Below, in pieces: positions 1-64,000 of a stretch of DNA of 64,000 nt; within the stretch, counting starts at the first letter, position 1; each line of letters begins with the position of its first letter. Where the stretch lies: assembly GCA_963575745.1 (NCBI GenBank), contig CAUYUJ010000237.1, positions 248,001-312,000 on the forward strand. The letters are read 5' to 3'. The translations under genes and the position numbers were made by a program. Source of the DNA: Prorocentrum cordatum (lineage: Eukaryota). Under the pieces are notes generated by a model. The model was not told the DNA's origin. It did no database searches and saw only the letters and a program-made list of their open reading frames with translations.

Positions 1-79
1 GGAGGATGGAGGAGGAGGAGGAGGAGGAGGAGGAGGAGGAGGAGGCCGAGGTCCAAGACAAGGAGAAGGAGGAGGAGAA
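1..79. repeat. (GGA)n microsatellite
   Basis: Directly visible. Confidence 0.95.
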
Positions 80-1060
80 TTGAGGCCACGGCGGCGGCAA
101 ATGTTGCGGTGTCCGTGCAGGTGGTGATGGAGTATCAGTGGTGGCGGCGATGGTGGAGGCGATATCGTTGGCCTTGCATCCCACCGCCTTCTTTATCCGC
201 ATGCCATGTAGATGATTAGGTGAAGGCATCCGTACGCAATGTGTTTTTACTGTACGCTTCTGGAGACAACGGCGAAATTCGGGGTTGTCGGCCATGGTGG
301 ACGCGGTGCGCGTGGTTTGTGTTCCCTGGCTGATGCTATGCATCGTTGCATTGCTGCTGGCATAGTTGCCGTGGTGTCGTTGATTATGTTGTAGCATGGT
401 GTGGTGGGTGGGTGTCGCTTGTGTGGCGATGTGTTTGCCAAGTGGTTGCCGTTCCCTTGTTGTGGTGTTGCTGGTGCTGGTGTTTCCCCTTGCTTCTACC
501 CTTGGCTTGGCGTGTCTGTGCATAGCTGAGCATGGTGTGGGTCGAGTGTCTTCGGTGGTTGCTGCGCAGTGTGGTGTTGGTCGAGAAGGTGTTTAGCAGT
601 GTGAAGTTGTTGCTGAGTCTGTGTGTCTAATCGGGTGCGCGCTGATGCCACCCGTGATAGTGCACGTGCCATTGCCCGCATGTCCCGCCCACGGCGTTGC
701 CAAGCAGGGTTTGAAGTCGACGAAGGCGTTGTGTTACCATATGTAAGGATGTTGCAGTGTGGGTTCTGAGTGAGATGGCTTGGCCAACATGGCCGTGCAA
801 GTGGTGCTAGCCGCTGTGGGCGTACGGTGTAGGTGTCGAGGCCGTGGTAGTGTTTGGCCAAGTTGGCTGTGCGAGTGGTGCTGCGTAGTAACGCGAGGAC
901 GAGAACGAACTGACACGAGTGTAGGAGTGAAGGATAGGAACTGTGATGTCAAAGTGTGGGATGAACGGACGTAGCAGATGAAGGATTGGAAGATCAAGTG
1001 CGTTCGCGGCTGGCTCCCTGCGGGCTGGCGGGCTGCCACGGTCCTCGGTCAACCGTGGCT
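80..1060 (-). mobile_element. Possible highly decayed LINE ORF2 fragment (linker / RT N-terminus)
   Basis: Minus-strand snippets KHYHG, AWQRRGRDMRAMARAL and GMRIKKAVGC...PPWP loosely resemble the pre-RT region of other LINE relics in this window. Many stops and frameshifts. Confidence 0.2.
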
Positions 1061-1572
1061 TCCTCCTCCTCCTCCTCCTCCTCCTCCTCCTCCATCTCCT
1101 CCCTCTCCTCCTCCTCCTCCTCCTCCTCCTCCTCCTCCTCCTCCTCCTCCTCCTCCTCGTCCTCGTCCTCTCCTCCTCCTCCTCCTCCTTCGTCCTTCGT
1201 CCTTCTCCTCCTCCCTCTCCTCCTCCTCCTCCCCGTTTTCCTCCTCCTCTTCTTCCTCCTTCTCCTCCTCCGTTTTTTCCTCCTCCTCCTCTCCTCCTCC
1301 TCCTCCTCCTCCTCCTCCTCTCTCCTCCTCCTCCTCTCCTCCTCCTCCTCCTCCTCCCTCCTCCTCCTCCTCCTCCTCCTCCTCCTCCTCCTCCTGGGCA
1401 GCAAAAAGGGAAGGGACAGAGGCGGGCCAGCAGGCAGCAGCAGGGGGAGGGGTGAGTCAGTCCGTGGGCCCCACACAATAATCAATTACACATCCTCCTC
1501 TTCTTTCTCCTCCTCCTCCTCCTCCTCCTCCTCCTCATCCTCCTCATCCTCCTCCTCCTCTTCCTCCTCCTC
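1061..1572. repeat. (CCT)n microsatellite tracts (1061-1395, 1493-1572)
   Basis: Directly visible. Confidence 0.95.
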
Positions 1573-1579
1573 CCGGGAG

Positions 1580-2200
1580 TCACTTGGCACCCTCCTGGGG
1601 CTCCGCTTTGAGCATAGTGGGAGCCTTTGTATGGCTTCGTGGGGCCTATTAGGGAGTTATTGGGGCCCGTTCGGGCTGTCATAGGGCCGTCTCATGCCGT
1701 TCTGGGGCCCTTTTGTGCAGTTTCGGGGTCGTTTTTTACCTGTCTTGGAGATCATGGGGGTTCTGTTGGGGCCCTCTTGGGCCGTCTCGGGATCCTCTCG
1801 GGCAGTCTTGGGACAGTGTTGGAGACCCGTTCTGCCATCTTGCGGCCCTCTTGAGGCTCTCATTAGGGCGTTGTGGGCCATGTTGGAAGCATCTTGGGCC
1901 GCCTTGGGCCTCCAGAAACCCGAAAAGACGAAAACGTGAAAATGTGTCCAACACTTTAGGGACATCTCTGATTTTGCCTTCTGGAGGCCATGTTGGGGGC
2001 AGTCTTGGGGCGTCTTGGAGGCTTCTTTGGCCGTGTTGAGGTCGTCTTGGAGAAAATGTGGATTCTCTTCAGACTCTTCGGCCGTCTTGAGCTCGCCAGC
2101 CAGGAGCTATTCGGAACCTCTGGGCCGTTTTCGAGGCCTCTTGGGCTTTCCTGGCCGTGCGGTGGCATCCCTGTGGGAATCCTGGGGCAACCTGGAGCGA
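1580..2200 (+). repeat. Dispersed repeat family of degenerate ~11-bp GGGCCTCTTGG units around an A-rich core
   Basis: Recurrent TCTTGG/GGGCC units with an A-rich core at ~1915-1960. Same architecture as 63050-63560. Confidence 0.7.
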
Positions 2201-2387
2201 ACAGGAATTGATGCCCTCCCCCCCACACCAGGTGGCCTTTCTTGGCGGCGCGGGCCCCTCCTGGTAGAGAACAGAAAGGTGGCAGGGCTGGAGAGACAAA
2301 AGACAAGCAAGACAAGACACCACACATGACGAAAGACAGCCGCCAAGCAGAAGGTTTCACAGCCTTGCGCCCCCGAGGGGGCTGGCA

Positions 2388-2439
2388 GAGAGAGAAGAGA
2401 GAGAAAAAGAGAGAGAGAGAGAAAAAAAAAAAAAAAAAA

Positions 2440-2471
<32 letters not shown>

Positions 2472-2552
2472 GAGAGAGAGAGAGAGAGAGAGAACGAGAT
2501 AGAGAACGAGAGAGAGCGTGAGGGAACGAGAGAAAGAGAGAGAGAGAGAGAC
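2388..2552. repeat. (GA)n plus poly(A) tract
   Basis: Directly visible. Confidence 0.9.
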
Positions 2553-2667
2553 AGAGGCTTCCGCACGTCATCCAGGGGCCCGACAAGGGCCAGAAACGTC
2601 CGATAATTCCCCCCACGACCCTGAAGGGTTGAGTGTAAGATTCGGAATCTTCCCAAAGGCCGCCCAC

Positions 2668-2812
2668 GATCCGATTCGAAGCTGTTCGATTCGCTGGCTG
2701 AGGCCGCGATTTCGATTCGATGTGATCCGGCTCGATTCGTCAGCCGGAGCGAGGCGCGTCGATCCGATTTCGGTTCGATTCTGGACGATTCGCTGGCGAT
2801 TCGACTTCGCGA
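2668..2812. repeat. Degenerate CGATT/TCGA pentamer repeat
   Basis: Repeated cgattcga / tcgatt motifs. Confidence 0.7.
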
Positions 2813-2839
2813 CTCCATCCAGCTCGGGTTTGCGGCCCT

Positions 2840-3011
2840 TGATGGACCTGCTTTCCACCACCACCACCACCATAAGTTGGAGGAGGGAAGGAGGAGGAGG
2901 AGGACGAGGAGGAGGAGGAGAACGAAGAGGAGGAGGAGGAGGAGGAGGAGGAGGAGGAGGACAACCTCCCCCTCCAACTTATGGTGGTGGTGGTGGAAAA
3001 CAGGCCCATCA
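2840..3011. mobile_element. Fold-back MITE with ~45-bp TIRs enclosing a (GGA)n tract
   Basis: Left arm TGATGGACCTGCTTTCCACC...ATAAGTTGGAGG matches the reverse complement of right arm CCTCCAACTTATGGTGG...AAAACAGGCCCATCA. Flanks GCCCT and TCCCT match 4/5. Confidence 0.75.
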
Positions 3012-3039
3012 TCCCTCCTGCGCCCGTCCCCCTGCACAG

Positions 3040-3144
3040 GTCACCTGCGGCGCCGCGGTCAGCGCGTGCGAGCGCGGCGGTCAGTGGGCGCGGGCGTTGG
3101 CGGTGCTGCGGGAGCTCGGCGGGCTGCGCGTGGAGCCGAACCTC
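3040..3144 (+). CDS. PPR protein exon (one 35-aa PPR motif)
   Basis: Follows a CAG acceptor at 3037-3039 and encodes VTCGAAVSACERGGQWARALAVLRELGGLRVEPNL, a canonical PPR motif. Donor uncertain (possible AG|GT at 3165/3166). Confidence 0.8.
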
Positions 3145-3379
3145 TCGAAAGCCAGAGCCTCACAGGTCGAGAATCCTGGTGCGCGCATCAGTGCGGAAGG
3201 GGGGGGGAGAAGAGTGCCCTTCTCAGGAAGCCCCCTCCGGGCCCCAGAGGTGCCCTGGAGGGACCCTTTTCGGCGGCCCTCGCTGCCACCCTCCATTTAG
3301 CGCCGCCCAGAATAATTACACAATCGCGATCCGTATAGGAGGGCGTTGGAGACCGACAGAAACCCCCACCCTGCCAAGC

Positions 3380-3822
3380 CGAGGAAGGGGGAGGGGAAGG
3401 AAGAGGAGGAGCAGGAGGAGCAGGAGGAGGGGGAAGAGGAGGAAGAGGAGGAGGAGGCGAACGAGGCGAACGAGGAGGAGGAGGAGGAGGAGGAGGAGGA
3501 GAGGAGGAGGAGGAGGAGGGGGAGGGAGAGGTGGAAGAGGAGGAGCAGGAGGAAGAGGAGGAGAGGAGGAAGAGGGAGAAGAGGAGGAGGAAGAGAGGAG
3601 GAGGAGAAGATAGGAGGATAGGAGGAGAGGAGGAGGAGGAGGAGGAGGAGGAGGAGGAGGAGGAGGAGGAGTAGGAGGAGAGGAGGAGGGAGGAGGAGGA
3701 GGAGGAGGAGAGGAGAGAGGAGGAGGGAGGAGGGAGGAGGAGGAGGATAGGAGGAGGAGGAGGAGGAGGAGGATAAGGAGGAGAGAGGAGGAGGAGGAGG
3801 AGGAGAGGAGGAAGAGGAGGAG
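3380..3822. repeat. (GGA)n polypurine tract
   Basis: Directly visible. Confidence 0.95.
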
Positions 3823-4565
3823 CCTGCTCCCTCGCTACCCACGAAAGGGGGGGGGGGGCGGATTTGCCGTGTCTCGGTTCTCAGCGGGGCTGTTGCCGCC
3901 GCAGCTCTCGCGGGCCTGCGCCCGCCCAGGCTCTGGTTGGGGGTCGTTTTTGTTCGGTAACGTGTCTTGCCGAAGTGGTCCACACACTGGAAGGGATCTC
4001 TCCTCCTCCGCCTCCTCCTCCTCCTCCTCCTCATCCTCCTCATCCTCCTCCTCAAAAGATTATGATTGTTTTTTCTCTGGTATCACTATATAACCAATTT
4101 CTTTATCTCTGCCCATACACCCCCATTGCCATACTCGCGTCAACCCGAAAGCAAGGGATAAGCATAAACGATCGGAGGTCCACGGGGATGATTGGTCGGG
4201 TCGACGCTGGTTCCCCACTGGCAGTGCCTTCCGCGCCGCCCCTGGCGCGCGACGCGTGCCTGGGGTGGGGAGCTAGCGCCAGCCTACGAGGTCCCTCCGG
4301 ACCTCCAAAAGTGTACGACTACGTTTGTTCCGTTCGAACAGGAAGATCAAGGCTCGAGGTTTTGGAAGCTGTTTTTGCTTCCCACTCCAGGAGCCTTCCA
4401 GTCGCCACGGCTGGATCCGCATCGAAGTTCTGGTCGTGATTGCCCACGGGAGAGGGAGAAGAAGCAGGTGGAGGAGGAGGAGCAGGGAGATGATGGGGGT
4501 GAGCAGGAGGAGGGATGACGAGGAGGAGCCGGGGAGGAAGAGGTCTGTAGGGGTGGGGGGGGCAG

Positions 4566-4775
4566 GGTCTGTCTTTCGGACGTCATCGCCTACAGCGCCG
4601 CCATCAGCGCGTGCGCGCGCGGCCGCCGCTGGGAGAACGCCGTTGAGCTCTTCGCCGAGATGTGCCGAGGCCGTGTGCAGCCAGACGCTGTGGGGTGCAG
4701 CGCCGTCCTCGGGGCGTGCTCGCAGCCAGGGCAGGCCCTGCAGGTCTTCCACGAGATGCGGGCACGCCGCCTCAG
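4566..4775 (+). CDS. PPR protein exon (about two PPR motifs)
   Basis: Encodes DVIAYSAAISACARGRRWENAVELFAEMCRGRVQPDAVGCSAVLGACSQPGQALQVFHEMRARRL and ends at an AG|GT donor (4775/4776, phase 2). 5' boundary tentative (CAG at 4563-4565). Confidence 0.85.
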
Positions 4776-4787
4776 GTCGGCAGAGAA

Positions 4788-5722
<935 letters not shown>

Positions 5723-6678
5723 GGCTGATGGTTCTGGAAGCCTTGGATACTGTGACCAACGTTATGGCCACAACAGCAACCACCAAATATACTTCGTGTA
5801 CTCCCACGTGTTATAATTGTACTACTGCTTTCTTATCCTGATGTCTATTCGTAGTGATGGCGTCCCGTCGGCCAGACGACGATGGGGACAACGATGACGA
5901 TTGTCCTGGTCGGCGAGGAATTGTCTGGAATTGTGGCAGCAGCGAGGTCTGTTACGACGGCGTTGGAAGTGACCATGATGCTGTGACACACTGAGTGATG
6001 CAGATTAACGTTGCCGAGCGGCTAGGAGCCGTATCGGCGAGGATCGACCATGATAGCTAAAGCGACGATGGTGGTCTACACAGACCAGGCTCTCGTTGGG
6101 CCGCGATGAATGGGTGGACGATGCAGTCGGGGCACTGAAGAAGGTTCTTCTCGTTGGGGAGGGGCTCCGTGCTCCTGAATTGTTGTGCAGCTTGCCTTGG
6201 GTGTTCCTTAGGTTCTCCCCGTGGGAAATCGAAGTTTAGCTTGTGGGAGAAAGGGGCCTCGTTCCTCATTTAGGGTTCCTTAGGTCAGCGCCCCGACTGT
6301 AAACGGGGGGGGCAGCGAGGGCTGCACGACAGAGGCCCTTCAGGGCCCCTAACAGGGCCCCTGCAGGGGCCCTCTGGGGCCCAGCAGGAGGCCCTGCAGG
6401 GCCTGAGAAGGGCACTCTTTTCTTGCCCCCCGTCCATTACCTCGCGCCCCCCCTAGAGTTCGCCCCCCCCAGTAGTTCGCGCCCAACCTCGGGCTCCAGC
6501 TTGTCAGTAACACGTGATCTGGCTGGCGCGCTGGTGGCTGCTCTTCTCCGCGCCCGCGGCGCCCCTGGGTGGCGGCGGCCCCTCCGCCCGTCGAGACGGC
6601 GCCTGGCCCCCGTGCTCGAGGGCGGCGGGGCCTGGGGGCCGCTGGCGGACTGTCTGCTTGGCATCGCTCGGGCGTGTG

Positions 6679-6774
6679 CCTCCTCCTCCTCCTCCTCCTC
6701 CTCCTCCTCCTCCTCCTCCTCCTCCTCCTCCTCCTCCTCCTCCTCCTCCTCGGTCGGTCGGTCGGTCGGTCGGC
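6679..6774. repeat. (CCT)n followed by (CGGT)n
   Basis: Directly visible; 3' flank of the nested retrocopy. Confidence 0.9.
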
Positions 6775-7152
6775 TCTAAGGGACATAGTCTGGGTCCCAT
6801 ACGGATGCGGATGAGAGACTAGGCAGGAAAGAGACGTGGCGACGAGGGTCCCCGGAGCCCCCGAAACCAAAAGAGCAAGGGCCCAGCGCCAAAGCACCCC
6901 CCCAAGAGGGGAGACGCAAAGGGAGGAAGAAAGAAGACAGGGAGAAAGGGAGGCCGCAAGGGGGGAGCACAGGCACTGGACCACCACGACACCCCAGGAC
7001 AAGAGGCCCCCAAGGGCCAGGCCGCGGGCCAGGAGCCAGAAAAAAGAGCCACGTCCAGCAAGCGACCAGCGCCGAAACCAAACGCAACGCGCCGACTGGA
7101 CAGCTGCTATCAGGCGGCCCTCACAATTGAGGCTGACACTCGGCACTCCAGG

Positions 7153-8052
7153 CTACCAAGTTACTGTCAATTTCCAAGTGCCTGCGATGTGCTTGCAACT
7201 ACTGTACCCTATCATCTGGATCTTGGCTACGAATGGCAAGATCATGCTATGCAATACCTCCTGGTATGGAATCGGCTCTCCAGGGGTCCATATGGCCTCC
7301 AACCCGCGAACTGCATAGATCCAGCTTTCCTCCGGAACCTCATTGCCAAAGGACTCGACGAAATAGCAGGAGTCCTTCAGCACTTTCTTCGGGAACTTCT
7401 CGATCGCCCTGGACAGCACCTCAAAGGAGACCGTCGCCTGGGACACGTCCTCCTTCTCAGCTATCTGGGCGCACTCATACTGAAACATGGCCACGGCTCG
7501 GGCTAGCAGCAGCTCCTGGTGCTCGAACCATTTGTCGGCCTTGATCTTTCTCTCCCAAGTGTGCGCTGTCGAGGAGGCTCCCGCCTCCGCAGCTGCCGAA
7601 GGCATATCCTCCGCCTCTGGAGCGGACGAACACGATCTGGACCTTGGAGAAGGAGCCCTGCTCGGGAGAGGCGTGCCACGCCGCACACGGCCATGAAGAG
7701 GCAGCCCACGACGGAAGGGGCTCCTACCTTCGCACGATGGTGTGAACTCCGCAGCGTCATGTCGTAGCAGCACTGACTTATGCGGGGTGAACCACATGCA
7801 AATTTCCATGGTCCCGTCTGTGTGCTTGTGTCCACGATCGACCACAGAAAATGAAGAAACGAGTTGGCGTAAGAACTGCACTTTCTCAACACCGTGGGTC
7901 GTGAACAACACGCATGGGGGCTGCCCGGTCTCGCGGATGAGAATCTTTACCTTCAACTTGCCGGAGTCCGCATTGGGGAGGTAGGAGAAAAGCACCTGAG
8001 CACCGGTCTCGACCATGCCAAGGACGAAATCCAGCCGGGCAGCGACGACCAT
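7153..8052 (-). CDS. Intronless 299-aa protein of unknown function, probable retrogene nested in the PPR intron
   Basis: Uninterrupted complex-composition ORF MVVAARLDF...GTWKLTVTW with ATG in GCGATGG context. Two globular-looking halves joined by an R/S/P-rich linker. DinoSL relic lies 62 nt upstream. Confidence 0.8.
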   Translation of the reverse strand: MVVAARLDFVLGMVETGAQVLFSYLPNADSGKLKVKILIRETGQPPCVLFTTHGVEKVQFLRQLVSSFSVVDRGHKHTDGTMEICMWFTPHKSVLLRHDAAEFTPSCEGRSPFRRGLPLHGRVRRGTPLPSRAPSPRSRSCSSAPEAEDMPSAAAEAGASSTAHTWERKIKADKWFEHQELLLARAVAMFQYECAQIAEKEDVSQATVSFEVLSRAIEKFPKKVLKDSCYFVESFGNEVPEESWIYAVRGLEAIWTPGEPIPYQEVLHSMILPFVAKIQMIGYSSCKHIAGTWKLTVTW

Positions 8053-8114
8053 CGCGGAAGAGGGCGGGGGTGGGGCGGGGCGGCAGCGCCTGGAAAGCCC
8101 GTGACACAGGGCAA

Positions 8115-8130
8115 CCTGTGCCAAAAGGGC
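8115..8130 (-). other. Relic dinoflagellate spliced leader
   Basis: Minus strand GCCCTTTTGGCACAGG versus DinoSL 3' part GCCATTTTGGCTCAAG, 13/16 identical, exactly at the 5' edge of the unique sequence. Confidence 0.7.
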
Positions 8131-8503
8131 TCTCCTTCTCCTCCTCCTCCTCCTCTCCTCCTCCTCCTCCTCCTCCTCCTCCTCCTCCTCCTCCTCTCCT
8201 CTCCCTCCTACCTCCTCCTCCTCCCTCCTCCCCCCTCCCTCCTCCTCCTCCTCCTCCTCCTCCTTCCTCCTCCTATCCTCCTCTCCTCCTCCTCCCCTCC
8301 TCCTCCTCCTCCTCCTCCTCCTCCTCCTCCTCCTCCCTCCTCCTCCTCCTTCCTCCTCCCTCTCTCCTCCTCCTCCTCCTCCTCCTCCTCCCTCCCTCCT
8401 CCTCCTCCTCCTCCTACTCCTCCTCCTCCTCCTCCCTCCTCCTCCTCCTCCTCCTCCTCCTCCTCCTCCCTCCTCCTCCTCCTCCTCCTCCTCCTCCTCC
8501 TCC
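8131..8503. repeat. (CCT)n microsatellite
   Basis: Directly visible. Confidence 0.95.
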
Positions 8504-8973
8504 GTGTGCGCGTGGCCGACGAGCTCCTGCTCCTACTTCGCCTCCTCGGGGCCCGAGGGCGCGGCCCCCTGGGCCGCCGGGCCTGCGTGAAGAGGTGGTG
8601 CAGGTGAGGTCGCCCTGCGAAAAGTGCACGCGCGAGGCCGAAAAGTGCTCGGAGAATGGACGTCCGAGCGATGGCGGGTTTGGCGGCCGCGCTGGACGCG
8701 AGGGAGGGCGGTCGCTCACGCCCCTCGCCCTCCCGGGCCTGCGAGCCCGCAGGCGATCGCAGCCCCTCCCTTCAGTGGGAGCTCGGGCTCGGGGACCTGC
8801 TGCTGCTGGCCTCGGAGCTCGCGCGGTGGGCGCTGGGCTTCGCCTCTCGCGCCTCGGAGGCCGTCTGCGGGCGGCGCGCGCCAGCGGAAGCGCTTGTCGA
8901 CGAGAAGGACTTTGGTGACCGTCGACCTCCCTGAGGGTCGGCCGCCTCGCGTTCGGGGGCTCGTCCGCTTCTC

Positions 8974-9248
8974 ATGATCAGCGCGGGCGACGAGCTCTGG
9001 ATCGAGTCTGATGGGCCAGGCCCGCGCCTCCTGTGCAACAAGGTGGTGGTCGGCATCTCGACGACGAGCCTGAAGCACTGTGCGGTCGGCTCGCCCGACT
9101 TCGGCGTCCTCGTCGAGAAGTGCGAGCCGCCAGCGCCGACGTTCGAGATTGGTGGAAGCACTGCGGCGGCGCGGCGCCTCCTGGAGCTCGGGTCGCCCCC
9201 GCGGGCGTGCGGCGCTACGACTTGTGGCGTCGGCAACCAGGATGGCAG
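8974..9248 (+). CDS. Coding-like segment of unknown identity (gene fragment or exon)
   Basis: MISAGDELWIESDGPGPRLLCNKVVVGISTTSLKHCAVGSPDFGVLVEKCE... has GC3-rich codons and a globular composition. No family recognised. Confidence 0.3.
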
Positions 9249-9392
9249 GGCAGCTCTGCACGCGGGTGCGCTCGCGCGCTCCCGCGTGCGCGCCCACGCG
9301 CCCACGCGCGCCGCGCGCGCACACGCGCCGCCACCGCCGCACAGCTCCACCCACAACACGCGCCGCCACCGCCGCACAGCTCCACCCACACC

Positions 9393-9431
<39 letters not shown>

Positions 9432-9699
9432 CGACATCTTCAGACACCCACGCAATAACGACCACGCGCTCACGCACCCTTTCCCGCCGGCTCAGCGCCC
9501 CCCCCTCCGCACCCCCCATGCCGCCCCCGCGCGCCCCCCGCCCTCCCCGCCGGCGCTCCAGAGGGGGGGGGGGCGCGGCCCCATTTGGGGGCCGGCCCTC
9601 CCTCCACTCCAAACACTCCGCCCTCGCGGAGCGCCGATCCTGCCGCTCCGTCGGCGGCAGTCGACGCATGAGAAAGAACTGCTGCGCCGCCTTCACAGG

Positions 9700-10960
9700 T
9701 CGCCTCCAGGCGCCCTGCCGAGCAGAACCCGGAGAATCCCAGGCCCGTTCGGGGACCATTGTTTTCCGTCAGTCGGACTCGAGCAAGCTGGAGCGGCTGG
9801 AGCTACGGTCGAGCCGTGGACGGCCCTGGATGCGAGCAGGCCGTTCCTGAATCGGTCTGGCGACGACCCGGCACGGCAACCTCGCAGAACTCGAGAGTTG
9901 GCTCACGAGATTCGTGTCCCAACTGCCGACCACGTTGACCACGGATCCCAATTTCGCAATCCAGATTGGCGCCCGATTTTGTCTCGAAGTGCCACCGATC
10001 GTGCGCGTGGGCAGCCGCGCCCCCTCCCAGGGGCCAACTGCGGTTGGCCTCAGTTGCCCGCAGTCGGCGCCAGCGCGGACGGTGCGCGCGGCCGCCAGCC
10101 CCACGAGAGAGGATCACCCCCGAAACTCGGAGGCCTGCTCACAGGTGGAGGAGACGCTCTGGAATCCTGCGCCCTTGATCTTCCTGCTACGCTCGATCTG
10201 CTTTTCTCAATATCGCATGTTTCCATGTTTGGGCCTCTCGGTCTCACTTTTCGCGCCCCTCGTCGCAACTCCCACGGGTGGATCGATCCGCTCGAAGAAG
10301 TCGTTCTATCAGTTTGTGATTTTCCGAAAACGGATTGCATTTTCACTGCACTATGTTCTTGCCGTTGCTCGCCGCGCACGAGAACTACCTGAGGTAGACA
10401 ATCGTTGTCTACTTTGAGTGCATTGCTGTGTACTCTAAGCTTTGAGGAGGCCGCCGCTTCTTACCTTTGCCTTAGCCCTTCTCCCGTAAAGTTTGTGCCG
10501 TTTTTCGGTCCCGTGTCTTGTTCCCCCCTCTGTGTCTTATCGGGCTGTGGGGTCGTCTTGGGGTAGAAAGCCTACCTGCGAATTGGCGTTGTTGCCTTAG
10601 GTTCGTAGGCGGGGCGTGTGTTCTACCCTCCGAACCTTTTTGGCGCGCGTTTCATTTTGGCACGGTAGCCCCGTTCCCCCCCCTCCCCGCGGGTGGTTCC
10701 ATGTTGGTGGCTGGGCTTCGGGACCCGCCCCTCTTTCGTCTTATGCGCTGTGCTGTTTCTTGCCAAGCGGAGAGAGTCGCCGCCGCCGCGCAGAGGCCTG
10801 CGGCTCGAGGGGCGAGGTATGCTTGTCGCGCGCGTCGCGCTCCTCTTATCATCAGTGTTACTTCAATCATGGTTGGAAGTGCGCGTCGTCGGTTTTGATG
10901 ACTTCGGGGTGTGATTGTGTTGATTTCCCCGTGATCTCCTCTTCGCTTCAGTTGACTTGA
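9700..10960 (+). mobile_element. Decayed LINE ORF2 3' fragment
   Basis: Frame-broken snippets resembling post-RT LINE regions (LNIACF..SHFSRPSSQLPRVDRSARRS; NHGWK..ARRRF). Confidence 0.35.
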
Positions 10961-11631
10961 GGTGGGTCACTGCTGGCCCAGGGGGCTCTCGTCGCCACGG
11001 TTGGATTAAGAGCCAAAGCCATTGCCCGACGCTTTGGAGGAACCTGGGCCGCCTTCACGGGCGAGCCAGGGCCTGAAATCAACCAGAGGTGGGTTCGGCT
11101 CTTGGGCTGACCCCCCCCCTAAACTGTTGGTCGGCGGGTCGAGAGCGGGTCCTCTTCCGGTTAAGAGCTAGGCGGGGCGCGCGAAGCACCAATTGGGGAG
11201 ACAGGGCGCGGGCGGGCGGGGCCTCAGGTTGCCGGAGGGTGCGCGGTCCAGGCGGTGCGAAGAGCTTGCACAGGAAAAGGTACGCCTTGGACAGGAGCCG
11301 AAGGCGAAGTCCCGTGGGGAGAGCGAAGTGGTGTTGCCGTCAACGGCGCGTCAAGATCCCCCCCCCCTAAACACGCAGACTGAGCTAGCCTCCTTCCCGT
11401 GCGCCTTCGAAGCAGGCTGGCGGCGTTCATCGGCGTCGTGCCTCTCCGCCGCGCCTCCGCTCGGGCTCGGGTGTCCTCCTCGTCGGTGCGCTGGTGCGTT
11501 GGTCCCCGGTCTCCCCATCTCCCCCTCCTCCGGCCCCGCACGAGTCGTTTGGCCGGCCTGCTAGGGCCCTGCGGTGGAACCGCCCCGGGACGCCCGCCAC
11601 GCAGAATGGGGGGTGGCCTGGGGTGCACCGG

Positions 11632-11700
11632 GATGACGATGACGCTGACGATGACGATGACGATAACGATGATGACGCTGACGATGACGATGATGATAAC

Positions 11701-11767
<67 letters not shown>

Positions 11768-12135
11768 CTGATGATGATGCTGATGCTGATGCTGATGCTG
11801 ATGCTGATGCTGATGCTGATGCTGATGCTGATGCTGATGCTGATGCTGATGGTGATGATGATGATGATGATGATGGTGATGATAATGATGCTGGTGATGG
11901 TGATGGTGATGGTATGTGATGGTGATGGTGATGGTGATGGTGATAGTGATGATGATCATGATGATCATAATGATCATGATGATGATGGTGCTGATGCTGA
12001 TGATTACGTTGATGGTGATGATGATTGTGATGATGATGATGCTGATGATGATGATGATGATGGTAGTGGTGATGATGATGATTGTAATGATGATGGTGAT
12101 GATGATGATGATGATGATGAGGATGATGATGATGG

Positions 12136-12172
<37 letters not shown>

Positions 12173-12240
12173 CGTGATGATGGTCATGTTGGCGATGACG
12201 GTGTTGCTGATGATGGTGGCTGTGAAGATGACCGCGATGG
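11632..12240. repeat. (GAT)n with a (GATGCT)n block
   Basis: Directly visible. Confidence 0.95.
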
Positions 12241-12369
12241 GAATGTTGGTGTTGATGGTTTTTACCTAACAGCGAAGACTCATAGATTTCTAGTAGGGTC
12301 AAAAGAGAGCATCTTGACGCCCCAGGGGGGTCTGGGCGCGATCCGGGGGAGGATGCCGGGGAACTTTTT

Positions 12370-12587
12370 TTAGCCAACAGTAACGCACTTCGTGGTCTTC
12401 GAGTTCCCAGAACTCCATTCCTGGGCATGATTTTGAATGCCCGGAGCCAACTGTAGGCCACTTCGTGTTCTTCGAGTTCCCAGAACTTCATTCCTGGGCA
12501 TGATTTTGAATGCCCGGAGCCAACTGTAGGCCACTTCGTGTTCTTCGAGTTCCCAGAACTTCCATTCCCGGGCCACATTTTGAATGC
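12370..12587. repeat. 73-bp tandem repeat, about 3 copies
   Basis: CACTTCGTG..CTTCGAGTTCCCAGAACT recurs at 12386, 12459 and 12532. Confidence 0.9.
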
Positions 12588-13478
12588 TGAGGCAGGCTGA
12601 TGCTGAGGCTGAGGCAGGCTGAGGCTGAGGCAGGCTGAGGCTGAGGCCGAGGCTGAAGGCAGACTGAGGCTGAGGCTGAAGCAGGCTGAGGCTGAGGCTG
12701 AGGCAGGCTGAGGCTGAGGCAGGCTGATGCTGCAGGCTGAGGCTGAGGCTGAGGCTGAGGCAGGCTGAGGCTGAGGCAGGCTGAGGCTGAGGCCGAGGCT
12801 GAAGGCAGACTGAGGCTGAGGCTGAAGCAGGCTGAGGCTGAGGCTGAGGCAGGCTGAGGCTGAGGCTGAGGCTGATGCTGAGGCTGAGGCTGAGGCTGAG
12901 GCTGCAGGCTGAGGCTGAGGCAGGCTGAGGCTGAGGCTGAGGCTGAGGCTGCAGGCTGAGGCTGAGGCAGGAGGCTGAGGCTGAGGCTGAGGCTGAGGCT
13001 GAGGCAGGCTGAGGCTGAGGCAGGCTGAGGCTGAGGCTGAGGCTGGGCTGAGGCTGAGGCAGGCTGAGGCTGAGGCCGAGGCTGAAGGCAGACTGAGGCT
13101 GAGGCTGAAGCAGGCTGAGGCTGAGGCTGAGGCAGGCTGAGGCTGAGGCTGAGGCAGGCTGATGCTGAGGCAGGCTGAGGCTGAGGCTGAGGCTGATGCA
13201 GGCTGAGGCTGAGGCAGGCTGAGGCTGAGGCCGAGGCCGAAGGCAGACTGAGGCTGAGGCTGAAGCAGGCTGAGGCTGAGGCAGAGGCAGGCTGAGGCTG
13301 AGGCTGAGGCAGGCTGATGCTGAGGCAGGCTGAGGCTGAGGCTGAGGCTGATGCAGGCTGAGGCTGAGGCAGGCTGAGGCTGATGAAGGCTGAGGCTGAA
13401 GCAGGCTGAGGCTGAGGCTGAGGCAGGCTGAGGCTGAGGCAGGCTGAGGCTGAGGCTGAGGCAGGCTGAGGCTGAGGC
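12585..13478. repeat. (GGCTGA)n hexamer satellite with GGCA interruptions
   Basis: Directly visible; variant blocks such as GGCCGAGGCTGAAGGCAGACTGA recur. Confidence 0.95.
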
Positions 13479-13773
13479 TGCGACTGCGACTGCCGTTGCC
13501 ACTGCGACTGTCATCGCGAATGCGACTACGACTGCGAGAACAGCAGAATTCTACAACTGGATTCTCATCTGAATCTTAAGGGGAATGCTTCCAGATATGC
13601 TCCTACACATCGCTGTTAGGTTGCTTTGCCAGGATAATTGATGATTGTGACAGTGGCGATGATGGAGGGCGCCAGCTGTCCCTGGAGGCCCTGGGGGGCT
13701 TCCCGCACTCGAACATTGTCACAGACGTTTAATCAAAACCTCGACCCTCGAACTTCGTTCTCCGGGTCCCCAG

Positions 13774-13920
13774 GCCCGACGCCGGGACCTACGAGGACTT
13801 GATCGCCGCCGGCGGCGCGGAGGGCCGCCGCGTCGGAGTCGCGGCCGTGCGGCTCGGCGCTGAGGCCGGCGACCACGCGCTGAGCGGAGCCGCGGCGGAG
13901 TGGCGCGGGGACTGGGCCGT
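13774..13920 (+). CDS. PPR protein downstream exon
   Basis: CCCCAG|G acceptor, then PDAGTYEDLIAAGGAEGRRVGVAAVRLGAEAGDHALSGAAAEWRGDWA. Phase matches the 4775 donor. 3' end uncertain. Confidence 0.65.
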
Positions 13921-13958
13921 GACAGACGTCATCATCCCCATCTCGAGGAGGGGAACGT

Positions 13959-14511
13959 GGCATAAACATATTCTTTTCGGAGGCCCGCGCGGGCCTCCGA
14001 CAGGTTCTGTTTATGCAGTCTTCCCCTTCTCCTGTTATTCTCGCCAACGTCTTCATAGTCGTCGAGCTGTAACATCGTCATCACCCTCGTCATCATCGTC
14101 GTCGAACTGTGTCGCCTTCATCGTCATCTTCTTCATCGTCGTCGAACTGTGTCTTGTTCATCGTCATTGTCTTCGTTGTCGTCTTCAGTGATCCGCAGCG
14201 AGGAAGCCCTCGGCCCTTCGGCCCGAGGAGAGCAGACGGGTTTAATCTCTCGCGGGCTCTGGCGCGATCCGTGAGGTTGTCGCGCGGTGGTGGGACACCT
14301 GGGGAAGTCTTGTCATGGTCTTCATCGTCGTCTACGTCGCGGTCCGTCACCACTCGAAGAGCAACAGTACAAGCAAAAGTTCTGCGGCGGTGGGACACTC
14401 GGGGGCGGCTTGCCATGGTCTTCCTCGTCGTCTCCGTCGGGGCCCATAGCGACAACTCAAACATACGTTCTCGGAGTTCCGCGCGGACCTCAAGAAATTA
14501 TGTTTGTGTCC
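13959..14511. mobile_element. MITE-like element with degenerate ~42-bp TIRs
   Basis: GGCATAAACATATTCTTTTCGGAGGCCCGCGCGGGCCTCCGA versus the reverse complement of 14471-14511, GGACACAAACATAATTTCTTGAGGTCCGCGCGGAACTCCGA. No TSD seen. Confidence 0.55.
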
Positions 14512-14793
14512 TCCTCCTCCTGCTCCTCCTCCTCCTCCTCCTCCTCCTCCTCCTCCTCCTCCTCCTCCTCCTCCTCCTCCTCTTTGCTTCAACCGACACA
14601 CACACCGGCTGAAATAGCAGCAGGCAGCATCAGCACAGGTTGTTGGAGGTCCGCGCGAGTCTGTTGGGTCGGCGCCGCCCCCCTGGGGTCCAGCGCACCG
14701 CAGTGGCGCGGGGACCGGCCCGCGGCGGGGAAGGGATACTCATCTCCAGCGTCACCATTAGGTCGTTTTCCCCTATCAGTCACCAGGAAGAGA

Positions 14794-15007
14794 AGGGGCA
14801 ACGATAGGGGGGGATAGGCATAGGGGGGGATGCATCGACCCCTAATCGCCCATTGATCGCCGATAGGGGCCCGATAGCCCCGACCTGCCCAGGAACGGGC
14901 GGATTCGCTATCGGGGGCCTATCGCCGATCTATCGGCGATGTATCGCCGATTCCAGGTCGATGTTTCCCTTTCCCCCCCTATGCCTATCCCCCCCATCGT
15001 TACCCCT
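14794..15007. mobile_element. Fold-back MITE with ~45-bp TIRs
   Basis: AGGGGCAACGATAGGGGGGGATAGGCATAGGGGGGGA pairs with ...CCCCCCCTATGCCTATCCCCCCCATCGTTACCCCT. Direct repeat GAAGAGAAGGGG lies at 14787 and 15010. Confidence 0.8.
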
Positions 15008-15842
15008 CAGAAGAGAAGGGGGCCTGATGGACAAGTGCTTCGCCATTTTCTTTGTCTTCCCGGGGCCCTTGTCGAGCCCCAGGGCCGCCCACAAAAACAT
15101 CCAGGATCAGAGCGCGAAAGTCCGTGAAGACCAGTTGGGGGTCCAGTGGGCGTTTGCCTTGGAGGCGTCTTTTGGGTCCTGTTGTAGCGTTTTATGAGCA
15201 GTCTCGAGGGCCTCCTAGGCCGCCCCAGGGCCAGCCCGGGCCGTCCGTCTTTGCGCCTTCGTGGTGCGTTTGGGAACCGTTTGGGGCAATGTGAACGCGT
15301 TTGGGAGCACCTCTGGAGCGGCTACGTCCGCCAGGGGCCACCGGGGGTCGTCGACGGGGATCCCACAACTCTCCAACGCGCTCGGACTGGGCTCCTGAGA
15401 GGAGTTTGGGGAGGGGCGACAAACTCACACCCCGAGGACAGCGCAAGGGGGCGGCGATTCGCTTCCATGTTTGGCTGGTGGTGCCATTGTGATATAGCAA
15501 AAGTTATGGCACATGCGTGCTTCTACTAGCACAGCGATATCTGCAGCAAGCTCGCTAGCGAGCAGCATGGGCCTGCTCTAGTTTACAAGCAGTGGCAAAC
15601 CATCAGTTCGCAAGCGTATCGCGCGGCAGATGCTAATGGAACGAGAATGCGCCCACGTTTTTGCCAGGTCGTTCCAGGACGCACAGTCGTCAATACGCAT
15701 GATTTGCTTTCTTGCCAGCTTGAGTCCTCCCATCCTGGGCATGTGGGCATGCGCTTTCGTTCTTCGTGACTTCGTTCCCCTCCCCCATCGCTCCTCTCGC
15801 CCTTCTCCTTTGTCTTGACCTCCCTGCACCTCGAGGCGATAT

Positions 15843-16200
<358 letters not shown>

Positions 16201-17249
16201 GGCAGCTGCTTCCTCCTTTTCCCCTCGTCTATGGCAGGTTAGACGTGACGATCCCTATTTCGCCTCCTGCGCCTCCTTGTCCGTGTTCTAGCTGCATAAG
16301 CGCTGCAGCATCTCTCGCAAGTTGACACCTGTGCCCGCAGCACCGAGGCACTCAAGGGGGGAGCAGCAGGAGGAACGGGTGTGAGCGGGAGCAGGACGGA
16401 GGGGGACGGAGGGGATGCTAAGTTCCGCTGCCTCCCAGGATCCTGACCTCCAGAGGTCTGTCCCGGAGGTCCCAGGGGTCCCCCGAGGCCTCTGCAGGCC
16501 TCCGCAGGCCCTCGGGGGACCGATTGTGGCAAGGGCCGAACACGTCGGTCCCACCCACCCCCGGCCCCTCGACCCTCGAGGTGCGGGCGCGGGCGTGGGC
16601 AGGAGGGAGGGAGCCGGGAGGGCGGCGCGCGTTCCTCCCCCGCGCCCCGGCCCGGCGACCGAGGCGCCGCCACGGGGGCGACTTCTCGCTCGGAAGGCCC
16701 GCCGCTCGCCCCCTGCGCCGCCCGAGGCAGGGAGGGGCCGCGCCGCCGCAGTGGGAGCCAAATTGCGCAGCTTCAGCTGTGACCCTCGTGTTTGTGCCGT
16801 TGTACAAAGTTGGCTGGCTCTCGTTGTGCTCGGGCTTTCGTTTTTGGTCACGCTTCCAGAGAATTGCTGATGGAGAACATTGGGGTACCAAGGCACCGTG
16901 TTGGGCCCTCAACATTGGCTCGTGTTCTTCTCGGATTCGCGTCTGGCCGCGAGGGCCGGCGATTTTGAGGATATTGCGTTTGCTGGCGAATTGCACGCTT
17001 TTCAAGAGGCCTGTGCTGCCGCTCCTCTCTGCCTCCCTCTCTCCCTCCTGCTCCTCCCCTTTTGCCTTGCGCCGGCACTGATCGAGAACATCGCCGCGTC
17101 CGTGCTATTGCTCCTCCTCCCCCTCCGCCTCCTCTTCGCTTCTCTTCCTCTCGTCTTCGTGGGGCCCGAGCAGCGCATGGGAATATGGAGCTCTGTTATC
17201 CAGACACCGCTGGTCGACCATCCCGTCTGGCGACAGCTTGCCCCAGATA

Positions 17250-18910
17250 CGTGATCGAGTACACCAGCTACCAGGCCACGGCAGAGACGAGCCCCCAGGC
17301 GGGCCTCTACGGCCGCTGGGTCATTCGGCTGGAGCGCTACCTGATGGGGGCGTCTTTGGTTCCGCCCGAACATGCACACAAGTACCACGGCCGTGGGCTG
17401 CCCAGGGAGACGAAGCTGCAGCGGTCTCGTTCTCCACCTGGCAGTGCCTACGCCATGGGCCGCACTGCAGGCTGGTGGACCACTGCATCGGCAGGCGTCG
17501 ACACCGCCGCCCGAAGACTCGACGAGCAGGTGCGGCGCACGTCGGCGGGCCGTGATGTTGTCCGCCTGCTCCAGAGGATGGCTGCCGACGTCCCGCTCGG
17601 CCACCGGTCGCTCCCGGTGATCAGCCAGGCGACCCGCGCGCAGTGGCCGCACTCCTTCCAGGCGGCCGCCACCTGGACAGAGCCCAAGCTCGGGGGCCAC
17701 GAGCGCAGCAGTAGGCCTGGCGGCCGACAAGGTGGAGCGGCTGCAAGCCCGTCACCAGTCGACGCAGTTCACTTCCTGGGTGATGCGCAGCGCCTCGCGG
17801 TCCCCGTCGAAGGTGGCCCGGTGGGCCAAGGAGTGCGAGCTGCCCGCGATGGAGGTCAACCATCTGTGTAAGTCCTGAGTAGATCAGGCCACCATGATTC
17901 AGCCCAAGTGTGCTCAGCGGGAGCTTCGGTGGACAGGCGAGGCGCATCTGGAACGGTTCGTTGCACTGCATAGAACATGTCACGCACAGGACCTCTGTGA
18001 AGAATGGGAGCCGCTGACCAGCGAGGAACTCTCGCGCTGTCTCAGCACGGCCCGAGCATCCACCGGTAGAGGCTCGGACAATCTCGGCCCCTCGGATCTG
18101 CGCATTTCTCCCCCCGCTTCTCGATCGGAGCTCGCGACCTTGTTCCAGGCCCACGAGGAGGGCTTCTCCCGGCGAGGGCCCCCCCCCCGAAGACCGACAG
18201 GGGGGAATGCCGCGCGGCCCCCCCCCTCGGTCCATCCGTCTTTGAGGCCAGCTCCGCAGGGGCCCGGGGGCGCAGCGGCGCGGGGCACGAGCGGGGCGCT
18301 GGGGCGAGGGCGTCCGCGAGAGCACGGCCCCCCAGCGCGCCCTGGCCCGCCTGCCCCCGCGATGAATCATCGGGGGCCACGGGCCCCTGCAGCGGCAGCG
18401 TGCCTTGGGATGCGCAGACTTGCATTAATTCGCTCGACCCCGTCACTTCGCTCGCCTCCGCCCGCGAGCTTGGGCACTCTCAGCTCGGACGGTCGGCCCC
18501 TCGCCGACGGTTCATCTCGCCCCCCGCCTTCTCCGCGCAGGAGAGGGGCCATTCCTGAGGCCATCGCGCCCGCTGGGCCCCTCCTCAGGGGGGGGTGGGG
18601 GGGGGGGGGCAGCGCCGACAGTTGCGCGCGCGCGCGGCATCCTCTATGATTTACTGCAGGCTGCCCATGACGAGCATTTCCACGCGGCGCGGTCAAGCGG
18701 TCGGTGGATGATGCGAACCAGAAGGCCGCGGGCAAGGCCCAGCGGGCCCTCGATGTCACCCCCCCGGGCCGCGGGCCACTTCTACCGCGAGGCCGTGAAA
18801 ATTGGCCTTGGCGTTTCCCAGAAATCACGCGTCACTGCATCCAGTTTGCCCCTGGCCCGCCAGGTTGCCGCGGCCATGGCCCGGAAGGCGGGTGGCGATT
18901 TCACGCCGCC
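17250..18910 (+). mobile_element. Decayed LINE ORF2 (linker plus reverse transcriptase)
   Basis: Linker HKYHGRG; RT N-terminus WEPLTSEELSRCLSTARASTGRGSDNLGPSDL..LATLFQAHEEG; then LYDLLQAAH, active-site relic SVDD (18701-18712) and GLGVSQKSRVTASSLPLARQVA. Confidence 0.75.
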
Positions 18911-18929
18911 TCGTTGTGCAAGCTGCAGA

Positions 18930-19330
18930 AGTTAAGGTGGTTATGTATACGGTTCCAGCGGACAAGACGCTCCATGTTCTGAACTGCGTCTACACTTGCA
19001 GTGCCACGGCAACTTCGCCATGTGTGGACCCTCGTAGGGAGTACAGGAGATCAGTGGGGCAGCGCATTGGTAATATTACCGACCGCGTGTGCGGCGCAAT
19101 GGCTTGGCAAACTTGGGCTACAGGTGTTGCGGCAGAGGAGCGAGGGACGCACATGTTGCCAGGGCTCAGGCAACCCTGGGTCGCGGAGGCTCCTGCGGGA
19201 CATGTTTTTTGTTCAGCCGTTCACCGCATATGCGATATGGCCACCGCTGTACCTCCCGCCCAAACCCGTGGCAGCAGTGTGCCGCGGGGTCCATGGCAAG
19301 GTATAGGCAGAGTCAGCAGCTTACCACACG
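18930..19330 (+). mobile_element. Decayed LINE AP-endonuclease fragment
   Basis: AQWLGKLGLQVL..GRTCCQG....LLRDMFFV resembles the C-terminal half of LINE APE domains. Confidence 0.4.
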
Positions 19331-19399
19331 TGCGACATGGCCGACTGTATGTGCCCATCAATCAAGGCCTCAGTAACCTTGTCTCTAATCGAGGGCCCA

Positions 19400-19645
19400 A
19401 GGCGTCATACACCTGAAGATTCCGAGGCCCGCGCCGATGTATGGGTTCGGCATTGGACCTCCCTCCCCACCAGCTGTTTGACCATGACCTCATGAGGGGT
19501 TCGACTACTACGACTCAACTCGTCGACCCACAGCCCGTGTGACATGCCCACGTGCACGGAGGCGATGCGATCCATGATGTGGTACGTTACGCCTTTGGCG
19601 AAACGTGTTCCACAGCGAAGGTCCTTGTCGATCGACCTCGTGGGG
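19400..19645 (-). mobile_element. LINE RT fragment (motifs 4-5)
   Basis: Minus strand PTRSI....CGTRFAKGVTYHIMDRIASVHVGMSHGLWVDEL; WVDE at 19519-19530 is a mutated xxDD motif. Confidence 0.65.
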
Positions 19646-19669
19646 TCGAGGGGGGCCCAGTAGGCCCCG

Positions 19670-20320
19670 AGGAAGAGGAGGAGGAGGAGGAGGAGGAGAA
19701 GGAGGAGGAGGAGGAGGAGGAGGAGGAGGGAGGGAGGGAGGGAGGGAGGGAGAGAGGGCGGAGGGTGGAGGGATGGGGAATGACGGGGAAAGGGATGAAG
19801 GAAGGAATGAAGAAAGGGAGGAAGTCAGGAAGGGAGGATAAGGAATGATGATGACGATGATGATGATGATGATGGTGATGCTGTTGATGCTGATGATTAT
19901 GATTATGATGATGATAATAGTATAAAGGTTTACGTTGATGTTGATGTTGAATAGGGTGGTGATGGTTGTGAGCATTTGTATGATTATAATTCTCAGTATC
20001 ATTACGATGCTGCTGCTGATGATGATGCGGCTCATGATAATGATAATGATGAGCATGATGATGATGCTGGTGGTGATGATGATTGTGATCACTATGTTTA
20101 TGTTTGGCATGATTGCGAATATTGCGATGAGATCGGTGATGGTCATGATATATTGGCGAAGGTGATGTTGCTGATGCTGATGGTGCTGGTGAGGATGGTG
20201 GTGAGGACGGTGGTGATGACGGCGCTGCTGACGGTGATATTGATAATGCGATTATGATAGCGATGATGGTGGTGATTATGAGGATGATGGGTGGCGAGGA
20301 GGAGGATGAGGAGGAGTAGG
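19670..20320. repeat. (GGA)n, (GGGA)n and degenerate (GAT)n
   Basis: Directly visible. Confidence 0.9.
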
Positions 20321-20804
20321 GAGGACGGACGTAGTCGAGCGCCCTGCCTGTCTCAGGCTCCGCCTCTTCCCGCTGCCCCGGATCGCGTCGCCGGACCTTC
20401 CTTGCCTCGTTCCGTTCTCCGGGGTTGGCCGGTCGAGGGTCTCCTCGATTGGTCAATCATTATCGTCGCTGTTTCCGCAAAATTCCTCGCTCGGGCCACG
20501 AGTAGTCTTTTCCTGAGGCTTGGAAGAGCAGGCCCTGACTTCACCCTCTGTGCACGCCACGGCACGGAGCCTCTGCGACAGGAAAGCGCACAGCAGCATC
20601 TTGACTCCATGGTGCCCCCTTTGGTGTTGGGGCTGTCTTCGAATGGCCCGAACCCCCAGGGTCCGCCCTTGCCCTTTTTTTCGAGGCGGACCCAGTCGTG
20701 GCGACGAGAAGCCTCCAGGAGCCACCCCAGAGGCAAGAGAAACGCCGGGGAGGGCCGCCGCCGCCTCGTGCGGCCCCCTCGGGTTCTCGGGCGCTCGGAG
20801 CCCT

Positions 20805-21264
20805 CCCCTCCTCCTCCTCCTCTTCCTCCTCCTCCTCCTCCTCCTCCTCCTCCTCCTCCTCCTCCTCCTCCCTCCTCCTCCTCCTCCTCCTCCCTCCTCC
20901 CTCCTCCTCCCCCTCCCCGCCCCTCCCCCCCCCCCCCCAGTTAGCGCGCCACCCTCTCAGAGGTTTTGGCCCCCCGACCTGCGCTCCGGCTGCCGAGAAC
21001 GGCGCGCCCCGCGCCCCCTTCCCGCGCCCCCCCCCCTCCCCCCCTGGCGGCGCACCGCCCCTGCGCGGCCATGGGCACGGGCGAGCTGACGTTCCCGTGG
21101 CCGCCGCCCTTCCCCCAGGGAGCTCTGGTCGGGCAGGTGCCGTTCCCCTTCCTCCTCTTCCTCCTCCTCCTCCTCCTCCTCCTCCTCCTCCTCCTCCTCC
21201 TCCTCCTCCTCCTCCTCCTCCTCCTCCTCCTCCTCTTCCCTCCTCCTCTTCCTCTCCCACCTCT
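20805..21264. repeat. Two (CCT)n tracts around a GC-rich spacer
   Basis: Directly visible. Confidence 0.85.
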
Positions 21265-21300
21265 TCCGTCGCCATGTTGGCTCAAACCATATTGCTCAAG
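21265..21300 (+). other. Near-complete DinoSL followed by a second truncated SL relic
   Basis: TCCGTCGCCATGTTGGCTCAAA is 19/22 identical to TCCGTAGCCATTTTGGCTCAAG and is immediately followed by CCATATTGCTCAAG (relic form CCATTTTGGCTCAAG). Confidence 0.88.
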
Positions 21301-21456
21301 TTGAAACCATCGGCCCAGGGCTTGAACTTGGACGTCGTCGAAGGCTGATCCACTGGAGCGGCCAGACCGACAGGCGGTCACACTTCCCTACGACCTCCAG
21401 CGAGCCCACCGAGGCGGCTGCAGTTCTCACGCAATCACATCCGCCTATTAGTCCCC

Positions 21457-22320
21457 ATGGCGGCTGCCAACGGAGGCCTGATGGCGATGGTCAACAGGAT
21501 GCTCGAGGACCAGATGAAGAGCATCCAGCAGTTGGTTCACAAAGAAAACCACACTGCCATGGCAGGGTATCAGGGGCTGATCACCGCTCTGGGCTCCGAG
21601 GTCTAGCTTCTTCGACAAGATCTTCACATTCAAAGTAAGCGTCTCGCTGCCGTCGAAAATTGCGGCAATCGTTGCGGCAGCAGTGCTGGCAGCGCTAGCA
21701 GCATTGCACCAAGAAGTCAATCGTGGGGCCAAGCCGTCGGCGACGAGGCCGTGAGAGTTGAGCGCGAGATCGACGACGGCGACAGCGACCCCACCATCCG
21801 CTTCGCGGGCACGTTCCCAAGGCCGCTGCTGATGAAGACCAGAGCTGCCCACTGAAGCCAGATGCAGGAAGCACTCCCCGAGCTGAGCGATGCGAATCGC
21901 GCCACTGCCATCACGGAGTAAGCCGGGTCTGCAAGCTCAAGTTCGCCAACGCCGATGACGCCCAGAGCTCCCGGCGCAGGATGATGGAGGTGAACATAGA
22001 GCGGGCTGACATCCGTGATGCGATGAAGTATCCGCTGGAAGCAAGGGTCGACCTCCCGCTCCACGCGAGGCAAAAGAATAGGCTTATTATTTGACGTGCT
22101 CGGGTCGATCAAGAAGAGCCAGTCCTGCACGGGCAGTTACATGCCTGGCGTCAACGGACACGAATGAGCGCTGCAGACTATCACAGAGGACGATGTCTTC
22201 AAGCTCGCCCAAGCCGTCCAGCAAGGCGGGGACGCGTTCAAGCTCGAGCCCATCCACCACAACCTCTCGCGCCGGGCCATCACGAAGGTGGCCATCGACC
22301 AAATCATCGCCAACCTTTGA
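21457..22320 (+). pseudogene. Disrupted ORF resembling LINE ORF1 (coiled coil plus RRM-like region)
   Basis: MAAANGGLMAMVNRMLEDQMKSIQQLV... then PTIRFAGTFPRPLL and VCKLKFANADDA. In-frame stops and frameshifts. Followed by an APE-like relic. Confidence 0.55.
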
Positions 22321-22479
22321 AGCCTTCCTGAAAGGCATCGCGTTTCTGATTTGGTTTCGGGCCCAGGCCCGGCGCGGTGCAGGGACGGCGCCAGCCAGCT
22401 CAGCGCCACCCCCCTCTCGCGCCCCCCCCGCGCCCCCCCCCTGCCCCGCCTCCCGCAAAGTCCCCGCTGCCTCCCTGCA

Positions 22480-23650
22480 AGAGCGTTCTGGAGAACGACG
22501 CGGCACTCGAGGGCCCTCACGGATCCGCGCGCGCAGATCTGACTCGGACGCGACGCAAGTTTCGCAAGTGATAAGCCGCACTGCGGGACACATTACACAT
22601 CGCTTGCCGCCGAGGGGCGCGCGGGCACCCGGGGGCCTTCCGAGTCTCAGACTCGCTCCCAAGTGCTCGCCGTCTGTCCGCTTGTCTGCCCTCGTGCCAG
22701 CGCTGGAGGCTTTCTCACGTTTGTCGAGACTGAGCTGCTGAGATGCTTCTCCGCCCCCCCCCCCCCGCCGCGAGTTCGCGCCTGGAAGCATCGCCCGCGC
22801 GAGTTTGGGCGGTCCCGGGGGGGGCCCGCAGATCGCTGGCGCCCGCGTTGACGCCTGCTGTCAGGAAGCAGTCTTTCGCCATGCAGTCATTCAGCTACGC
22901 CCCCCATCGCGCGCCGCATTCACTTTGCGCCCACGTCCAATATGCACCGTTGGCGCCGCCATAATCGGCGTTGCGCGCGGGGCTAAATTTCGGCCGCCAG
23001 GACAAAGCGCGCGCGCCCGCCCCCCCTCCGGCCGGCCGGCCGGCGCGCAGTTGCACGCAGCCCGACTGCAGCTGATCCGTTTAATGGACGGTTGCAATAG
23101 CCACGGCGACAAGCGCGCCCCCTTTAACAGGCGCAGCTTGGGACCACTACGACAAGAACAAGAACGGCAAGAACATGGGCCTATCAAAATGCCCAAATTA
23201 GTAATGAGTGGGCAACATATTGGTTATCAGCCGAAAAATGCGCCGCGAGATCACGAAGCTGCGCCCCCCGCCCGCAGGTGGATGCTCCGGGCGTCCATGA
23301 GCAACGCCGCGGCTCAACGGGCATCCAAAAGATCGCCTTCGAGGCCGATCCCCCCGACTGCGCAAGGGCCTCCGTCTCGCGCTTGTTCACGGAAACTCAA
23401 CGAGAGCTCCTCGCAGTCGTCGGGAGATGCGCCGGCGGACGGAGGCCCCGGTCGTCGAAACGCGCCACGAGCGGGCGCAGACAGGGCGGGCGTGGACGCC
23501 GAATTGTGCGAGTCGATCAATTTAGACGGCCCACCATTGCCGCCCGTCGCCCGTCAAGCCCGCGCGAACGCCTCCGATTCGGGCAAGGACATGGGCGATC
23601 ACGTATCAGGGATCAGTCAAGTCGACTTCCCGCCTGGGCCAGGGCACGGC
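22480..23650 (+). mobile_element. Heavily decayed LINE ORF2 N-terminus (APE relic)
   Basis: RTRRKFRK..LRDTLHIACRRGARG (22596-22625) resembles APE motif IxCLQExHG. Downstream CAHVQY and PIKMPK. GC-saturated. Confidence 0.45.
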
Positions 23651-25683
23651 TGATGAGTCTACTCTGGGGGGCGATTCCGAGGCCCGCGGTCCCGGGCCAC
23701 CCCCAATATCGGCTGGGGGGCCGTCGCCGACGTCGGCGCTTCCTGACGACTGCGCCGCGGAAACCTCGCGGGGAGATCTGCGCGGGGAGACGGCGGAGAC
23801 GATGGCCAGCGCGCCGGCGGCCGCCAAGCACGACGCCGAAGAGGCGGCCGGGCCGGGGGCGCCCGCGACGAAGCAGCCACGGAAGACCCTCAACCTGTCG
23901 GCCAGGCCCCCACTCGCGAAGCGGACCAGGACGGAGGGAATGCCAGGAGCAGAACCAGGTGCTCGAACCAGCGGGCGACCCTGGGGGCCGCGCTGCCGGG
24001 TCGCCCCTCCGCCGGGCAGTCCGCGCAGGATTTCGCGCGCCGGGTGCCTGGGCCTCGGCGCGGCGAGGGCCCCGCCTGCGCTCGCTCTCCGCGGGCCGGG
24101 GGCGCGGGAACCGACCGACACAGGACGTCGGTTGCCCCGTCGGGCTCATCGTCTTCCTCCGCCCGCACGGCGCGCCCCAACGCGTCGAGCCCCCGCGCCC
24201 GTGAGTCAAGCGCGCCCGTAGTTCGGTTGGGGGCTCGAACCCAGCCTGTCCAGAGCGATATGAATTTAGTGCGAAAAAATGAGCCAGATTCGCATTCATG
24301 TATTACTACGGCCTCACGGCCGGCGCCGCCGACCCTAAAGACGACGACAAATGCAAGGAGGAAGAGGAGGAAGAGGAGGAGGAGGAGGAGGAGGAGGACG
24401 AGGAGGAGGAGGAGGATGAGGAGGGGGATTAAGGTGGAAGGGAGCGGGAGAAGGCGAAGGAGATGTTCTCCATGTGGGCCGAGGGACTCGTAGCAGAGAC
24501 AGACAGGAAGCCTTGTGGCCTGCGGCCCTTCCCGCCGCCGTGCTGGCGTTGTGGTTGAGAGGCCTATGAGAATATCTGCGGTGCAATCGCTGCGGCGCAA
24601 GCTATGGGTTGCAACTGATTAAAACAAACGAGCTGGAACATCCCATGCACTGGCAAACGTCCCACCCACCCACCCGCAACTTGGTTTGCAAAACCCATGC
24701 GGTGGCGATTGCGATGCATGCTTGGCGTTGGCTTGTGCGTCTCTGCGACTGCGCCAACCCAAGCATGCGCGCGCAGCGGCCAGCTAGCTTGGCGCGACCG
24801 ACGCGGCCGCGGTGGCGCTGACCATTCGGCGCATCCTATCGGGCACGTCAGTGCGAGTCGACGACTTGGGCGGGCGCGCATCATTGCAACGTCGACAACG
24901 GTAGACACGATGATGATAGTAGCGATGTTGGTGGCGATGTTGGCAACGGCGAAGGCGCGGCCAGTGCGGGCGCCGATGCTGATCACGCCGACGACGATGA
25001 CGGCGTCCTCGCGTCGGCGATGAAGGTCTTGGAAAGAGTTCGACATGCGTGCGCTGCCGACGCGCGATAGTGGCCCGCATGGCATTGTTTGACACGGACC
25101 GCGCCCCCCCCCCCCCAGCATGCGCGCAAGGGCGCGCGAATGATGTCGGCATGCGGCGCCAAAATGCCCACTTGGCAGGAATCCATGAAACATAAAGTTA
25201 TTAGTTTCCCAAAAATGCACAAAAGCTCGAACGCACGTTTGGCTGGAAAAGGGATGTTGCGAAACCATGTGTGTTATGTGTGTTGGATATTCTGTTTGGA
25301 ATGCATTACGAAATTAAAAGGGTTATATTGCTGTCGGCACGCGCGCGCGACAACGCGCGCGCGTGCACTTCGCCCCAATTGTTGCAACAAAACTTCGCGA
25401 GGGCACGCGAGCAAGGGCGTTCGAACGATTTCGACATGCGCGCGCGAAGCCAACTTGGTAACATGGTATGAAAAACTTTGAAAACCAATTGTTCTCTTAA
25501 GAGTTCGCAGGAGCTCGCGTCCAAGCGTTGCGAAACCAATTGTTTTGAAAACCCGCGCTGCGAAACCATATGCTTTTCCCAACCATTTTGTGGTGTCGGG
25601 CCCTCGTTTTGAAGAGACGGTCCCCGCGTTCCCTCCCCCTTTCCTTCCCTCCTTCCTTCCTTCCTCATTCCTTCCCTCTTCCC

Positions 25684-27655
25684 TCGTGGCCCCACAGGGA
25701 GCCCCACCGCAGGTCCCAGTGGCAGGGTCCGCATGCAGTTCCACCTCGATTTCAGCGTACCTTTTCACGCGCTGCGTGGCCCCATAGGAAGCTCCGCCCA
25801 AAGTCCCAGTGGCAGGGTCCACATGCAGGTCCACCTCCATTTTGGCAAGCCCCTCACACGGTTCGTGGCCCCATAAGGAGTTCCACCGAAGGCCCCAGTG
25901 GCAGGGTCCGCATGCAGCTCCATTTCCATTTCGGCGCACCCCTCACACGCTTCGTGGCCCCATAGGGAGCCCCGCCGAAGGCCCCAGTGGCAGGGTCCGC
26001 ATGCAACTCCACCTCCACTTCGGCGCACCCTTCACACGCTTCGTGGTCCCATAGGGCGCCCCGCCCAAGGTCCAAGTGCCAGGGTCCGCATGTAATTCCA
26101 CCTCCATTTCGGCGCACCCCTCACACGGCTCGTGGCCCCACAGGGAGCTCCGCCGAAGGCCACAGCGGCAGGGTCCGCATGCAGTTCCACTTCCATTTTG
26201 GCGCACCTTTCACACGTTTCATTGCCCCATAGGGAGCTCCACCGAAAGTCCCAGTGGAAGGGTCCACATGCAGTTCCACCTCCATTTCGGCGCACCCCTC
26301 ACACGGTTCGTGGCCCCATAGGGTGCTCCGCTCGAGGCCCCAGTGTCAGGGTCCGCATGTAATTCCACCTCCATTTCGGCGCACCCCTCACACGGGTCGT
26401 GGCCCCATAGGGAGCTCCGCTCAAGGCCACAGTGGCACGGTCCACATGCAGTTCCACCTCCGTTTTGGCGCACCCTCACACGTTTCGTTGCTCCATAGGG
26501 AGCTCCGCCGAAGGCCCCAGTGGCAGGGTCCGCATGCAACTCCACCTCCACTTCGGCGCACCCTTCACACGGTTCGTGGCCCCATAGGGCGTCCCGCCCA
26601 AGGTCCAAGTGCCAGGGTCCGCATGTAATTCCACCTCCATTCCGACGCACCTCTCACATGTTTGGTGGCCCCACAGGGAGCTCCGCCGAAGGCCCCAGTG
26701 GCAGGGTCCGCATGCAGTTCCACTTCCACTACGGCGCACCCCTTACACGTTTCGTGGCCGCACAGGGTGCTCTCAGAAGCTTCAGTGGCGGGGTCCTCGT
26801 GCAGTTCCACCCGCATTTCGGCGCACCCCTCACACGGATCGTGGCCCCATAGGGAGCTCCGCCGAAGGCCACAGTGGCAGGGTCCGCATGCAATTCCACC
26901 TCCACTTCGGCGCACCCTTCACACGGTTCGTGGCCCCATAAAGCGCTCCGCCGAAGGCAGGGTCCGCATGCAGTTCCACCTCCACATCGGCGCACCCCTC
27001 ACACGTTTCGTGGCCTCATAGGGTGCTCCGCCGAAGGCCCCATTGGCAGGGTCGCATACAGTTCCACTTCCATTTTGGCGCACCCCTCACACGTTTCGTT
27101 GCCCAATAGGGAGCTCCGCCGAAGGCCCCAGTGGCAGGGTCCACATGCAGTTCCACCTCCATTCCGACGCACCTCTCATATGTTTGGTGGCCCATAGGGT
27201 GCTTCGCCGAAGGCCCCAGTGGCAGGGTCCGCATGCAGTTCCACCTCCGTTTTGGCGCACCCCTCACACGTTTCGTGGCCCCATAGGGAGCTCCACCGAA
27301 GTCCCAGTGGCAGGGTCCGCATGCAGTTCCACTTCCATTTCGGCGCACCCCTCGCTCGTGGCCCCATAGGGCCCTCCGCCGAAGGCCCCAGTGGCAGGAT
27401 CCGCATGCAACTCCACCTCCACTTCAGCGCACCCTTCACACTTTGCGTGGCCCCATAGGGAGCTCCACCGAAGGCCCTAGTAGTGGCAGCGCCCGCACGC
27501 GGTTCCACCCAGCATTCGGGCGCACCCCTCACACGTTCCGTGTCCTCACATGAGGCTCCACCGACGGCTCCGGTGGCAGCGTCCGCATGGCGTACCCGTG
27601 TCAATTTTGGCACTCTTGTCACACGCGTCGTGACTCCAGAGAGGTTCACCGAGGT
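25684..27655 (+). repeat. 89-bp satellite array 1 (~22 units, subtype GCATGCAGTTCCACCTCCATT)
   Basis: Unit GGCCCCATAGGGAGCTCCACCGAAGGCCCCAGTGGCAGGGTCCGCATGCAGTTCCACCTCCATTTCGGCGCACCCCTCACACGTTTCGT; period 89 (25809, 25898, 25987, 26076). Confidence 0.97.
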
Positions 27656-30063
27656 CGATACCCACAATTGCGTGACTCACAGCTGCACATGGTTGGACCC
27701 CTCGCCTTGATAATTTATATGTTTTTTGATACTCGATGTTGAAATCCTTACGAAGCCGAAAGTTTTTGAAGGATTTCGGCATGCGTGCGCGAAAACGCGC
27801 GCGTGTGCACTTCGTCTCGTCTGCCGCAAGGGATTTTTGTACAAATGGAAGGTATTTGATAAACGAGTGCGCGCGCATAGTATGTTTTGCAGAGGATGAC
27901 GGGGGGGGCGATACCGGTTGGACTGGGATGGTATGAACTCATTTTCGGATGGGCGATGGGGCAAAACCATATGTAAATTGCAATACGAAAAGGGGAACCG
28001 ACAATCCTGGGGGGGGGATAGAGTCCATATCATGGTTTTGAAAGGAGAATTAATTTAAACAGCACTTGGATATGTCAACGTCACTGCTCGCGCAATCATC
28101 CCATCCGCCCACCCGCAATTTGGCTCACAAAAACCCACGCGGCGGCGGTTGCGACTAGTGCTTGGCGTTGGCTGGTGCATCTCTGGGCCGCGCTAGCCCG
28201 CGCATTCTCGCGCGCGCAGCGGCCAGCTAGTTTGGCGCGACCAACGCGGCCGCGGTGGAGATGACCGCTGGGCATGTCCCAGCAGGCACTTCACTGCGAG
28301 TCATTGCCTTGGTCGGGCGCGGTATCACGGCGACGTCGACAACGATAGCCGCGATGATGATAGTTGCGATGATGACGACGATGATGGCGACGACGATGAC
28401 GATGACAAGGCCAATGACGGCGCCGATGCTGATCACGCCGATGACGATGACGGTCTTCCCGCGTCGGTGATTCAGGTTTTGGGAGAAGTTCGACACGAGC
28501 GCGCGGCCGACGCGTGTGAGTTGCCCGCGCGGCATTACTCGACAGCGATCGCCCCTCCCAGCACGCGCGCAAGGGCTATCGAATGATTTCGACGTGCTGT
28601 GCGAGAGGATTGCATGGTCGAATTTGCTGAACACGTTGGAAAACCTATGGCTTCCATGGGAAGTCGCAAATGCGCGCAAACCCTTTTTGGAGACCTAGCG
28701 TTGCAAAACCATTTATTTATGTGTATATACATATATGTGTTCGGCACAGTCGAATTTGAAGTCATTGCGAAACCTACGGTGTTTGAGAGATTCCGGCATT
28801 CGCGCGCGACGACGCGCGCGCGCGCACTTCGCCCCGTTGCTTTGCATGGGGGTATTGCGACAGCACGCGCGCAAAGGCGTTCGAATGATTTAGACATGTG
28901 GGGCGAGAGGCCCGCTTGGTCGAATTTGGTGAGTAGGTTGAAAGCCGAATGGTTTTCCCAAGGATTCGCAAGACCCCGAGCGAAAGCTTTTTTGAACATT
29001 CCTGTTGCGACACCCTTTTTTCCTGATCATGCCTTCGGGGCGCTCGAATTTGAAATCCTCGCGGCACCTAAGGTCTTTGAAGGTTTGTTGCATGCGCGCG
29101 CGACGACGCGCGCACTTGCATTTGTTGGCGTTTTCACGGAATGGAACCTGATAGTTTTGATGAGCGAGCGCGCGCGATCACATTTTTTCATGGGATGAGG
29201 CGGGGGGATAAGGGACTTCACGGCGTGGCATGGATTCGTAATCAGGATGGGCAATGGGGCAGAAGCATCTGCAACTTGCAATACAAGCATCCGTGCCACT
29301 CCGGGGGGGGAGGGAGATCCAAATAGTTGTTAGAAAGGAGAATCTGCGTGGTGCAATCTATGTTGGAGAATCTTGGCGTTGCCAACTCAATTGCCCGCGC
29401 AGCCATCCCACGGGCCCACCCGCCATTTGGTTCGCAATAACCGGGCGGTGGCGATTGCGAAGAGTGCTTAGCGTTGGCTGGCACCTGTGCGGTCGCGCTA
29501 GCCCGCGCATTTTCGCGCGCTCGGCGGCCTTGGCGCGAACAGCGCGGCCGCGATGGCGCTGACCGCCGGGCATTTCCCAGCGGGCACTGCAATGCGAGCC
29601 ATTGACTTGGGCGGGCGCGGTATCATGGCGACGTCGACGACGGTGGACGCGATGATGATTGCAGTGGTGGTGGCGACGATGGTGACGTTGACGAAGGCAA
29701 GGCCAATGACAGTGCCGATGCCGAGCACGCTGATGACGATGACGATGCCTTCACGTCGGCAATGAAGGTTCGGGGGGGCGTTCGACGTACACGCGGCAGA
29801 CGAGCGCGAGTGGCCCGCAGGCTCTTTTCGACAAGGATCGCGACCCCCCCTCCCCAGCGCGCAAGGGCATTCGAATGATGTCGACATGTGGAGCGAGAGG
29901 CCCGTTAAGTCGAACGCGATGACCATGTTCAAAAAATAGTCTTGGAGAATTCGCAAGAGCGCGCGCGGACCCGTTGGAAACGTGCGTTGCAAAACCATGT
30001 GCTTCTTTTTTCCCCAATCATCCAGTGGTGATGGGTCTTCGTTTTGAAGAGACGGTCCCCGCG

Positions 30064-31540
30064 ACCCCACATGGGGCATCACCGGGGGCCCCAGTGGCAG
30101 GGTCAGCATGCGGTTCCGTCCCCATTTCGGAGCACCCTTCACGCGCTTCGTGGCTCCATGGTGTGCTCCACCAAAGGACCCAGTGGCAGGGTCCGTATGC
30201 AGTTCCACCCCGATTTGGGTGCACCCCTCACGCGCTTCGTGGCCACATGGTGTGCTCCACCGAAGACCTCAGTGGCAGGGTCCGCATGCGGTTCCACCCC
30301 CATTTTGGTACACCCTTCACACGCTTCGTGGCCCCATAAGGTGCTCCACCGAAGGCCCATGCGGTTCCACTTCCACTTCGGCGCACCCCTCACACGTATC
30401 GTGGCCCCATAGGGTGCTCCACCGAAGGCCCCAGCGGCTGTGTCCGCCTGCAGCTCCACCTCCATTTCGGCGCACCTTTCACGCGTGTCGTAGCCTTATA
30501 GGGTGCCCCACCGAAGGCTACAGCGGCAGGGTCCGCATTCAGTTCCACCCCCATGTCGGCGCACCCCTCACACGTTTCGTGGCCCCATAGGGTGTTTCAC
30601 CGAAGGCTCCATTGGCAGGGTCCGCATGCATTTCCACCTCCATTTCGGAGCACCCCTCACACGCGTTTCGTTGCCCGATAGGGTGCTCCACCGAAGGCCC
30701 CAGTGGCAGGGTCCGCATGCAGTTCCATTTTCATTTCGGCGAACCTTTCACGCGATTCGCGGCCCCATGACGTGCTCGACCGAAGGCCCCAGTGGCAGGG
30801 CACCTTTCACGCGCTTCGTAGCCCCATGACGTGCTCCACCGAAGGCACCACTGGCAGATCCGCATGCAGTTCCGCTTCCATTTCGGAGCACCCTTCACAC
30901 GTTTCGTAGCCCGATAGGGTGCTCCACCGAAGGCCCCAGTGGCAGGGTCCGCATGCAGTTCCACCTCCACTTCGGCGCACCGTTCACGCGTTTCGTGGCC
31001 CCATGACGTGCTCGACCGAAGGCCTCATTGGCAGGTCCGCATGCAGTTCCGCTTCCGTTGCGGAGCACCTTTCACACGCTTCGTTGCCCCATGGTGTGTT
31101 CCACCGAAGGCACCAGTGGCAGGGTCCGCATGCAGTTCCACCTCCATGTCGGCGCACCCTTCACGCGCTTCGTAGCCCCATGACGTGCTCCACCGAAGGC
31201 CCCAGTGGCAGGGTCCGCATGCAGTTCCGCTTCCATTTCGGAGCACCCCTTATACGCTTCGCGGCCCCATGGTGTGCTCCACCGAAGGCCCGTGCGGTTC
31301 CACTTCCACTTCGGCGCACCTCTCACACGTTTCGTGGCCCCATAGGGTGCTCCACCGAAGGCCCCAGCGGCAGTGTCCGCCTGCAGCTCCACCTCCATTT
31401 CGGAACACCCTTCACACGTTTCGTGGCCCCATCGGGTGCTCCATCCAAGGCCTCAGTGGCAGGGTCCGCGTGCCGCCGCCATCCCACTTTGGCACACCCC
31501 TCACACATTTCGCCCCCCCCACAAGGAGCTCCACCGAAGA
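30064..31540 (+). repeat. 89-bp satellite array 2 (~17 units, some with deletions)
   Basis: Same unit and subtype as array 1. Confidence 0.95.
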
Positions 31541-33259
31541 CGATATTTACGACTGCGGCACCCACAACTGCACATGGTTGGGTCCTTCGCCAGGCTATTT
31601 TTGCTGGGGGGGGCACTCGATGTTGAAATCCTGACGAAACCCGAGGTTGTTGATGCATTTCGCCACGCGTGCGCGACGACGCGCGCGGGTGCACTTCGCC
31701 CCGTGTCTCGCGAGGGATCATTGCGGCAGCGCGCGCGCAAGGGCGCTCGAGCGATCTCGGCATGCCCGCGCGAGCGTCACGTTTGGTATAATGTGATGGG
31801 GATGCTGAGAAACCAATGGCTTTTTTCCACAGAATTCGCGCGAGCGCGAGCGCATGTTGTGTCCTGAGAACTACTGCTGCGAGTTCAGCGTTTCTCATAG
31901 AAGCACGTTTTCAGTGCACTCGGTTTCGGAATCTTGCGAAATCTAAGGTGTTGCAAGGATTTCGGCATGCGCGCGCGACGACGCGCGCGCGCCTGCACTT
32001 TGTTTTCCCCCTGCAAAACTGACGGCTTTTGATAAACGAGCGCGCGCATAATATTCTGTACAAAGCATCAGGAGGGGTGATAAGGGACTGCCTGAGATGG
32101 CACGATTTCATACTTACGACGGGCGGTGTGGCAGAATCACGCGTACAGCGCGCTGCGGAAAAGTTGTTGGTCAAGTCCGGGGGGGAGGTCGAATATTTTT
32201 TGAAAGGGGAATTCACCCTGCCGAAGTTGAAGTTGCTAACTCCACTGGTCGCGCGTTCATCCCGCCCACCAGCTCGCAACTTCGCTTGCAAAGCCCATGC
32301 GGCAGCAATTGCGATGACTGCTTGCCGCTGGCTGGCCCGTCGCCGCGGCCGCGCTAGCGCGCAGGCTCGTGCGCCGAGCGGCCGGCTAGCCTGGCGCGAC
32401 CGTCGCGACCGCGGTGGCGCTGACCGCGGGGCACTTCCCAGCGGGTCTCGCAGGCTGCGCTGGCGCACGGGCACTTCAGCGCGAGTCGGTGAGTTGGGCG
32501 GGCGCGGTATCATGGTAACGGCGACAACGGCTGATACGATGATAACTGTAGCGATGCTGGTGACGACGATAACGATGACGACGGCAACGCCAATGACGGC
32601 GCCGATGCTGATTACGCCGATGACGATGATGGTGTCCACGAGTCGGGGATGAAGGCTTTGGAGGGTTTTCGGCTCGACATGCGCGCGCGGCCGACGGGCT
32701 CGAGTGGCCTGCGTGGTATTATTTGACAGGGACCGTGCCCCCCCCCCCCCCCACCCCCCCAGCACGCGCGCAAGGGCGCTCGAATGATTTTGACACGCGC
32801 GCGCGAGAGGCCCGCTTGGCCCCATGTGATGAAAATGTTTGAACGCCGATGGGTTTCTTGAGAATTCGCAAGAGCGCGCGCGGTGACCTTATTACAAAAC
32901 CATGGGTTCGTTTTGCTTATGTTTTCGGAGCATTCGATTCTGAAATCCATGCGAAACCGAAGGTGTCTGAAAGATTTGGGCAAGCGCGCGCGACGACAAG
33001 CGCGCGTGCACTTCGTCAGTTTGTCCAAGAAGAGGTTCTTGCAAATTGATGATTCGGCTGAAGAGAGCGGGGTGGAGGGGGGTCGAGTCCGGCTTGGTTG
33101 GAATGAAATGAGTTCACTTCTAGGAAGGATAATGGGCCAGAATCATTCGTAATTTGCACATCCCCAGGGGTATCGATAAGTCCGACCTCGGGCTGGTGGC
33201 GGATTCCCTTTCTCTTTTGGAAGAAAAATCATGTGGTGCAACATATGCTGAGCAATCGA

Positions 33260-33450
33260 TGTCGGGGCGACGGCGGCAACATCGCCGCCAGACCGACAGA
33301 CAGGCCCAGACGACTGGCGGCGACGGGGGCGGCGACGGCGGCAACACAGCCGCGAGACCGACAGACAAACCCAGACGATGGGCGGCGACGGGGAGGCAAC
33401 GGGGCCGCGACGGTGGGAACATAACAGCCAAACCGGCAGACAGGCAGTTC
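33260..33450 (+). repeat. ~65-80-bp degenerate tandem repeat, 3 copies
   Basis: GCGACGGCGGCAACA..AGACCGACAGACA recurs. Confidence 0.7.
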
Positions 33451-33725
33451 TTTAGCAACAGGTAAGAACCAATAGTGGTGGAGGCGGAAAAGAATTCGGG
33501 AACCCGTCGCCCAGCCGAAATCTGAAAAACGCAAACCAACCATGGCCGACCAGGGGGCCGGGGTGCTCGCTTCGCTCGGGCTGGGGCTCCCCCTGGCGCC
33601 TGCGGCAGGCATTTCGGGGAGCCTCGAAGGGCTCTGGGAGGCCCACCGCGGTGGCACCTCGAGGCCCTGCAGGGTGCCCCCGTTGCCTCCGCGGGCCCTG
33701 CCCTGCGCGACGTAACGACGATGAT

Positions 33726-33759
<34 letters not shown>

Positions 33760-35193
33760 AGAAGAAGAAAACGAAGACGACGACGACCTCCCAGCCCACC
33801 AGTCCTGTCCTTGTGCGCCCCTTCCCCTCCCCGCCGCCTGCTCCCGCTCCCTGCGCATCCTCCTCCCTGACCCCCCGCCTTGTCGCCTATTGGGCATTGT
33901 CGGCGCTAGGATGGCGGGGGGCTTCGTGGAATGGATCGGGATATTCCAGTCATGATGTTCTCACCCCCCTCAACGGAGACTCCAGTGGGTAACCCCCCGA
34001 GGTCCGGCGTCGCCGTTTCCCATTCTCTCGGGGAGTGCACTAAGTCTTCGCAGGATTTTTCCTCGCCGCTTTTTTTCTGCGGGGTTCCTCGGCGTTCTTT
34101 GGGGCGCGTGATGCGGACCGCGGCTTGCTTGCGGGCCTCCTTGGGGCGCGTGGCCTCATGGGGGACGCAACCGCTGATTCGCAACAATAGTCACCAAAAC
34201 GCGAATGTTGCACATGCGTTTTCTTTCAAGTTCTCGAGGCATGCGATTTGCATTGTCGTATTCATGTGCGCATGAAAATACGCCACCACATACCAGCCAT
34301 TGATGTCATGTTGTCCGGAAAGTCTTTTGGCGTGTCGTCGTCGTTGTTTTTGCGAAGAGGTTCATTGAAGATTTGCATTGTTTCGCCATTTCTTTTATTT
34401 TGGTGGGTTTGTGTGGGGCGAGTCAAGTCGCAATTTCTCGGTGAGACCCGGTAAGTGTGCAGGAGTTAGATGTTCTTCGCTGGTTTCTCTGAACGGATGG
34501 GTGAGATAAAAAGAAAGGGGGAGTACAATGATGCTTCTTAGAAGGAGTGCTTATCAGAAGCCCTCTGCTTTCTTTGAGTTGACTCCCCCTCCGCTGCCTC
34601 ACCCCATTGCGCGCGCCACTAGGTAAGGGGGGTGGACCCATACTTCTCGGGTCGCGATCCTGCTTTCGCGGTGTGGGCCCTCGGAGCACTGGACCCCCCC
34701 CTGGGGGCAGCTTCTCCTAGCGTGACGTCTTCGACGGTCCTGGGGACCCAAGCTGGCCTCCAGAAGATCAGAGCTGGACCAAGAACGCTCGTGGCTACCC
34801 CCCGCGACGCTCGCACGCTTCGGGAGGGGGCGAGGGAGGGAGGGAGGGAGGAGACGAAAATCTAGGCCGCGCGAATGGGACTGGAGTAGAAGAGGTCGGG
34901 GATCGCACTGCATCGCGGTGCATCGCCGATGTGCCGGCGAGGCGGCGTGACCTGGAGCGCTTCTGTTCCGCCCCGACGTCGCCGACATGCCTGCTGTGCA
35001 GCGCGATCCTCCGACCCCGCCTGCTCGGGCCCCGCTTGGGGGCGGCCTCCAGAGATCGCCAGGACGCCAGCGGGCCCCAAGGGAAAAACGGGCACCGAGG
35101 GCTTTGTCTGGGCTCTCGGGGCCGTCCACAGGCCCCAGGGCCCGTAAGGGCGGGTCGCGACGCGGACGAGGACGCGGTCCAGGTGGCACAGGT

Positions 35194-35268
35194 TCACGCG
35201 CGCGGGTCGCCCAGTCGTAAAATTACTGGCTGACTTCTCCTTGCTGCCAGCCGGTTCCAGACGCTCTC
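35194..35268 (-). CDS. Candidate terminal exon of a minus-strand multi-exon gene
   Basis: CCCCAG|G acceptor, then ESVWNRLAARRSQPVILRLGDPRA-stop. Pairs with a CAG|GTAGG donor at 35574/35573. Frame unverified. Confidence 0.3.
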   Translation of the reverse strand, partial: ESVWNRLAARRSQPVILRLGDPRA

Positions 35269-35354
35269 CTGGGGCAGTGCAGACGAAACGATACGGAGTC
35301 CAGGACCCGTCTCCTTCGGGACCCGCCCCCTCCCCTGCCAGAGACGAGGGGGGA

Positions 35355-35504
35355 GGGGGCCACATGCGAACCCTACCCCTACCCCCCACGATTTCTGAGG
35401 GGGAGGGTGGGGTTCACCTCGCTCGAGAGCTCCCGAACGGAGTGAACCCCACCCTCCCCCTCAGAAATCGTGGGGGGTAGGGGTAGGGTTCGCATGTGGC
35501 CCCC
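35355..35504. mobile_element. Perfect palindromic MITE/hairpin with 63-bp arms and a 24-nt spacer
   Basis: 35355-35417 is the exact reverse complement of 35442-35504. G-run flanks are compatible with a 5-6-bp TSD. Confidence 0.9.
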
Positions 35505-35692
35505 CGGGGGGGAGGGCGCCTGCCTTCCGGGGCTCCCCGCGTCCCGCCCTCCTGGGCCGCCCGCGCCGCCTACCTGCACTGGTGGCTGTGCGCCTTCATG
35601 GCCGGCGTCGGCGCCCTCAAGGCGGCGGGCCCCCCTCGGGCGCGGCTTGCCTCCCCTCCGGGATCGGGGAGCGAGGATCGAGGCCTCTGGAC

Positions 35693-36089
35693 TTTGGACG
35701 CCCGACATGGGCACGGAAAGAACGGGTACAATGCCCAACAGCAGTTCCTGCTCATTCTGAGCAGGACTCGCTGTCCACGCCGCCGCGGCCTGTGTCCATT
35801 TGAGACAGAGGGCCGCCTGCCCAACAGCGGCCGCTGTTGGTTTGGGACAACATTTGTTGCTGGGCATTGTACTCCAGATTTCGTAATAAAAGGGAGGGGG
35901 TCTGGACCCTCCAAGACAGGCCATTTCAGACCCCCCCCGTGGGAGAACCCTCCAAAACACCGTCCCCAGACCCCCCCAGGCCCTCCAAGATAGCCTGGAA
36001 GAGACCCCCCCAGAAATGAGACCCCCCTCCCTTTTTTACCACGAAATCTGGAGTGCCCATTCTTTCCGTGCCCATTTGGGGCGTCCAGA
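35693..36089. mobile_element. MITE with long TIRs and 5-bp TSD TGGAC
   Basis: TIR TGGACGCCC..ATGGGCACGGAAAGAA.GGG.ACTCCAGATTTCGT at both ends (left copy interrupted). TGGAC at 35688-35692 and 36090-36094. Confidence 0.85.
35729..35869. mobile_element. 141-bp MITE with TA TSD nested in the left TIR of the host MITE
   Basis: CAATGCCCAACAGC ... GTTGCTGGGCATTG flanked by TA (35727-35728, 35870-35871). Removal restores the host TIR. A TA TSD is typical of Tc1/mariner. Confidence 0.85.
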
Positions 36090-36267
36090 TGGACGCACGG
36101 AGTTCTGGCGGCGGCCTCGTCGCCGCGGCCGGGTTCCCCTCGGGACTCCCGGGTCAGAGAGTGGGCCCCGGGCGGGGTCCGCTCTGACCATAGGCAAGCT
36201 TTGCCCAGCCCCGAGGGGCGCCGGGAAGCAGCAGACCTCGACGGCCTGCTGCTGCTTTTGAGTTCCT

Positions 36268-36439
36268 TCGGGGGTGGACAGAACCCCCAACAGTGACACG
36301 TCGATTAGTGAATTGTCCGTTTTCGGTTCTCGAGAGGGCGCCGCGGCCGCTATTTTCCAGGCTTGCGCCCGCCAGGTTTGGGCCTCAGGTCGTTTTCACT
36401 AAACCACGTTTTACTAAAGGGAGGTCTGTCCATCCCCGA
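36268..36439. mobile_element. 172-bp MITE copy 1, TSD TTCCT
   Basis: TIR TCGGGGGTGGACAGA / TCTGTCCATCCCCGA. TTCCT at 36263-36267 and 36440-36444. Second copy at 52608. Confidence 0.95.
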
Positions 36440-37359
36440 TTCCTGGTCCGTCGGAGGCCCGTTTCGGGCCACACGACCGCCAAGGAGCGACCCCGCGATG
36501 AGAAACCAGCCCGTCCTCCCTCTTCCATCCGCCCGCTGCTCTTTCTCGGCCCCCGGCGCTTCTCGCTTTCTGCCGTCCGCTGTCTTCCCTGCGTTCGCTC
36601 CCTTGTCCACTGGCGCTGCGCTTGCTGGTCGCGACGTCTCGGGTCGCGTTTCGAGCCTGCCTGGCGGCCTTTCGTCGCACGTGGTACGCCAGCTGCGCAT
36701 CTGGGATTGGTGGGCTCAGCGAGGAAGTTTAGAACTAGTGCTCTGGATCCCAGGCGCGGGTCGGCCACCTCCACAGCAAGCTTTGAGCCAACGCCCAGAT
36801 CACAGGCGGCTTCGTTGTTGAAATCTGGTTCTGGGGTTTCTCAATCAACAGTTTCAGAGCTTCTCGTATTCGAGGCAGGCCTAGACTTTGACGTCAGGTG
36901 AGCGGCAGGGAGAGCGACAGTCCACCACCCCCACTCCCCCAGGATGGCTTCCTAGGGCTTCTGGAAGGCTCTTGGAAAGCGTCATGATGCGCCCCGGCGA
37001 GTCCAAAAGATCCCAGAGGACCCCGGGCGCCCCCAAGGAGTTTCTGCGGGAGGCTCTTAAGAGGTCAACGAGCGGAGCGGAGCGGAGTGCCAGCGTGCGC
37101 CAGAGCGCACCTTGTGCGGGCTGCCAGAGCGCTGCTTCTCACAATATTCTGACAATATTGCAGTGGCCTCCGGCCAGTGCCGCCGATACGGGGTGCTACC
37201 GATTCTTCTTGCAACGGATGATCTTTTAAAAGAAGAGCACTCGCTCGAGACATCCTCATGAGATAGAGAGGTTGAACTCGCTTGGGCAACCTTCGGATAT
37301 TCGCAAGTGGCGATCTCGCGTGAACAGCCAAACTCATGGGATGTCCCCTCCCACCTTCA

Positions 37360-37560
37360 GGGCCTGATGGCGTCAGCCCCCGCCCCCCCGACTCCCCCAT
37401 CCCGGGCGTGAATGGCGTCAGCCATGGCGTCGGCCCTCCCCCCCCCTCTCCTCTCCCGAGTCTGAATGGCGTCAGCCCCCCCACCCCCGACAGAGTGAAG
37501 CTTGAGCGAGCTCCCCCGTCCCTCCCCCCTCCCGGGCCTGAATGGCGTCAGCCATGGCGT
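37360..37560 (+). repeat. Four copies of TGAATGGCGTCAGCC separated by C-rich spacers
   Basis: Directly visible. Confidence 0.75.
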
Positions 37561-38274
37561 ATTACCCCAATATTCTTCAACGTTGACGTCATCTGTCCAG
37601 CGCTTCAGGGCCCGACCCTGCGCCCAGCGCTCCCCCCCGGCGTTCAACCTAGTTTTGCCTTCGACCACCCGCCATTTGTGCTGCCGACGGTCTTTTGCAT
37701 TCTCTTGCGCCCACGTCTGAAACCTGCCTTCTCATACACCTCCAATGCTTTCTGGTCCGGGAGGGCTCTTGGATTTCGGGAGAGGCCTGATGTCTCGGGG
37801 AAGAAGCTTCAGAGCGGCAGCGATTCCAGGAAAGGCTCGAAACCCTACGCGAAACCCAAACCTTTCTGCCTCTGCGGAGGGTCCTAGGAGTTTTCTGGGA
37901 GGTGCTTCGGGGCTTCTGGGCCGAGTAGTGGGAGGTACGGAGCTGTCGGGGGGGAGGGACGCCTGAGCTCCAGGAGGGGCATTCTCGGCGCTCCTGGGAG
38001 AGGCTTCAAAACATTTGGGGTTCCTGGGGCGCCTCAGATCCCTTGGGAGAGCCTACTCCTTGGGAGAGGCCCACAGTTGCTGGCAGTGGCCCTAAAGCGT
38101 TTGGGAGTAGGTCTACTAGGCCGGCGCGGCTTCCACTTGGATTTCTCGGGTATACTTTATTAGTTGCGCTCTTCGATGGCCAAAAAGAATAATCTTCATT
38201 CGGTAGCTTCTCCATCGCTCCGGTTCTAATGATTATTTAATCGCTTCGCTCATTCCGCCGGCCCTCGAGCGCTC

Positions 38275-38412
38275 TATGGGGCCTCTTGGGGGCGTCTTTT
38301 GGGCCTCCTAGGGGCCTCTTGGGGGCCTCTTGGGGGTCTCTTGGGGGTCTCTTGGCGGCGTCTTGGGGCCCCCTTGGGCCTCTTGGGGGGCTCTTGGGGG
38401 CCTCTTGGGGCG
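38275..38412 (+). repeat. 11-bp GGGCCTCTTGG minisatellite
   Basis: Directly visible; bracketed by the direct repeat CGCTCCGGTTCT.ATGATTATT (~38216, ~38480). Confidence 0.85.
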
Positions 38413-38774
38413 GGGTAGTCGAGTGCACCCCCCTCGGAGGCTACGATCCTCGTGAGGGGTGTCGAAGAAAGGCCCTCAACGCTCCGGTTCTCATGATTAT
38501 TGACAAGCGGCGCGCCAGCGACGGGCGCCGCCAGTGCTCTGCGCGCAGTGCTCGCGGGCAGCGTGGCCACCGAACCCGTCGCCGCGAAGCGGGGGCGCCT
38601 TGCCGCGCGCCCTCACTGCGGGGCGCCTGCGGAGGAACTTGAACACCGCACGCGGGCATGCCCGCGAGGGGGGGCCAGATCGCCAGGCCGTGCTCCTCCT
38701 CCTCCTCCTCCTCCTCCTCCTCCTCCTCCTCCTCCTCCTCCTCCTCCTCCTCCTCCTCCTCCTCCTCCTCCTGC

Positions 38775-39480
38775 GGTCCCAGAAGGCTTCACCCGCGAGG
38801 CCGCCCGCGCCCGCCTGCCGCCAGAGACGGCGCGCACTGGCGTCTTGCTCCAGAGCCCCCTCGCCTGGCCGCCCTCGCGGAGAGGAGGCCCGGCTGCCGA
38901 CGCCGCCGCCAGCACTGCCCGGCCCGCAGGCAGGCCCGCAGGCAGCGCCGTCGAGGTGGCTGCGCCGACGGCTCCTCGTGCACCCCGGAGACCCCCCCGG
39001 GCCAGGGGCCGGGGCCAGCCGGGGGTCCGCCTCGACGACGGCGCCGCGGGCCGCGTGGGCCGCGGTGGCCCTGTGGACAGCCCGCGGACGGCGCAGCGCG
39101 CCGAGTTCTGGGCGAGCGCGCGGGCGCTGCGCCTGGCGGGCGGCCGCCATGGAGGGGGTCCACGGACCCCAGTTCGTCGGCCCCGGGGTCGCCTGCCCGA
39201 CCGAGTGGGCGCGTGCAGACTTCCGGGGAGCCATGGCTCCGCGTTTCCGCAGCGGCATGCCGCGCGCACGGAGGGTCCAAGCGCACCTGCGGCGCGCGAG
39301 CGCGGGCTGTCGGAGGAGGGCCGCGCGGGCAACGCGGCGGCAGACCGGGCCTGGCCAGGCTGGCCGCGGAGGCTCGGCTGCCAACGCCCGTGCTGCGTCA
39401 GGAGCGCAAGCGCCAGCTCGACGCGCTGGCCTCAGTCCAACGGGTCTCGGCTCAAGGCCAACCACGCGCCGCGTGACCCC
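38775..39480 (+). mobile_element. GC-saturated LINE RNase H fragment
   Basis: Ordered relic motifs CADGS (38961-38975), PRTAQRAEFWA, RVQAH and GNAAAD match the RNase H motifs TDGS, QTxxRAE, KVxAH and GNxxAD. Confidence 0.75.
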
Positions 39481-39499
39481 GCGGCCGGGTCGCAGCGTA

Positions 39500-40770
39500 G
39501 TACCGCAGTAGTATTAGTAGCATTATTCTGAAGTCGTAGTAGTGCTTTGGTACAGTAGTAGTGGTAACAACGTAGTGGTGGCTGTGGGAACAACACGGCC
39601 TTGTAATACTTTAATCGTGTAGCATTATTCTAACATGGTCGAGCTATTGTACTAGCAATTGCTTTGTAGGGGTAGTCGTACCCTGATGAGGTAGTAGTAA
39701 TACCCTGGTGTTGACATAGCAAGTGAAGGTATGAGGCTCAGGCTAGGCTTTATTTAGCTGAGGTTAGGCTCAGGCCGAGGCTCAGGCTGAGGCTGGGGCT
39801 TCTCTTAGGCTGAGGCTCAGGCTCAGGCTGAAGCAAGGCTGAGGCTGAGGCTAGGCTTGGGATGGGCTTAGGCTGAGGTTTCCGCCGAAACTCAGGCTGA
39901 GGTTTGGACGAGGCTCAGGCTAGGCTTAGGCTGAGGTGTAGGCTAAGCAGAGGCTTAGGTTTAGGCTGAGGTTCGAGTCAGGCTTAGGCTATGATTAGGC
40001 TTGCCTGGCTCCATACAGTGCTGTAGTAGGAGTTGACAAATGCCGTATTATCGCAGCACGGCTGTAGCACTAAAATACTGTAGTGTTGTAGTGGTGGCGT
40101 TGTAATAGTCGTAGTAGTAGTGGAGCTCTAACATCGGAGTACTCAAGCAGGGTAGCCGTACCCTAGTACTGCATTGCCGTAGTAGTACTGTATGTGTATC
40201 ATTCTGTTGAAGTCGAAGTAATACTCTGGTGCAGTAGTGGCGGTAACATTGTAGTGGTGGCTGGAGGAGCAGTACAGTTTTGCAATACTTCAGTAGCGTA
40301 GCAGCATTATGGTACGGTCGTACTGTTTGTAGTCGTAAAAATGTCGTGGGGAGTCGTAGTAATATAACAGCTTATGTGTATTACTACGGTACTAGCAATA
40401 ATGGGGTTGAGGCTCTGGCTAGGTTTTGGCTGAGGCAGAGGCTAGGCTTACGCCGAGGCTAAGGCTGAGGTTGAGCCTCATGTTAGGCTGAGGCTTAGAC
40501 TGAGGCTGAGGCTTAGGCGAGGCTGAGGCTTAGGACGGGATTCGGCTAGGCTGGTTCAGGCTGATGCTTAGGCTAGGCGGCAGTGCTTAGGCTGAAGCTG
40601 AGGCTGAGGCTGAGGCCAGGCTTAGGCTGAGGCAGAGGCTGGGCAGAGGCTGAGGCTAGGCTGAGGCTCAGGCTGAGGCTGAGGTTTAGGCTAGGTGTCG
40701 GCTAAATGTTGGCTTGGACTTAAGATAGGTTAGGCTGAGGCCTAGGCTAGGCTTAGACTGATGATTAGGC
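39500..40770 (+). repeat. Duplicated composite of degenerate (GTA)n and (GGCTGA/GGCTTA)n, period ~680 bp
   Basis: 39525-39650 aligns with 40200-40325, each followed by a hexamer tract. Confidence 0.75.
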
Positions 40771-41759
40771 TGGGGACGGTGGAGAGAGAGAGGGAGAGAG
40801 AGAGAGAGAGAAAAAAAAAAAGAGAGAGAGAGAGAGAGGAAAGGAGAGGAGAGGGGAGGCAGCGCCGAGGAAAAGCACAGCGGGCATACCGCGCCGATAC
40901 CAGCAGCAAGTTGACGACGCGCTCCGCCTCCCACAAAACAAAATCCTTAAAAACGCTGGGGGGTGATTCGACCCCTGAACCTTTCACGACACGTTGGGCG
41001 GAGTAATTTCCTTGTTCTTTTTTGAGAGAACAGCGTTGTTACTTGAGGGGGAGTCGGATTACCCCCGACAGCACGAGCCAGTTGCGCACGGTAGGAATCT
41101 TCAGACGGATCGGTGATTCCAACATCACACCAGACCGCAACAGTTTTCGTCACGGCAATGCATGGTCTAAACATAACGGCCTTCGGCCAATCCCGCCACC
41201 ATGATTGAGTTGCGGGTCGAAGGCGGGGGGAACACGTCGACGACTGCAATCAACCATGCAGGCCCTCGCGGATCTCTTGCTTAGGGAATTTTTTGAGGTT
41301 CCTTGAAGCCCTCCAGGGAGCCTCCAAGGGTGAACGCTCCAGGACGGTTCGAGACGGTCTGAAGAGGGCCCCAGAGGCCCCCAAGACGGCTCAAGACGCT
41401 TCGAAAAGGACCCCCAAGATGGCCTGGCCGCCCACCTGCCCCCCCCCCGTCCCTCCGCCATCCCTCCTTGCTGGCGGGGTGGCGCTGGGTCGTGCTCCTG
41501 CAGCCCCACCCGGCAGCCGTGGGCTTGCGCATGCTCGTGTGTCCTTGCAGCGCACCCGCAGCGAATTGGCCGTGAGGTCTCTCTCCTCGAAGCTGTTGGG
41601 GCAGTGTCTTACATTATTATCCTCGCCCTCGCCTCCGCCCCCCCCTCCCGGCACCCCGAGGCGTCTGGCTTCCTCCGTCACGACCTGTCGAGGATCGCTG
41701 GCGTCCTCGAGCTGCTGGGCGGCGCCCTGTTGCTGCCACGGTGGAGGCGGCCATCGGCG

Positions 41760-41888
41760 ACGACGCCGTTCACGATGACGGCGGCCACGACGACGACGTT
41801 GACGCTGACGATGACGTGAGCGCCGTGATCGTGATCGGCGCTGTCGTCGTCGTTGTGTTCGTCGTCGTCGTCGTCGCCGCCGCCGTCG

Positions 41889-41919
<31 letters not shown>

Positions 41920-42399
41920 GGTCGTCGTCGTCGTCCTGGTCGTAGTCCTGGCGGTGGTGGTGGTGGCTGCGTCATCGTCGTCGACGTTGTCGCCGCTGTC
42001 GTGGAGGTGGCTATCGGCGCGCCTGGGCGCCGAGCTTGCCCTTCGGCTCGGCGCGTGGCTCGTCCTCGCCGGCCTCGGGGTGATCGTGTCGACGCACAAG
42101 AGGACGGCGCCTCCCGCTCCCGGCGGCGCGCCTCCTCCTCCTCGACCCCCCCCCTCCCGAGGGCCTCGGGGGACGCGGGCTGCGATGGGCCCCTCCTCCT
42201 CCTCCGCCTCCTCCTCCTCCGCCTCCTCCTCTTCCGCCTCTCCTCCTCCCTCCTCCTCCTCTCCTCCTCCTCCTCCTCCTCCTCCTCCTCCTCCTCCTCC
42301 CCTCCTCCTCCTCCTCCTCCTCCTCCTCCTCCTCATCCGCCTCCTCCTCCTTCTCCTCCTCCTTCTCCTCCTCCTCCTCCTCCTCCTCCTCCTCCTCCT
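41760..42399. repeat. (GAC/GTC)n tract (41760-42000) and (CCT)n tract (42190-42399)
   Basis: Directly visible. Confidence 0.85.
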
Positions 42400-42590
42400 G
42401 ATGGCCGCCTCCCGGCGCGAGGAGGCGCTGGGAAAATCAGCTACAGAAGCTGATTCTCAACCCCCCCTTCATTATCCCCCCCTTTCGCCCGGCCCGACCA
42501 TCGTACCGTTGGAACCTGGCAAACAGCGGGAGCAAGCACGAAAGAGGACGACCCCTCATTTTTCAAGCAGTGGCGAAGCGTCTTGGCGTG

Positions 42591-42765
42591 TCTATAGGCC
42601 TACCATAAATGTTCTAAGAACCCTTGGTGGTTTCCACGAAATGTTCTCAGACCATATCCTGCTGAGACGGCCTTGTTTTAACACATCGGGTTCATGATCT
42701 AAGAACATTGGTTTGTTCTTAGAACATTTTTGGGGTCTATGGACATTTCGTGGTAGGCCTATAGA
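42591..42765. mobile_element. 175-bp MITE-like element
   Basis: TCTATAGGCCTACCA..AAATGT arm at both ends, with internal AAATGTTCT/AGAACAT subrepeats. TSD unclear. Confidence 0.7.
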
Positions 42766-43091
42766 AATGTCCGGACGCTCGGTCCCTGCTCAAATCTTGG
42801 GGGCACCGCCCGATTGCGGCAGGGACTCCGACACGGAGGCAGGGTTGGACTAGACATGCCCCGCATGCATCGCTTGCCTGCCGACCTCAGAGACGACAAC
42901 AAGCAAATCGCCGCCAAAAGGACAACGTTTATCTTTTGGGGGTTCTGCTCTTTTGCGTTTCTTTTGCGCTCTTCCTTACCCCTCTAAACCGCACTGATGT
43001 CTTCCATGGAGGCTGTTCCGAGACACGTCCGCCAGGGACATCTGTCCAGCACTTGTTTAAGCAGCACCGCGTCCACAGTCCATTACAGGAG

Positions 43092-43620
43092 ATGGACGGC
43101 CTCGACGATTCCGAGCTCGCCAGTGTACTGCAGCAGCGATTTCAAGATCAACTGTACAGCAGCAGCAGCAGCAAACAGAACAATCCATCCGAAACCTCTT
43201 GAGGAGGTGTCGTTGCGATCATCGACGGTATCTGGAACCCCATCAAAGACGAGCTCGGCTCGATCAAGCAAGATATTGTGGCAACCAAACTACACCAGAT
43301 ATCCCGCCGAGATAAAGATACTTAGCGCGACTGTCAGCCGATACCCCAAGGGCGTATTCAGCAGCTTCGCCAGGTACGGCGAACGCTTACCACCATCAGG
43401 GCAAACGTGCCATTACAGCGGCCTTCGGCAACTTTGCGAATTGCGATTCCATCCCCACGGTATGCACAGACATCAGAGAGCGATTATCTTCAATGCAGGG
43501 CCCAATCCCGAGAAAGATCTGCGCAACAGGGAAAGTCAAAGACATTGCCTCTGCGGAGTGCGACAGCATGCTCGACAGAGATACGGCGGCCGCCCTTCTG
43601 CGCAGCGGCGGCCTCCCGCG
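43092..43620 (+). pseudogene. Disrupted ORF, possibly LINE ORF1-like
   Basis: MDGLDDSELASVLQQRFQDQL..., IWNPIKDELGSIKQDIV (coiled-coil-like), KVKDIASAECDSMLDRD. Stops and frameshifts present. Confidence 0.3.
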
Positions 43621-44079
43621 CGGGAGCAAACTTGCCTCGCCCCCGGCAGGAGCGCGCGCGTCGCCCCCTCCCCCGCAACACGGCGCAAGGCCTCCCGGCG
43701 CCCACCCGCGCCTCGCCCTGCTGCCGCGCCGCGCCTCCGAGGCCCCACCGCGCGACGCCGCTTCTGGTGGAGCGCGCGCGCCCGCCCCTTCCCCGCCGGC
43801 GCGGCGCGGCGCACCCCTGCGCTCTCCCGCGCCTTGCCCTGCTGCCCGCCCCCCCCCCCAGCACGGCGCGGCAGATCCTGGCGGCCAGCGGGGGGCGATC
43901 TCTCCCCGCCGCGAGTGCGCCCCGGGCCACACGGAAGCGGCACGCAGGCGAAGCGGGGACGCGCGCGCAGCGCGGGGCGGCTCTGACCTGGCGGCCTCGG
44001 CCTTCACGTGGGGACGGGGGGGACGCCGCGCGGGACGGCTCGGACCCGGAACGTTCGGCCTGCAGGGGACGGTTCTGAC

Positions 44080-44094
44080 CTGGAAGTCTTCGGC
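44080..44094 (-). CDS. Candidate 15-nt micro-exon (AEDFQ)
   Basis: CTTCTTGCAG|GCCGAAGACTTCCAG|GTCAGA with an upstream pyrimidine tract; phase-compatible with the exon at 46244-46391. Confidence 0.3.
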
Positions 44095-44129
44095 CTGCAA
44101 GAAGCACGGAGGACGGAATGAAGGGGGAA

Positions 44130-44390
44130 GGAGGAGGAGGAGGAGGAGAACGAGGACGAGGAGGAGGAGGAGGAGGAGGAGGAGGAGGAGGAGGAAGTGG
44201 GGGGGAGGAGGAGGTAGAGGAGGAGGCGGAAGACGAGGACGAGGAGGAGGATGAGGAGAAGGAGGAGCAGGAGGAGGAGGAGGAGGGCAAGAGGAGGAGG
44301 AGGAGGAGGAGGATGAGGAGGAGGAGGAGTATGATGAGGAGGAGGAGGAGGAGGAGGCGGAGGAGGAGGGGAAGAGCAGGAGGAGGAGGA
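44130..44390. repeat. (GGA)n microsatellite
   Basis: Directly visible. Confidence 0.95.
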
Positions 44391-44739
44391 CGCTGTACAC
44401 AAATAGGCTCGCATGCGCTTCATCCAAAAAGAAGCCAAGTACGACGAGCTTGGAGCTTTTAGAATGATCATGGCAGGAGCGATACGGCCAGCCAGTCGCA
44501 GATGTGGTGACGAGGCGGTGAGGCCCCCCCAAGCTCCACCCCAAGGGGCCAGAGAAGAACCGCCGCCCCACCAGCCCCCAGAGGACCAGCATGGCCACGT
44601 GGAGGGAGGGGAGGTGGAGTTCGATTTTGAAGACATGCTCAGGCAGGCCCAGGAGGAGGAAATACAGGCTTGGGAGGGCCCCCCCGAGATGCCCGCGATG
44701 GAGCCTGAGGCGCCCTGCAGACCCTGTAGGCCTACCTCG

Positions 44740-45960
44740 ACCAGCCCAACCTGCCCCAGGCGTTTCGCCTCACAAGAAACGCTGTTTCATTAGTTTTGGG
44801 AGTGCCTTGCCGACGCTCAGATTGAAGGGTTACACAGAGAGATCGAGCTTCAGGCCCAGCAAGACGAGGCCCCGTGTTTATGGCTCAGAGGCCTAGTCCC
44901 CGTGCTCTGGACCTACCACCATGCCACCAGTCCAGTTCAGGGGCCAGTGGTGTTAGGAGAGACCCTCTCGGAGAACCCCCAGTGCCTGTTAGGGGCCTGC
45001 ACGGTGGTCGCGACGGACGGGTCTGGAGGAAAATACCATGATGATTTTTGCCTGCGTCCGTGTGGATGGGGCTTTGCAGTAGCTCAAGGATGGGAGCTCG
45101 TGGCTTGGGCGTACGGCCCAGTGAACCACTGGAAGCAGACCGTCCCAATAGCAGAGCTCACGGCGGCTACCAACGCAATCCAACGCAGTTCTCATGACCG
45201 AGGGCCCACTGTTGCTAGTAGTAGATGCTCAGAGCGTGGTCTCGAGGATCTCCAAGGGACCCAGGGCCAGTCACGACAGCAATCGTGGGTTTTGGACAGA
45301 TTTTTGGGATGCGGCAGGGGGGATTGGCAGATTGAGGCCATTAAGACTACATCCCACATGTCAGTAGAGCAGGCGCAGCAAGCAGGAGCCCCTCCGCAGC
45401 ACTGGCCGGCCAATCAGCTAGCCGACAGCTTCGCGGAGGAAGGTGCCCGCTCAGCCCAGTTGCCTACAGAAGACATACAGGCCGTCGCGCGAATAGATGC
45501 GCTGGTCATTGCTGTGCACTCCCCTTCGATCCGTGTGGCTGCCCACATAGCGGAACACGCCCCACAAACTTAAGGATCCTCTTCGAGGCAAGATAGGCAG
45601 CATGAGGCCAAGGCTCGGGCGGAGGGTCGGGAGGAAGAGATTGAAGTTGCCGCGGTCACCTTTGAGCACAGAGTGCTAATTGGAGCCAGAGGAATTTCTT
45701 GTGAAGCTTGCCGTGGGTGTCCCTTGCGGTTGGACCCAACCCACAGGTTCATGAGGTACCGTGGTTTTTCTGGTGCCGTACTTGCGGGGGGGGGTCGGGA
45801 CCAGCAATTTCTACGTTTTGGGGAAGCCCCGGAATGCCAGTCGCCCCATCCCCAAACACAGGGAGAGGGCCATCAGTGCCCTTGAAGAGAGTAAGTTGCC
45901 TCCTGGGTATAAAGAGTGGCCCCAGCCAGACGATCTGGAGCCTCCCAGGGAGGTAACCAT
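44740..45960 (+). mobile_element. LINE ORF2 3' part: zinc knuckle, RNase H and C-terminal Cys motif
   Basis: CP...ETLFH.FWEC; CLWLRGLVP; ATDGSGG...CGWGF; QTVPIAEL; IKTTSH; ANQLADSFAEEGA; FWCRTCG. Confidence 0.88.
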
Positions 45961-46023
45961 CTAGTGGCATGGCCACAGCGCTACCGGTGAGAGGATTCAT
46001 GCGCAAGGATCGGTAAGCGGTAA

Positions 46024-46216
46024 GAGGAGGAGGAGGAGGAGGAAGAGGAGGAGGAGGAGGAGGAGGTGGAGGAGGAGGAGGAAGAGGAGGAGGAAGAGGG
46101 GGAAGAGGAGGAGGAGGGGGAGGAGGAGGAGGAGGAGGAGGAGGAGGAGGACAAGGAGGAGGAGGAGGAGGAGGAGGAGGACAAGGAGGAGGAGGAGGAG
46201 GAGGAGGAGGCGGAGG
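46024..46216. repeat. (GGA)n microsatellite
   Basis: Directly visible. Confidence 0.95.
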
Positions 46217-46243
46217 ATGGTGGTGTTGGTGTGCGTCGGCGGC

Positions 46244-46391
46244 CTCCAAGAGGAAAAGCGTGATCTGCTGGAGCCAGATTGTGATGGCGCTGGAGTTGCT
46301 GCGCGCGCGGGGCGGCGCTGCCGCGGTCGCAGTCGGCGTCGCCGCGCTTGCGGTCGGGACTGGCTGCGGGGTGGCCCTCCAGACAGCCGGC
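46244..46391 (-). CDS. Candidate internal exon of a minus-strand gene
   Basis: TGCAG|G acceptor and GAG|GC donor; reads PAVWRATPQPVPTASAATPTATAAAPPRARSNSSAITIWLQQITLFLLE. Confidence 0.35.
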
Positions 46392-47199
46392 CTGCACGAG
46401 AAGGGATTGTGACGCCGCCGCCGCCGCCTCCTCCTCTTCCTCGTCCTCCTCTTCCTCCTCTTCTTCAACTTTTTGTTCTGTTTGAAAACCTCCTCCCCGT
46501 CGCACCGCGAAAAGTGTCGGCGGGGCGGGCTGGGCGTTCCGCATGAGACTTCCTCACCCTTGATGATCATAAAGCTAAGAATTTGCTACAGCTTCACGGA
46601 TGGAGGGCGGGCTGTTTTCAAAATGTGACTCGCGCCCCAGCGCCGCGCGCATTCGTCTGAAGACTTTGCAGGAGCTTCGCTCACAGAGGAGGGCGGGTCG
46701 TGTTCAAAATGTGGTTTTCGCTTTCCCGCCGCACACATTCGTTTAAAACATTGTAAGTGTACAGATGTAGGGCGGGTCGTTCTCAAAATGTGGGTTTCGC
46801 CTCATTTCGCCTTGGCGCCGCACGCATTCTAGTTGTTGGCAAGAGCTTCGCGGATGGAGGGCGGGCCGTTTTTTTGTTTCACAAACAACTGGTTATCGTT
46901 TTAGCGCCGCGCACGTTCGTTTTCAGAGCGTACACCAATGTCAAGGTTGTTTAGGGGGGTCAGAAATGGTGTGTTGGCACGATGTATGTCGGGATGCAAT
47001 GTTTACGTTGATTCACAGTGTCGAAGTCCCTGATATGGTGTTTTGGCACGGTTCCCGATGTTCAAGCGACTGTTTTCCAACGTCCGCGCCTGGTGGAGTT
47101 CATCAGTCCCCTTATGTGAGCTGCTGCCGCTGCTCCTCCTACCCCCGCGGGTGCTGCGGGGGCCACGGGCGCCTCGTCAAAGTCAGCAGATTGTCCAGC

Positions 47200-50100
47200 T
47201 GGGAAAATTGAGGACGAGGATCTGGACATAGTGACCGTCTCCATGAGAGATGATGATTTCGAGGAATCGTTGGACGCGGCCGGGATTCCTTTGGACGAGC
47301 CCAGCAACACCGCGAGCACGCGCGAGAGGATCAAGAGGTTTCAGATAACGCACAAGGGCATTGCTAAGTAGGCCCGGACGGGCCCGAGTAATGCGCGGGA
47401 GTTTCAGACGCGCTACTAGTGTGCTGTATTAGTGCCGTGGCGAGTTCCAACGCAAGCGCAGTGCCCCCCGCGCGAGAAGGAGGCGTTTCCAGCCATGATT
47501 CGGCGGGCAGCGGGATGGGTATTTCCAGTTCTGCAGCTCGAGTTTCGAGCGTTTCTCGACAGCGCCCGCGGCCTGGGAAGCGCACCCGCCAGGAGGGCGC
47601 GGGCCTTCGTCTACTGGCGCGTCTGGCGACCCACTCTGGCCCTGGGGAGGCAGCCAGCCCCAGGGTTGCGCCCGCCTTGGCAATGGACGCAGCTTCGAGG
47701 GATGTCGGCTGGAGGGGGCGCCCGTGCAAGTGCCTCCCACTCTGTGAAGTCTAGCGCCAGCACGGGGCCCCCCGTGACGTCGGGCCTGCCCGGGTCAGTG
47801 GGCGCAGCGTCGCCAAAAGATGTGGCTATCACTTGTGGCAGTAAGGGATCATTGGGGCTACTGTTTGACTTCTTTGCCGAGTACTCTGGCGTTGTCTTGC
47901 TGGCGCGGGAAGTTGTAATTTTCGAGGGTCGTGCCGTTATCAGAATTGCGCGAGAGATCCTGGGCGACGAGGGTTTGGGGCTCCGACCGCTGAGACAGGC
48001 TCAGGGACGACGTCCAACGCGAGTGGGGTGGCCGTCTTGACTCGCGCGGACATCGCGGCTATTGCGTCGCCTGATGGAGGTAATACCACATGCCCTGGAC
48101 GCGCTGTCTGTGGACACTTACCGAGGGGAGTGCCAGGTGGAGTGACGTTCGCCAGCGCGCACCTGGCCACCTCGATCGGTTGACGGGCGAGAACGTCTCG
48201 ATTGCGCGGGCGCTGGCGCCAAGGACTGCAGAATGGAACGCGCCGGGCATTGATTGGGTGGCTGGACGCGATTGGAACACGGACCTCGAAGAGATCAATT
48301 TCATGGATTTGGGTGACCAAGCTGGCAGGGCTTGCTTATTTACGCAGCGAGCACACGCGCCCGTCACCGAGGCGGGTTCGCCCAATATCCACTTCACCGC
48401 GGTAACAAACAACCTGGTCACCGGACTTGGTCCCGCGCGGAAGCGTCTGCCCCCCCATTGAATTTCGCAGAGCAGCTCGTCCTCCGAGGTCGCTGCAAGC
48501 CGATGCGGTGCGGGGTGCCAGACGAGCCCGCGCAAGGGCTTCGCGGCCGCGCTGCCGGGGGGCTGCGCGAGGCACCCATGCCCACGACATCGCACGTGGC
48601 TTAGGTTTTCGAACGTCACGTCGCGAGATGACTCGCAGGCCTTGCGGGGCACTGCGCACGAAGCCATTGACCTTGTAGTTGTTGGCAGGTTTGACAAAGT
48701 GGGCGAGGGAGTTCGAGACTTCGTCGGCATGTCTGGGCCCCCGAGGTTCAGATGGTAGCAGATGGCGCGACGGCCTTCACCCCGCTGCCGCTCGGGCCCC
48801 TGCGCGCAGGTGGGCCCAGCGCTCGCTGTCGGAGAATTGGCGGCTGCAGCCGCGCTGCGAGAGGCTCCAGTTATGCCGTGCCAGAGGCAGCCTGCCAGGG
48901 ACACAGCACCTCCGATCGCTGCAGTCCGTCGATGAGGTCGGGCTGCATTTTGAGAAGCTTGCGCGCGACATTGGCACTTTGGAGCATCTCGACACCAGGC
49001 TCCAGGATACAAGGGCGGCATACCGGAGCTGGTCGCCCCTGTCTTTGGGGGGCACCATCGGCGCGATCGAGGCAAAGACAGACAAGCGCATCAAGGGGCA
49101 CAGTCGAGAGGCCTGCGAGGCCTGGCGCGAACGGGGGGGGGGCTTTTTGGAGGGGGGCAGCCAGGCGCGCGCTGCGTCTGAGGTCCGCGCCTAAGCTGAG
49201 ATCCTCAAGTTGGGGGGCGACCGTCGGCCCATCCAGCTGGCAGATCAGGCCATGCCGATTCGAGTCAGCGCACGGGGGCGCCATGAGTTGCTTGCGCCGC
49301 GCCTGCCTGGGAATGCGAGCGCGTGCGCGCCCTTGCCGCGCATCGGGCTGGACCGGGTGCAAGAGGTGGTCCGCGGCTTTCCCGCCTGCTCCGCGGCTGG
49401 GCCAACGCGCCCGCCGCCGAAGTGATTGGACGTCTTGTCCGACCAGGCCCTGCACGCAGTTGCGTAGATGTTCATGATTGACGATGGAAAGGACCGCATG
49501 TGAAGCGAGCTCGCGCGACCCACCGAGCCCGACGCGGGTGCCGGGCTAATTCATGTCAGAGCGGTGCCTTCACGCGCATCCGGGGGAAAGCTCTACCGAC
49601 CCGCGCCCAGTGCACGTGAGGTAGCGGAGTTGTTTGGGGAGCACGCGCGCGTCTTTCTATTGGGCAGGACCAGGTGCTCCGAGACGGTGGAACCACGCGC
49701 TTTCTCGCGCGAGGGGCGGGCCCTGGGTTTTCTTTTTTCCGCCTCTTGCGGATGCCCATCCTGAGCTGCCCGCCACCCCGCAGGATAAAAGCGTTTGGAA
49801 GCGTTTCGTTCGACATTGTCTCGCGCCAGGGCATCCCCGAGGGCTTCGCGCGCGCGGCCTTTTCGTTGCGCCCCCTCACCTACCGCGACGTCGCGAGGAA
49901 AAAAACAGCGCGTTTTCGACTACTGCGCCCAGGGCGCTCATGGACGACATTGGCTTGCAGGCCATTATCTCCGAGAGCTCCGGGGGTCTCGGGCACTCCG
50001 CGATGGCCACTGTAGCCTTCGCACAGGACTCCGAGGGGCCCGGCGCGACCCAGTGCCACCAAGTCGGGCTGCATCTCTGGAAGGCGCAAGGTTTGGGGCA

Positions 50101-52430
50101 TTCTAAACCAGCACATGGGCTCGCTCAAGATCCCCTATACGAGCCGCACAAGGAACCTCGGCCACGAGCTCCCAGGCCCCCACGTCCTAAGGAACACGGA
50201 AGAGAAGCGCTTCAAGCAGTGCAGAAGGAGGCAACGGCATTCGCAGTTGAAAAAGTGTTAGGACAGCGCGCGACGTCTACATGACGCACAGGAGCTGGGC
50301 CGCGCGTCGGCCACGGGGCCGCGGCGGCTGGCGACGCGACCCTCCGCGGGCTCAGACTCTGTTGCCGCGATGACTGGGGCCCTTGCCAGGTCTTCGACCA
50401 GGGCAACACCGCATCTCATGAGCCACACTGGCGACGCGCACGAGCCGATATATCATGCCACGCTCCAGGCGTTCACCGAGCTCGCTGAGTCGATTCGGGA
50501 TTGTCGGATTCAGCCCAGTCGGCTACACAATGCCTAGGTACAGCTTCGGGAGAAGTCCGGGGAAAAAACTGCCGCGTTGGGCCCTGGCCAGGCGGCCCCT
50601 CGGAGCTGCGCGGTCGTCACTCCGGCGGATGGCGCTGGATTTTGTCTCGCACCACGTAGCGGCGAACGATGTGGGCATCGCATGCGGATTACATGCCATC
50701 CGCCCTCGGGACATTCGGGTGCTCCTGGTTGAAGGTTCCACAGGTGGTAGCACGAGCGGACATTGCGACGGCATCCTTTCCGCGCGGCACCGCTTGCGAC
50801 GTCATTCAGTGGGGGGTATCAGGCGTCCCAGGAGGCTCGGGGCGCCGCGAGAGCATTGCGTTGACGGCAGTTCCATTCCTGCTCGTCTCGGCATACGGGC
50901 TGGAGGCCCATCGAGGCCACGTCGTGCACGTGGGAGGAGCATGGAGGGGTTGTTGGGGCGCGGCATACTACGCATGGCTGCCAGCCGCTCTTGTAAGGGA
51001 GCCAGGTGAGTTGCATGACTCGCTGCCAGAACATCCGTCGGTGGTTCGGGGCCGATTCTTGCAGGGCGGAGAGGGGCTCAGGCAACAGCTTCCGAATGCC
51101 ATTCACTTGGTCTTCGGGGCCCCAGACCTCCAGCAGAGACTTCAGATTGCAATTCATTTCCGAAGTCTTCGCATCGGGCGACATTGAGGGCTCGTGGGGC
51201 CCAGCGTCATACCCTGATTGGTCGGGGCATGCGTCGAGTACGCCGAGACTCGCAGATGCGGGTGGTCAGTCTGCCAGCTGGGCCCTGACGCGTTCTTGCC
51301 GCATAGGGCCGTCCTTGGCCCATTGTCGCATGTAGTCCAGACGCTTGGCCGTGCTGAACGATGCGATATCAGGACGGGCTTGGGATACCACCCTAACCGC
51401 AGTTTGTTCGTGACCGATCTGAGTTATTTGGTCAAGGATGGCTTGAGTTGGAACGAGTCGTTGCAGCGCGGTCGAGCGAAGCACGGCAGAGTTTGGTGAG
51501 AGATGTTTGCCGCCGCCAGTGTCCGTGCGCTTGCTCTCCCTTTTGCCAAATTTCAACTGGCTCGAGCGCGTCGCGACATCGACGGCGCGGTGGAAGCCGC
51601 GGGCCCCATCGAAGATTGGCTCGGCAACGCCCGGGCTGACTTATTCGCCGAGCGTTGCGCGGACTCAGGTGGTGACCGAGACGCCCAGCGAGAGCACGCT
51701 TGTCGCGCTGACCGAAGGCAAGATGGCGCTAAGTTACATCGCCTGGGGGATCCAGCGGGCCACTATGCCCCAGAAGTGCGGGCGTGACGAGATCCTTCGG
51801 GCCAGGCCCCCTGGACGTGGACATCCTGCCCTGTTCCAGAGGGCCGACGACCATGATCCGCGGCTGCGCAAGCGCTCGGGCATCTACAGGTGCCGAGCAC
51901 GCAGGACCATGACGCGCACGGAGGCGCCCCCCGTGCATCTCAGCGTCGGTGGCGGGCGCGGGCGTGCCCCGAGCGCGGCTGCGCGCGCCCTGAGCTCCGA
52001 GCGCGCCAGGAGCGCCTCCGCGGGGCCCTCTGCGCGGTCCCCGCGCAGCCTCTGCGCCCCCCGCCGCCGAAGCCCCTTTAGAGCATCTCAGGGCCCAGCT
52101 CCCTCCCCAGCCGCGCCTGCGGCCTTGGAGGCGCTGCCGCTAGCCGACGCAGCTCCGAACGGTGGCGCCGACACGTTGGTCGCGGATTTTTTCGGCTCCA
52201 GAGCACGAGGTCTTCCGCGTGAAATCGATGCACCGCTGCCGCCGCTGCGCTGGCCACTGCGATTGATCTGGGCCCCGCTCGGCCCACGAGGAAGCTCCAG
52301 CACGCGCGCGGGGCCCCCAGAGAACCAGAGCACGCGCCGGAACCGGCTCGCGGTTATCGCGGGGATCGTCCGTGGGATTCCGCCCCGCCAGAGGAGGGCG
52401 GGCCCGGGGTTTGTGGGCGTGGCTAAGTGC
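47200..52430 (+). mobile_element. Near full-length decayed LINE (ORF1 tail, APE, RT, RNase H)
   Basis: Collinear motifs: ORF1 end ~47366; APE ASGVAVL, GGVTFASAHL, WVAGRDWN (47850-48460); RT start LPRIGLDRVQEVVRGF..LDVLSDQAL (~49330-49460); RNase H RRCGWSVCQLG..QTLGRAER..FVTDL..DWLGNARADLFA (51200-51660). Confidence 0.85.
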
Positions 52431-52607
52431 TGATGCCCGCACGCCCTCTCCCTTCCAATTCTTCGCTCTTTCAGCACCTGCTTGTCAGCACCTGCTGCTG
52501 GTGGCTTCTCTCGGCTGCCGAGCACTTCGAGGCGCGGCAAGGAGCAGAGGCCCCCCCGAACAACTTCACTACTATAGCGGGAGCGCTGCTCTGGAAGTCG
52601 GCAATGG

Positions 52608-52779
52608 TCGGGGGTGGACAGAACCCCCAACAGTGACACGTCGATTAGTGAATTGTCCGTTTTCGGTTCTCGAGAGGGCGCCGTGGCCGTTATTTTCCAG
52701 GCTTGCGCCCGCCAGGTTTGGGCCTCAGGTCGTTTTCACTAAACCACGTTTTACTAAAGGGGGGTCTGTCCATCCCCGA
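52608..52779. mobile_element. 172-bp MITE copy 2, TSD AATGG
   Basis: Three substitutions seen relative to 36268-36439. AATGG at 52603-52607 and 52780-52784. Confidence 0.95.
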
Positions 52780-53339
52780 AATGGTTGCCGCCTGCCACCA
52801 GGGCGCTCTAGCTGTTGCTAGGCGGTGCAGGTGATGCGCAGCCTGCCCTGGAACTCGGGCCGAGGGGGTCCGCCTGTGCTTCGGCAGTTGTCAGGTTCGG
52901 CCCCGTCCAGGTGTAGCTTGGCCTTTTGGCCTCGCGTGCCTGCGAAGGGCCACCCAGCTTCGAGTCTCTGGGACGGGTCTCGCCACCGGCGCCCCGTCGC
53001 ACCTTCGGCCAGGCTCAGAGTGTTTGTCCCGCGGGCTGGGTTTTCCGCTGGCCAAGTTGGCTGCTGGCTCGTCCGTTGGCTTTTGAGTTTTGTTAGACAC
53101 CTGGGCTTCTGCGGGAGGGATGAGCCACACGCCCCCCGCGCGGGAGTGTCGGTGGTTTTTCAGGCCCCCCGCTCCTCATGGGCCTCGTGTCTCACTTTCG
53201 GGTCCCTCAGGTCCTCCTCGTTTTGTCCTGAGCTGTGTTCGTTCGTCGGACGCATGTTTGACTTTCTCGCTCGCTCCCTGCTCCCATTTTTTTTCCCCCC
53301 CTTCCTCCCCTTCCTCCTCTCTCATCTTCCTCCGCCTGC

Positions 53340-53566
53340 TCGTCTTCCGTCCTCCTCCTCAATCTCGTCCTCCTGACGCAGTCAGCTTTTTACCTTGCAC
53401 ATTTCCCCTCCTCCTCCTCGTCCTCCTCTTTTCTATTTCCTCTTCCGCCCTCGTCATACCTCATCCCTGTCCTCGTCCTCCTCCTCCTCCTCCTCCTCCT
53501 CCTCCTCATCCTCCTCCTCCTCCTCCTCCTCCTCCTCCTCCTCCTCCTGCTCCTCCTCCTCCTCCC
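53340..53566. repeat. (CCT)n-rich tract
   Basis: Directly visible. Confidence 0.85.
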
Positions 53567-54004
53567 CGATGCGCCCGCGCGAGCTCCCGCAATCGTGGGA
53601 GTGGGAATGGCCTCTCGGGCTGGCCCGCGAGACCTGACGCCACGACCGGGCCGCAGGCGACTTCGGAGTTTGAGACAAGGGCGCGCGTGGATGGCGAGAC
53701 AGGTTTCTTGGATTCAGAAAGTCCGGTTCTTGGTTTGTGTCATTCAAAAAACCATGTTTTTTGAATTCACGAAAAAACAGGTTCAGCCACGCGCGGAGGG
53801 CGGAGGGGGAGGGGGAAGGGCTTCTCAGAAACACCCCTGCTTCTTAGAAGGCGCGGGCCTTATCTGTAGACGGAAGGCGGGCGCCTTCCAAGGAGCAGCC
53901 TCCTTCTAAGGAGCCCTCCCCCCTCCCTCCACCCCCCTTTGTGCGCACCGCCAGCAAGTGAGGTCTGATCTCGGTGGACGCCTCTGGGCGGCCAGGCGCC
54001 GCCG

Positions 54005-54745
54005 CCCCGCTTGCCTTGGAGCGCGGAGAGGCTGTGCGAGGGTGGTGCCCGTGGACGAGGGGCGCGTCCGCAGCGGGACGCGCGGCAGGAGGCTCCACAT
54101 GCCACAGGGGGCGGGGAGACTTCAAAACAAAAAAAACAGGTTTTTGGATTCAAATGCCACAGGGGGGGGTGAATTCAAAAACCGTGCGCACAGCCGGACC
54201 GAGGTGTGAGGCCGAGGCCGGTTCGGGGAGCATGCCCTAGCCCCACCTGTCTTGGAGCGCGGAGGCCGTGCGAGGGCAGCGCAAGTGGACGAGGGGAACG
54301 TCAACAGCGGAAGGCGCGACAAGGGCTCCACACGCCACAGGGGGGGGGGGGGGGGGAACATTCGCACCGTCGGACCGAGGCACGAGGTCGAGGTCGGCTC
54401 GGGGAGCGCACCCTAAGCCCCACTGTCTTGGAGCACGGAGGCTGTGCGAGGGCAGTGCAAGTGGACGAGGGGAACGTCAACAGCGGAGGGCGCCACAGGG
54501 GTTCAACATGCCACAGGGGGGATCGTTCGCACTGCCAGACCGAGGTATAAGATCGAGGTCGCTTTGAGGAGCGTACCCTAGCCCCTCTGCCTTGGAGCGC
54601 GGAGACTGTGCAAGGGCAGCGCAAGTGGACGAGGGGAACGTCAACAGCGGGGGCCGCGACAGGGATTCGACATGCCACAGGGGGGATCATTCGCACCGTC
54701 GGACCGAGGTATGAGATCAAGGTCGCCTCGGGGAGCGTGCCCTAG
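54005..54745 (+). repeat. ~165-180-bp minisatellite, 4 copies
   Basis: CTTGGAGCGCGGAG..GTGGACGAGGGGAACGTCAACAGCGG..CCACAGGGGG units start at ~54005, 54241, 54417 and 54581. Confidence 0.9.
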
Positions 54746-56276
54746 TGTTCTTCGTGCTTGTGGGGTGTTCTTGTGCCTTCTGGGGGAGGGAACCCTCGAG
54801 ATGTTCTTCGGTCTGGCGGGCGGAGGGTTTCATGCTCTTGAAGAATGTATTTGTTCTGCCCTAGGTACGACTGTATTCAGAAGCGGCCCGAGCATGTCCC
54901 GCGACACCCACAGGCAACCGCGAGGGCCACCCAGATGTTGAAGACACAGAGGGCAAAAGGGAGCTACGCGTCTCAACTGGCGTCTGAGGCGGGTTCGCGG
55001 GGAGGGCGGGTGGGGGAGCAGGAGAGCCCTCGGCCAGTGCAGGTACGGAGACTAGAGCTGCGGGGGCTTTTCAGTGACGGCGGGGGGCGAAGACGGCCAC
55101 AGGGGGGCCAACAAACACACACCGACGAATGCCCAAAAGGGCCCCGAGGGGCTCCGAAAACACTCCTGCGGGCTTTGAGACATGCAGTCAGCGCGCCCTG
55201 CCACGATGAGGTTCATCACTGGAAGTGTGAACGATGTTAGAATAGAGGACAAGCACAACTCACGCACGGCCAACTGGCTGCTGCGATACGGAAGACCAAC
55301 ATTGCTGCCCATACCGACCAGACCAATCGGACCAATGCAACCATACCAACCAGATGAACGGTCTTGCGACTTCTTGTTGACCAGACGCCCAGATATGTTT
55401 TGCGATAAGTATGTTGTCATAAATGTGATGTGGTGGGGTTAATGTACTCATCTATGTGGTGTGAGCTATGTGATGTAAGCTACGCGGTGTAACTCGCCCT
55501 GCCGAACTTGAAGTTGGCAACTCCACTGCTCGCGCAATCGCCCCATCCACACACCCGCCACTTGGTTTGCAAAACCCACGCTGGCTGGCGCATCGCCGCG
55601 GCCGCGCTAGCTCGCATGTTCGCGCGCGAAGCTGGCAGCTAATTTGGTGCGACCGACGCGGCCGCGGTGGCGCTGACCGTTGGGCACTTCCCAGCGGGCA
55701 CTTCACTGCGAGTCGGCGACTTGGACGGGGGCGGTATCGTAGCAACGTCGACAACGGTAGACACGATGATGGTAGTAGCGATGTTGGTGACGATGATGAC
55801 AACGACGACAGCAAGGCCAGTGACGGCGGCGATGCTGATCACGCCGACGACGATGACGACGTCCTCGCGTCTGCGATGATGGTGTTAGAAGGAGTTCGAC
55901 ATGCGCGCTCGGCCGACGCGTGAGAGTGGCCCGCATGGCATTATGTGACACGGCTCGTGCCCCCCCAACGCGCGCGCAAGGGCGTGCGAATGATTTTCAC
56001 ATGCGGCACGCGAGGCCGGTTTGGCAGAATTGAATAAATAATTCGCTGTAACACCAACAATTCGCAAGAGCGCGAGCGCAAGCATGTTCGAAAACTGAGA
56101 TTGTCAAACCATGTGTTCGTCATATATTGTTCGGGGACCTCGATTTCAAAATCTGTACGAAACCTTTTGGTTTTCCCCAAACATCCTGTGATATTGGATC
56201 TTCGCGTTGAACAGACAGCGCCCCGCGTTCCCACTCACTCCTCCTCATCCTTGCCTCTGCCCTCCACATGTCTCTG

Positions 56277-57475
56277 TTTCGGCACACCCCTCACACGCTT
56301 CGTGGCCCCATACGGTGGCACCACCGAAGGCCCCAGTGGGAGGGTTCGCATGGCGCCACCGAACCCGTGCCAGCACACCCCTCACACGTTTCGTGGCCCC
56401 ATGGGGAGCTCCACCGAAGGCCCCCGTGGCAGGGTCTGCATGGCACCGCCGCCCCATGTCTGCACACCGCTCACACGTTTCGTGGCCCCATAGGGAGCTC
56501 CACCGAAGGCCCCAGCGGGAGGGTTCGCATGGCACCGCCGCCCCATTTCGGCACACCCCTCACACGTTCCGTGGCCCCATAGGGAGCTCCACCGAAGGCC
56601 CCAGCGGGAGAGTCCGCATGGCACCACCGTGCCCACTTCGGCACCACCTCTCACGCGTTTCGTGGCCCCACAGGGAACTCCACCGAAGGCCCCAGTCGCC
56701 ACCGCACCCATTTCGGCACACCCCTCACACGATTCGTGGCCCCATACAAAAAGTTCCACCGAAAGCCCCAGTGGCAGGGTCCGCATGGCGCCACCGCACT
56801 CATTTCGACGTTCCGTGGCCCCATAGGAAGCTCCACCGAAGGCCCCAGTGGCAGGGTCCGCATGGCGCCACCGCACCAATTTCGGCACACCCTTCATACG
56901 GTCCGTGGCACCATAGGGAGCTCCACCGAAAGCCCCAGTGGCAGGGTCAGCATGGCGCCACCGCACCCATTTCGGCACACTCCTCACGCGGTCCGTGGTC
57001 CCTCAGGGAGCCCCACCGAAGGCAACCGTGAAAGGGTCCGCATGGCGCCACCGCACCGAAGTCGGCACACCCCTCACACGTTCCGTGGCCCCATATGTGA
57101 GCTCCACCGAAAGCCCCAGTGGCACGGTCCGCATGGCGTCACCGCACCTGATTCGGCACATTCCTCACACGTTCCGTGGCCCCATAGGGAGCTCCACCGA
57201 AGGCCCCAGTGGCAGGGTCCGCATGGCGCCGCCGCCCAATTTCGGCACACCGCTCACACGGTTCGTGGCCCCACAGGGAGCTCCACCGAAGGCCACAATG
57301 GCATGGTTCGCATGGTGCCACCACACCCATATCGGTACACCCCTCACACGTTTTGTGGCCCCACATGGGGGCTCCACCGAAGACCACAATGGCACTGTTC
57401 GCATGGCGCCCCCGCACCCATTTCGGCACACATCTCACACGTTTTGTGGCCTCACAGGGAGATCCACCGACGGCG
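56277..57475 (+). repeat. 89-90-bp satellite array 3 (subtype GCATGGC(A/G)CC(A/G)CCGC)
   Basis: About 13 units visible. Confidence 0.95.
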
Positions 57476-57834
57476 GGTCTTACAACTCCAGTATTCACAA
57501 TTGCATAGTGTTGGGCCCGTCGCCTGGATAATTGAAGGAATCCCGCATGCGCGCGCGACGACGCCCGCGTGTGCACTTCGCCCCAGTGGTTGCAAGGGAT
57601 TCGTGTGACAGCACGCGCGCAAGAGCGTTCAAGCGATTCCGACATGCGCGCGCATGTGAAGAACATGTCGAAAAACCTATGTCCTTAAGAATATGCAAGA
57701 GCGCAAGCGCACGCTTGTTTTGATCATTAGTGTTGCGAAGCCATGTGTTTTCCCAACCATCCTGTGGTGGTGGGTCCTTGTTTTCAAGAGACAGCGCCCC
57801 GCGTCTCCATCCTCCTCTCCTCTCATCCTCCTCC

Positions 57835-59077
57835 CCTGCGGGAGGGTCAGAATGGCACCGCCGCCTCATTTCGGCACACCCTTCACACGGTTCGTGGCCT
57901 CAGAGGGAGCTCCACCGAAGGCCCCAGTGGCAGGGTCTACATGGCACCGCCGCCCCGTGTCTGCACACCGGGAGCTCCACCGAAGGCCCCGGCGGGAGGG
58001 TCCGCATGGCACCGCCGCCCCATTTCGGCACACCCCTCACACGTTCCGTGGCCCCATAGGGAGCCCCACCGAAGGCCCCAGCGGGAGGGTCCGCATGGCA
58101 CCGCCGCCCCATTTCGGCACACCCCTCACACGTTTAGAGGCCCCATAGGGAGCTCCACCGAAGGCTTCCGTGGAAGGGTCTGCATGGCACCACCGCCCGA
58201 TTTCGGCACACCCTTCACACGGTTCGTGGCCCCACAGGGAGCTCCACCGAAGGCCCCCGTGGCAGGGTCTGCATGGCACCGCCGCCCCATGTCTGCACAC
58301 CGCTCACACGTTTCGTGGCCCCATAGGGAGCTCCACCGAAGGCCCCAGCGGGAGGGTCCGCATGGCACCGCCGCCCCATTTCGGCACACTTCCACACGGT
58401 TCGTGGCCCCATAGGGAGTTCCACCGAAGGTTTCCGTGGAAGGGTCCGCATGGCACCACCGCCCGATTTCGGCACACCTCTCTCACAGTTCGTGGCCCCA
58501 TAGGGAGTTCCACCGAAGGCCTCAGCGGGAGGGTCCACATGGCAGCGCCGCCCCATATCGGCACATTTTTCACACGGTTCGTGGCCCCATATGGGAGTTC
58601 CAGTGGCCACATAAGGAGTTCCACCGAAGGCCCCAGCGGGAGGGTCCGCATGGCACCGCCGCCACATTTCGGCAGATGTTTCACACGGTTCGTGGCCCCA
58701 AATGGGAGTTCCACAGAAGGCCCCAGCGGGAGGGTCCGCATGGCACCGCCGCCCCTTTTCGGCACACCTCTCACACGCTTCGTGGTTTCATAGGGAGCTT
58801 TACCGAAGGCCCCAGTGGCAGGGTCCGCATGGTACCGCCGCCCAATTTCGGCACACCCCTCACACGGTTCGTGGCCCCATAGGGAGCTCCACCGAAGGCT
58901 CCAGCGGGAGGGTCCGCATGGCACCGCCGCCCCATTTCGGCACACCCTTCACACGTTTGGCGGCCCCTATAGGGAGCTCCACCGAAGGCCCCAGCGGGAG
59001 GGTCCGCATGGCACCGCCGCCCCATTTCGGCACACCCCTTCACACGGTCCGTGGCCACATAGGGAGCTCCACCGAAA
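57835..59077 (+). repeat. 89-bp satellite array 4
   Basis: Period 89 (58037, 58126, 58215, 58304); about 14 units. Confidence 0.95.
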
Positions 59078-59361
59078 TTGGTACACGCAACGCGTTATGC
59101 ACAATTGCGCATGGTTGAAGGATTGCGGCATGCGCGTGCGACGTCGCCCGCATGTGCATGTCGCCCCATTAGCTTCAAGGGACTTAAGATAATTGATGGT
59201 CGTTGATGAAAGAGTGCGCGCGCATATTATTCCCCAACCATCTGGTGGTGTTGGGTCTTCGTTTTGCCGAGACAGCGCCCCGCGTCACTCCTCTGCTGCC
59301 CTTTCACCCGTCATCTCATATCCGCGCCTCTCTTCCCATCCCTCCCTCTGTTCTCCACATG

Positions 59362-60580
59362 TCCATTTCGGCACACCCATCACACGGTTCGTGGCCCCAC
59401 AGGGAGCTCCACCGAGGGCCCCAGTGACAGGGTCCGCATGCGCCACCGCCCCATGTCGGCACACCCCTCACACGGTTCGTGGCCCCATAGGGAGCCACAC
59501 CGAAGGCCCCAGTGGCAGGGTCCGCATGGTGCCGCCGCCCCATTTCGGCAAGTTTTTCACACGGTTCGTGGCCCCATAGGGAGTTCCACCGAAGGCTTCA
59601 GCGGGAGGGTTTGCGTGAGTCCGCCGCCATATTTCGACACAACCCCTCACACGTTTCGTGGCCCCATATGGGGGCCCCACCGAAGGCCACAGTGGCAGGA
59701 TTCGCTTGGCGCCGCCGCCACATTTCAGCACATTTCTCACACGGTTCGTGGCCCCATAGGAGCTCCACCGAATGCCCCAATGGCAGGGGCCGCATGGCGT
59801 TGCCGCACAACTTCGGCATACCCCTCACACAGTTCGTGGCCCGATTGGGAGCCCCACCGAAGGCCACAGGCAGGGTCCCCATGGCACCGCCGCCCCATTT
59901 CGCACACCCCTCACACGGTTCGTGGCCCTAGGGAGCTCCACTGAAGTAGGGAGTTCCACCGAAAGCCCAAGTGACAGGGTCCGCATGGCGCCGCCGCCCC
60001 ATTTCGGCACACCCTTCACACGGTTCGTGGCCCCATAGGGAGTTCCACCGAAGGCCCCAGCGGCAGAGTGTACATCCCAGCCAGCCATTTCTGCACACCC
60101 TTCGCACGTTCCATGGCCCCTTAGGGAGCTCCACCGAAAGCCCCAGTGGCAGGGTTTGCACGCGTCCGTGCCATCCATGTTGGCACACCCCTCACACGGT
60201 CCGTGGCCCTATAGAGAGTTCCACCGAACTCCCCAGAGGCAGGGCTCGCATGGCGCCACCGCACCCATTTCGGCACACCCTTCGCACGCTCCGTGACCCA
60301 TAGGGAGCTCCACCGAAAGCCCCAGTGGCAGGGTTCGCATGGCACCACCGCGCCCATTTCGGCACACCCCTCACACGCTTCGTTGCCCCACAGGAAGCTC
60401 CACCGAAGGCCCCAGTGGCAGGGTCCGCATGGCGCCACCGCACCCATTTCGGCACACCCCTCAAACGCTTCGTGGCCCCACAGGGAGCTTCACCGAATGC
60501 CACAGTGTCTGGGGAAGCATGGCGCCCATCTCGGCACGCCTTTCACAAGTTTCGTGGCCCCACAGGGAGACCCACCGAAC
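59362..60580 (+). repeat. 89-bp satellite array 5
   Basis: About 14 more diverged units. Confidence 0.95.
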
Positions 60581-60829
60581 CTGGGGCTCACAACTGCGGT
60601 ACCCACAATTGCATATGTTTGGGTCCTTCGCCATTCTCATTTTTTTGCAGAGGATGTGGGGGCGAAATTTCCGGAGTAGCTCGGATGATATGTACTCATA
60701 TATACGGTTGACGATGGGGCAGAATCATATGTAACTTGCAATACGCGAAGGGGAGCCGTTAAGTCCGGGGTAGAGGTGGGGGAGGCGGCCACTCCTCAAC
60801 CATCCGGGAAACCTCTTTGACACCCTCCC

Positions 60830-61260
60830 GAGTTGTTCCCCAGAGGCCGCCCGGAGAAGCCAATGAGGGCACCAAAATAAAACAAAGGCCCCAATCGGCC
60901 CCCGAGACGGTCCAAGGCGCCCAAGACTGCCTCCAGACGGCCCAGCTCGAAGAGGCCTACAAGCAATTGGCGTTTCCGCCTGTTCCGCTCCCCGACGCTG
61001 CAAGACGCCCCAAGAGGCCCCGAGGATCGCCCCAAGACGGCTCACTGGGCTTCAAAAGCGCCCCAAGACGGCTCTAAGACGGCTCCAAAACGGCCGATGG
61101 GACGTCCAAGACGGCCCGAGAGGGCCCCAACGGCGGCCTAGGATCGGGAACGTGAGCCGAGAACCCGAGATCTTCGCCCCAGGAGACCCGCAGGAGGCTT
61201 CAAGAGGTTTCCAACAAGCTTCAAAGAGGCCCAAAAGAGCTCCAAAAGAGGCCCGAGGGC
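60830..61260 (-). repeat. GGGCCTCTTGG family in reverse orientation
   Basis: CCAAGAGGCCC / CCAAGACGG units; a similar patch lies at 41300-41430. Confidence 0.7.
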
Positions 61261-61309
61261 ATTAAAAAAAACGGAAATTCCAACATTCCCTCTTTTTTCA
61301 AGTTCGCGC

Positions 61310-61327
61310 GCACACACACACGTACGT

Positions 61328-61358
<31 letters not shown>

Positions 61359-61747
61359 GAAAGAGAGAGAGAGGGAGAGAGATGTGTGTATACATATATA
61401 TATACACATACTTAACACATCCGTACGTACATACGTACATACACATGTACATACACACATGAATGCACATGTATAGATATAGGAAGGACCATACACAAAC
61501 TTCTTATAGACATGTGTATATGTATGTACATACATACATACATACGTACGTACATACATACATACACACATGCAAAACTGCATTGGCTGTTCGTGCCATG
61601 CACCGTGGTCCTTGAATTTTCGCGCGCATGCGGCGTCCGTGCGAGTGTACATTCGCGCACGGATTTGCCTATGCCTGTGCACACGCGCACGTGCATGCAC
61701 GTTGCACATACACATGTTAACATATATATGTATATATGCATATGTAC

Positions 61748-61778
<31 letters not shown>

Positions 61779-62010
61779 CATCTATATACACAAGATTGCA
61801 TTGGCGCTGCGCGCCATGTACCTTGGTTCTTTGGAATTCGCACGCTAGCGGAGTGCGAGCGTGCGTACATGCGCACACACATGCGTCTATGAATGCCTCG
61901 TACATATGTACATATATATATATACACATACATGCACGTGTGTATGTATATGTACATGTATATGCAAATGGTCAGTGTAACTATGTGTGCGCATACACAT
62001 GCGTACATCA
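61310..62010. repeat. (TA/CA/TACA)n low-complexity region with a ~218-bp duplication
   Basis: TGCATTGGC...GCCATG.ACC.TGGT at ~61579 and ~61797. Confidence 0.85.
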
Positions 62011-62139
62011 GGCGGTAGTGGCCTGACCAGTTGTTCATATCATCGCGCCACTAAAAGGCGCGAGGGTCTCAGGCAATCGTGGTCAGACTACCATGGGACA
62101 GTGCGTCGCCGAGGTCAGTGTTGCGAGGACGTCCCGGGT

Positions 62140-62490
62140 GAAAATGGCCTGAACACCTCCGCTCAGGGGAGGGCATATCCGAAGTCAGCCGCGCGAGGAA
62201 GTTTCAAGCGAGGATTGGTCTGAACACCTCTGCTCAGGGCATCCTTGAAGTTCGAGTTGCGAGAAGTCGCACGCGAAAGTGGCCGAACCAGCATGGTGCA
62301 AGGCACCTCCGAAGTGAGACTTGCGGGAGTGTCTCAGGCGACAGTGGCTGGAACACCTCAACTGAGAGTGTCTCGGGCCCCAGAGCTGCGATGATGTCTC
62401 GAGCGAAAACGGCTGGACCGATGCGAAGCAAGGCGCTTCTGAGGTCGGAGTTGCGAGCATATCTCTGGCGAAGCGGATTAGACTACTTTC
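62140..62490 (+). repeat. Degenerate ~66-bp tandem repeat
   Basis: TGG.CTGAACACCTC motif recurs at ~62145, 62216 and 62345. Confidence 0.5.
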
Positions 62491-63049
62491 CGTTATCTCC
62501 TCTTCCTCCTCCCCTTTTTCCTTTCCTCTTCCCCCTCCTCCTCCCCCTCCTCCTCCTCCTCCTCCTGTTCCTCCTCCTCTTCCTCTCCCCCCTCTCCGCT
62601 TCTTTTTTTGTCCATTCCCCCCATCCCTGGCGGCGCGGCGAGGTGCCGCTCGGCCTCTCTGCGAGTCAAGCGGCAAAGGGTGAGAGAACCCCCCCGAATT
62701 AGGAACGGTTTTTCCCAAGCCGCCAAGGGGGCCCGAAGGTAGCGCAAGAGGCGGCGCAGGTTTTGAAATCCCCCAGGGGCTCGTCGGATTCGGCTGGCCC
62801 TCTCCGGTAAGGTAGGCAAGGGCACCGCGTCCAGGTGCTCAATCCCCCGTATCCCCCTCCCCTCGTCTTCGTTCCCTCCTCCATGTCCCCCTCCCCCTCG
62901 TCCTCGTCCTAGCCATTTGATACAACAACGACGACGACGAAGAAGGCGACGACAAAGAGAAGGGATAATGAGAGGGGGAGACCGCTGTGTTGGGATCTCG
63001 TGGTGCGCCTCTCGGGGCCCTATGGGAGGCAGTTTTGAAGCCTCTGGGG

Positions 63050-63560
63050 AGTGTTTGGGGTTCTTTGGATATTTTTGGGGCCTCTTGGGGGCCTCTTGGG
63101 GGTTCCTTGGGGCCTCTTGGGAGCCTCTTGGGGCCTCATGGGGCTCTCTCCGGGACTCTTGGGGCCCTCTCGCGGCGGAAAATTTAGTTTTTGAATTTTT
63201 GGGCGCCCTCTTGGGTCTCTTTTGGGGCCGTCTTGATGCTCTTTTCGACCGTCTTGGGCGCCTCTTGGGCGGTCTCGGAGCCCTCCTGGACCGTGTTGGG
63301 GCCTTCTTGGGGGCCTACTGGGCAGTACTGGGGCGATCTAGGGAGCCTCCGGGGCCATTGTGGAGCGTCGGGAAGCGGGAAAAGCGAGAAGGCCAAAAAC
63401 ATCGAAAAACACACAGGAAAATCAACAAGTGTAGCCTCTCGGGGCTCTCTTGGGAGGCCTCTTGGGGGTCTCTGGGGGCGTCTTGGACGCGTCTTGGGCA
63501 GTCTTGGGCCCAGATTGGGCGTCTTGGGCCGATCTTTGGGTGTCTCGGGGCCCTCTTTGG
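63050..63560 (+). repeat. GGGCCTCTTGG family with A-rich core
   Basis: 11-bp units; A-rich core at 63375-63430. Confidence 0.8.
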
Positions 63561-63723
63561 CCGTCGTGTGTTTTTTTTCGCGTCGCACTCGAAGGACAGA
63601 CACGAAGCACTCTGCAGGAGCGCCCGAAAGGCTCGGGGAGGGCGAAATTCGGTGGGGGGGGGCACCGTGTGCCGCTTTTCCGGGGTCCCCGGCCTTGTAA
63701 AAATATATAAATAGGAATACATG

Positions 63724-63832
<109 letters not shown>

Positions 63833-64000
63833 TAGAACCACGCGCGCGCTTCGCGCGCGCTTAGGTTCTAGCAAGCGCAGGCGCTTGACAATACCACGGC
63901 TGCGCGCATTGACAAAGTCACGGCTGCACGAATGCACGTACCGACGAATGGCTTCAGCATGGTTTGAAAAATCAACATGAGGGGCTGCTTGCGGACTGTA

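Follow-up and report, generated by a model that had tools for sequence, protein, structure and literature searches.

A probable dead, spliced-leader-tagged retrocopy encoding a LINE-1 ORF1p-like protein in Prorocentrum cordatum

The 64 kb stretch of Prorocentrum cordatum DNA analysed here (referred to throughout as the window) contains, from 21265 to approximately 22400, what we consider to be a dead processed retrocopy of about 1.1 kb. Our preferred reading, to which we would assign a probability of roughly 0.7, is that this segment derives from a spliced leader (SL) trans-spliced mRNA encoding only a putatively RNA-binding protein that resembles the ORF1p of LINE-1 (L1). The evidence comes from the 5’ end of the segment, where a complete DinoSL is followed directly by a truncated relic, from a broken but recognisable coding frame whose relatives are predicted to share the L1 ORF1p fold, and from the composition of the flanking DNA. 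The features of the locus are collected in Table 1.

Table 1. Features of the retrocopy locus and its flanks, in window coordinates.
Feature	Position	Strand	Basis
(TCC)n microsatellite, pyrimidine-only upstream flank	21150..21254	+	Tandem Repeats Finder: period 3, 34.7 copies, 92% matches
Complete DinoSL	21265..21286	+	19/22; sole window match
Relic DinoSL (SL positions 8-22), marker of an earlier retroposition cycle	21287..21300	+	Edit distance 2
156-nt 5’ UTR of the copied mRNA	21301..21456	+	Between the relic and the ATG aligned with family member starts
L1-ORF1p-like pseudogene (predicted coiled coil, RRM, C-terminal domain)	21457..22320	+	Family homology, fold of relatives
Putative short 3’ UTR remnant	22321..22400	+	Boundary inferred from composition
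Open frame, initially annotated as an APE-like relic, 303 aa	22742..23650	+	No detectable relative; most likely a chance ORF

Results

A complete DinoSL and an abutting relic open the copy

The DNA-encoded DinoSL at the 5’ end of the segment agrees with the complete leader at 19 of 22 positions when the leading T is included. Measured as a 21-mer (18/21 at 21266-21286), it is unique in the 64 kb window, neither strand of which holds another match with three or fewer mismatches. Dinucleotide shuffles of the window produced no match of any kind to the DinoSL 21-mer (0/100), and the analytic expectation is approximately 1.1e-3 per window. The three mismatches are A>C at SL position 6, T>G at position 12 and G>A at position 22. 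The first of these destroys the internal AG of the leader (CCGTAG to CCGTCG), and both the SL-internal and the SL-terminal AG are mutated in this copy.

Directly abutting the DinoSL is a 14-nt sequence, CCATATTGCTCAAG, which differs from the 15-nt relic form by a mismatch and a deletion (edit distance 2). An edit distance of 2 or less to this form is reached at only 4 of 127,960 window positions. SL and relic together go far beyond what chance would produce and are statistically secure. The DinoSL sits on the coding strand, 171 nt before an ATG at 21457. An initial annotation of this DNA had described a 19/22 match to the complete DinoSL, a 14-nt truncated relic and a UTR of about 155 nt, and in each of these respects our analysis agrees with it.

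The available parts of the literature on dinoflagellate retrogenes take a full SL with a relic truncated after nucleotide 7 directly behind it as the mark of two or more rounds in which a transcript was trans-spliced, reverse-transcribed and reinserted (PMC3229502, PMC12014239, PMC7245778). The arrangement seen here thus points to at least two rounds of retroposition. The earlier proposal that tandem SL relics record repeated trans-splicing and retroposition, with the first 7 nt missing from the relic, matches what is stated in the accessible portions of PMC3229502 and PMC12014239.

Short contigs assembled at 80% likeness from a single DNA sequencing run, listed at a share of 0.05, overlap this part of the locus. 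One 151-nt contig is identical to 21347-21497, and two further contigs from the same run match the window up to 21300 and then diverge. The ORF is bridged by none of them.

The coding frame is broken but recognisable

The region 21457-22320 aligns with a 273-aa P. cordatum protein (P0001) with an E-value of 4e-41, at 40% identity and 97% query coverage. In a tblastn map of the region the highest identity is 59.6%, to the family member P0038, and the whole protein is colinear with the locus, without intron-sized gaps. Homology follows frame 1 from 21457 to 21912, moves to frame 3 from 21912 to 22082 and returns to frame 1 from approximately 22085 to 22317, where it gives way to the terminal TGA of the frame at 22318-22320. 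The coding region is interrupted by two frameshifts, one near 21912 and one at 22083-22100, and by three in-frame stops: a TAG at 21604, a TGA at 21853 that falls on a conserved W, and a second TGA at 22165.

When the family HMM was run against all six frames of the window, only this locus matched (iE 2.8e-27, with the shifted middle part matching at 2.3e-9). Likewise, no second copy of 21201-23700 was found inside the window, the (TCC)n repeat aside. A snoRNA-like Rfam match inside the ORF was below threshold (E 0.5) and was taken as chance.

The locus belongs to a previously unannotated protein family

The family behind the ORF1-like frame comprises 29 cluster representatives (E<=1e-3), of which 9 come from P. 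cordatum, 10 from a EukProt set, 8 from ENA and 2 from JGI. Full-length relatives are 280-329 aa long and are found on contigs of only 1.2-2.5 kb, which fits a short unit containing ORF1 only. Diverged and fragmentary copies are numerous within one genome, and some of them lie inside chimeric gene models (PPR/zf-FLZ and RecQ/FA_hydroxylase). A homologue search with another family alignment yielded just 6 proteins. A search for longer family proteins recovered only the chimeric RecQ fusion model (P0023), which is weak evidence, and profile and sequence searches of metagenome, viral and genome contigs returned no further DNA copies of the family.

Transposase_22 appears in none of the 29 members among the 25 Pfam families listed for them (E<=10, with 15 single-member families beyond these). 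RT and APE domains are absent from the 13 members scanned and from the same 25 listed families. P0001 itself has no match to the Pfam models PF02994, PF17489 or PF17490 at E<=10, and comparison of the family profile with PDB sequences gave only noise, the best hit being an antibody chain (E 0.19). The family is previously unannotated, has no Pfam match and is present in multiple copies in P. cordatum. The peptides that the SL would encode (AILAQ, SHFGS, PFWLK and shorter forms) are absent from the family proteins, an observation that is uninformative because few of the protein models extend into the 5’ UTR.

Predicted structure links the family to LINE-1 ORF1p at fold level

An AlphaFold model of the family member P0003, built on the 29-member alignment, has a pLDDT of 87.6 and shows a long helix that leads into an RRM, with an alpha/beta domain at the C-terminal end. 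The predicted N-terminal helix spans residues 7-94 with a pLDDT of approximately 92-96. A helix at residues 5-67 was also predicted in a single-sequence model of P0001; this model was poor (pLDDT 43.8) and was left out of the fold search.

The ten highest-ranking Foldseek matches to the P0003 model are all human L1 ORF1p. The alignments extend over 187-264 columns and include the RRM and the domain that follows it, the C-terminal domain having been searched only within the whole model. TM-scores to these chains are low (0.19-0.35) and sequence identity is 11-14%. A structure search of the ESM Atlas likewise placed L1 ORF1p clusters at the top, with 164 residues aligned over positions 126-322. 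Rigid-body alignment (VIA-align) favoured generic RRMs, and L1 ORF1p was not among the best 50 matches listed. Taken at fold level only, the modelled structure of the family is LINE-1 ORF1p-like, and the coiled coil and central RRM of L1-type ORF1p are predicted to be present in its members. The description of the frame as ORF1-like in the initial annotation therefore stands as far as fold is concerned, with L1 ORF1p at Foldseek ranks 1-10 and at the top of the Atlas search, but does not extend to sequence, where no Pfam ORF1p model was matched.

Composition suggests a 3’ boundary for the insert

Repeats of the (TCC)n type that precedes the DinoSL are scattered through the window, so this tract is probably target DNA rather than part of the retrocopy. 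Within 21250-22350 the GC content is 0.54-0.67, without skew. At 22350-22500 it rises to 0.76-0.82 and acquires a C-rich skew, so that the sequence here resembles the flank at 20700-21150, upstream of the insert. C-rich units at 22403-22452 also resemble 20900-21046 (71-76% identity, low complexity). A poly(A) run is missing after the stop codon, and the flanks share only low-complexity, C-rich likeness, without a clean target-site duplication.

The 3’ end of the insert appears to lie near 22350-22400, some 30-80 nt past the ORF1 stop, which gives a unit of approximately 1.1 kb containing ORF1 only. With neither a poly(A) run nor a clean target-site duplication at this end, it is composition that suggests both the 3’ boundary and the ORF1-only character of the unit.

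No endonuclease or reverse transcriptase was found downstream

The initial annotation had placed a relic of an APE-like domain downstream of the ORF1-like frame. No Pfam, PDB-sequence or Atlas signal for such a domain was detected in 22330-24201. All three forward frames of 22330-23654 lack a Pfam family at E<=1, the long ORFs on both strands of this region lack one at E<=1e-3, and no RVT or APE family was found in the forward frames of 21457-23654. The ORFs at 22742-23650 and 23128-24201 have no PDB sequence match at E<=10, and the Atlas features of the former look non-protein-like (recognition 975, best score 0.83). The frame at 22742-23650 most probably stays open by chance, as GC-rich DNA allows, and lies outside the element.

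The window contains 316 stop-to-stop ORFs of at least 110 aa, and a Pfam scan of 224 of them (92 low-entropy ORFs were dropped) identified neither RT nor APE in any. The initial annotation had named a family consensus without APE/RT among the observations that would refute its reading, and the present result goes part of the way: these domains were found neither at the locus nor in the 224 ORFs scanned. With no endonuclease or reverse transcriptase detected beside the ORF1-like gene, nothing here indicates a complete LINE.

Discussion

We propose that the locus arose through the following series of events. An earlier copy of the gene would already have carried a DNA-encoded SL, acquired in a first retroposition. 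Its transcript would then have been trans-spliced at the AG inside this old SL, leaving a 15-nt relic behind the fresh leader. A reverse transcriptase acting in trans may next have copied the resulting mRNA all the way to its 5’ terminus, and the cDNA would have been inserted into C-rich, (TCC)n-rich low-complexity DNA. Finally, the copy would have decayed, accumulating three mismatches in the SL, three stops and two frameshifts. We infer the order of these events, the position of the 3’ boundary and mobilisation in trans.

In its general form this history is that of the DinoSL-tagged retrogenes and retropseudogenes attributed to mRNA recycling (Slamovits and Keeling, as cited in PMC3229502) and surveyed in PMC5585692 and PMC12014239, and the locus fits the accessible descriptions feature for feature. 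As set out in the available parts of PMC3229502 and PMC12014239, such genes carry a full DNA-encoded SL, a relic cut after nucleotide 7, a UTR and an intronless coding region, and multiple relics indicate multiple cycles. The locus described here differs in that its cargo is ORF1p-like rather than a metabolic or signalling gene, and in that the copy is dead (three stops, two frameshifts) with both SL AGs mutated. Our findings preserve part of the original suggestion of a retrotransposon that is trans-spliced and reinserted with its SL: the SL-plus-relic retrocopy and the ORF1p-like cargo are supported, whereas the LINE, for which neither APE nor RT was found, is not. The accompanying idea that each copy could be expressed without a promoter by way of an SL acceptor agrees with the general published model for retrogenes, but it is not specific to this element, and the AG in question is mutated here.

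A tentative extension of the retrocopy explanation, compatible with it and rather refining it, is that the family as a whole is a non-autonomous, ORF1-only “half-LINE” whose SL-capped monocistronic mRNA is the transposition intermediate. The ORF1p would bind its own RNA in cis and the ORF2p of autonomous LINEs would copy that RNA, with SL and relic a regular feature of the 5’ end. Such a possibility draws on the L1 ORF1p fold of the family in both the Foldseek and Atlas searches, on the many diverged and fragmentary copies in one genome, whose occurrence within some chimeric gene models gives the family the look of a dispersed repeat, on the short contigs that carry full-length relatives, and on the passage of the present copy through at least two rounds of retroposition. 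Against this, a single SL-bearing copy has been seen, and it shows no defined structure at its 3’ end. Dinoflagellate host gene families are also described as large, diverged and widely retroposed in the available parts of PMC5585692 and PMC11453091, so copy number alone is not the mark of a transposon. A bolder and somewhat more doubtful version of this idea is that dinoflagellate L1-type elements have been dismantled by host mRNA processing, SL trans-splicing freeing ORF1 as a capped mRNA that, being bound by the very ORF1p it encodes, becomes a self-propagating half-LINE with SL and relic as its normal 5’ terminus rather than an accident of retrogene recycling. The AG inside the SL would then provide each new copy with a trans-splice acceptor, making a promoter unnecessary.

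Known systems offer partial parallels. In mammals, the HAL1 (half-L1) elements derive from L1 and have kept ORF1p as their sole product. The unit described here would resemble them in being short, in carrying only an ORF1p-type gene and in having been copied by retroposition; it differs in that HAL1 has L1-type ends and poly(A), whereas this unit opens with a host SL and shows no poly(A). The HAL1b ORF1p is given a CC-RRM-CTD architecture in the accessible text of PMC7586669. Compared with LINE-1 ORF1p itself (Transposase_22/Tnp_22_trimer/Tnp_22_dsRBD; PDB 2ykp, 2yko, 2ykq and 2ldy), the predicted order of helix, RRM and putative C-terminal domain appears alike, but no Pfam model is matched, identity to the PDB chains is in the low range given above, and no ORF2 follows the frame at the locus. 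In Symbiodinium, SymbioLINE is reported to place ORF1 before an ORF2 with APE and RT, to have target-site duplications and no poly(A) tails, and to encode a DNMT in ORF1 (PMC5890265, in part). ORF2 is present there and absent here, and the available portion of that paper makes no mention of an SL (0 occurrences of “spliced leader”).

An ordinary host family of RNA-binding proteins, combining an RRM with helical and beta domains and having no link to LINEs, would be an unlikely source of the cargo; its likeness to ORF1p would then be convergent or very ancient, and the locus would be no more than one SL-tagged retropseudogene among many. The lack of sequence-level membership in Transposase_22 and the preference of rigid-body scores for generic RRMs are in keeping with such a family, as is the report, in the accessible part of a preprint on two Symbiodinium genomes, that the functions of DinoSL-relict genes and RT genes do not overlap (bioRxiv 10.1101/783902). 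Set against these points, two independent structure searches rank L1 ORF1p first, over the RRM and the following domain, and the predicted arrangement, with a coiled coil before the RRM and a putative C-terminal domain after it, resembles that of ORF1p.

It is very improbable that the locus is a full LINE-like element extending from 21265 to 23650, in which SL and ORF1 would be followed by a decayed APE/ORF2. In favour of such an element are the fold predicted for the first frame, which is ORF1p-like, the 303-aa open frame at 22742-23650 and the abundance of LINEs with an ORF1/ORF2 architecture in dinoflagellates (PMC5890265, in part). Yet no APE or RT signal emerged from the Pfam, PDB-sequence or Atlas searches of 22330-24201, and since ORF1 can still be recognised (E 4e-41), an equally old ORF2 beside it, normally the better conserved of the two, should have been detectable. 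The GC content and skew also turn flank-like and C-rich at approximately 22350, and a window of 61% GC will often contain 300-aa ORFs by chance. Moreover, truncation of LINE insertions typically affects the 5’ end and not the 3’ end.

SLACS, CRE and NeSL elements target SL RNA genes, where their insertion divides the SL exon, and they share with this locus the association of a retroelement-type gene with SL sequence. That the locus is an SL-gene-targeting element of this kind, a fragment of an SL RNA gene or a chance match can be set aside as extremely improbable, since nothing beyond the presence of SL sequence recommends it, whereas no shuffle reproduced the SL, SL and relic together go far beyond chance, the SL is followed by a relic and UTR rather than by a GT-initiated SL-RNA intron, and the SL exon is not interrupted by an element. 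The contrast with these elements drawn in the initial annotation is upheld: the SL is complete, the 5’ end of an mRNA has been copied with relic and UTR behind it, and no SL RNA gene context was detected. Rfam searches of the window found no RNA family at gathering threshold and no 5S, in a database that may lack a model of the dinoflagellate SL RNA.

Returning to the retrocopy explanation, the locus as such is ordinary, given that SL-tagged retrocopies are well documented in dinoflagellates. In the available part of Song et al. (2017, PMC5585692), SL-relict retrogenes show an enrichment of the GO term “RNA-dependent DNA replication”, so SL-tagged retroelement genes had already been noticed in passing. 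Our literature search found no description of an ORF1p-like family with SL relics in dinoflagellates. The modest novelty of the locus is therefore its cargo, an unannotated family with the predicted fold of LINE-1 ORF1p, the RNA-packaging protein of the very machinery thought to drive retroposition in dinoflagellate genomes. Should an SL start and the lack of ORF2 prove regular in this family, it would connect the biology of transposons with SL trans-splicing and offer a concrete candidate for the way in which retroposition became rampant in dinoflagellates.

Results

The 21265 locus is best read as a dead, spliced-leader (SL)-tagged copy of a gene for an ORF1p-like protein that has been retroposed twice. 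It opens with a complete dinoflagellate SL, followed by an SL relic, a leader and a broken reading frame (Table). The dinoflagellate SL is 22 nt long (DCCGTAGCCATTTTGGCTCAAG, as given in PMC7245778), and searching both strands of the window with the SL 21-mer at up to three mismatches returned this locus as the sole match. None of 100 dinucleotide-preserving shuffles of the window contained any such match, against an analytic expectation of about 1e-3 per window. For the relic, just 4 of 127,960 window positions are equally near the relic form, and the one at this locus directly adjoins the SL. Elsewhere in the window, SL 10-mer pieces occur at chance level (4 seen, 5.1 expected); 15-mer pieces with up to three mismatches number 6 against 1.9 expected, none of them convincing outside the 21265 locus. 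The initial annotation's description of this 5' end is therefore correct to the base.

Features of the 21265 locus, its flanking repeats and the modelled family protein P0003
Feature	Position	Strand	Evidence or remarks
(TCC)n microsatellite, 105 nt	21150-21254	+	directly upstream of SL region
(TCC)n/(GGA)n sites, examples	~1100-1570, 2900, 3700, 6700, 8160-8500, 14510-14580, 19670-19730, 20800-20900, 24360-24430, 38700-38780, 42260-42360, 44300, 46020-46180, 53470-53570, 62530-62600
Complete DinoSL, TCCGTCGCCATGTTGGCTCAAA	21265-21286	+	read directly; three mismatches to the 22-nt SL
Relic SL, CCATATTGCTCAAG	21287-21300	+	SL positions 8-22; one mismatch, one deletion; abuts SL exactly
Unique sequence (UTR), 156 nt	between relic and ATG at 21457	+	read directly
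In-frame stops	21604 (TAG), 21853 (TGA), 22165 (TGA)	+	frame reading / tblastn map
Homology piece 1	21457-21912	+ (frame 1)	tblastn
Homology piece 2	21912-22082	+ (frame 3)	tblastn; identity to family protein P0038 reaches 59.6% (57 residues)
Homology piece 3	on to 22317	+ (frame 1)	tblastn
P0003 helix	residues 7-94		AlphaFold2
P0003 disordered linker	residues 96-124		AlphaFold2
P0003 beta-alpha-beta-beta-alpha-beta domain	residues 130-222		AlphaFold2
P0003 helix, four-strand and helices domain	residues 223-325		AlphaFold2

Within the SL, the internal AG is now CG and the terminal AAG is now AAA. The third change, T>G at SL position 12 (window 21276), gives CCATGTTGG and could be a real SL variant rather than decay: the same T>G occurs in the single non-canonical DinoSL, ATCGTAGCCATGTTGGCTCAAG, of a Polarella transcript from an earlier study cited by PMC7245778. 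When one DNA sequencing run (X1) was compared with window positions 21100-23700, two contigs agreed up to 21300, the end of the relic, and then continued into unrelated sequence, so further SL/relic-headed loci are present in that DNA sample. A third contig, of 151 nt, is identical to 21347-21497.

The frame that begins with the ATG at 21457 is interrupted before it reaches the TGA at 22318-22320. Translated with X at its stops, it found one match among 5.8 billion proteins, an unnamed 273-aa P. cordatum product (E 4e-41, 40% identity, 97% query coverage). Mapping by tblastn with ten family members places the homology in three pieces, and the TGA at 21853 stands in place of the conserved W of an AHWxQMQ motif. 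The copy is a pseudogene, carrying no fewer than three stops and two frameshifts. When all six frames of the window were searched with a family HMM, it matched at 21457-22320 only (iE 2.8e-27, with the shifted middle part at 2.3e-9), and a blastn comparison of 21201-23700 with the window gave no further copy, the microsatellite excepted.

When 1.84 billion cluster representatives were searched exhaustively by phmmer, the intact P. cordatum protein returned a family of 29 proteins at E<=1e-3, query included. Its sources are nine P. cordatum gene models, ten EukProt entries labelled Pyramimonas sp. CCMP1952, eight ENA contigs and two JGI/IMG sequences. Full-length members measure 273-377 aa, many matches are fragments of 60-170 aa, and conserved motifs are spread along the entire length in both family alignments (A1 and A3). 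Members from environmental assemblies (280-329 aa) lie on contigs of 1.2-2.5 kb; no relatives were found in the metagenome, viral and genome contig collections. The Pyramimonas-labelled fragments are P0004-P0006, P0008, P0014, P0015, P0017, P0021, P0024, P0027, P0038 and P0039. Of these, P0005 and P0024 each fall into a 90%-identity cluster with a P. cordatum protein (P0040 and P0041, respectively), which suggests dinoflagellate sequence inside the green-alga-labelled set. Two long P. cordatum gene models also fuse the family module, either with PPR repeats and zf-FLZ (P0013/P0030) or with parts of FA_hydroxylase and RecQ helicase (P0023); these are probably chimeric predictions over dispersed inserted copies.

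The AlphaFold2 model of the 331-aa member P0003, built from the 29-sequence alignment, is confident (mean pLDDT 87.6, pTM 0.57). Searched against the PDB with Foldseek, it returned human LINE-1 ORF1p trimer chains or the RRM-CTD solution structure at ranks 1-10 (2ykq, 2ykp, 2yko, 2ldy; best E 2.6e-4, probability 0.92-1.00), and generic RRM proteins from rank 11. The ORF1p alignments cover 187-264 columns, mostly 188-192, against chains of 176-204 residues, with low TM scores of 0.19-0.35. Independently, when residues 125-331 were searched against the structures of the ESM Atlas, this placed L1 ORF1p clusters, annotated Transposase_22, Tnp_22_trimer and Tnp_22_dsRBD, in rows 1, 2, 3, 6 and 10, with Baculovirus-FP-type clusters alongside. 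These ORF1p matches span both domains (TM by query 0.58, 0.53 and 0.50 over 164, 144 and 146 aligned residues). From the predicted structure we conclude that the family has, at fold level, the architecture of L1-type ORF1p: a predicted coiled coil, an RRM and a putative ORF1p-type C-terminal domain. The likeness lies in the predicted fold, whereas identity to the PDB chains is 11-14% and no Pfam family is matched by either the window copy or the intact protein, P0001. Homology and fold together bear out the ORF1-like frame that had been proposed here.

The APE-like relic proposed downstream was not recovered by Pfam, PDB-sequence or Atlas searches of that region. The three forward frames of 22330-23654 match no Pfam family at E<=1, nor do long ORFs on both strands at E<=1e-3; ORFs 22742-23650 and 23128-24201 have no PDB sequence match at E<=10, and the former shows Atlas features of a non-protein kind (recognition 975). 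No reverse transcriptase or endonuclease was detected in 224 of the window's 316 stop-to-stop ORFs of at least 110 aa, 92 low-entropy ORFs being left out. The sole matches were a sub-threshold MBDa and a TrbL/VirB6 hit on a hydrophobic 373-aa forward-strand frame at 41576-42694 (E 8.9e-7, 29.3 bits against a 25.9 cut-off), probably a hydrophobic or low-complexity artefact. With the ORF1 retaining a match at E 4e-41, an adjoining ORF2 of the same age would be expected to be detectable. Across the family, 0 of 13 members scanned carry an RT or APE domain, and for the 29 members of alignment A3 at E<=10, Transposase_22, RVT and Exo_endo_phos were absent among the 25 families listed of 40.

Base composition delimits the insert. 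The window averages 61% GC, a figure typical of P. cordatum, and together with the best homologues this points to Prorocentrum or a close relative as the source. Upstream of the SL the value is 0.70-0.85 with a strong C excess; over 21250-22350 it is 0.54-0.67 without skew, before rising again over 22350-22500 to 0.76-0.82, with C once more in excess. The C-rich units found at 22403-22452 are similar to ones at 20900-21046. Given this break and these flank-like units, the insert most likely runs from 21265 to about 22350-22400, a putative ~1.1-kb unit of SL, relic, UTR, ORF1 and short 3' UTR, in agreement with the short contigs bearing full-length relatives. Neither a poly(A) run nor a clean target-site duplication accompanies the insert. 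As (TCC)n/(GGA)n tracts are dispersed over the whole window, the pyrimidine-only stretch preceding the SL probably belonged to the target DNA before insertion rather than to the element. Other repeats include (ATG)n and (GAT)n arrays at 19845-20083, an AT-richer island adjoining GGA/TCC arrays, and an 89-nt tandem array at 25684-27000 and beyond (at least 14.9 copies to the scanned edge, 81% matches), in which several frames of either strand are open.

Discussion

The published signature of mRNA recycling is a full SL with a relic, cut at nucleotide 7, behind it. In this cycle reverse transcription of an SL-bearing mRNA yields a DNA copy that is inserted, transcripts of the inserted copy undergo trans-splicing at the AG within its encoded SL, and the resulting RNA is inserted anew (PMC3229502; PMC12014239; PMC7245778). 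The 21265 locus would record two or more of these cycles for an ORF1p-like mRNA, with reverse transcriptase supplied from elsewhere; LINEs are the presumed source of this enzyme (Song et al., PMC5585692). The changes to the SL's internal AG and terminal AAG, and the broken frame, would reflect decay after insertion. The initial annotation had also proposed that every copy would receive a trans-splice acceptor with its SL. This holds as the general model of all dinoflagellate retrogenes and is not peculiar to this element; the SL has also been proposed to contain a promoter-like TTT(T/G) motif (Song et al., PMC5585692).

The reading of 21265-23650 as a LINE-like element is partly supported: it stands for an SL-tagged, retroposed ORF1p-like copy, does not hold for the APE relic, and finds no support for a whole LINE, no APE or RT being detected at the locus or in the 224 ORFs scanned across the window. 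The family to which this copy belongs may be an independent transposon, a 'half-LINE' made up of ORF1 only; it may be the ORF1 part of full LINEs, with ORF1 and ORF2 annotated apart; or its members may be host genes or domesticated ones. The literature hints both ways: DinoSL-relict genes and RT genes are reported to lack functional overlap in two Symbiodinium genomes (preprint 10.1101/783902), whereas 'RNA-dependent DNA replication' is reported as enriched among SL-relict retrogenes (Song et al., PMC5585692). The literature searched contained no relevant account of a spliced leader on an ORF1 or LINE from dinoflagellates. An SL-tagged retrocopy is itself a known kind of locus; the interest of this one lies in its cargo, an ORF1p-like gene.
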